The notes under the pieces were generated by a model. That model had not been told where the DNA came from, made no database searches, and saw only the letters and a list, made by a program, of their open reading frames with translations. This document shows positions 1 to 64,000 of a stretch of DNA of 64,000 nucleotides, in pieces (positions within the stretch are counted from its first letter, which is position 1; each line of letters begins with the position of its first letter). The position numbers were made by a program, and so were the translations under genes. Origin of the DNA: Podospora anserina (taxonomy: Eukaryota); assembly GCA_017654855.1 (NCBI GenBank), contig CM030337.1:2790001-2854000 (forward strand), written 5' to 3'.

Positions 1-12700: not shown

Positions 12701-13460
12701 GGAACCTGACAGGTTACTGGAACGAGAACAGATCTTTCACCATATCAAATCACTCCCCGGAGCGTTTCCGGGTACTGTCGCCATTGGGTCTCAGGTGACA
12801 AAGCCTCACTTTCTCCAGGAGTGTGCAACCGCCAACTGGATTCATTATCACGGCCATGCTCGCTATAGTAACCAGGACATCCTAAAGTCATCCCTGGTGC
12901 TCAGCGATGGAACAGACAGCCTCAGCCACGATAACAATACCGGAAATAGGGATGGAGATCTGACAGTCGACGCCGAGGCAGACCTTCTCGAGACGGTTGA
13001 AGCGGAATACGATGATGACAACAATGATGAGGACGCTGCTGACAATAGCGAAGGAATAGACGAGCTCCTCGTCTCGGAGTTGTTCGAAGCCACACTCCCC
13101 CGAGGTGGCGTCCACTTCACCATCATTGCCTGTGACTCTGGCACGCAGGACATTGCACCCGGTGATGAACCGCTGGGAATTATACCGGCGCTGCTCTATG
13201 CGGGCGCCACGTCTGTGCTGGGTTGTCAGTGGCCTATCGACAGTCGGGCGGGGAGAGCTTTCAGTGAGGCGTTTTATCAGGAGGTCGCGAGCAGACAGAC
13301 TGGCGGAGCTGTCAACTTGGCCAGTGCTCTGAGGTCTACGGTGATGAGAATGAGAAAGGGGGAGTTGGGAGCAGAGTTTAAACAGGCGTATTACTGGGCG
13401 CCGTTTGTGCTTCATGGCCTGTGGCTTTTTCCAGCGGGTTATCAAGCTCCTCCGCAATAA
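9732..13460 (+). CDS. TPR-like helical repeat + C-terminal CHAT (caspase HetF-associated) cysteine protease
   Basis: 1242-aa ORF with a probable in-frame intron at 10149-10199. CHAT motifs SPSGPLNSIPLHAL, WIHYHGHA (His), IIACDSG (Cys), LLYAGATSVLGCQWPI and YYWAPFVLHG. Confidence 0.92.
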   Translation: MEQHIEETKATIRGHRSRGTFAEGHEFIRALPEEIRSLPSVTIEIAQLYLVQGRYTLAAKTCEDQPSASGEERAVLDLLQAFIGIGRYSKLRTALRIAQEIGEAWHLTGRDEESELSQQLQAVTIKDSEGEASPLTENRVGTIPLAILCSYLTSCQVLMVHWYWKIQVVAGEQGLLHDKQTKTAAVAGLAPVLRQVLSEGRFREARFLIYSKAHLLEDTDQAIEELCDFLEYLTDPAFIIERAFTLVDLAGLQLKSDSEAVLAQAAENFKLAKDIFTQRGHTFGNIDIDLLQISADKTISAGERFLAKTKIADRYFEVHQYQNGIRCLAVAISPDMIVDTYYEDVVRSLELLDRMINECGSEILKQISLLHSVCQASLKAPEYGFALQSLESYFCNVPEEISPKFHSYMGVILGSVYSKFGETEKAVRVTRQALEISMSCASYVDQSDAATQVGHHMLSLAREHPEGSEEFMEMTSSAVDFLKEWANKDAEHGHADGEALKCLFIAEWDSDGQRWMERVKKHIPDSADALARIPVVDLELRLLMRQGRFSDGLALSTQLVEQLQRLTDVPPFKKAQTLLNACIQAFVCVQSTFRQDKALALEESQSAVKLLWAALQHSYDALQLYRQANGVELVVDCTLFVWEIINLAVLTMSDDGRHGLLTAFMGDMRQTERLCDSMRQSVLSVAGLQSLMHKRFLVSKKASLKLYSVAVELALKLHDPAGAWIWLQKGKARAFADALGADCILPQRLVDQINKDHTAYELLKAEQSILELLQESNVNHVVASRRLTALKKKMEEHPLLVEAAKLRGQLLDLDLGTDELKQALQATGLAADRVKFVDWHVPTLANTSNQNIRLFVRQLDGTTYTQQLPLNIHQVKDWIAKTLTYPEMATPPLARKTGNQLLKKMNGLVEGLLEFTSEGDLLILSPSGPLNSIPLHALEVGKQPLVERNLVVNASSVATLGQCLLRISPAPPTDGQPRQSYGAKYFAVYEEPDRLLEREQIFHHIKSLPGAFPGTVAIGSQVTKPHFLQECATANWIHYHGHARYSNQDILKSSLVLSDGTDSLSHDNNTGNRDGDLTVDAEADLLETVEAEYDDDNNDEDAADNSEGIDELLVSELFEATLPRGGVHFTIIACDSGTQDIAPGDEPLGIIPALLYAGATSVLGCQWPIDSRAGRAFSEAFYQEVASRQTGGAVNLASALRSTVMRMRKGELGAEFKQAYYWAPFVLHGLWLFPAGYQAPPQ

Positions 13461-13739
13461 CGACCACCACGCCACCACCAGCGCCACCACCAGCGCCACC
13501 ACCATCAAAAAATCCAGCGTTGGTTTTGGTTTCTCACCAAGCTCAAGGTTGTGAAGAAAGGGGGCTTTGCTGTGCGCCGAACTCAATACTTTGTGGCGGC
13601 CAATGAAGAGTTGCCTGGTTTAAACTCGGTTTCCTTCCTTTCGCAACACCAAGCTTTGCAAACACTTGTAGTCTGATTCCGCAATAAAATTGTACCATTG
13701 ACAATTCTTGACCACAAAATTCACTTTTTCTTTCCCCGC

Positions 13740-14850
13740 GCAGAAAGATGGTCCGCAGATCTCGTCGTCTTGCAGAGAAAAGCGAACGAGCTTTCCGCTG
13801 GGGATCTCTCCGGTTCGTTACATCTGTCTTGAAGTCGAACTACAAGAGTACACATGCAAGACATGCGAAAGAAGATATCGGTGGGAATTCAACGGCCCCT
13901 GTGTTTGGGACTGTATCGCAACGATCGGGCGAGCTATGGAGACCAGAAGATCTCGGAGGGGTTGGCGCCAGAGCTCAACACATATTCGCCGAGCGATTCC
14001 GCCGTCTGGAACACCTGATACTTGAGCCCTGGCGACCATGGTCGCACGGTGAAATGCGACGGCGGGACGGGTGTATGTGTTCGCCTCAACGCTAGTCAAC
14101 CGTAATTATCGCACACTTCAATATGCCAATATTGTTGCCATAGACCTCATCAGTCATTTTAGGCAACTTCTCCCCCACACCCTAAGGAAGATTTCAGTGT
14201 TTGAAGATTTCAGCGACGATGTCATTCACTATTTGAGGTTGCCTGTTCAGATGGCAACCCCGACGTGGGTGTGGCAGATCCGGAGGGAAGCGAGCATTAG
14301 AAAAGCGTGGACGAGGCCTGAGGCGTAGACAGTCACATTTGGGAGTTGTTGGAGAGGTGTCTGTTTGGAGTCTTCAGTCTTGCTTGTTTGGGGCCTCAGG
14401 GGTCACTCCATCTCAAGAAAATTATTGCCTGATACTTTTGCCCTCGTGAGCAGGTTTCGTCATGGGCTATTGTCATTATTGAGTCACGGGTTCAATAGCG
14501 GGCACCTTGATGGTTTGATGGTGGCAGATACCTGAGGCATCTTGTGGTAGCAGGTTGGGGTTGGTGAGCATCTAGGTCGTCCAAGAGACATGGGTAAAAA
14601 TGGCGAGGGAGGAAGCCATTTCTACGAAGGCCGTGATACTATGTCTGATTAAGGTAGGGAGGACTTTTCTGAGATCTAATTTGGGTATGTGTGGCCTTTG
14701 TTTATGTAGATGTCTGTGGACTTTGTGCTGCCGTCTGATGTATCCAAACATCAAAGGATGATCCTCCCTGACCTCCATACGACTCTCACTTGCTCCCTGC
14801 TCGTCAACAAATGGAATGACGTAGTCGCCTGGGGGCTGACCGATGTCGTT
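13740..14850 (+). pseudogene. Decayed gene fragment resembling fungal DUF6546-type proteins
   Basis: Motif pieces in different frames with stops: VRYICLEVELQEYTCKTC, ELNTYSPSDS, LEHLILEPWRPW, LRKISVFEDF. Family recalled from motifs; boundaries approximate. Confidence 0.45.
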
Positions 14851-15119
14851 CCTGCCTTCGTTGGTAAATACACCCAACACTTTTTATCGTGCCCCAGGCC
14901 ATAATAGCTGGTGGTCAGAGTTTTTTTTTTTGCATCCTCGAGACTCTCGGCCCCTCATATTTCTTCCTCGCCCTTTTCTTCCTCCTCTTTCATCTTTCAC
15001 CCTCCTCTTTTCTCTTTACCTTTTAGCGTCGACCTTTCACCGTTCACCTTTCACCCCTTATCCCACCCACACCTTTCGACTCTTTTTCACCAAAACAACA
15101 TCAAAGAGTCGAAAGAAAC

Positions 15120-16049
15120 ATGGCCTCCATGATGGGAGGTTCTAGCTACAATCTCGTCGACATGGCCGCCACGACGGTCAACGTCAAAGAGGGGCTCATC
15201 GAGACGTCCGTCATGATGGTCAACCCCAAGCACGAGCCCATCGATGTCTCCACTGACGACTTCCTCCTCAACTTCGCCATCACCACTTTCACTTCCGCCA
15301 CGGACCAGGCCCACGACGACCATATGCAAGCCCTCGGCCATCTATTCCTTGAAAAGGCCGGCGCCGCCCGCCTCGAGGCACATCCGCCCTTGGATTTCGC
15401 CACGCATGAGGAGTGCCACAGTACTTCCAAGCTGCTTCTCTCTGGCGGTGCGAACTTTCCCTCTGGCAGTGCGGACCTTTCCTCTGGCAGCGCTGGCTTG
15501 AAAGGAACCGGTCATGATTCACCCATCGATTCAGCCGCCTCGATGACCTCGGACAGTTCACCCAGTTCGACGACGTCCCCTCACAGCTCGCCCAGCCCCA
15601 CGTCCACGGACGACGCCGTGTTTTTTGCCCTCGCGGATGGACACGAGGAAGAAAAGAAGGAACACACCCTGGGAGAGCCAGAAAAGGGCACTCTGGCCTA
15701 GTACGCCTGGGTCAACATTCACGACTACTGCTGGGAAAAGGCCTCGGAGATGGACGACTTGCCCGTCGAGATGACAGAGGACGAGTTCATCGACGAGGGC
15801 GCGAGCTACTACATGGATCTTCCCCTTCAATACGCCGTTGCGAGGGCCTATTCGCGCATCATGCTTGACGGAGAGGATTTCCCGTTGGATGAGTGGTCTC
15901 TTTTTGAACAGGTCCCGGAGCTGATGGATTGGGAGTTTTCTCATGGGACTTGTCATGTCAAGGGCTTGATCGAGTTTTGCTGCGGGCATGTTGCTAGGGC
16001 GTATGAGGATTGGGAGTCGGGGAGGGATGCGGAGGTCACTCTTGTGTGA
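15120..16049 (+). CDS. Hypothetical acidic protein interrupted by one in-frame TAG (15699-15701)
   Basis: ORFs 15120-15701 and 15750-16049 share a frame, with 16 sense codons between the TAG and the next ATG. Coding-like codon usage on both sides. Confidence 0.6.
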
Positions 16050-17565
16050 ATTGACTTTTTTGAGGGGGTGGGTTTGGTGTGTGTAGAGAGGCTTGGAGAT
16101 GTGATGGATTTGGCGGGAGGCACAAACCCACAGGGCCGTTCAGGATGTGTAGCTGTTTGGTCACAGACGGGATCAGAAGGTGTGGAGCCCTTGGGATTGT
16201 GGATTTGCAAAGGATAGCGCTGGAGGTTTCTGTATAATGGGATTTGTTGGTCTGGGTATCAGGTTCGAGTTTGGGGAGGTTGGGGGGTTTGATGTGGGGG
16301 GTTTGGTGGTGATGAACTCTGTGCCTTGGGCATGGGGAATATCTGAGGCGTGGGAGGTTGTTTGTAACTGGGCAAAGTGCATCTCGACGTAATTGTGCAT
16401 GGTACAGCGTAGTCAAAGTCCCTGCCATAGAAGCCGTAACTTGAAGACTGAATCAGCGTTGTCGGGGGCAGATTTATCCCCGAGTGTTTTTTAATGCCTG
16501 GACTGACGTCAGCTTGTGTGTGATGTGTGATGTGAAGAGTGAAAAGGGAGCAGCCCAAAGAAAACACCGTTTGAGGAAGGCGGGAATATGATTTGGTCGA
16601 GCAGCAGAAGGTAAACAAGAGTGAGTTGCAGAGAATGTTAATATTCAATGTTAAAAATAATGTGAAAGGGGAGAGCGTTGTCTCCGTGGTGTTGATGTGC
16701 CAAGCCTGCGGCCCGCTTGCATCATCCCGGGAGGCGGCCCCACCATCCCGATGGCGACCCCGCATGGGGAGGACATCAGCGCCGACGATGTTGAACGGCT
16801 GCTAGTTTATTGGAAATATTGGCCAAGGTAAAAGAAGATATGTATGTAATATAGATTTCTGTCTGGTGCATAGAGAACGGCAAAAGGGACGTCTATGCAC
16901 CCCTCGCACTTCACCAGTTTTCGGAGAGCACCAGCACCGGACAAACGGAACCAAACCCACGCCCTCGGGATCAGATCGCGCGCCTTCGAGACGGATTTGA
17001 GTGTATTTCCTGGGTACCTTAAGCTAGAATGATTTGGACTGAGATCTATTTGTCAATTGCTTTTGATTGCACTGATCGCACTGCCTTGGGTTTAACGACT
17101 TGTCCACGTGCCCGACTGATCCGGCCGGATGACAATGCCGCGGCGGCAGGGCGGGCACCGGGTAGCTAGCGATCGCCGAATACAACCGGCCCTGCTGGGC
17201 TGCTGGGGCTGGATATGTACAGCCCCTCAATTTTGGCTGCTGAGTGTCGCATTTCCTTCAACGCTCGGCCACACGCTCGAATCGATTCTTTTGACAGACA
17301 CGACGTTTCAAAAGCCTACGCGGACGGCGCATACTTGATTAAATATTCACGGAAAGACACACTTTTAGCAATAGATTGTCTCGCGCACCATCCACAACCC
17401 CACACACCCGTTCCCGCCTTGCTCCTCGTCGCAAACCTTGGCTCGGTTCGCTCTCGGTGGCAAACCTGCCAGAGTTACAGATAGGGCGAGCAGTCATACG
17501 ATGCCTCCCACGCCCTGACACGATCTACTATATTTGAAACAGGTCTCGAAATCGGATAGCACAAT

Positions 17566-19357
17566 ATGCGCGCGCCGCTTGTGGCAGGTGTTCCTTGCAA
17601 GAGGGCCCTGACGACGACGTCACTATCACGACCGGTAGTAGTTCGGACGGGAGGAGCAACGTCGCGACGAACGCTTTCTACCAACGCTCGAACCCTCCGA
17701 CCTGCGAACAAGCCGACCGAGCTGTCATGTTTGCGACCTGGGGGGAGGGTGGCCTACCCGGCTGTTTTCAGTGCTGGGCAAAGGAGGCGGAAGGCGTCTG
17801 CTGTTGCGACTGCTGCTACTACTTTTGAGGATGGGGGGGTGCCGGTCGAGGAGGGGATATCCCTAAAAGAACATGGGGAGGTGAAGGAGGTGAGGAATGA
17901 GAAGGATGTTGGGCCTGCGGAGGAGTATGATAGAAGAGTGGAGGAGGGGTTGTTGAGGAATGACGAGCATCAACGAGGTGAGTGATCGTAACGACAAGAA
18001 GGGGAAGAGATGGGTGGCTAACTGTGGTTTGTGTGCAGGAATCATCCAAAGCCTACAGCATCTCCACGAGGAACTGCGACACTACACCGCGCCACCTGTC
18101 GTCCGACCCACACTTGAGAGCCTAAAGCCGCAAAAGAGTTTATTTTCTTGGTTTGGCAAGGACACCAAGCCGACGATTGGGAAGATTCCTAGCAACTTGC
18201 CAAGGGGGTTATACCTCTACGGCGACGTCGGGTGCGGAAAGACAATGATGATGGATCTGTTCTACGACACGCTCCCGCAGTCGGTCAAGTCCAAGACGAG
18301 GATACACTTCCACAATTTCATGCAGGATGTCCACAAGCGGCTTCACAAGATGAAGATGCAGTATGGCAGTGATGTCGACTGCGTCCCGTTTGTCGCGGCC
18401 GAGATTGCAGAGCAGGGGAATGTCTTGTGTTTTGACGAGTTTCAGTGCACCGATGTGGCGGACGCCATGATTTTGAGGAGGCTGCTGGAGGCGTTGATGT
18501 CGCATGGGGTGGTGCTGGTCACGACGAGCAACAGGCATCCGGATGAGCTGTACATGAATGGGATCCAGCGCGAGAGTTTCATACCGGCGATTCATCTGCT
18601 GAAAAACAGGCTGCATGTTATCAATTTGGACTCGACGACGGATTACCGCAAGATTCCGAGGCCACCGTCGGGGGTGTACCACACCCCGCTCGACGCTCAT
18701 GCTGCTTCTCACGCCGAGAAGTGGTTTCGGTTTTTGGGTGATCCCGAGTCGCCGGAGCCGCATCCTGAGGTGCAGAAGGTTTGGGGGAGGGAGATTATCG
18801 TGCCGAGGGTGAGCGGGAGGTGTGCGTGGTTTACGTTTGATGAGTTGATTGGCAAGCCGACCAGCGCGGCGGATTACATCGAGCTCATGCGCTCGTATGA
18901 CGCGTTCATCGTTACGGAGGTTCCCGGGATGACATATCGGCAGCGGGATCTTGCGAGGAGGTTTATCACTTTTATTGATGCCGTGTACGAGTCACATGCG
19001 AAGTTGGTGCTCACCACTGCTGCGCCGTTGAGGGAGCTGTTTGTCTCCAAAGCGGAGATTCGGGAGTCGCTGAAGGCGGCAGGCAGAAGCAGCGAGGTGC
19101 TGGATGATAGTTCGGTGGAGGACGTGATGAGTCACATGATGGATGACCTGGAGCACAACGCCGAGCAGCTGTCAAAGTCGAATCTGTTTACGGGCGATGA
19201 GGAGGCTTTTGCTTTTGCGAGGGCGCTGTCAAGGTTGACGGAGATGGGGAGCAAGATGTGGGTGGAGAGGGGGATGGGGTTGGAGAGTCAGGGGGGGAAG
19301 AAGGAGAGGGATGATTGGGCCAAGACGAGGAGCAGGCAGATGGAGGATAGTATGTAG
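17566..19357 (+). CDS. AFG1: Mitochondrial AFG1/LACE1-family ATPase
   Basis: Arg-rich presequence; intron 17978-18038; GLYLYGDVGCGKT (Walker A), LCFDEFQ (Walker B), TSNRHPDELY, RRFITFIDAVYE. Confidence 0.93.
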
Positions 19358-19568
19358 TTTCCTTTTGTCTGTGTAAAGCGAGCGGCATTGGGTGGGTGGC
19401 AAAGCATTTGCGGCGTTGCAGGATGGACTGGATAGTGGCTACCGAGGTGGTGCTTTTTGAGTATATGTTTTGGATAGTGTCAGAATACATCGTTCTCGTC
19501 CACATACCTCCTTTATCATTTCTCATCTCATGTCCTTCGTCTCATCCATTTATTTCCCTTCCTGTCCT

Positions 19569-20603
19569 CTAATAAATCCCCGGGATCAAAACCCACCCAA
19601 CCCTCTGCTTATGCTGCGTCCAAGCCCCCCCATACCGGTTGCTCATATACTCATCCATCAATCCCACACTCTCCCCCGCAAAGTGACCAGCATGCGCCAA
19701 CCCCATCCCCAGCCCAGCCCACCAACCCCCCGCCGCGATCCCGAAACCCGTCCTCCAGAGGACGTAACCCCCATAATTCGGATGCCTACTCAGACTCCAC
19801 AACCCTCTATCACAAATCTTCCCCTCATTGACTCTAATCTGCTTCCCCCCGACAGCAATCCTCTCCTCCTTAAAAAAGCTCCTCTGCCTCTCCGAAATCG
19901 TCTCGACCGCCAACCCAACCGCAAACATCAGGCTCCCCACCAACACCGGCAACGGCAGCTCGGCCTCCCCCAACAACGGCACCCTCACCCCCTTCAGCAG
20001 AGCCGTGCTCGTCTTGGGCAACAGATACAACAGACTATTCACCGCGTTCGCCGCCGTCTCCAGCAGCGCGACAAAAACCGCCATCCTCGGCGTCATGGGC
20101 TCCCGAGCGATAAACCCCGCCCAGTACGCCTGTTTGAGTCTGCTCAGCCTCCCCATCCAGGATAAAATCTCCCCTGTAGGCGTCTGCCCCAACAACCCAG
20201 GGTTGATGACCGCGACCCCGAGCTTAGGCAGCAGTTTCAACAGCGGGCTTTTGGGCGACAGTAAGTATGACTGCAGGAGTGGTTCGATAGCCCGGAGGCC
20301 GATGAAGGTGAGCGTGCCGGCCGGGTTGCGCGTGTAGTTCCCCCGGGGTATCATGTCCCTCGGCGAGGCCAGGCTCATGGGCGAGGGGTTGTCCAACCCC
20401 AAGTCTTCTCTCGGTTCCCCTTCCGGCTGTGACGACTCCTCGGGGACTACTTTGGACAGGAGCTCAGAAGGCAGAGGTTGGGACGGCAGGGGCGTGTAGA
20501 ACGAGTTTGACGGCGTGGGGACGACAACCGGCTCTTCCTCCTCGTCATAGTCCGAGGACCCGCCCATGATGGCGGTTTCATAGACGGATGCTGTGTCGTC
20601 CAT
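19569..20603 (-). CDS. DUF1295 / steroid 5-alpha-reductase-like membrane protein
   Basis: ETISERQRSFFK..GKICDRGLWSLSRHPNYGG motif, hydrophobic segments and a C-terminal LIPGIY. Confidence 0.8.
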   Translation of the reverse strand: MDDTASVYETAIMGGSSDYDEEEEPVVVPTPSNSFYTPLPSQPLPSELLSKVVPEESSQPEGEPREDLGLDNPSPMSLASPRDMIPRGNYTRNPAGTLTFIGLRAIEPLLQSYLLSPKSPLLKLLPKLGVAVINPGLLGQTPTGEILSWMGRLSRLKQAYWAGFIAREPMTPRMAVFVALLETAANAVNSLLYLLPKTSTALLKGVRVPLLGEAELPLPVLVGSLMFAVGLAVETISERQRSFFKEERIAVGGKQIRVNEGKICDRGLWSLSRHPNYGGYVLWRTGFGIAAGGWWAGLGMGLAHAGHFAGESVGLMDEYMSNRYGGAWTQHKQRVGWVLIPGIY

Positions 20604-21041
20604 TGTTGTTTTGCTGATTGTGTCTTGTCGTCTGGTGTGTGGCGTTTGTGGTAAACGACCAAAAAAAACAAAACAAAAAAACAGAAAAAAGGTAACAAAA
20701 TGAAGGGTAAAAAAAAAGAAATGCGGGGTAGCAAAACTGAGGGGATTGACACCCGAGGTTTATGACTACCTCTCCCCAAACAGTGGAGGGCATGTCGTTG
20801 AGTCGTTTGGCGCAGGTCATGGTGGAGACCGACAGCTCATCATACGTCTTGGCATCGGGTTTCGAGCGCTTCTGTGGAGGCCCAGTGAAGGCCCGATTCA
20901 GGGGAATGTGGTTAACCATGTATTTAAACACTACCGCTCAAAGACTGTAAAAGAAAAAAACAATGTCACTATGCCTTCCCGTATGTACCCTACCCTTGAC
21001 GCCCAATACCCGAACATAACCTCACAGCCTCGGCCCCTCAT

Positions 21042-22380
21042 TTATTTGCCCTTCTCAAGAGCAGGAAAGTCGGCAAACGCCAACTCGTACGCAAACGCCA
21101 GCGTGAGCTTTGCGTGCTGAATCATGTGGTCGAATGACAAGTACTTAATCAGATCATCAGTAGTGTGGATGTGATTGTCCGAGTACTCAAATGCCGACTC
21201 GATAACAAAGGCAGACGGGTACCCAGCCTTGGAGGCAGAAGCGTGGTCCGAGCAAGCATAACCGCACTTGGTCTCAACAAATGGAATGTCACAGTACTAT
21301 TATATTGTCAGTATTGACCAGTCAATAGATCAAAATTATTAAACAAAAAATAATAAAAAATAAAAAGTAAAAAAAAAAAACATACCTCGGTGATAATCTT
21401 CTTGATAAATTCGGTAAGTTTGGGGTCAACAAAGTCGACAATAACGCCCACGCTCTCAGGCAAGCCCGCTTGGATAGTCCTAGTGATGAAACCAGTCATG
21501 TCCTGCTGAAGCATGGCCTTGACATCGCGGCGCTCCTTTTCGTAAGCAGAAAAGATGGCCTGGCTGCCGAGCAGACCGCCCTCCTCGGCGCTGTACCAAT
21601 GGAACTCGAGCGTGTTGGGGTGCTTGCCCTTGACGATGTCTTTGGACTGGAGGATGACCCGAAGGGCCTCAAGAATGGTCACGGTGCCGCTTCCATCATC
21701 ATCCGCCCCGGGAGCCGCCAGGATACTGGGGAGGAAGAGGTTGATGGAATCCTGGTGGGCACCGATAACAACTGTCTGGTTAGTCTTGCCAGGAATGGTG
21801 GCAATGATGCTGTTCTGGCCCCACGGGTGCTTGAAGTGCTTCGCCGTCACATACTTCTCAGCGCCGGCCTCCTTGATCGTCTCTTGAACTTTCCCAAGCA
21901 GCCACTCGCTCGATTGGCGGCCCCAATCTGACTTGTAGTATCGGGTGTGGAACGATGTGAACTTTTCCAAGTTCTCTTCGAGGTGGGATTTCGAGAGGTT
22001 GGTGAACAATGGTTTCACCGCGTCTTGGTATGTGGGCTTCTTTGGGAAGACAGCCTTTTTCTTGGGTGGTCCGACGAGGGTGTTGATGGTGGCGCCGAGG
22101 TCAGGGTGATCGGTAATATCGAAGAAGTTGATACCTTTCTGTTGAGAGAAGTCAACATCAGTAACAGCTTGAGCGAATTGGGACGAAAGAATTGGCTTAC
22201 ACGGCGCAGGGCCCATTTCTCGTCTTCTGTCACCCATCGTGTGTTGCCAGGGGAGATCTCGATGTGATAAGTTGCAGCGGCGGCCTCTTCATGGGTCATG
22301 GGCCGCTGTGTATCGCCAGCGAGGTTGACGTTGCGGGCGCTGACTGCGGGGAGCAGCAGCGCGAGTAATGAAGCCTTCAT
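21042..22380 (-). CDS. LAP1: Secreted leucine aminopeptidase (peptidase M28)
   Basis: Signal peptide; [32 protein letters not shown] and [10 protein letters not shown] motifs; introns near 22144-22201 and 21296-21385. Confidence 0.92.
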
Positions 22381-22672
22381 GGTGATGTGTATTCGATTCA
22401 ATGTTCAACAATAGGGATGTAAACAGGAGGTTGGTGTTGGAGGATGGATGCATTCAGCTGTCGCCTTTACTGGGTGCGATGGGTACCTGGAAGCTCGGGT
22501 TGGTCAGCAGGGGAACCGACCAATCACAACTTCCCTTGCCTGTCACGACACCCTCCCTGTGTCATTAGCCAGCCATGTTGACTAACCTTTTTCCCAAAGT
22601 AAATAAACGGTGAAGCTTCCAGGTTCATGAGGAGGTCCCTTTGGACATCAAGTTGGAGATGATTTGCGTCTC

Positions 22673-22765
22673 CTCCGCTAAATCAACCTTCACTAAATCA
22701 AACCTCCACATAAATCCACCTCCACTAAATCAACCTCCACTAAATCAACCTTCCACTAAATCAAC
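22673..22765. repeat. Imperfect ~15-bp tandem repeat (CTCCACTAAATCAAC) x6
   Basis: Read directly from the sequence; lies between the divergent aminopeptidase and PLD genes. Confidence 0.9.
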
Positions 22766-23320
22766 AGCGCGCAAGCTAGCGATAAGGAACAATGGAGGGA
22801 TTGTCACTGGCATCTGTCCCACAACCATCAGTCGATGATTTCTGGCTTCTGGAGAGATACATGAATCTCAACTGGAATTCCTGAGGCAAGCTGCCAGATG
22901 CATTCCGGCCGCATCCCGGCGCTCCGGTCAACAACACATCGACGACAGCAGCTGACGTCATTTCCAGACATCAAGGTGCCAGCCTCAGCCCTCCTCTTGG
23001 CAAGCCACGCAAGCTTGTGATCACCCCCGCCTGCCCTTGATTTTGGGTCCCTGGCGGACCTGCAGCGCTGTGTCTCGGCGTCGGTTTAGTGGACGGTTGG
23101 GACGGTTCATGACAAGACCTGTCGTCATGAACCACGCGTGAGCTCGGGTTAGGTGTTTCTATCTTCATTTTGGCTTTCTGGACAATAATCCCAGATTTTT
23201 TCCTTCGCTCCAACGATTTGTCGCCACATACATTGTAATATTGTGAGGGTAATCGTTATCTTAAAAGACTGTCCCGTTCAGTGGTTGATCAGCCCCTGAA
23301 ACCCCTGAAAAGCCATCAAC

Positions 23321-25334
23321 ATGAAGAAACACCAGATCAGCCTCGAAAACAACCACATCAACGACCGCCTGTTGGACTTGTGCACCTCAACTCAAAGCGT
23401 CTCATCCCTCATTTCTCAAGACCCTACAATAAGTCCTGCGGACGCATGGGAAAAGTTGTATGGCAGAACCGCGCTGGCGAGTGCAGAAAACGAGAAAGAG
23501 CATGCAAATGGAGCAATAGACGGGGATCTGTTGGAGCTGAAGAAGGCCGAGATGTGTGGGAGATGGGGAGACACGAAGCCGAGTGAGCTCTTTTTGAGGG
23601 TAAAGTTCTTCAATGGCAGCGGAAATGCAGGCACAGCTAAACACATGGCAGATCTATCATGATGCACTGTGCACGCTCAACGACGGTCCCTCTCGGGGAA
23701 TAGTCAGTCCTTCGCTGATGGGGTCCCACGGGACCATTCCGCTAACTATCATTTCGACGTACGTCTCACCAGTCCGGAGAATCGATTGAGTGCTGAAAGA
23801 GAATAGCATACCCGACATATGTCGGCACATTGCCAACGTCATCGTGCGAGCCCAAACAGAGGTCTTTCTGGCAACAAACTACTGGCAAAATGGTGCAGCA
23901 TCTGCCTACATCACGGAAGCTATCCGTGAGCTAGACCGCCGTGTAGCTGCCAGGGGTGGCCTAAGGGTAAAGGTCAAGATCATATACGACCGAGGCAGCC
24001 CAAAACAAGTGTTTGAGCCACGTTATTTCGTATCGGAGAAGGACTTTGCCGGACCAAACGTCAACTTGCCTCGACGATCAGAGATCCCGAATCTCGAGAT
24101 GGACGTGGTCAACTACCACCAGCCAGTCATGGGTACCTTCCACGCTAAGTACGTGGTTGTCGACCGCAAGATTGCGCTGCTCCAGAGCAACAATGTCCAG
24201 GACAACGACAACCTGGAGATGATGATCCACCTGGAGGGCCCCGTTGTTGATTCTTTTGTCGATGTCGCCCTGCTCTCCTGGGGCAAGCCCTGGGATGGCT
24301 TCAGTGAAGTTCAAGAAGAGATTGAACAAGCCGATGGAAGCATGGCAGCAGTAGCAAACGGCCGCGCTGTTTTGCCAGATGTCAACACCCTACCTCTCGA
24401 CAACAGCCTCCACACTCCGTCCCGCCCTCACTACGATCCGGATGTCGCCTCCGAAGTCGCCCGCTTCAACACCTTCCTCACCCCGACCACGAACAAAACC
24501 CACCTCGACGCGGTCAACGCCCTGCTCAACCACACCACCAATCCTTCCCTCCGCCCTAACCCAACCCTCAACCCTGATCCTCCCGAGCCTGACCGCTTCA
24601 CGCCTTACATCCCGCATTCCACCTCTCCCTTTCCCATAGCACTAGTCACCCGCTCCCCTTACGGGCCCCCAACCCACCACTCCCTCCCCAATCCCCAAAA
24701 CGCCGCCTGGCTCTCCGCGCTCAAACACGCTAAAAAGACAGTCTTTATCCAATCCCCCACCCTCAACGCGGAACCGCTCATCCCGGCCATCATCGAGGCC
24801 TGCGAGCGCGGGGTGGAGGTGACGTGTTGGATATGTCTGGGGTACAACGACGCGGGTGAGCTCCTGCCCCATCAAGGGGGTCACAACGAAAAGATTGCAA
24901 AGGAGCTGTATGGCTCTTTGTCAGAGGGTGGGAGGGAGAGGTTGAGGTATGGGTGGTATGTGGGGAGGGATCAGACCGTGCCGATTGTGCAGAGCAGGAG
25001 GGGGAGGTCGTGTCACGTCAAGATCATGGTTGTTGATGGGGAGGTGGGCGTGATGGGGAATGGGAATCAGGATACGCAGAGTTGGTTTCATAGTTGTGAG
25101 GTTAATGTTTTGGTTGATAGTAGGGAGGTTTGTGGGGAGTGGGTGAGGGGGTTGGGGAGGAATCAGAATACGGGGGTGTATGGGCGGTTGGATGGGGAGG
25201 AGGGGGTTTGGAGGGATCAGGAGGGGAAAGAGGCGGAGGGGGCGATTGGGCCTGGGGCTGGGGGAGGGGGGATGGGGTGGGTTAGGGGCGTTGTTGGGGC
25301 TGTTAGGAGGGTTAAGGGGACGGGCGGGTTTTAG
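23321..25334 (+). CDS. Phospholipase D-superfamily protein (two HKD motifs)
   Basis: FHAKYVVVD and CHVKIMVVD..GNGNQD motifs; introns 23600-23651 and 23759-23806. Confidence 0.9.
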
Positions 25335-25688
25335 GGGCCGGGGGCGGGGGGTGTTTAGGGAGATGATACTGAAGGGGGTATGGTGAGGAACCGGCAAAGC
25401 ATCGAGATGAAGCAGCTGGTTGGCAAGACAGGACGGCTGCTAGATTTTTTATTTTTTTTTGGATACAATGGCCTCCTCTTCGCGTTTGGTATGTAAGAGC
25501 ATTGCGAAGGTAAAGGGTGAGGGCATTGAATCCCAAGAACACCAAGTTTTCATTGCCGGCCAGTCGCTTCGTCTTGTTCCTTTGTAATTATCCTCCCCAA
25601 GCCCAGAAGTCCATTGCCAGCTCACGATAAAACGAAATGAATATTATTCCTCTCCAAGGACGTAATCCTGAAAGCATAGACAATACCC

Positions 25689-26333
25689 CTACACCACCCG
25701 CAAACCCCTCCCCTCCTCCCCCTCCCCCTGCCCAAACTCCCAACCCTCGGCCCTAAACAACCTCCTACTCAACACCTCCACGGCCCCCAACCTCCAACCC
25801 ACATACCAACTCCCCACCGTCACAACAAACAACCCCCACGAGCAAACATTCTCCAATCCTGAGCTCGCCGCCGCCAGCAAAATCACCGTCTCGTCCGCGG
25901 CCATGATGTAAAAGTATACGGGCTTCCAACCCTGTTCTAGTAGCTCACAGTCCAGGCTGGCGATGCAAAAGTGGACATAACTCGATATTATGATTGCCAG
26001 ACAGGTGATGATCGTGTCGGCTAGTAGGAGGCAGTGGTGGTTGGATAGGGGGCCGGGGATGGGGAGGAGGGAGAGGAAGCTGGGGTGGTAAGTTATGAGG
26101 ATGAGGAGTTGGAGGGTGAAGAGGAGGAGGGCGGTGAGTTGGCGGAGGGAGGTTGGGTAGTCCCAGGTTTCTTGGGGGGTCGTCTCGGGGGGTTGAGCTG
26201 GTGTGACGAGGGGGAGGTTTGTTTCTAGTTTGAGGAGGATTGGGGTTCTGGGTCTGGATGATGGTGGGTGGTTTGATATGGGGAGGAGTGGTGATGATTG
26301 TTGTTGGGCTGAGTCTTCGTCCTTGGTGTCCAT
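25689..26333 (-). CDS. Hypothetical membrane protein (214 aa, ~4 hydrophobic segments)
   Basis: ATG at 26333 in AACATG context; Pro-rich N-terminus followed by hydrophobic helices. Confidence 0.65.
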   Translation of the reverse strand: MDTKDEDSAQQQSSPLLPISNHPPSSRPRTPILLKLETNLPLVTPAQPPETTPQETWDYPTSLRQLTALLLFTLQLLILITYHPSFLSLLPIPGPLSNHHCLLLADTIITCLAIIISSYVHFCIASLDCELLEQGWKPVYFYIMAADETVILLAAASSGLENVCSWGLFVVTVGSWYVGWRLGAVEVLSRRLFRAEGWEFGQGEGEEGRGLRVV

Positions 26334-27520
26334 GTTGGTGATGATGATGGTGTTGATATTACTGGTAAGGTATAAATAAAGAGCGAATAGATAGTTGGTG
26401 GACGGTTTATGAAAATGCAAAGTCAAGCCCAAAACAAAGAAAAAAAATAGGAACCAAAGGGAAGTGGTATGGGAGAGACGGCATTGATATATAGGGTGAT
26501 GCGGCCATGCTTAGAACTTTTGCGTGATGAAAAGCGACCATATAAGGGTTCAGCTCGGACAACACGCCCTGCGTTAATGCCAGAAAGGGATGATATCAGG
26601 GTCCAAATAGGGGCTACTCAAATAAAACGATAATAATTGACAACGCCTCCCTGCAGATCCACCACTGGCTTTGCTTCTGACAGACTCGGCTGGCATTCTG
26701 TTTCATGCAGTGTGGAACAGGTGGCACGAATACGTTGGGAAGAAGAAGAAGAAGAAGAAGAAGAACAAAGAAGAAGCTCTCTCGCGCTCGCTCTCATCCG
26801 TGTGTACTTGGCGGGTGGTGTGTGTTGGCTCTGCGAAGGATTATGCCAAGACAGGGGTTTTTTTGGGGCCCAAAGTGAAGCCCAGGCAAGGGTTGATGGT
26901 GGCTGTGGCTGTGGAGGTAATGCGGCTGGATTAATTGTGATTCTGACTTGAGCATACGGATAACCGCCTGTGCCGTTGGATCGCATTGTGATATCGTGGG
27001 AGTTGTTGGGCTTGTCGGGTTTGCAATCTGGCCATGGTCAGCGTGACATGTTCTAGAACATGGCTAACTTGGTCAGGTAGCTAGCTCCCTGAGTGACAGC
27101 GGGGGTGCGGGGGATGTTTAGGGGACGAGCAGTGTCAATCGAAAATCAGAACAGCTGGGTATCGAGCATAAAGTTGTTGTAGTGGAGAATCCCTTCGTGC
27201 AGGTGGTCGTGGTGGGTGGGCGATCAAGAAGTGGGGCTGGAGCGCGTCACCACGCGACAAAAGCTTATCTTATCGAGCACGTCGTCGCCGCAATTGTTGC
27301 ATCTGGCTTCAACCGCAAGCTCCTACAAGGCCATTGTCCAAAGGCCATTCCATCGTCAAAATCTGTCGCAACTGCCATACGTGACCAAAGGCAGCCTCCT
27401 CTTGTCCCGGAGCCTGTGCAAATCCCCTTCCAGACAAACCTTTCTCTGCGTGGCTCCTCACCTCGACCTTGAACCTCGACCGCCTCTCCGCCCCCGCATG
27501 ACGACGGTATCACGGCCCCG

Positions 27521-29013
27521 ATGGCACCATCCGCGGCGAACCCGACGGCTCCGGCCACTAACGGACAGTCCGCCGCCCCCGCCGACGATGTCCCGATAGG
27601 ACCTGTCACCGGCCTGTCTGGGATGGCCACCCAGTACATCTCGGAGCAGACACTACAACAGAGGCTCAAGGCCATAGCGTACGAAGAGGCAAAGGACGAC
27701 CATTATAGGATAAGAGGCGTCCAATTGATTGACAACGTCCGCGAGGCACTGCAATTGTACGGCCACCATTGCTTTCCGTGACCAAGTTCAAGACGCTGAC
27801 GCGCTGCTAGACCCATCAAGACATTCGATACCGCAGCGATATACTACCACCGATTTCGGATCAGGTTTCCAAGTAGCGAATACAACTATGAAGATGTTGC
27901 ACTTGCCGCTTTGTTTGTGGCCTGCAAGTCTGAGGATACCATCAAAAAGTCACGAGATATTCTCTGCGCTGCCCATAACCTACGGTCACCCCACGACAAG
28001 AAGACACCCGATGACAAGGTAAGGATGTTCTTCGTCCATCCACTTTCTGAAATCTGTCCTGACAGCCAACGCAGCAATTTGACGCCCCCTCCAAGTTCAC
28101 GATAGGACTTGAACGCCACATTCTCGAAACCATCGGCTTCGACTTTCGAGCGCCATACCCGCAGAAGTTGTTGATCAAGATGGCCAAGAAGCTGGTACCG
28201 GAAGGGGAGCGCAACATGAAGTTTCCACGGGGAGAATGGAGCACGCTCACTTCATCGGAAAAACTACTACATACGGCCTACGACATGTCCATTGACATTT
28301 ACAAGACCTTCGTGCCCATCAAGCAGACAGCCCTCACCATGGTGTTGTCTATTGTGAGACTCACGGCCATGTTGATGGCACAAAGGTTGGAGCCGCCGAG
28401 GTTCAAAACGAAGGTGGCATCGCGTACGCAAGAAGCGTGTGTGTATGAGACGATGTTGGATCTTATGGATCTGTACACCACCCACCCACGTTCCACCAAG
28501 GTCGGACTCAACTACGAGCTTCAGCACCTGATGGATGTCAAGATCGAGATCAACAAGAGAATGACAGCCGAAGGCTTTCAGCGATACAACGCCATGTGCA
28601 AAAAGTGCACCGATCAACCTGACAACCGTTCTGTCACGCCGGGGTCCGTAACCTCGCCAGCAACTAACATGTCCGGGACCGGGGGGACCTCAGTTAAGCG
28701 CAAGAGGGCGAACAGCGAAGGCACCCTGCGCTTCGTGTTTGACGCGGGAGCTGCCCGCCAGGAACGAAATCTGGCTGCGACATATTTCAACGACGAATAC
28801 GAGGAGTACGAGGTGGAGGTGGAAGAAGAGATCAAGGTCCCACCAACTGACCCTCGGCATAACGCGGGTGGCGGACGGGGCAGCCATCACGGGCACCACG
28901 GTGGCCACCACAACAATCGACACGACTACGGCTACCACAACAGAGGCGGTAGGCATCCATATCACGATAACCGACACAGGGGCAACCGGCGAGGAGGCGC
29001 TGGGATGAACTAG
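27521..29013 (+). CDS. CTK2: Transcriptional cyclin, CTD-kinase subunit beta (Ctk2/cyclin K-like)
   Basis: Introns 27757-27810 and 28019-28074; cyclin box IDNVREALQLPIKTFDTAAIYYHRF, ALFVACKSEDTIKK and ERHILETIGFDF. Confidence 0.85.
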
Positions 29014-29787
29014 AGGTCTGCGCCGAGGTCGGGCTAGGCGTCTCCTCCGGGTATTGGACACGGCCAGCCGACACTGGACCAGCCTTTCCCTCCTGGGCCT
29101 CAGTTCACGTTGTCTATTCGGCCAAAGCCATCTGAAAAGCCCAAAGAACCTGTGCCTGAAACGCCGAAAGAACCCGCGCCTGGAAAGCCCAAAGAATCAA
29201 TACCCAAACAGGCCAAAGAACAACTGACAACACCTCAAAAGAGAGTTGTCCCTGACGAAGCCGATAAGCCAGGCTCGCCGAGTGCAAAGCGCCCTGCCGT
29301 GACACACACTGCTGCTGTGTACCGTGCCGTGCCGCAGCCCTACGGTCATGCCCATCCCAAGCAGCCTGTGGCTCAGGATCCCTACCACGTCACGTATTCC
29401 GCCGGCGGTGGGCCATCGGGGTATGCGCATCTGGGGAGAGTGGTGCCTCAAGCATTCTTCAACAGGCTCAGGGGCCGGCGTTTCGTAAGAGACAGGACCC
29501 ATCCGTGGCAAGACCCCAGTAGTGCCACGACAGGGCGGACAAGAAGTGGATATGTAGGAAGGAACGAGTTGCCTCCTTGGAGGCGAGATGGTAGTCTTGT
29601 GCCTGCGGCGGAGGTGCAGGGTCAACAGCAGGGCAGCGCGTCGGGTGAGACGGAAGGTCCACCACAACAGACCGATGCGCCGGACGAGAAGCAGGAGGGC
29701 GCTATCAAGGATGAGGAAGAAGGTGCAGCAGCACAGGACCAGGAGCAGAAGAAAGACACAGCAGAAGATGAGAAGCCCGAGGGATAG
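29014..29787 (+). other. Long in-frame extension downstream of the cyclin stop (one more TAG at 29035-29037; no ATG of its own)
   Basis: Same frame as the cyclin; about 250 open codons with low-complexity, protein-like P/K/E composition. Confidence 0.7.
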
Positions 29788-30078
29788 AAAGAGATGTTGT
29801 CATGCTGGGTGTGTTATTGGTGTTTGGAGTCTACGGGAGTTCTGATCAGCGGATGATGATTGATACCCAAAAATACACCACAAGACGGTGAGGCGGCTCG
29901 ATGTGCAGGTTTTGGAAAAGAGGCAAGGCATTGCTGCTGCTAAAAGTGTATAAATTCTAGATGAAGACTTTGGGGGGGTCGTTCGTTCCCGAAAGCGAGA
30001 AAATAGTACCCAACCTACCAACCAACGCCATGCTAAACATGAGAGCGTATGCAAATGCTTTTTTTTTTCTAAAGGGGG

Positions 30079-32035
30079 TCAAGTATCCTCCTCCCCCCGC
30101 CTCATCAACGCTTCCCTCAGCAGTTGCCTATGCTCCTTTATCACCTCATCCGCCTCCTTTGTCCGTCCCTGCACCCTGAGGCATTGATCAAGCGCGAGGA
30201 GCCCATCAGAAAGGTGGACGTCCTCCCCGTGCTCTTTCCAGCTTATGCGGCCACGTTTTATCACCTGTCGGAGGATCCCCTCGGCGGCTCGTACATCCCC
30301 CATGGCCATCTTTATGGAGCCGTACAAGAGATTGAACGACTCGGAGGCCTCCTGGACTTTGTTGACCTCTTTTAGTTTTATCGGATCGAGGAGGATGGGC
30401 TCGAGGAGGGAGGAGGCGGAGGTTAGATCGCCTAGGGTGAAGTAATGGGATGCCAGCCAGGCGCGGACGTCCATTTCCCTGCCGTCGAACACGTCAGGGA
30501 GGGAGGAGGTTACCCGAGTAAAAAGGGAGTGGAATTTGGGGGTGAGGAGGGTGGAGGAGGAGGGATGGTGGGGGGGGAGGGAGGTGAAGATGGAGAGGTT
30601 GGACAGTTCTATTGTTCTTTTGTGGAGGGGGGAGTAGTGGGAGGAAAAAAGGGAGACGGCGAGGGAGATGAGGGAGGAGAGGTGGGTGTGGTTGATTAGG
30701 GGGGACTTGTCATCGTTGTCTGGTGATGGTGAGGAGGGGGGCGAAAACAGGAGGGATTTCCCGTTGGAGTAGAGGACTTTCCAGAGCTGGGCAGTGGGGT
30801 GGGGGATGGCGCCGTTTTGGAGGCGGACGGTTTCGGTCAGTTCGAAGAGGTGTTTGAGGAGGTAGGTTTCCAGCCGTTGGAAGCTTGGGTCGGGTATGGA
30901 GCGGAAGAGGGTGAGAGCGTGCATTACCCAGAAGAAGAGGAGGGGGGATTCTCGACCGCTGGAGAGGGTGGAGGTGAGCTCGGCGAAGGTGATGCGGATT
31001 ACTTTTATTGACTGGGCGCGGTTGTCGGGGTGGGAGGTGTCGTGGAACAGACGGACGGCGGTCATTAGCCGGCGCCAGATCTCGAAGCCGCGGCGGACGC
31101 CGGTGTGGGTTGCCATCACGGCTTTGTCGTTGCGGGCTTGGTCTGGGGAGGTGGTGTCTTCGAGGAAGGACCAGCGGTTGGAGGTGAAGGATGCCGTGAA
31201 GTAATCCCTCACGGCGCGGTACATGTTCTCGGTTGACTGGAGGGTGTCGGGTGCCTGGAGGTTTCGAGGGGAGGGTGATCGGGAGAGGGACAAGGCGGTG
31301 GAGGTGGATGGGGGGGAGCTGGCGGTTTGCTTTCGGGATTTATGTTGTCGGAGGAGGTACCGTCGTTCGTCGTCCGTCATGAGCGACAAATCGATCCATT
31401 TGCCGTTTACTAGCAATAAACCTCTCCGTCGCTGTACATAAGGGACAGCATGCTGTTCATGATGGTGCGATGGAATAATCTCCTCGACATCATCTTCCTG
31501 AAGTTCGGGTTCGGGTTCGGGTTGGGCATGCTGACTGGCGTCTCCTGCTACGGGCCGCATCGGCATCGGCATCGGCAAGGGTTGCTTCAGCTTCGGCTTC
31601 CTTGGCCTGTTAGCCAAAACGCTGTCCGATCTCTTACGTTTCCCGAGGCCCCATCGTTTAAATCGTGCTCTGTACATTTTGTTCCTGCGGGTTTTGGTTT
31701 TGCTCGTCAGCAAACCCCCATCCCCTGCGCGAGTGGCCGACTTACGTGGCAAGGAAGCCATATCGAACCTCCATCGTCTGCATCAGCTGCGATAGGGTTT
31801 CACGATGGTACAGCTGGGTGATTATTTCCCTGTGCTTGTTGAAGTCCTCCTCGGTCGCCCATTTCTTCGTTCCGGTACTACTGCCTCCTCCTCCTCCTCC
31901 TCCTCTTCCTCCTCTTCCTCCTTCTTCTTCTCCTTCTCCTCCTGTCAGGCCTGTGATGCCGCTAGCCGGTGGTGCAGCTTCCCGTTCGACTGCCACGGTT
32001 GAAGGCCCGGGGCCAGCTCCGTCGCTTGCCACCAT
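30079..32035 (-). CDS. Clr5-domain protein
   Basis: WATEEDFNKHREIITQLY..LSQLMQTMEVRYGFLAT spliced (intron about 31687-31745) to KMYRARFKRWGLGK; helical C-terminus. Confidence 0.85.
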
Positions 32036-32478
32036 ACTATTTTCCCCGCCCAGACGGATGTTCCCGTGATACTTTTGCAAAAAACCCGGAGTACTGACCA
32101 GTGGTTTGTACACGGTTTGCTATAACGGAACGACGCGGGCGCTCCAGGTGCAAAAGAGGATCGTGGATTTTTATTCAGGAACAGCTACCGGCGGCGAAGG
32201 AGATGCGGAGAAGGATAGGATAGGATGGGCTGCCTGGTTGGTGGTGGTGGTCGTGTGGAAAAGGGTAGTGGAAAGTGTCCAAGTTCTGGGAGAAGCTGAT
32301 GGTGGGACGACAAACGCGGGATGGAAGCGACGGCATGCAGCACACCCCCTCAGGTCCGGGGGACTGCCAGGCCCTTTCAAATCATGCAAGATGCCGAGAA
32401 ATAAGGGCACATGGCAAGACCCGTGGACATGGCAGCGGGTTGCTGGGAGAAGCGCTTCGGCAACGGGAGAGGCGCTGT

Positions 32479-32549
32479 TGCGCGTGCGTGCGTGCGTGTG
32501 TGCGTGTGTGTGTGTGTGTGTGTATGTGTGTGTGTGTATGTGTGTGTGT
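32479..32549. repeat. Alternating purine-pyrimidine (TG/CG/TA)n microsatellite
   Basis: About 70 bp of uninterrupted RY alternation. Confidence 0.95.
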
Positions 32550-32666
32550 TGTGCGACAGGGGCGTGGGAGTGGTGTGCATAAAATGTTCGGGTGGGATCC
32601 AATCAGCGGCGTGCCATCCCGCATGGTTGTTGGCTGGCTGCTGGTGACGACGACCCAGCAGCAGCT

Positions 32667-32689
32667 CACACACACACACACACACACAC
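32667..32689. repeat. (CA)n microsatellite
   Basis: Direct reading. Confidence 0.95.
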
Positions 32690-33626
32690 CCACGGCAATG
32701 CAAGAAGATATGTCCGAAGAGCCTGTTGCGTCAGAACGTAAAGGGGGTCAAGCTTGGGGAGATTGGATGGTGGCTTGGGGTAGGTAGCCAGCAGTGGTGG
32801 TGATGAGTTGTGGTCTTGGGAGGTGCGGTTGATGTAAGCTTCTTGGCAGTGAGTTTTCAAGATGATGTTGGCGGCCGATCTGACTGAGTCGGCGAGCAGG
32901 AAAGACAATTCAACTCGCTAATGCTTTTATGGAAGGTGTCTGCGTCTTGTGCGTTACGTTCCGGCGCCCCTGTTTGCCGATTCTGACTGTTCTGCCGCCA
33001 ACAGACTCGACCATGTTGCTGCCGTACCACCGGGGGGTATATCTGAGGAAATAATTTTGTGACAGCTAAGGATGGTTTTTTCTGTTTTTGACTATTGTAA
33101 CCGAAGTTCATTATGCTCGGCACCTGTCTTTGGATGTCTGGTGATGTCAGATTGCCATACGTGGCATGAGAGAATGCTGTTTATTACCATGCCATCACAG
33201 CTTCTATGGCAGTGAGGAAGGCATTGATTGTGGTCTATATACTGACCAAAGGTAAGCGATAACCCATATCCCCAGCAAAAGCAAAGAGAAGCATTCAAAC
33301 TTTCCACAGCTAAAGTAATTAAAGGTGACAGCGCAGAAGAAACGAATCGGGTATCATTGGCGCGCACTCTCGCGCTGCACATGGCTCAAAGGACCAGAGC
33401 AAACCATCCCCAACTCCGCTCATAACGACACCCCCAGATTCCGCAAAGACAGACCCCAGACTCGGAAAAGAAAACTTCTCCCGGGCCAAACCCGCCGCGC
33501 CTAGACTACCTCATCGGCCTTGTCACTCTCCACGTTCGAACCCTTCTCCTGCTCCTGTCGCTCCTCGGTATCGGTTCTCCGGTGCTCCTCGGCAACATTG
33601 TTCTGCTCCTCGGTATCCTTGTCCTC

Positions 33627-34695
33627 CTACTCATCAGCAGCATCCTTGCTCTGCTGCTCGCCGGCATCCTTCTCCCCATCCTCAACCTCAACCACCTCCT
33701 TCTCGACCAGATCGACAACTTTGTCCGTGGCACGACCGGGTGCAACTGGACGAGCCGGAGCAGTCTCGGGAAGAGCAAGACCAAACACGGCGTAGCCAAA
33801 CTCGTCCAAATCCTCCACCATCAAAGCGCACCAAGATTCCTGCTCGACGCTGATCTCGGCCTCGGTGCGGGCGACGTACACGAGAGGGTAATTCCACGTC
33901 TCGGAATTCTCTCCCTTCTCACGATGGGATTCGAGCTGCTTGATGGTGCCCTCGATCAACATCATCTCTTCGCGCTTGAGTTTGTTGCTGTCGTCTCCTG
34001 TGTGCGGGAATTCAGTTGGCCGCTGAAGGGGAGAAAAAGGAAATCGGAATGGCTTACCCTCCACTTTGAGTCCCTTGTCCTTGAGGTACTCATCATACGC
34101 CTCGATAATGTCCTTGGTCTCGATGGGACGGGGCGGAGCTGTGACACCGCGGCTGATCCAGGCGTTTTCATTGTCGATGTAGATGTCAAAGATGTCGACG
34201 GTTCCCAACCGGAGCAGGGCATCGACTATCAAGGGGCTGTTGTCACTGTAGAGAACGAGGACGAAGCCCTCCTCCTTGGCGGCGCGGAGAACACGGACTG
34301 AGTCGCTGAAATAGGCAAGCTGCTCGACGGCGTTGGCTTTGCCGTAGGCTTTCATGTAGGCCTCCTCGGAAGCCTTTTGCTTGGCGCGGTACTCTTTCTT
34401 GGGGATGCCGAGGTGGGCGAGCATGTCAGGCCTGCGGGAGAGGTCTGGTTAGAGAGTGCAGAAAAGCGAGAAGATTTTTTGCGACTCACCAGGCACCGCT
34501 GTAGGAGTACGCCTCCATGATCTCGTCTTGGGTGGGCATCGGGTGGGTGGGAAAGACCTTCTGGAAGACCTTGTGCATGGCGTGGCAGATGCCAGTGCGG
34601 TTCTCGAGAATGGCGCTGGCGTCGAACACGAGGGCTTTGGGACGGACACCCTCGTATTTGGGGATCTCGTCCACCTTGTCGAAGGAGCGCTTCAT
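33627..34695 (-). CDS. Divergent HAD-like-fold protein with acidic tail
   Basis: Intron 34432-34489 joins ORF 34486-34695 to ORF 33627-34424, with a probable second in-frame intron near 33998-34057. KALVFDASAIL is a degenerate HAD motif I; also VLVLYSDN and MMLIEG. 5' end uncertain. Confidence 0.65.
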
Positions 34696-35981
34696 TGGGG
34701 CCCGTTCACCTGGTTGAAAGTGTTAGTTGGTAGGGAAAGGTTCTGGGGAGAGGTGAGAGGTGAGAGGCGTTCAGGGAGGTCAAGATGTTGTGGAAGGTGA
34801 AGGGAATTGCGAGAGGCGAAGAAATTTGTAGATGGGCAAGAGGCTCTGGAAGGTAGGATATGTAGCCCACCGGGCCACATGGCTGGAGGAGTAGGGTATT
34901 GTTGGAGATGGGACGAAAGGAAGGCCCTGAGTGAGATCGGACGAAAAGAAATGGTCTCTGGGCTGGGTGATGTGAGTTGCAAAGACAAGAGTCTCAAGGA
35001 TGATGGGACAAAGAGATGGACCCGAAGCACCGCCTCCTGGCCCTCATGGACTCGTCCCAGAGCCTTCTCGTGCTCCTGGAATCTGTCCATGAGAGCCTCG
35101 AGGTGCTCGAGAGCCGGCTCGGAGCCGGGCTCGAACTTGAACCTCGACGCGTTCGCTCATGGTGGTGATGGCTTGGGAACGAAGAGGGTGGAAAGGGAAG
35201 TGTGAATCTGGAGGTGGGTTTTGTGGGCTAAAGGAGGAATAGATGGAAGTGCGGCTTGTGTGTGCGATTGGGACTATGGGCGGCTTGGGTATCAAGGCAA
35301 TGAGGCTGCGATGTCAACTTACCAACGTTGTCGTCGTCGGTGATCACGAACTCACCGCTGATGTGCTGCGGCTTGGTGGGAGACATCTCGGCGTTTTGCC
35401 AGCCGACAGGGTGATTGTGGTTGGTGTTGAAGGAATAGGAGGCGGGGCTAAAGAGTTATTTCGACCGTCGACGGTGGAAATACTTATAATAGCCTGGCAT
35501 ATCGTGGTGAGTGAAAAGGCAAGAACCTGACAATAGGTGGCCTTGGTATTCACATTTGTGGGCTCTCATTCAGTCTGGTACCACAATAACAGCATTGTGC
35601 AACTCCTTATCTTGCTCTTCATTCTGATAGCTTCTTTCAGCCTGTGCTTGAGCCATTATTCCTATTTACTTGAGTGATTGTTTCCTATATCGCTCCTCGA
35701 TCTTGAAATTGACCCTAACCCTGAGAAGGCTGGTTGGATCCCAGCAAATTCAGATCAAGTCGGGTTTCGCGGCATTTCTTGGTCCCAACACTTGACATGA
35801 TCTATTTTCAGCATCAGTGTCAAATTTGATCAATATTCTTGATTCATGAGCTGAAGTTTCATGAAATATACCACACAGCCAACAGAATCATTTGGTATCT
35901 TCAGGTTTCGACTTCAGGTCGGTTCCTCCACTTCAGAGCTTGACTCATGTAGCTCTTTCAACTGACAAAGCCATAGGCATC

Positions 35982-37075
35982 ATGGGCAGCACCACCACCA
36001 CCACCCCCGACATTCGCCTGTCGACAGACTTAATCTCTCATCTCCAAAAAGCCATCCCTCAAGACGGAACCCGCGACTCCCTCCTCAGCTCCGTCATCCC
36101 TTCCCTTCTGAAGAGCGTGGCCGAGATCGCCAGAGACCTCCAAAGCTCCCACCACGTCTCTGCAGCCGGCACCTCCAACATCTTTGGCGATGACCGTACG
36201 CTTTCCTTCTCATCTCCTTGCCTCAGACCAAATCATACTAATCTCAACCCCCAGAACTCAACGTCGACGTCCAAGCCGAAGCCCACATCCGCCAAGCCAT
36301 CACCTCCTGTCCCACCATCGTCACCGCCTCCAGCGAAGAAGACCCGGTCGAACGCCCCGTTGTCCACACCTCCTCCTCCTCCTCCTCTTCCTCATGCCAC
36401 GAAAAATACACCCTCGCCTTCGACCCCCTAGACGGCAGCTCCATCATCCCCTCCAACTGGACGGTCGGCGCCATCATCGGCCTCTGGGACGGCCCCTCAG
36501 CCCTCAACACACCCCCCTCCAAATCCCAATTCCTCTCCATCCTGGGCGTATTCGGCCCCCGCACGACAGCCATCATCGCCATCCGGCTCCTGTCTTCCCT
36601 TCCATCAATCTGCCTAGAAGCAGGCCTTGACAACCTAACCCAAACATGGGAACTCACCCGCCCTGCTTTGTCTCTCTCGGCCCCGAACCCAAAGACCAAA
36701 TACTTTTCTCCGGCCAATCTGAGGTCGGCGTCGGATATACCGCAGTATGCCGGCTTGGTGAGCCAGTATATCGCCCAGGCGTACACGCTGAGGTACTCGG
36801 GGGGGTTGGTGCCGGATATTGTCCATGGGTTGGTCAAGGGACATGGGGTTTACTTGTCGCCGGTGAGTGAGAGGCACGGGGCCAAGTTGAGGAGGCTGTA
36901 TGAGCTTTGTCCCGTCGCGCTGGTGGTCGAGTGCGCGGGGGGGGAGGCGGTGGAGTTTGAAAGGGGGGGGAGGCGGATTTTGGAGAGGGAGGTCAGGGAG
37001 ACGGATGAGAGGGGGGGGGTTGTTTGCGGGAGCGGGGAGGCTGTTGCGGAGGCGGTGGGTAGACTGTTTGCCTGA
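35982..37075 (+). CDS. Sedoheptulose-1,7-bisphosphatase / class I FBPase-family protein
   Basis: Intron 36196-36255; NIFGDDQLNVDV, ASSEE, FDPLDGSS, LRYSGGLVPD and KLRRLYELCP motifs. Confidence 0.9.
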
Positions 37076-38144
37076 TTTCTGGAATAGAATGACGGAGCTT
37101 GGGGTCATAGTTGGGTGGTGTTTTTTGGACAGGGAGGATAGATTTGAAAGTATGTTTGATTGGAACGTTCGCCCCTCAGCACGCAAAATATCTAAATGTC
37201 TGCCCGGTCCGAGACACCCGGAAGCACGGCAAAGACAGCAACTAGTGATTGGCACCGGCGTTGATGCTTCTTTACCATGCCTGACTGGCGGTGGTTGCCG
37301 TTTGACATGGTTTTCGAAGCTTGATGATGTTGCGGAGTGGTCCTGGGTGATGGTAGGCATTGGAAATATGCCTTCGCAACCCAACGAGCGAAAGAAACAG
37401 AGACGCCTTGACTAATCTCCGTCGGGATGTTGACGGGGGTCATCAGCTTTCAAGGATCGTCAAAGGATCACGATAAAAGTCAGACCTTAGTGCAGAAGGA
37501 GACAGGGGTGAGAAGCTGTTTGCTATTTTAGACATTTTCTCCAGCAAACTTTATTTGCACCTCCGCAACTGTGGCTGACGGGCGGGCAACCGTTCCAGAG
37601 GCAGTGCAGCAGCTAAGCGCTAAACTTTGGCGACAACAGCCCCTGTCTTCAAAGATGAAGATGCCTTGACCACCAAGCCAGCAGCCAGATGCACCAAACG
37701 AAGCACATTCAGACCTCAAATTACAACCAACTCAACACCAGAATAACATACAACCCGAGACCTATCCATAAGCTGCGAATACCCACCTATACACTCTACT
37801 CTGCACCAGAAGAACCCGAAACAACCTCCCCCCTGTAGCAGCCGGCGTGGTGGAGCCCCTGTCATGTCATCAAAGCCAAGCTGTGTTTCCCTTGCTTGTC
37901 GCTGCCTGCCTCAGATCTCACCATGCGCGCGTGGTGTGAATCGGCGTGAGCCACGTTTGAGATGTTGAGATTTTCCCGATCGTGGTAGTTCCCCGACGGT
38001 GTTTTTTCTCCCCCTTCCCTCGTGGGAGGTGATGGGTGTATATCACTGACCCAACCTCTTTCGAGGAACTTCTGTTCGTTCCGTCAGACATCCTCTTCTC
38101 CTCTCCTGCCATCCGGCATCACCAACCAAACACTAAGCGCAAAA

Positions 38145-39263
38145 ATGCCCCCCAAAACCCTCCTCCTCCAAACCCTCCCCCCTATCCTCCTCAACCTCGC
38201 CACCCTCATCCTCTGCTGCTTGGTGATCTTCTCCGGCTTCAACAACTCCCTCACCTCCATCCACTGGCTCAAGGTATTTATTTCCTTCCTTTCCCGTGGG
38301 ACCCCTTATATCTGCTAACGATCCCCAGACCGACAACACAGCCATCTCCCTCCCCACCCCCTCCCCTCCTCGGCCCCCCTAAAAGACCTCTCAACCCTAA
38401 CCGGAACCGACTACCTCTCCCCTTCCTCCTCCCCCCTCCCAGACCACGCAACCCTCCACCTCCTGACGGAATGCTCCCTCAACCCCGCATCAACAACCTG
38501 CTCCCCCCCCGACATCAACTTCTGGTTCCGCCCCGAACGCGACCTCAAACTCTCCGAGCCCTCTCGCACCCACAACTCCATCCTCTTCAAGGACTCCCTC
38601 CGTTCCTACACCCGCTCGGCACGCTTCATCGAGTGGTCTTTCATCGTGGGTGTGATCTGCGCTCTTTCCGCCCCGGTGGAGAGCTACTTCTCCCCTTTGC
38701 TGGCAAGTATAACATGCGGGTTTGGGATGGTGTTCCTTGGCGCAGGGACGATAACAGGCGCCGTGATTTACAAGCGACTTTCCGACGCGATCAATGATGT
38801 CTTTGGCGGGTTTGGGATCGCGGCCAAGAACGGGGGCTGGCCGGTGGCGTTGGGATTGGTGGCGGCTGGGTTGTTGGGGGGGGCGTGCGGGGGGTATGTG
38901 ATTGCTTATAGGAGGCAGAAGGGGAAAGGGTGGAAGATGGGGGGGGGTAGTGAAAGGGGTGTTGAAGGGGGAGAGGTGGATGTGCCGCTTGTGGGTGGTT
39001 ACGAGAAGCAGAATAATGGTGGGCAGCGACAGCAGCAGCAGCAGCAGCAGCAGCAAGGGGTGGTGATGGGGGATAGGGATGTGGAACGGAGGATGGAGGA
39101 TGACTGGGCGGCGCCGGATGAGTATTCTGGGAGGAGGGGGGATGGGAATAACACGAAACGGAGTAGTAACGTCCCGCTTGTGTCGATGGGGGCGGGGGGG
39201 AATAACAGACAGACGAGGAATTTGAACACGGCGTATGAGCCGTACAGCCGTCAGCAGTTTTGA
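38145..39263 (+). CDS. SUR7/PalI-like membrane protein with an apparent 1-bp frameshift in a C-run near 38356-38361
   Basis: N-terminal TM helix; intron 38274-38328; extracellular Cys pair (LLTECSLNPASTTCSPP); three more TM helices. Exon 2 needs one extra C to stay in frame. Confidence 0.65.
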
Positions 39264-40035
39264 GGGGGTGATGATGGATGGATGAGAGAACAGTTCTCTT
39301 TTGTGTTGGGTAAGCGCCGATGGGCTAGGTCTTGAATTTTTTTTGGATAAGCAGCGACTTGTTTTATGGGAAAGGGTATCAATCTAGAGTCGGTTAGCAT
39401 GGTTGGGTATTTAGAAGAAATTGATAATGTAAAATTAGTTATCAAACCAAAATTCGTTCACATCAAAAGAAAAAATCGCGAAAAAAGTCACAAAAAAGTC
39501 AAAAAAAAAGAAAAAGAAAGAAAACAAGGTAAAAAAGCTCACCAGACCACCTCCCACCGGGGCTACCATCTCGCGGACTCCCTCCCAAGGGAGTCACCAA
39601 GGTCGGGAGCCGGTGGAGAGATGGCACCAAGTTATCGTCGTCACGACGGAGCTTGGAAGTCCAGCTACGAAAACCCTGCCGTGCGGGATTGTACCACCAG
39701 GGGGAGTCGAACGGGTGACCTCCAGCGCAGTGTTGGCCGAGACCAAGTTCTGGCAGGGTGGGAAAGCGCACCCTTGCACACTGACAGTTGCGCCATCCAA
39801 GCTGCGTTCTTATGGTTCAACTGCCAGTGTGGGATCGACGGAGGATGAGGTCGGACGTGGAGTATATATCTCCGTGCCTTCTCTGGAGCATCCGCGCACA
39901 ACAAACACCTGTCACGCCCATCCCGCGTTGCCTTCGTGTTTGTCATTCCAGCCTCAAACACTTCCGTTCTTGGTTGACCAGCTGCTTGCTTGCTACTTCA
40001 TCCCAGCTCTTCCCTCCAAACTTTAATGCCCAGGC

Positions 40036-41683
40036 TCACAACTTGAAATCGGCATTTGTCTTCTCCCATCCATCATTCGTCTCTTCCATCGCCGCCACCT
40101 TTTCCGACAATCTGACCTTCAAGCTGCGCGCCCTCTCCGTGCACAACTCATACATCGTCGTCAAATTAAACAACAAAGTATGCGACGACCGACCAGCATC
40201 CACCATTCCCTCCAACAATGCTCGTCCCTACAGTTAAAAACATTAGCAGCTCTCTCATCTCAACAAACAAAAGGAAAACACAACTCACCTCCTGCATCCT
40301 CCCCACATAAAGCAAACAAACGGCCAAATTCACCATCACCATCTCATCCCCCTCTTCCTCCTCCTCCAACTCCCTCCACTTCGCCACCGCCTCCTCATAC
40401 TCCCCATCCGCCATATCACACAAGGCCAAAACCACCTTCTCCCCCCTCGTGACCCCCCTCCCCTCCCCATTCATCACACACCCCCTCGCGGCATCCACAT
40501 CCCCCAACCTCAACCAAAGCAACGCCCTCATCATCTCCATCTTCCCCCCATCCCCAACCTTCAACCCCCTCAAGTGCTCCCCCGCCCCCTTCACATCCCC
40601 CATCTCCACCAACACCCCCGCAACCCTCACCCCCAAATCCTCCAACCTCTCCCTCCACAGCTCCCGCGAAGAGTTATCATGCTCCCCCATCGCCTCACCC
40701 AACCTCACCCTCGCCTCCCTCGCCAGCTCATAATAGCTCATCACCGCCCGCCTCAAATCCCCAAACCCAATCGCCTGCAGTCGTACATTCAACACCCTCA
40801 ACCCCCACGGAACAAGATGATGTGTCTTTCCCGACGTGGGATCCTCAGAGAGGTAAAACGCGCTGTTCAGATCCCCCAACGCTTTCACTTCCTGCGCCGC
40901 CAAGTCGGTCGAGTTGATCAAGGTCAGGCAGGCCCACCGGGTGTACAACAGGTCAAAAATCCTGACGTGGTCCGACGGGTCCGGCTGCTGGGGGGTGCGG
41001 CCTGTTCCGGTGAGGGTTTGCACGGCTGATATGGCGGCCGCGCGGAAGTGGCCCTTTTCCAAGAGTTCGGGAAGGGGGGTTTCGGGCGGCGGTTGCTTGG
41101 TTGAGTTGCGGAAGGCGGGGGGGATGTTGAGTGGGGTGAGGGGGTGGAAGATTTCGGGCCGGAGGAGGAAGGAGAAGTCTTTTGGTCGGAAGGGGGCGGT
41201 GCTGCCTGGGGGTGGCCGGCGGGGGGTTCCTGGTGTCGGGGAAAGTGCTGGGGAACGGGGGAGGGGGGAAGTAGCGCGGGGGGTGTGAGAGGGGTGCATT
41301 CTGGGGGTTGGCTGGGGGATGAACTGTGGGTTGGGGGATGGGGGGGTGGGTGCTGGGGTTGTGGTGGTTGTTGATGATGATGATGGTGGTGGGATGGTGG
41401 TTGATGGTTGGGAGGTTGCTGGTGGTGGGGCTAGCGGGCTGGTTGGGGGGGACGGAAAGAAGGATGGGTTAGTTGTCATGTGTTGAGATGTGAGAGAAGA
41501 GTTAGGTTACGGAGGAACTCACTCGGCGGCGTCGAGCGGACCTTTGGTGGAGGAGCGAGGGCGGGTGGCTTTGGAGTTTGGCAGGTCAGGACCAGATGTC
41601 AAGTGACGGTGGCTGGACGTACCTTTGACGGCCGACCGGGTCCGTTTGTGGCCCTTGCCGTCTTCTGGTTGTGTCTGATCCAT
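40036..41683 (-). CDS. TRAPP complex subunit TRAPPC12-like TPR protein
   Basis: LVPWGLRVLNVRLQ, TPR-like VNLAVCLLYVG and C-terminal exon LLFNLTTMYEL; small 5' exons and a 3' intron near 40232-40288. Confidence 0.75.
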
Positions 41684-41886
41684 TGTAGTGTTTGGCAAGC
41701 GCCTGGTGGTACTGATAATGGAATGTTGGGAACGATTCGCAGTGTAAACCAGGGGACGGAACTGGAGTGAGGTTGAGAACGATGGGGCTGGTGGGGCAAC
41801 TTGCCATGCCTCATGACAGCTGCGTCTGGCCGTCAGCACTGAAATCGGGCCGCCAAGACAAGATAATGGACACTGTAAAGTGAAAT

Positions 41887-42078
41887 GCCTATCAGGTATC
41901 TTTTGAGGTTTATTAACTATCTTTCAAGGTATATCAACTATTTAGAAGGTGGAAGGTCTGCTAATACTTGTTTGAAAAGGCCTGTTAGCTATATTTTGAG
42001 GCCTATTAACTATCCTTTTTCAGGTCTATTGCTATCTTCCAACGTCCATTAACTATTTTCGAAAGCCTGTCAATTAGG
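41887..42078. repeat. Degenerate AT-rich minisatellite, ~21-bp unit (approx. CCTATTAACTATCTTTTGAGG), ~8 copies
   Basis: Units include TTTATTAACTATCTTTCAAGG, CCTGTTAGCTATATTTTGAGG, CCTATTAACTATCCTTTTTCAGG and TCCATTAACTATTTTCGAAAG. Confidence 0.75.
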
Positions 42079-42312
42079 TTCAAGTCTCGATAACCGTGTT
42101 TTGTCCACGACGTACATGGCAACTGCCACTGCCTACATTACCTATCAACCTGCCCTCCGTCGTCCGACAGCAACATGAGCCAGAGGATTTCTTGCACACC
42201 TGGCTCTTTCACAATCTTCCAACCTACCAACTTAGCCAGGCGTCACATTCATTCATCAAAACACATTCATTCATCAAAACATCATTACAAACAACTATTA
42301 GCGCCCATCGTC

Positions 42313-43800
42313 ATGGATCACGATCGCCATGCTCGACGAGAGTGGAGTCACCGTTCGCGGGGTTACAAAATGGAGGGCCCTGTTTCCGGAATGATCGAAA
42401 CTCTCGAAAGTGGAATAGGTGTCGTCAAAACGCACCATGTCGAGATGAAACGGAACCTCCACTCGGCTTTCGCCATCCATTCGTCTATACATCTAGCCGA
42501 CCAGCGGGGCGGGTTCGATGAGCGTTGTCGAGACCCCGGCCTCCTCGACAAAATCATGACTCCACTGCCCATGGGCGCAGGCGACTTGTTCCCCGGGTGC
42601 TATGTATCAAAGCGTGCGTACGAGGAGTGGGATGTCGACGGCAAGGACACCATCACGATGCAACTTTGTTGCGAACAGCCCAATCACTTGGGTTTGCCAC
42701 CGGAGGCTATCACAGCCAATTTGGCGGTTGAGCTGTCTCCTCCCGCACCGCCCAACAGAAAGGGAGCGAAGTGGGAAAGGCATCGATATGGGCAGGTTTG
42801 GTTCCGGTTCAGCCTGAGCATGGAGACCGACATCTTCAACATGGTGACCAAGAGTCTGGACTTGCCCGGGGAATTACGAGCCATCAGGAAACTTCTCGCC
42901 ACCGCCGACCTGTTGGTGCAAGCAGCAGCTGAGAATACCATACATTGCAACTATGGGAACAGACCTTGGTAGTGCAAACCCGTCGTGGCGCCCTCTGGGG
43001 CATCTAGCAATGCGCCTGATGCCTTCGGCAGTAGAGCCGATGTCGTTTCCGCTGATACGGCTGCTGCCACTACAGCACTGGTGAACCTTCAAGGGGCTGG
43101 GGATCAAGAGGTGGCGAAGTTGACGGCCGAGAGGGACAAGTTCAGAAGTGATTGGGCGATGCTATCGACAGAGATACGAAACTTGAAAAATAATCTGGCC
43201 GTCGAAAAAAACAGCGCGGAGACGGCAGAGAAGAAGTTGGAGAAGGCAGAGAAGGGGCTGGAGAAGGTAGTTGAGGAGAGGGATAGGTTGAAGTCAAACT
43301 CCGAAAGGCAGGCCAAGCAAATCACAGCCCTGAATTATGCTCAAGTAAAACTCAGGAATGAGAACGCAAAACTCAAGGAGGAGCGGACAGAGGCGCAAAA
43401 TACAAAGAAGAAGTTGGAAAGAGAAGCCAAAGACCTCAGAGGGAAGAACGCTGTCTTGGAGGAAGATCGGAAGGCCGAAGAGGACAGGCAGCAGAAGGCT
43501 CGTGAGGAGGAGGACATGAGGCAGAAGATGCTTGATGCCAGAGAACAGAGCTTTTGTGAATGGGAAAGGTTGCTCGAGCAGAGGGAAAGGTCACTGGCCG
43601 AGAAGGAATGGTCACTGGCCGAGAAGGAATGGTCACTGGCCGAGAGGGAAAGGTCACTGGCCGAGGGCGCGCCTCAGCCGCAGCAGGAGGCCCTTCAGAA
43701 TGAGACTTCTCAAGCAGACAATAACACCATTCCGGAGAAGTCTTTCCGTCCGATTCCGGCATCTGACAATGCGGCAAGTGAAAGAAGGCAAAGTATTTGA
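42313..43800 (+). CDS. Orphan protein: globular N-terminal part and long coiled coil, separated by an in-frame TAG (42970-42972)
   Basis: ORFs 42175-42972 and 42985-43800 share a frame (RPW*CKPVVAP). The coiled-coil part has a 21-bp repeat (EKEWSLA) near 43582-43663. Confidence 0.65.
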
Positions 43801-44206
43801 GAAGGTGACTGTTGTTTTGGTTGGGAATGCTTGTGTCGATGATCTGTGGAGCAAGGATGGAAGGATTGGGTGGGTTATGGGGTAGCGATTGGAGATAGCG
43901 GATAATGAAGAATTTTTTGTTTGTTTGTTTATGTGAGTTGTTGTGCGATGTGAACAGAGCGAGGGGGGTGTTTATTTTGTCTAGTTATTACGTCTATCTA
44001 AATGACTTCGAGGATGGCCCCCCAAAAACAATAGTATCTATCATCACCGGGAAGAGAAGATTTCCAAAAGCAGGACACAGCCCAAAACCAGACGCCAGAA
44101 TACCAAACACCAAACACCAAACACCAACGGCACCTCCGAAAATATCTATCAGTCCCTCATGAAAGGCACCGCCTCTTCCTCTTGTTCAGATCGAGATGAG
44201 CGTCGT

Positions 44207-44443
44207 CTAAAAGCTGCTGCAGTGAGCCCGTGTGGTGTCAGCCTGGAAGCAAGCCCCGTCTCCTTTGCACTGGGAGGAAAGCTCCCAGACGTTGGCCACG
44301 TTGCAGACGTAGATGGCGCCGTCGGGGGGCGGGGCGCCGAACTGGTTCCCGCAGGCGAGGTTGCCGGGTGTTGTGCACGAGGCTGCCAAGCTCAGGCGGA
44401 CAAGAATGGCGATGAGGCAAGCCGTAAAGGGGTTTGAGAGCAT
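44207..44443 (-). CDS. Small secreted cysteine-rich protein (78 aa)
   Basis: Signal peptide to SLA-A; six Cys in the ~58-aa mature part; TATA-like TATATA near 44615. Confidence 0.8.
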   Translation of the reverse strand: MLSNPFTACLIAILVRLSLAASCTTPGNLACGNQFGAPPPDGAIYVCNVANVWELSSQCKGDGACFQADTTRAHCSSF

Positions 44444-44522
44444 TTTGAATATTGAGAAAGTTGATGATTAGAGTGAAGCTGGTGAATGGGGCAGTGGTTG
44501 TGTTTGCTGGGTATGCGGTTGG

Positions 44523-44557
<35 letters not shown>

Positions 44558-45283
44558 GGGGGGAAGGATGGTGTTGATGGATGGCAACCGGGGTGGGGAG
44601 GGAGATGGCTGATATATAGGGACATGCGAAGATTTGTTGTAGCTATTTATACGGTATCATCTTGTTCAGGTATATATTGGTTGTTTCTATCTCGAGAGAC
44701 CACCGGTGAGACCAAGACGGACCGGTGTTAGGCCAAGCTCAATTACAATTCGGAAGTTTTGCGTTCACAAATGCAACTCCGATGGTGTGTTCCATACTCT
44801 TGAGGAGCAGTAAAGTGTACGACATTCAAGAGACGTTAGGAGGAAGCTGGAGGGAGGTCCGGTGTTACAAGACGGCACGGTCCATCAAAAATCGCCAAGA
44901 TATATCTAAGCGGGCATAGAACCGATGGAAACCCGGATGGTGTGCCTGGGGAGGCAAAGTCAACGCCTCAAGGCCCATTATCAAGCCGGAAGCATCTTTC
45001 AACCGCCCCAAAAACACAGCTCGCAGGTCATGACATCTATTTAAGGAGTGTAAAGCTCTCAAGTGGGTATATAAGCGAACGTAAAAAACAGAGAGAGAGA
45101 TGTAAAAAAGGACTGTCGTGGGGCCCGTTCCTGTGCCACCAAAAATGTCAAAGACGTGCCGTGATTCCGTAAAAAAAAAAAAGTCTATATATGCGCAACC
45201 AAAAATATCTAACCCTCCGCCGCGCTGCCCGAAAACAAAGAAGTAAAACAACCGATCAAAAACTCCAACAGTGGCGGGTCAAG

Positions 45284-46635
45284 TTAGTCCCGAGTGATGG
45301 TCCACTTTGTCGAGACGTGGATGGCCGAAGGTTCGGTTGGGGAGCCGACTTCTGGGTCAGGACGTGCTGCTGTTGACGTTGTCAGCTTGCGTTCAGAGCA
45401 CCCGTCGTTGTTGCTGTCCGAGTCGCGGTCTTTGTCGTCCTCCTAATGGAAAATCAGTCAGCATCATTGTTGGGCTGGAGTCGATGGAAGATACAACAAA
45501 CATACCAACTCGATCCAAGCATTGTAGTTGCCCTTGACTGATGGTAATGGCGTGGCCTTGCCGCTTCGTGCGCCTTGGCCTGTGCTGGGGTCGGCATAGC
45601 CAGAGTTGTCGGCGGACGACTTGTACTTCTTTCTCCACCGAGTGTAAAAGGGCCGGAGCATCGGAATGTTGATGCAGATGCCAGCAAGCATGAGTTCGAT
45701 GCTGCAGAGCATAAAAGTGGTGAAGGAGGTGCCGGTGAAGTTGCCAACCATGTCGATGACAAAGATTTCACCAAAACGGACGAGGCCGATAACGACGCAA
45801 CTGGACATGCAGTGTTAGACTGGGACAAACATTGGGCGAGGCAGGGAACGTTGCATACGCGAGTCCGATGGCAAAGCACGAAGCAACGGCAACCTTTTCT
45901 GTCGTCCTCATTTGCAGTGACCAAACCGTCCGCATGGGTAGGACGATGATCATGAGGTCAGTCAAGATGTTGGTCATGATGACACACTTCAGCACCAAGA
46001 TTTGGTCCATGCATTTGCCGATACGCATCAGTGTCCACTGTTGCTCAATGGGGTCGCAGAGGAAGGTCAAGACAAAGGTGAAGATGATGGCCCAGGCTAT
46101 GCAAATGCCCGAGACGATCCAGATCCAGACTTTGAGATGTACGGAAAAGGCGCGAAGGTAAAACCACAGCTGGCTCATCTTGAGGGCAAACAAGGCCCAG
46201 ACGTAAACGATGGTGAAAATGAAGGTAATCTTCATCATGAACTCCAGGTTGTTCATGACTGTGACTTGTCAGTACAGCCGTCGATCGCTGGCAGTCTTGC
46301 ATATGGGCTCACGTGTGGGAAATAGCGGGGAGTCTGGGACCATGTCGTGCCCTACACCAGAGGAAAAGACTGCAGCATTGAACCCGATGGTGGTTCCAGT
46401 AAGGCACTGTTCAATTTGCCCATGGTTAGAACCCGTCGGCCACGGCAGCATCCCCCCAAGAAGCACTCACAAAGGCAGCGACAGCCAGAACATCATCGAG
46501 TCCGAGCCCGATCCCCCTGTGTCGAGCAACCACCCTGCCGGCAACCACAAACCCAAAGACGACCCATAAAAAAGATATCGCAATCATGGCGTCCCGGGCC
46601 CGGTCGACCATGGGGATGTTTATCCTTTCGCCCAT
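45284..46635 (-). CDS. Pth11-like integral membrane protein (no CFEM domain seen)
   Basis: GLGLDDVL, LKMSQLWFYLRAF, FLCDPIEQQW, TDLMIIVLPMRTVWSLQM and IELMLAGICINIPMLRP motifs, spread over several exons. Confidence 0.88.
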
Positions 46636-48894
46636 CGTTCCTGTGTGTCTGTCGTCGCCCTTCCTCTGAAGCCTCCTGTCAAAGAACCGCCTGTGAATCC
46701 AACAATCGCAATGGGGTATGGTAGGGACCGTCCGTGTCGTGCCGTAAAACAAACAAAGGAGCGTGACGAAGAGTTGATCTGAAGAGCAACCGTCTGTGCT
46801 AGGGCACGAGCCGTGGGATCAAAAAGTATTTTAAACGAGCGACACGAATGGCAAGGAGCAAGGAAAGTTTTCAAGTGCTCATCTGTGAGCAGTGATCAGC
46901 ATTCTCCCCGGAGAGACGTTATGGGTGCTTCTTCTCAAACACAACCCCCGTCGCGATTTCCGGCTTCGGGTGGGAGGCGAAGGAAGAAGGCGTCAACGTT
47001 TTTTTCTTCTTGCGGTCATTCTGGAAGAGGCCATGACTGATACGGTGTTGCAGTGCATTTCCCTCCCAACAGGCTCCCCATCATCTCCGCCGACAGGGAG
47101 CTGTAATGAAGCTGGGCAGATCAAGGAGGCCGGAACGGCACCCGGACTAGCCTCCGGAGACGCGACAGTGCTTTTTGTTCTGGGCCCTTTCCTGCCGGTC
47201 GGTCACGGAAAGCAGGTAGGTAGCATATGGCCAATGCTGATGAGACAAAAGCTGATGTTGATGCCCCCGGGGCTCTCGGCCCAGTTCCGCGTGGAAAAGA
47301 CCGGCGCTGGAGCGGTCGGTCTTGGTATTCTCTTGGCGGTGGGAAGAGCGGGCACTTGGAGCTTGATAGGTGGCTCTTTTTGCGCTGCTGATGGAGCTCG
47401 TTTCATGCACTCCCCTGCTTCTTGGTGGCATTTCCGGTTTTCGCTCAAAATGTCGTGGGCAAATTCCCTGACCAAAAATGCAAACTGTGGTTCGGCAGAT
47501 GGAGCTGGGAACATGGCGGTAACACCAGAAAACGGCTGGCTTGGCGGTCGTCGAAGAATGTCCCGAGCGACTGGAACCGACACAATCCTTCAAGATCTTT
47601 GGCAGCGGCCGAACGTCACATGTTTCTCCTCTGCCGCATGCCCCATCACCAACAACCCAGCCGGTCGGGTTCGTGGATGGCGCCATGGGCAAATGAGAGA
47701 GAGGGTTGAACCGTGTGAAGAGTGAACACAAGTTTTTTTCCCACTGGGAACTTGGACAAAACAGCGGGGAGAGAAGGCCGGTGGAGAAAGCGGATTGGTC
47801 AGTTGCTCCACTCGGCAACACGGCCACTAAGTGCCGCTGCGACCCGCTGCACTAGTGCTGCTTGGCACATCCTTCGCCTCTCGGCGGTTACTACAAGGTT
47901 CACCTTTTGATTTTCATCAGCGGTCGAAGCTGCACCTCTCGACGGATACGGCAACGGCCACTTTTTCTCATATCAATCATCTCGTGCTCTTCGCTGCCGT
48001 TTTGCCATCCTGGTCCCGCTGATCCGGACAGGACAACTGATCGTCAGGGTCCAGACATCTGAGACACTCTCCAAGTTGCCAAACCTGAAAGACGCCGAAA
48101 GTTCAACCGCCACCAAAAGCATCGTGAGTCCCACCTCACGATACAACATTTTAACCAAGTTGCCCCTCACCTCGCTTCGGCTTTGCAGCAGCACGCATTC
48201 AGGGGCACGACGTGCCAGGCTCACCTCACCTCCCCTTCACTCCCATTTCCTCGGAACTCCCTGTCACCCCAGCCAGAAACCATGCTGACAGCCCACACCC
48301 TTCAGCCTCGTCCAATCTTGTCATTGAAAACCATCTTTCCGTCACCATTGCTCTCGCCAGCAACACCATCATGGTTGTCCTGGTGTTTCTGCCGGCCACG
48401 ATGGCGGAATATGCTATTCACGTGGAGGCGGCCTTTACGTGACAAGCCATGTCACAGAACAACTATTGAACCCCAGTGCCAGCGAGGTGGTCGTGATCGA
48501 CAGCCCAGGCAGAACCGGAGGAGACTCCTGCCCGGTTTTCTCGGAGTCTCTTCCCGCATCCGGTTTAACCAAGTGGGCCACCACTTTGCTAAATATGCTA
48601 TGCCAGTTAACAGCACATAACTCACCACTCTCACCTCCACGTCGCCGTCAGTCTCCAAGATGGCGGGTCTCGTGTGCTTTTTCGGTCTAGCAACTGATGA
48701 GAAAGCGGAGTCGCGGTGAGGGATGTAAGACCTAGTGTGGTGATAGGGAGTAACTGTCGGTTTTCAAAGTGGCATGCATGGAGCCCTGATGAGGAGATCC
48801 CTCCCTTTTCCAGCTCCCCAGGACGCTTTCCTCTCTTCTTATTTCTCCTGGGTTCTTCTTTGATTCTCCAAACTGCCGTGCCCCAGCTCGGCAG

Positions 48895-50609
48895 ATGGAT
48901 GACGGGATTCCTACGACATCAACCATGGAGTCGAAACATATGTCGGGCATTTTGAGTGCTGACGGCCTCAAGTCGGCCATCACCCTCACCTCCGTTTTGT
49001 CAGTGGTTGGCGTTTGGCTCGGTTACCGCATCCTTGTTTGCCTGTACAACATCTCGCCCTTCCATCCTCTCTCCCGCTTCCCCGGACCCAAGATCGCGGC
49101 TGCCAGTTACGCGTATGAAGCCTACCATGACTGGATTCGCGGGGGAAGATACGGCCCCAAGATTCAGGAGATGCATAAGCGCTATGGTAAGTCGGATAAA
49201 CAAGCCTCCCAAAAAGAAACAACACTCGCTTACCAGAGCACCCTACGTCCAGGCCCAATCGTGAGAATCAACCCGGATGAGCTTCACTGTTCCGACCCCT
49301 ACTTCACCGATGAGATCTATGCCGGTCCTGGACGCATCAGAGACAAATGGCAGCATCAGCTCAACACGGGTGGCGCCGGCCCTGTTTCCGTGACGGGCTT
49401 CTCGACTGTTCCCCACGAGCTTCACCGTTCGCGTAAGGGTGCCCTGTCCAAGTTCTTTTCCCGCCAGCAGATGTTCAAGCTCGAGGGGGAGGTGCTCGAC
49501 TTCTGCCACTTGACGATTGACAAGATGCTCCGCTGGTCTGGGAAGGAGGCTTTTGACATCAAGGAGGCCTTCAACTGCTTTACCGCCGATGTCATTTCCC
49601 AGTATGCTTTTGGCGAATCCATGGGCTTCATCGCTCAAGAACAATGGGAGCCCAATCTTGCGACATGGACCGGCTCCTTCATGAAGAGTGCTTATCTGAT
49701 GAGGCACAACGCCCTGGTCCGCAAGATGACGAACGTGATGCCCCTCGTGGCTGACTATTTGGGCGAGGATATCAAGAACGTGATGCACCAGATGGGCACT
49801 GTCATCCCTGGCTACATCAAGGCGTCTCTGGATGACCCCAACGGCGGCCGTGTGTTTGCTGAGCTTGTCAAGTCTAAGGCTCTCCCTGCGGAGGAGATGA
49901 CTATGTATCGTCTCTCTGGTGAGGGGTTCAACTTTTTGCTTGCCGGTACCGAGACCACCGCGGTAAGTTCATGTCCCCTGGCTTCTACCTGCCCTGTCCG
50001 CTAACATGGTTCAAGGCCACCCTGTCCGTCATCACATTTTGGCTTCTCCAACAACCCGAAACCTACAGAAAACTGATGGACGACCTCCAAGGTCTGACAC
50101 CGACCAACATCAAGTGGGCCGAGCTCGAACAGCGCCCGTACCTCTGGGCCATTGTCCACGAATCCCTCCGCATGATGCCCGGTGTCTCGCACAGATCTGC
50201 CAGAATCGCCCGTACCGAGGACCTGGTGTACCGCACCCGGGATGGCAAGACTGAATGGGTCATCCCCAGAGGCACTCCCATCGGCATGACCAGCATGATC
50301 AACCACTTCAACGAGGAGCTCTTCCCCAACCCACACTCCTTCTCCCCGGAGCGGTGGTTGATTGACGGAAAGCCAAACTACAAGCTGCAGAAGTTCTTGA
50401 TTGCCTTTGGCAAGGGCAGCCGGTCGTGCATTGGTGAGAGCTTGGCCTACTGCGAGGTGTATCTCATGACTGCCCTGATCGCCATGCGCATCATTCCAAG
50501 GGCCAAGCTCGTCAACACCACGTATGAGGACAACCTCAAGTACGATCATGATTGCATTGTGCCTCATTCCAGAAACGGTCCTGTCACTGTCCATGTGCGG
50601 ATCCAGTAG
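48895..50609 (+). CDS. Cytochrome P450 monooxygenase
   Basis: HPLSRFPGP, AGTETTA, ESLR, PERW and heme motif FGKGSRSCIG; introns near 49187-49252 and 49963-50014. Confidence 0.95.
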
Positions 50610-51348
50610 GGGTTGGACACATGAGGAGACAGAAGAAGAGGTAGAGAGAGGCAAGAGTACACGACGTGTTGTCAAGGGGGACGCATCCATGCGCTGGTCA
50701 CATGGCGAGGGAGCGCATATATCGGCCAAATATATCAGCCAAACACACGGGGGCCGATAGGTAAACAGCATAGCACGATCTACAATAATTTACAAATCAT
50801 CCCAAAGTCAAGTCGGAATACATCGGCAAGCAGCAGAGAGGAGATAGCCGAGCTGCCCCAGTGGTCCGGGCCTGACTCGGAATTGCCTCGGGACATGTCT
50901 GCACGTGCGATGCAATGCCAAACCTTATAGGTCTCTGCACGGCCATGACGGCCTAGGCTCTGTTGGATCTTTCCGCTTCCCCTCTTCGTCCTCTTGTTGA
51001 TTCCAGCCATCTCATTGCCACGCTCGCCAGAGCCAAGCCGGCCATCGTGTTTTCCCGGCAAACGTCCATCTGAATCAACAATCTATTTTCCATTTGACGC
51101 AGATAATGCTAGAAAGCAATACGCATTCGAATACAATCGTCACCACCATCAGACTGGACTTCCGGCGACGCCACACCCCTCCCCCCTCCCTCTTCCCCCC
51201 GTGGCCGCCTTAGGTATCACGGGGCCAGCATTTAAGGGGGGCCCCGAGCAACTTGCTACACATCGTGAGATGTCACGAAAGAAGATCCCACCTGTAAACA
51301 ACACAACAACTTTTATCTTTGTTCGATAATGGCAGTATCGTGTCCACA

Positions 51349-53050
51349 ATGGGACCACTTGTTCCTCCCTGGTACAAACCAGATCCACCCAGCGAGCACT
51401 CGCTGGACCTCGCCAGCTTCCTCTGGGGAGCCTCGACAGCCATCGCATGCTTCAGCTTTGCCAAGGCTGTCCGCCAGACCAGGCGGTCATGGCTTCATAC
51501 CCACAAGGTCAACGCCTACATTGTCATGGTGTGGCTGGAGTGGACTGCTTGCGTGATCATGTCGGTCGTCAGCTGGTTGTTCCTCATTGGGATCATCCCG
51601 GTGAGCTTTTGGATCTTCTTTGGTCTTCGTAAGTGGCCTTGCTTATCCGTCGACCACAAAGGTTTTCTGGCTGATGGAATATTTGCAGTCGTTCTCTGGG
51701 TAGTTCAGGTACGTCCTCCCCTTGACGTATTCCTCCTGTGAGCCGCCATCTTCTTTCCCCGTCACCACCCACCCCCCAGCATCACCATCCTCACTAACAC
51801 CCAACCCCCACCTCACAGATCCAATGCCTTACCCAAATCCTCTGCAACCGTCTCTCCCTCCTCTTCTTCAACCCCGACGACGCCCGGCGCCTCAAACTCG
51901 GCGTTGGCCTCGCCGTCGGCATGATCAACATCAGCGTCTTTTGCATCTGGCTCCCCGCTCGCCTCCAGATCAGCGAGACGTTCATCAACCTCAACAACAT
52001 CTGGGACAGGGTTGAAAAGGCCCTCTTCCTGATCATCGACTGCTGCCTCAACATCTACTTCATGTACATGGTCCGCACAAAGCTGATCGCCAACGGACTG
52101 AAGAAGTACGAGCTGGTGTACAAGTTCAACCTGTCCATGATGGTCGTGTCGCTGTTGCTGGATGTGGGTATCATTGCTCTGATGTCATGGGAGGATGATG
52201 CTGTGTACGCCCTCCCCCCCCCTGTTTCCCCCAACAACCAAAAGGCTAACGTTTTTTCGTCCCCAACAGATACATGCAAGCACACCCCCTCGTCTACCTC
52301 GCTAAACTCTGCGTTGAAATGAACCTAGCCGAGCTACTAGGTAAAGTCATCCAGAAGTCCCGCGAGCGTCGCACCACCCCGTTTCTCCGAACCCACATCG
52401 GTAATATCACCTCGCCGTTGACACGAACGACAACAGCAGCCACTGCTACCACGACAGCCAATACGATGCCCACGTCAATACTACCCGACGGGAACATCTT
52501 TGGGGGGTGCCCGCACTTTCGGCATCTTCCAGGTTGCAACTGGGATAACAACAACAACAACAACAACAACGATGCGAGACTGTTTCACCGAAATTGGAAC
52601 CTCAATATGACTGGGTCTGCTGGGCATAGGGAAGGGAGTTATACCGGGGGGGAGTTGTATAATTATTTTGCGCATGGGGGACCGGGGGAAAGGAGGAGGA
52701 CGACGGGGGATATTTTGGATGATGCGGCGGGTTTGTGGAGCAGTGGGGAGGATACTCCGGTGGTGAGCCCCCGGGTGGAGAGGAATATTGAGGCGGAGGG
52801 GGGGTTGGGGAGTTTGGGGAGAAATAATCAGGAGCGGAGAGATGATAAGGGTAGTGAGACCAACAGAGCTCGGGGCAGGAAGGGGGGTGTTGAGAGGCCC
52901 ACCGGGTCCAGGAAACCTAGCGCTGGGTCGAGCACGCTTGTCCAGCAGGAGAGTGGCAGTGGGAGTGGTAGTCGTGGGAGTAGTATCAGGAAGGAGGGGA
53001 GGGATAAGAGGGAGGGGGAGGACCATAGGAGGAGTAGGCATGATAGGTAA
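51349..53050 (+). CDS. Multi-pass integral membrane protein, uncharacterised fungal family
   Basis: Hydrophobic exons joined by three introns (including a ~20-nt mini-exon near 51689-51708); low-complexity cytoplasmic tail. Confidence 0.8.
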
Positions 53051-54371
53051 CAGTGGGGGGGCCGGGAGGGGTGGGGGGTTTGTCATAGTATTCCATGTCA
53101 TGATACCAGATACCAGATTTGCTTTTGAAAGAGGTCAATCTAAGTTTTATCAGGCTGTTCTCTAATCTGATGCAATCATGGTTGCTATGCTGGCCTGGGG
53201 TTCAGTCAGTGGCCTGTGGGTTTGGGTGTGGCAGTGGGACTCACGGAGATTCAGGGGTTCAGGGGTTCATGCATAAAAGGTGGCCATTTTACTCGCACTC
53301 TACCTTGGACAAATCATTGACTTTTTATTCTTTACTTTTAGTGCCTCACACCCGTACAGGCCTATTTTGCCCCTCTTATCAGGGCAATCCTGTGCCTATT
53401 ATGTGGCCTGCGAGCCCATAGTGTCCATGTCCCGTCTTCCGTGGAGAGCGGCCTGCGAGCGAGTCACTGTCACGGAAAGGACGCTTTCAAAGCCCCGGTG
53501 AGGGCTTAGTTGTAGTATTTTGTGTGTTTTTCCCACCGTTTAAATGTTTCATAAAGAATGGGAAGGTTGTGATAAAAAAGGGATGGATATGATGACTGAC
53601 CATGGCCTCACAGGGTGTTTAGTGGAAGGATCTCTGGTTTATTCTGCCTGCCTGGCATGAGTCGCGCCATTACGAGCCTTTTCCAGTAGCATCACCGGCA
53701 TTCCATCGGGCCCCCAGCCCGTCCAGAAGTCACCTATCTACGCATTGGTTGACTCTCGACTACAGGGTCAAATGTCGGAAACTACCTGGTCTATCTTGCA
53801 TTCTAGGATTTTGTGGTGCCACAGAAGGTTGAAAAGGCCCCGTAGCAAAAACGACGGTCCCAGCAAAGTCCTCCTGTAACTAAAGTGGGTAACAAATTCG
53901 CAATATAAACAGTCTCAAGCCCCCTCACAACTGAAAAAGACAATAAGCCAACAAGGTCAATAGAATCAAGTTTCTAGTCACACTTTTATAAGAGGCAAAG
54001 AAAGAAAGCCCATAGTCATGTATCTCAAGCCACACAAATTTCTAAATTCAACAGAGCACAAGCAAGCTGAGCTAGCTAGCTAGATAGATAGATAGATAGG
54101 CAATCCAAAGTTCAACTCAATCAAAAACCACCCCTTGCGTCCAGGAGCAGTCAAAGTTCCATCTCTTTTCTTTTTTTAAAGAAACAAACAATGCTATTTC
54201 TGTCATTCTTCCAATTTCCAATCATCCCCAAAGAATCGAAAGTTGGGTAACGCAAAAGTATCAATCATCGTCAGACAATAACCCCTTTTCTCTCTTTCAC
54301 AAGTTCCATTTCCTTCACTGATGCTTCTGCCTGGTCTTAGAAGACAAAATCTTCACACCCCCTGTGTTGAT

Positions 54372-55526
54372 TTAAGCGGGAGTAGGGCGAGGGACGCGGG
54401 TGAAGCTCTTGGTGGGGAGGGGGGGAAGGGGGCGAGCGCTGCGGGTGGCGGTCGGCTTGGGGGGAGTCACTGGCTTGGTGGGCTTGGGGGGAGTCACTGG
54501 CTTGGTGGGCTTGGGGGGAGTCACTGGCTTGGTTGGCTTGGGAGGAGTGACGGGCTTCGTTGGCTTAGGGGGAGTGACGGGCTTCGTTGGCTTGGGAGGG
54601 GTCACTGGCTTGGTGGGCTTGGGAGGGGTCACTGGCTTGGTGGGCTTGGGAGGGGTCACTGGCTTGGTGGGCTTGGGGGGAGTGACCGGTTTGGTAGGCT
54701 TGGGGGGAGTGACTGGCTTGGTGGGCTTGGGGGGCTCCTCACGGGCAGCCTTGGTCCTGGTCAATGTTGGGCGAGGCGGGCGAGCGGTGCGGCTGATGGT
54801 CAAGACGGGGGGCTTGGTTGGCTTGGGCGGGAGCACAACCGAGCGAGTTGGCTTGGGTGGGAGCACAACGGAGAGAGTCGGCTTGGGGGGAAGGACGACA
54901 GACTTGGTTGGCTTAGGAGGAAGGACGACAGACTTGGTTGGCTTGGGAGGGGTGACAGGCTTGGTAGGCTTGGGGGGAGTGACAGGCTTGGTAGGCTTGG
55001 GGGGAGTCACTGGCTTAGTCGGCTTGGGAGGGAGGACCGGCTTCGTGGGCTTGGGAGGAGTCACGGGCTTGGTTGGCTTGGGGGGCACAACAGCGGACTT
55101 GGTCGGCTTGGGGGGGGGAGGGCGGACGGAGCGGGTAGGCTTGGGCTCATCGCGAGCAGCCTTGGACTTGGTGAGCTTGGGGGGGAGGACCGGCTTGGTG
55201 GGCTTGGGAGGAAGGACCGGCTTAGTCGGCTTAGGAGGGAGGACTGGCTTGGTCGGCTTGGGAGGAGCAACGCTCTTGGTCGGCTTCGGGGGAGGCGGCT
55301 TGACCGACTTGGTAGGCTTGGGCGGGAGAACCACGGACCTGGTAGGCTTGGGCGGAAGAACCACAGACTTGGTCGGCTTAACGGGAGGAACGAAGCCTGT
55401 GGGACGGCCAGTCGGGCGGGGGGGACGAGTAGCCACAAGGTCGACATCGGCATCAGCCACAGGCAGGGCAATGGCCTGCTGAATGGCCGCAGCCGCAGCG
55501 AGGAGGGTGATGAGAATGCGAGTCAT
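54372..55526 (-). CDS. Secreted Pro/Lys/Thr-rich repeat protein (PPKPTKPVT)n, extensin-like
   Basis: Signal peptide MTRILITLLAAAAAIQQAIA; 30+ PKPT-core units encoded by 27-30-bp tandem repeats. Confidence 0.88.
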   Translation of the reverse strand: MTRILITLLAAAAAIQQAIALPVADADVDLVATRPPRPTGRPTGFVPPVKPTKSVVLPPKPTRSVVLPPKPTKSVKPPPPKPTKSVAPPKPTKPVLPPKPTKPVLPPKPTKPVLPPKLTKSKAARDEPKPTRSVRPPPPKPTKSAVVPPKPTKPVTPPKPTKPVLPPKPTKPVTPPKPTKPVTPPKPTKPVTPPKPTKSVVLPPKPTKSVVLPPKPTLSVVLPPKPTRSVVLPPKPTKPPVLTISRTARPPRPTLTRTKAAREEPPKPTKPVTPPKPTKPVTPPKPTKPVTPPKPTKPVTPPKPTKPVTPPKPTKPVTPPKPTKPVTPPKPTKPVTPPKPTKPVTPPKPTKPVTPPKPTATRSARPLPPLPTKSFTRVPRPTPA

Positions 55527-57997
55527 CGTGAAATCTGTCTTGAGAGGGCTGTTCCCAGAAGCTGAAACTTACTACCCAAGTGCCGAAGAAGATGATGAGC
55601 CTGTCGAGAAGAGAAGCCGCTTCTAACCTGCACCGTCCACCACGTTTATATACTCACCGTGAGACCTCATCGACGCTTCCCATGCGCAATCACGATGCAA
55701 CGATGTCGCCACAATCGTCGAGAAGCTCGTCCATGTCTGGCCGCGACTGAGCCAAGGATGCCGATATTGAGATTGCAACCCAGAGGACAGGACTTTTGAC
55801 CATCTGGTGAATCACCTCACTGGCTCCCCCTGGTTGTAGTTCGACGTCCGGGCAGCGCAACGTTGAGGCGGTTGAATAGAGCGCGGTACAAATTAAAGGG
55901 CAAGCATCAATATAGTCGGAACTCAGCATACAGCATCTGCAGCAGCAATAACGGTGAGCAGCACAATTTGTGGCTCACAACGCGTAACGTCGTCCCCGGT
56001 AAATGTCGAAATCGGGGCGCACTCGTACCCATTTTCCCGCCCAACGGGAGAGTGGCGCTTAGCCGCAAACATGAGGTAAACATGTCGTGATCGACCTGCG
56101 AATATCGTCAGTTGAAATAACCGGATGGTGCAGATTTGTATAGACAGCTGATTGCCTTTCTTAGAATTGTACAGTTCCGCCAACCCGGTCAACCGCATGC
56201 GGGCCGAGTACCCAAGCCACAAAGCCCAGAGTTGCGGCTTTCATCAGACAAACATCGACATCAGACACTTCTCGACATCTTTCTTCCTCAGATTTTTTGA
56301 TGTCCGATCTCAGCTGATTCAGGGGTATCGGCAGGTGTGGTCTTGGCATGCTCTTTAGCCTCACTAAGTGCCGGTAAGGCGATGACACCGATGCTTGTTG
56401 TGTGCTCGGAGCGATCTAGACTGCGATGGGTTTGTGGGGGGATAGTGCAACCACGGAGAAATGAGGTCGACGTAAGCTTCATAAGCTTATCCGGGACCTA
56501 CATGACGAGCACTGGGTGGACGACAAGGTTGCAAAAGGCCTGGGGAGCGCACCCAACGGGACCAGCAGCTTGCATCATTCTCCACCCGGATCTTGTTGAT
56601 TGGGATCGCCAGGGTGCCGTCGAGGTGGTGGATGGTCATACAATCAAGCGTGGTACAGTCGTAGAAGAACTCGGAGGCTGTTTACCCGCGAGCGCTAGGA
56701 CAGAAACAGCTCCGTGACTGCCAATGTGGTCAATGTAGCCAAAGATGGTTGAGCACAACTCTGAGCGGATTGTCACCCGTTGGCGTCGTCATCACCACAA
56801 CCTCTTCTGATCTAGCTCGAGAGAAACGGAATCTGCCGCTTTGGCGGGACAGGGTTAGCTCAGACTTTCCCCATGTTTTCGCTTCCTCTCGTCCAAGCAA
56901 GCTGTTGAATGCTACGCTGGTGGTGGTGTTTGGCTGTACTCCAGATATCGCTTCACACACGCTTCCAGTTAGCGAGAGGCGGGATCAGGGGTAAAGTCAA
57001 CGGGGTCTCACCGAGGCTAAAATGGCGAGAATGCGGGGGGTGCAGCCAAAGCGAAGAAAAACGTTTCGGAATGGGGGTGGCTGCCCACATCCCGTCCGGA
57101 GGGCGGTTATCATGTCCGAGAAGAGATATGAGCAGGAGCAAAAGACGGGTCGAGCGGTGCGGACCCAGATCCGTACAGTGTTGGTTCGAGTTGGGGAACG
57201 GAACCCCTGGTTGGGGATAAGTTGGGTGCAATTCTGCGCCAAGTGGGAAAACGCCCTGGTTGCTACTACCATAGCTGTCCCTCCAATCGAGAGAGCCGAA
57301 AGTTCGAGAAGCGGGAGCTGGGAGTGACGAGAGAGCACCATGTGGAGGTTGTCGAATCGATGTGCCTGTCGAGCGTCATGTCAGAATTGGAAGAGGGTGT
57401 GAAGCAATCTGGCATCTATGCCCGATAACGGCAGGGGTAATGGTTGTCCAAGCTTGGACTTGACTCCTGAAGGCTTGATGGGTGAGAATGAGTTCCTTGC
57501 CTTCAAGTCAGTAACCCTAGAGGCTTGCAAGAAAAAGAAACCAGAAGGGTGAGAGATGGACAAGAAAAGCAATGAGGAGAACGGTCCGAGTGGCCCCAGG
57601 CGCACGAATTGCGGAGAATAGTGCAGACGATGAGCAAGTTGGAGCAGTGATGGTGTTACGTCTGAGTCTTGTCCCAAGGATCATGGTTCAAGACTTCGGA
57701 GAGGAAGGCACCGGATTGGTTCACGGCACTCAGACACGGTACGTGCTTGCCGTTCTGGTAGGATGATGCCAGGCCGGCTAGAGCTAGCCTGCAGGTGATG
57801 CTTTCCTTCCTGGTTTGAAGACAACTGCAAAGAGCTTGATGGGAATGCTTGCAAAGATAGCCAGCCAAATTCCCGTGTTGAACACTGTTGACAGAGGTGC
57901 AATCAGTACATTAATTATTAACGGGAATTGTCTTACCTGGGCCAACTTCCCAGTTCCCACACTCTGTGGATGTTCAGACCAGAACTTCTAAAGTATC

Positions 57998-60981
57998 CTA
58001 CAGTTTCGTATTATGCCCCAAGTCTGTCCACACATCTAGTCCAACCCATTGTTCAGCCGCGCGTAGTGACCAAACGCGCTGCCCTCCTTTGGGGAATCGG
58101 TTGAGATCCGCGCAGTCGCCGCAGCTACACCTTACAGGACCGTGGCCGGAATAGGCCTCTGCAACGCTGGGCTCCTTTCCGACCTGCTTCTCCAGGTATG
58201 CTTCCAAAACGGCAAGCGCAAGCTCTTGGTAGCGGGGGAGTAGAGAGGGAAACGTTGGCTGCCTCTAGCGTAGATATGAGTTGGCGGACGAAGGGGAGCC
58301 AGAGGTAATGGGATTCGGCAGGCGGGACCTGGGCAGTGTTGGCGACAATCTTGGGGGAAAAGCGCATGGCTAGGTCGTCCCAGTTGAGTTCGATGCACCG
58401 GGCCAGGCACTCGGCCAAGAGATTGGGTGTGATGTAGGTCTCAGGATTCTGATGTGGTCCGTCCCGAATGGGCCTCATTTGGTAGTACGGATAGCCGTTA
58501 CTGCGACTCTTTGAAGCATTGCGGAACTCGGCCTCTGCTGTTTCTACGGTCTGGAGCTTGGTGAGTGACATCGTATCGAACACGGACTTGAGCAGCAGCA
58601 GCTTGCAAATCTCCAAGCTCGCAGTCTTATGAAAGACGCCTTCGTTTGCTAGTTCAATGATTCTCATAACAGCAGCCGCAGCAAATGGTGTCAAGGAGGC
58701 TTGTTTTTCGATGACTGGGGTCAATCCAAGTATGAAGTCAGCCCGCGTGTCAGACCACGCGTGAAAGAATTATGCCTTGCCTTGTCTTCAAATAGTCAAA
58801 ATCATGAAATTCCTTGATCATGGTGACAATGGCAGTCCCGGTCGACGCCATGACATTAGCCCCTAGGCAAGCTTCCAAGGCAGCAGGAACGACTTCATTG
58901 GCGGCCCATTGTCTAATCTGAGGATTGAATGAAGCATTGCTCGGCCGACCAAGCACTGTCAACAGTTGCATCCGAACAGCCGCTGGATGAGGCGAGATAT
59001 ACTGGGTGAGACTGGATAGTGTCAGCATTTGAACCGGGCATACTTTGAATAAACGTATACCTATCCTTGAATCTGTGTAAAATCAAACGAGTCCTCGGCT
59101 GCAGCCTTCTTGACGAGATCAAATAATGGCGTCCCGAGATTGAACCCGGCCTTGGTCCCGACCCAACCCTTGGACCGGCCAAACAGTTCGTACTCCCGGT
59201 TACTGCAGAACAGCCGCCAAGAACTTCAATGCAGTCTCTTCGTTGAAATCCCGCGTATCAGACTGCAAGATGTAGCCGTATGGGTCCGGTTTGGCTGCCC
59301 ATGCAAGCTGTGCGAGGGTGCGAACAATTTTCATTGTCGACTCGCGCACGTCTGGGTTGGAGCACTTCTCAAGGTAGCGTGGCAGAAGACCCTGTGCCTC
59401 TTTTTTTTGGACGTGCCTGTGATCAGGAACTGGTCGACCTCGTCGTTGGGAACAATGACGGCAACCTATCCCAGAGGATTAGTCGGACGGGCAATCGGAA
59501 GACAAGAGGAAAAACAAACCGCCAAGCGATACCAGTGTGACGCGGAGACTCCCTAAGGAAACATGATATGTCAGTTCAGTAGATACAAAGAAGACAAGAC
59601 ATGTGACATACCTCGTTGCCTGTGGACCCCCGAGTAATCTTCCTCCCCACGTGCGATATTCTCGAAAGGGTCTTCGTAATCCTGAACCAAGTTCTTGTCC
59701 AGGTCACCGTCTTCAATCTCCATGTTCTCGCGCAGCGTGTTTCCACCGGTCGTAGCGAGCTTCTTGATCTTGAACCTCGGGTCTATCATGTCAACCAATT
59801 CGTGCCAGCCTTCACCGTCACCTTCGTCGTCATCCTCGTCGGTCGACTCATATCTACCCCAACCTCTTCTACTACGGCGGTCGTATCGGTCGTAGTAGCC
59901 GCCACCGTCATAGCCGCACCCTCCATGTTGCCATTTTTCAATCACACCAAATAACAAGGTCGCATTGAGACTGTCGCATACATCCTCCAAGCAACGCATT
60001 CGGGTGACATCAGCGCCTTTCAGGCTGTGAAGCGAGGTTGGCCTCAGTGTATGTGTGGTGCAGCATGTAATACAGACGGTCAGCTTCCTTGTCATCGCTG
60101 CTCGGGCCCCGGGAGTCCAGCCAAGCACGCAGTGCATCTCGAACACCATACAGTCCCGGTGCATTCATGGCAGCCGATGGGCGGTTGACCTGAGGGGAAA
60201 TGCCAAGGTTGTACGTCAAGCCCCAGCGGATGCCCGACGTGACAGGCAAGACCTCGTGTGTGCCATCGGAAAACCAGCATGCCATCGACGGTTGGACTTC
60301 TGACGTCTTGAACATCTTGGTAACATCCCTTTGCTTCACAACGAGGTCGCCACCTTGGTGCTCAGACGGAAGACAGATGACAAGAGCACCAAACATTCCC
60401 GGGATCTTCTCAGTACTGTAACCCCATGTTGGTAATCAGAAAGGTCATCAGAGGGTACCATCGGGGACAAACTCAGTGTGAGGCTTGAACATGGCACCCT
60501 TCTCGTAGATCAACACCTTGTACAGTTCGGCCCTCACGGGAGCAGTAATTCCCAGCTGCTGAGCGACTAGCTTGCAAGCAGCGCTGATGGTCGACTCCCA
60601 CTGTGGGTGAAGCTCCAATTGGGCTGCATCCAGCACCCATGTGCTGCGAACCGAGGTGTCGACAAAGGCCTCGGTGCCTTTGCCATAGGGGGCTTGACGT
60701 GCCTTTTCAATCAGTTGTTGGGCACTGTCTTCCCCCAGAGGAAGGGCGACATGGCCAACATCGCGAACTGATATCGGGTAGAGGCTGGACTCGGTTAATT
60801 TGGCGAATGCCGCGAAGCTTCCGGCAGCCTTGATTCGATCCAATGCGTCGCAGAGCCCGTTCTTGATCTCGTCCAAAGGGGACTCGGACGGCGCAGGCGC
60901 GTCCGTAGTGCGATGAAATGATGCCACAAAGACGAGTTGTCCCGCTATAGGGTTGAAGTGGGCGAACATACAGACTGTCAT
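57998..60981 (-). pseudogene. Disrupted 2OG-Fe(II) oxygenase-domain gene
   Basis: ELYKVLIYEKGAMFKPHT/DTEK (HxD across an intron), HEVLPVTSGIRWGLTYNL and C-terminal CSCGDCADLN. Frameshifts near 60035, 59630 and 58235 split the ORF. Confidence 0.8.
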
Positions 60982-61751
60982 TTCCAGGGAAATCCGATGC
61001 AGATTTCGGAAGACATACTGCCAAAAACTGAGGAAGATTTCTCTCCCTATCTTCTACATTCACACCCCTCAGTCTTCCAATGAATCTGAAGCATGTAAGC
61101 GCCGACAGAAAAACAAAATTGAAAATAAAACGGGTGGTAAAAAGTACAGGTACTTCGGTAGATCGAGCTTGTATTGTCAGGCTTAGGCGAAATGAGCATG
61201 AAGCATAACTTTTGCATATCTGGACATTTACCACTCCGATCTCTGAAGCTGAAATCATGATCATCTGTGTGCCATCGTAAAGATGCATTTTGCTGAGGAT
61301 TCAGCTGAACGACTGGATTACGCTTCGATGTCCGTGCGCGTTTGTGCTGGCCTAGCGACTGACGTCGCTGTAATGGGACATCTTCATGTATGCCAGCGAA
61401 ACACCGCCAATTTCGATGCTTCCAGTATGCGCAGTTGGCGCCAGCGCCAGCAAAATGCCTGATGTGCGGGATTGGCGATCTGGGCAGGACAGCACCTCGA
61501 CCCTCGGAGACAGCAACAACAACCACCTTTGAGCTGCAACAATCGAACCCACTGAGGTTCGCGCTACGTATCTCAACAATTACTCGCGGTAGGTACTTCT
61601 TATCTATGTCTGAGAGCTTATCCTGGTTTCAGCTACTGATCTGTTGAGCCTACTAGTTTCGTCCATCCCCCCGGCCCACCTGCTCGCCTTTTCCCGCTGT
61701 CGGACAGTCATACGAGTAGCTACGAGAGCTGAGCTCGGCGGTTTTTCGACA

Positions 61752-63007
61752 ATGCGCCTCCTGGAATGCAACAATACCGGCGATTTCAGTTTAACTCGTA
61801 ACATTCCCAACGACCAGGTCCCACGGTATACGATACTTTCGCACACATAGGGCGACGAAAGAGGTTCTCTTCAGGGATATAACGGACGGGGTATATATAA
61901 AAGTAAAGCAGGCTGCGCTAAAATTAGGTTTTGCGGAGATTAAGCCGAACGCAATAGGCTAAAATTCTTCTAGGTCGACACATACTACATCGACAAATCC
62001 GACAGTATCGAAGTTTAGTATACCCTTAACTCTATATTTTAGTGGTACCGCAATATAATTAAATACTATATTTATCTTATAAACGTCTTAACCTGCTAGT
62101 AGGACGCCGACAGTAATCCTGGCTAGGAATTGACCTTTCGAAACTCTAGGTGGTTCACTCGTGGATGGACCCTCTAAGAACTCATTGCTTTAGCAATTAT
62201 AGAATTCTTCTCTAAAGAGGGCGAGTGTCTAAGAAATAAGAATTCTTTAGAATAATAAATCTACGATATAACCAAGATTCCCCTAGGAGCTCTCTAAAGC
62301 AATATATTATCCGACTTCAGTATCGAAGAGCGTCTATCATAGGTCGGAAAGCGTAATATAATATAAAAAAAAGATAAAGCGTGCTCGCTATTCGGCATCT
62401 TTAATGTGATAATGCCGCTTCTGTATAGCGAAGGAGAAGACAAAGCATTTAAACGGGTACGAAAAAAATTAGCAAGCATAATCGCGATCTGTCCAGTCTA
62501 CGTTCTACCGACCCGCGCCTTGACAAGAAGCGCATCGAGGAGGCAAAGGGTGGGTTGCTTGCTGGCGCTTACCGCTGGGTTTTCGACACCCCCGACTTCT
62601 ACCGTTAGCATGACCAGTCAGAGAGCCGCCTTCTATGGATTAAAGGAGATCCTGGCAAGGGCAAGACCATGTTGCTCTGCGGCATCATTAAAGAGCTTGA
62701 GAGAGCCATTGTTGAAGACGGGCATTGTCGTAATTTAGCCTATTTCTTCTGCCAGGCTACCGACTCGCGCATCAATAACGCTATTGCCGTGTTACGTGGC
62801 TTGATCTACCTTCTTGGTCGCCAGCAACCACATCTCTTCTCCTACATACGCAAATTTACGGACGCGGGTACATCGCTCTCTGACGCAAATACGGGGTTCG
62901 CCCTCTCGGATATTTTGGAGGGGATGCTAGGAGATGCGAACTTGAAGCTAACCTACCTGGTCATCGACGCTCTGGACGAATGCATGGGTCGAGTCGTTGT
63001 TGGTTAG
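61752..63007 (+). pseudogene. RIP-mutated, truncated HET-NACHT NLR (het-E/HNWD-like)
   Basis: MRLLEC..YTILSHT*G, FF*VDTYYIDK (from WVDTCCIDK) and SRWFTRGWTL*ELIA. NACHT motifs LLWIKGDPGKGKT and LVIDALDEC, then the similarity ends. Confidence 0.92.
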
Positions 63008-63382
63008 ATCAAGCATGTATGCGGCCCAGCTGTGGCCACCATCGGCGAAAGATATCCTCGAGTTGTTCGTCCACTGACTTGCGCTCCCATTGACCCAGAC
63101 CACAGCCTAGCCGCCGCCCAGAGTTGCAACGAACAAATGAACACAGAATGAAAAGGATAGTTCGGCTCTCACCGATATATTTCTGATCATGTTACATGTT
63201 CCTATGCCAAAGCCCTTGGACAATGTCCCCCACACTCTGCAGCCTCAACCTATTGAGGTTAGACATATTGAAAAGTAATAAGTTTTTGATAGAATACCCT
63301 GTGATTCTTCAAGACAGAAAACATGAATGTAAATAACTGATCCAAGACTCGTTATGAAATAACCAGCGGCAAATGAGTACTC

Positions 63383-64000
63383 TCACCGAAGGATGCTAGA
63401 AATGCACTCCTCGGAGACATACTGCGCTCTCACTATCCCAACTCCCACCCTTTTATATCCCCTGTCACCGTCTTCCTTCTGTACAATGATCATGTAATAA
63501 CCTTTCCTAGCGTCTTCCACCTTATGGTCTTTCATCTCCGCGTCTAGGGCACCAACAATAACACAATTACAATCCTCAAACCGGATCTGATCCGCTATGT
63601 CAAACCATAAAGACCCTACTTCTTCCTCTCCATCCAAAATAACATACTTTTCTTCGTTTTGTCCCATTCGGCAACTTCCACCAAAGTTCCTCACTTTGAC
63701 ATTTAGTACCGATCTATCATCGGCAAAATCAAGGTCTTCGAAGCGTGGGACCCGAAAACTTGGGTTTGGATCCAAGATAAACTCAATGCCCCCGGAATAT
63801 GCCATCCAAGACCATGATGGCACTTGATCATCATCATACTTGATCAGGGGTTTCTGCTCCTCGGTCCGCTTCCACAAAAGAAGAGAACCTAAACAAAAGC
63901 GGAAGATCCCGTACTTCGCTTTACTTTGCACCACCTTTTCCATCCGTTCAACAAGGCTGTGAATCGCAATGACCCTGTCTGTTTCATCGGTAAGACCGGA
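63383..64000 (-). CDS. C-terminal part of a probable HET-domain protein (starts beyond the window)
   Basis: TDRVIAIHSL..YGIF..LLLW..VPSWSWMAYSGGI..YKRVGVG resembles the region that follows many fungal HET domains. Confidence 0.75.
   Translation of the reverse strand, partial: SGLTDETDRVIAIHSLVERMEKVVQSKAKYGIFRFCLGSLLLWKRTEEQKPLIKYDDDQVPSWSWMAYSGGIEFILDPNPSFRVPRFEDLDFADDRSVLNVKVRNFGGSCRMGQNEEKYVILDGEEEVGSLWFDIADQIRFEDCNCVIVGALDAEMKDHKVEDARKGYYMIIVQKEDGDRGYKRVGVGIVRAQYVSEECISSILR

Follow-up and report, generated by a model that had tools for sequence, protein, structure and literature searches.

Translation of the Podospora anserina gene Pa_6_6890, assigned here to the Ctk2-like cyclins, probably ends in the ordinary way at the first of two closely spaced in-frame TAG codons, and the long frame that stays open behind them is best explained as a lineage-restricted, coding-like and apparently untranslated segment of the 3'UTR. 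We give this reading a probability of about 0.6 and prefer it because the protein end is conserved, the segment behind it has no detectable relatives, its codon statistics differ from those of genes, and RNA contigs carry both TAGs unedited. An earlier note on this DNA had proposed instead that double editing or readthrough yields a long isoform of the cyclin, acting as a two-key developmental switch. The analysis covered a stretch of 64,000 nucleotides, here called the window, and positions count from its first letter.

Gene structure and extent of the transcript

Pa_6_6890 is encoded in three exons (Table 1). The introns at 27757-27810 and 28019-28074 were confirmed by spliced public RNA contigs from three runs, in which the joint 27756->27811 skips 54 nt (GT..AG) and the joint between exons 2 and 3 skips 56 nt (with the cut moved by +2), giving a protein of 460 amino acids whose frame closes at the TAG at 29011-29013. 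The Cyclin_N match of exon 2 had an E value of 9.2e-6 and 25.8 bits against a Pfam cut-off of 23, and the same domain is carried by most orthologues among the matches listed. In exon 3, identity is 100% with PODANS_6_6890 (P0126 in the alignment) and 98% with the protein of P. bellae-mahoneyi that is named 'RNA polymerase II C-terminal domain kinase beta subunit'; orthologues are called 'CTD kinase subunit beta' in their sources, and Fusarium matches are called 'related to CTK2'. Judged by sequence similarity and by these source names, which are names and not assayed functions, the gene is Ctk2-like (CTDK-I beta subunit).

Table S1 of Lelandais et al. 2022 (PMC9801653) gives a single Pa_6_6890 transcript, with its TSS at 2782067 and its TES at 2784776, which we placed on the window through the CDS start at 27521 (offset 2754763, accurate to about 2 nt). 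The open frame lies wholly inside this mRNA, and the RNA contig of run X1 begins at 27320. At about 1 kb the 3'UTR is unusually long, since the median and mean lengths reported for P. anserina 3'UTRs are 212 and 288 nt. From 28073 as far as 30406-30569, the RNA contigs of runs X1, X15 and X12 match the window letter for letter in one continuous piece without any additional joint, and they have both known introns removed and both TAGs kept; they bridge into the neighbouring gene, and the 3' end is not defined by the contigs alone. Run X7 had no contig across the cyclin gene. The main RNA form thus retains both TAGs and contains no intron that would skip the stops.

A scan for in-frame introns returned 49 GT..AG combinations, all with poor donors and all at least 198 nt long, none of them convincing. 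Pa_6_6890 occurs once in the accessible supplements of PMC9801653, in Table S1, and these supplements therefore hold no record of its alternative splicing. For Pa_6_6900, the convergent neighbour, the mRNA end maps to about 29971 or about 29912, in either case short of the open frame. Pa_6_6900 itself shows weak TPR matches that lie under the Pfam cut-offs.

The earlier note had named the gene a Ctk2-like cyclin, a designation borne out by the domain match, the identity to PODANS_6_6890 and the orthologue names. Of the findings that it had named as speaking against its own proposal, a transcript ending before 29100 does not agree with the mapped end at about 30013 (Table S1, PMC9801653) and the contigs spanning the region, and an alternative intron that skips the stops is absent from the contigs of three runs and has only poor candidates in the intron scan.

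Table 1. Features of the Pa_6_6890 locus and its surroundings (positions in the window)
Feature	Position	Strand	Basis
Pa_6_6890 mRNA, 5'UTR 217 nt, 3'UTR 1002 nt	27304..30013	+	Table S1, PMC9801653
Cyclin CDS exon 1	27521..27756	+	Read from sequence; splice joint in RNA contigs
Cyclin CDS exon 2 (Cyclin_N)	27811..28018	+	Pfam PF00134
Cyclin CDS exon 3, canonical stop TAG 29011-29013	28075..29013	+	Sequence and identity to PODANS_6_6890
Seven sense codons (RSAPRSG, 29014-29034) and second in-frame TAG (29035-29037)	29014..29037	+	Sequence
249-codon open frame with its own TAG stop, in the cyclin frame, within the 3'UTR	29038..29787	+	Sequence
24-nt tandem repeat, 2.7 copies (encodes the PKEP repeats)	29132..29196	+	Repeat analysis
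In-register antisense open frame, 200 codons, L/R/C-rich	29197..29799	-	Sequence
Remaining 3'UTR, A+T-richer (GC 0.45-0.49, T 0.25-0.27)	29788..30013	+	Composition and Table S1
Convergent neighbour Pa_6_6900	30079..31782	-	Sequence and PMC9801653 Table S1

Anatomy and non-randomness of the open frame

The codons around the canonical stop read ATG AAC TAG AGG TCT GCG CCG AGG TCG GGC TAG GCG. The sense codons of the open frame occupy 29038-29784 and a third TAG follows at 29785-29787, so that 258 codons lie between the first TAG and the last sense codon, the TAG included. Met and Cys are both missing from the 249-residue translation, in which P, A, G, Q, E and K are abundant and which includes PKEP repeats, an RLRGRRF patch and an acidic tail. 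No Pfam family matched this translation, and Rfam gave no match at E<=1 over 28800-30200. In the ESM Atlas the extension had a recognition value of 957 and a best score of 0.80, neither of which differs from what shuffled sequences give, and AlphaFold2 run without an alignment, a weak test, predicted two short helices with a mean pLDDT of 55.1 and a pTM of 0.17; the model thus contains no confident fold and is compatible with disorder. Comparison of the extension with the rest of the window revealed nothing beyond a 29-nt match (E 0.04).

When the 747 nt of the open frame were shuffled by mononucleotides, 3 of 20000 shuffles remained open, and the analytic probability of openness under the segment's own composition was 2e-4 (mononucleotide) to 6e-4 (first-order Markov). 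If the flank that follows the ORF is taken as the model of composition instead, this probability falls to about 1e-7 to 1e-6. The other four frames of the stretch that are out of register contain 4-9 stops each, and the in-register antisense frame contains one. As the P. anserina genome has about 11,000 genes (PMC10936905), roughly one such open frame would be expected genome-wide on openness alone, and only if every 3' flank had this composition. GC is about 0.6 and T between 8 and 21% up to the end of the ORF, where both change to the values of the remaining 3'UTR (T 25-27%); this shift is not independent evidence, since open frames end where T-rich sequence starts.

The open frame showed strong 3-base periodicity: in comparison with cyclin exon 3 (chi2 59.7) and eight control windows (0.9-20.6), its chi2 was 52.2. 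None of 5000 nulls conditioned on openness reached this value (null maximum 29.7), and the pattern, with position 1 G-rich and position 2 A/C-rich, is like that of coding frames. The 249-codon frame is therefore non-random and is open far beyond chance. Every structural statement of the earlier note about this segment was reproduced, including the codon string, both TAGs, the 258-codon span, the PKEP repeats, the RLRGRRF patch, the acidic tail and the absence of ATG, and its judgement that such openness is unlikely by chance was upheld by the shuffles and the periodicity nulls.

Codon statistics and the antisense frame

In a six-frame codon log-odds test the plus frame scored best, at -0.045, which is the same level as the cyclin's own disordered tail (-0.061). 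Its choice among synonymous codons was not that of a gene: the synonymous codon score per codon was -0.069, compared to 0.087 for cyclin exon 3 and a range of 0.03-0.24 among ten genes in the window. When the same residues were recoded with gene-like codon choice, none of 2000 recodings scored as low as -0.069, and this score fits a choice set by non-coding composition, for which 22% of nulls were at least as high. C at codon position 3 had a frequency of 0.205 in the open frame versus 0.34-0.40 in genes.

We also compared sense and antisense codon scores, for which the open frame gave +0.066. All 73 windows from real genes gave at least 0.12, and ORFs judged to be antisense shadows gave -0.03 to -0.32, so that the open frame falls in the gap between real genes and shadows. 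Long ORFs of the window that have GC1 of about 0.7 and GC3 of about 0.5-0.55, as the plus frame does, are usually in-register shadows of real genes. Of the properties expected of ordinary coding sequence, the open frame has 3-base periodicity and lacks gene-like codon choice and a gene-like excess of sense over antisense score. The marks of a regularly translated gene are missing from it.

In the minus frame that overlaps most of this segment, third positions are gene-like (A.09, C.41, G.28, T.22), and its synonymous score is 0.120. Its translation contains much Leu (18.5%), Arg (11.5%) and Cys (6%) with hardly any acidic residues, has its first Met about halfway, belongs to no family found in a Pfam search, and has a sense score of its own of -0.035. 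It is probably a shadow of the plus frame.

Conservation of the protein end

All 12 aligned orthologues, comprising seven sequences of the Podospora complex, Triangularia, Apiosordaria, two other Podospora species and a Neurospora, end at the same C-terminal position, and the C-terminus ...RRGGAGMN is common to the seven Podospora-complex sequences. When the read-through protein was used as query, none of the 120 matches listed (of 201 with E<=0.001) covered more than 55% of it. The extension searched against 1.84 billion protein representatives had one match only, P0002, an ORF that was called on this very DNA with GTG as its start; a search among proteins of nearly its length returned again only an ORF call on this DNA, and a search among proteins of 30-135 aa returned none at E<=0.01. 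None of the ten members of the cyclin's 90% cluster has the extended end. Long Ctk2 forms of Colletotrichum and Cosmosporella were considered as a precedent for a C-terminal tail and rejected, their extra length being N-terminal and their C-terminal end the same.

Seven related metagenome loci (44-54% identity) were searched with the extension by tblastn, which found nothing 3' of the cyclin. Six of the seven include the end of the gene, with TGA as the stop in four, TAG in one and TAA in one. In two of five distinct related loci, in-frame open stretches of 115-175 codons lie downstream of the cyclin, and at least one of these stretches overlaps an opposite-strand ORF. Neither Pa_6_6900 nor the upstream ORF had a match in the seven loci, whose downstream neighbours differ.

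A P. comata-like fragment (P0125), which covers the last 62 residues, differs at 3 of 62 residues, each, as read from the codons of the window, by a single change at codon position 2, and an exon-3 call that is an exact match to P. comata shows 4 differences in 277 residues; the pairing of the 62-residue ORF call with this exon-3 call is our inference. The two proportions did not differ significantly (Fisher test, p = 0.12, for one small fragment), and the fragment shows, in these small numbers, no sign of constraint on the extension.

Judged from these comparisons, the extension is not an old part of the cyclin protein, and the open frame appears, as far as seen, to be restricted to the Podospora lineage. 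The ancestral, conserved sequence behind the UAG that characterizes a premature-stop-corrected (PSC) gene such as PUK1 was not found here: the C-terminus is shared and the extension has no relatives. Lack of conservation was a further finding that the earlier note had held to speak against its own proposal, and across the sequences compared the extension is not conserved.

Sequence context of the two TAG codons

In fungal A-to-I editing, UAG is the one stop codon that is turned into Trp, and all three in-frame stops at this locus are TAG. Editing is reported to prefer U at -1, A or G at +1 and +3, and hairpin loops (PMC11156358). Site 29012, with U at -1, G at +1 and G at +3, fits the sequence preference, and site 29036 has U at -1, G at +1 and C at +3. 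Local minimum free energy folds around the TAGs (61-125 nt) did not exceed shuffles in stability (z scores of -0.69, +1.27 and +0.15), with diffuse ensembles, and neither TAG appears to lie in a notably stable hairpin. In the RNA contigs of the three runs, whose growth stage is unspecified, both 29012 and 29036 are A; such contigs drop minority variants.

The accessible Dataset S1 of PMC13123824 lists 403 stop-loss genes of F. graminearum, one of which is 'ctd kinase subunit gamma' with 35% editing; a keyword search of these 403 retrieved no cyclin-like or CTD kinase beta entry. In Sordaria macrospora, 15 stop-loss events with peptide evidence are described, one of which is a 131-aa extension of white collar 1 (PMC6794485), and the accessible Sordaria editing supplement tables contained no Ctk2 entry by keyword. 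ADAT genes are reported to be up-regulated during sexual development in P. anserina (10.1101/2024.12.09.627484), and our literature search found no editing map for this species. Elsewhere in the window, an in-frame TAG at 42970 was examined as a second editing candidate and dropped in favour of a 63-nt in-frame intron, which is a reading of the sequence there.

Ordinary termination as the probable reading, and its alternatives

Under ordinary termination, translation of Pa_6_6890 would stop at the conserved UAG and release the 460-aa Ctk2-like cyclin, and the 249-codon frame would form part of a GC-rich, T-poor 3'UTR. As codon-like periodicity has been kept, this segment probably derives from coding-like or triplet-phased low-complexity sequence, or is itself young. 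If the sexual-stage ADAT machinery edited the first UAG, the second, eight codons on, would end the product after eight additional residues, and this second UAG would thus act as a backstop that caps any single edit at that length. Against ordinary termination stand the openness of the frame, its coding-level periodicity, its cyclin register, the use of TAG at every stop and its rank as best of six frames, together with the existence of a long edited extension in Sordaria (131 aa, white collar 1, PMC6794485). The indirect evidence leans against a selected, translated extension. The strongest competitor is double stop-loss editing, in which perithecial ADAT-type enzymes (Tad2/Tad3) would turn both UAGs to UIG, read as UGG, and so produce a 718-aa isoform whose 258-aa disordered tail would alter the CTD-kinase cyclin in its dosage, its stability or its place in the cell. 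We consider this unlikely, in spite of a periodic open frame that lies wholly inside the mRNA, two UAGs with favourable neighbours at -1 and +1 (and at +3 for the first), the rise of ADAT genes in sexual development (10.1101/2024.12.09.627484), and precedents in the F. graminearum stop-loss genes, the tandem UAGs of PUK1 and the white collar 1 extension. One molecule would have to carry two edits, no A>G appears in the contigs of three runs (a weak test), and the extended form is absent from the protein collections searched, where no relatives of the extension were detected either. Its codons are not chosen as in genes, the second site has C at +3, and neither site appears to sit in a stable hairpin loop; the keyword search of the F. 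graminearum set and the literature search for a P. anserina editing map likewise yielded nothing in its favour. More doubtful again is the specific proposal that paired perithecial editing of UAGs 24 nt apart makes a 718-aa Ctk2 whose young, Podospora-specific 258-aa tail retunes the Pol II CTD kinase in ascus or ascospore development.

Three further explanations dispense with editing. Pure chance, by which a T-poor stretch of 3'UTR would happen to have no stops in one frame, draws on the fact that low T (14.6%) by itself produces a disordered-looking mix of residues and fewer stops, that open stretches of 115-175 codons also follow the cyclin in two of the five distinct related loci, and that some such cases are expected among about 11,000 genes; we judge it improbable, and against it stand an openness probability of 1.5e-4 to 6e-4, a periodicity that no open-frame null attained, the cyclin register and the use of TAG at both stops. 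It is very improbable that the segment is a gene or a relic on the minus strand (29799-29197), with the plus frame merely its antisense shadow. The gene-like third positions and synonymous score of the minus frame would fit such a gene, as would the resemblance of the plus frame, in GC1 and GC3, to the antisense shadows of the window, but the residue composition, late first Met, lack of a Pfam family and negative sense score of the minus translation do not. Moreover, the transcripts of the neighbour end at 29912-29971, the published transcript over the segment is that of the plus-strand gene (PMC9801653), and the ORF callers used on public contigs picked the plus frame. Least probable in our estimate is some other route of translation, whether through a rare alternative intron, a non-AUG start or unedited readthrough of both UAGs. 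The open, periodic frame is compatible with each of these, and near-cognate starts are present (public ORF callers used GTG and TTG). The contigs of three runs nevertheless have no additional joint, though both known introns are visible in them, the intron candidates are long and have poor donors, and the accessible supplements of PMC9801653 record no alternative splicing of the gene. Plain readthrough would be very inefficient through two successive stops. The contexts UAG-AGG and UAG-GCG are, moreover, unlike what we take to be the readthrough motifs, which counts against this route.

If a long isoform is made after all, RNA editing would give a core transcription-elongation kinase a subunit specific to the sexual stage, and the locus would show how a lineage-specific protein tail can arise from a 3'UTR. 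The extension would then be the longest stop-loss extension among the literature cases compared here, and the first case in which a canonical stop and a backup stop both need editing. If no such isoform is made, the locus is a caution that an in-frame ORF which is long and periodic and follows editable stops may lie in a 1-kb 3'UTR and yet not be a coding extension, and it indicates that tests of codon choice tell such an ORF from the real exons of the same window. The existence of a long isoform would also bear on the question, now disputed between PMC13123824 and the letter PMC13684035, of whether the editing of stop codons is adaptive in general.

Comparison with known systems

Among the closest known counterparts are FgDBF2, FgMOB1 and FgCDC14 of F. 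graminearum, in which a single edit adds 24, 11 and 27 aa, respectively, at 70-78% editing (PMC13123824). Like these, Pa_6_6890 is a regulatory gene of a Sordariomycete with UAG as its canonical stop, and the in-frame sequence downstream is disordered and poorly conserved; their extensions have been proposed to adjust dosage during sexual development, as that of Pa_6_6890 would under double editing (PMC13123824). Pa_6_6890 differs from them in that it would need two edits to gain 258 aa, and in that both sites are unedited in the contigs of the three runs. Sordaria, like Podospora, belongs to the Sordariales, and its white collar 1 has a long C-terminal extension behind a UAG (PMC6794485). There a single edit suffices, peptides support the product and a domain is predicted within the extension (PMC6794485), whereas for the extension of Pa_6_6890 the searches and the model gave no relatives, no domain and no confident fold; of the 15 Sordaria stop-loss events, 73% are conserved in Neurospora (PMC6794485).

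Two further systems resemble the locus in how their stops are arranged. In the F. graminearum gene PUK1, editing corrects a tandem pair of UAG codons, and the long product thus demands, as it would in Pa_6_6890, the editing of two in-frame UAGs (PMC4817773). The stops of PUK1, however, lie inside a conserved kinase domain and the sequence downstream is ancestral coding sequence, while the open frame of Pa_6_6890 begins beyond a shared C-terminus. In rfk-1 of Neurospora Sk-2, an early UAG followed by a later stop gives the possibility of a short and a long product, as in Pa_6_6890 (10.1101/2020.12.30.424869). Editing decides which product rfk-1 makes, and this gene is a meiotic-drive killer with genetic proof (10.1101/2020.12.30.424869), whereas Pa_6_6890 is a housekeeping cyclin.

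Structure and expression of the cyclin gene

The PODANS_6_6890 reference protein (P0126) has 450 amino acids and the models of the sister species have 460, and a protein alignment showed that the ten residues VREALQLPIK, present in the 460-residue models, are missing from the reference record. A 54-nt intron 1 (window positions 27757-27810) was backed by RNA contigs from three runs, which supports the 460-residue form of the cyclin; the intron boundary in the reference record appears to be misplaced. In exon 3, residues 173-246 (28591-28812) matched Pfam DUF2103 ("predicted metal-binding protein") at 22.7 bits, where the cut-off is 22.4; this borderline match is probably an effect of composition.

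The Pa_6_6890 mRNA ends at about 30013, and that of its convergent neighbour Pa_6_6900 at about 29971 or 29912, such that the two 3' ends share about 40-100 nt. RNA contigs bridged both genes, ending at 30406-30569, within the Pa_6_6900 coding region.

Coordinates of the convergent mRNA ends and of open stretches adjoining stop codons
Feature	Position	Strand or orientation	Remark
Overlap of convergent mRNA 3' ends, Pa_6_6890 and Pa_6_6900	window 29912-30013	tail to tail	mRNA ends
Two gene-like ORFs, 292 and 275 codons, same frame	window 42094-43800	+	TAG at 42970-72 is the sole separator
Cyclin stop with the in-frame open stretch behind it	L004 1234-1701; L007 511-978		related fungus, 53-54% identity

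Other open frames interrupted by or following stop codons

The 292- and 275-codon ORFs had sense-versus-antisense codon scores of 0.30 and 0.39, and a Pfam search found no family for either. A candidate 63-nt in-frame intron (42969-43031; GTAGTG ... CTGAT ... CAG) can be read from the sequence across their junction. Splicing of this intron would probably remove the separating TAG, so that the pair is likely to be an ordinary gene rather than a target of editing. Elsewhere in the window, three open frames, each 368-427 codons long, overlap one another at 54282-55568, with both strands represented and GC high at every codon position.

In a related fungus (metagenome loci L004 and L007), the cyclin ends with TGA, three codons and a further TGA, followed by 150 in-frame codons without a stop. 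The L004 stretch is overlapped by a 222-codon ORF on the opposite strand (1416-2084). This open stretch probably mirrors a convergent gene as its antisense shadow, which illustrates a way for ORFs in frame behind a stop to come about.
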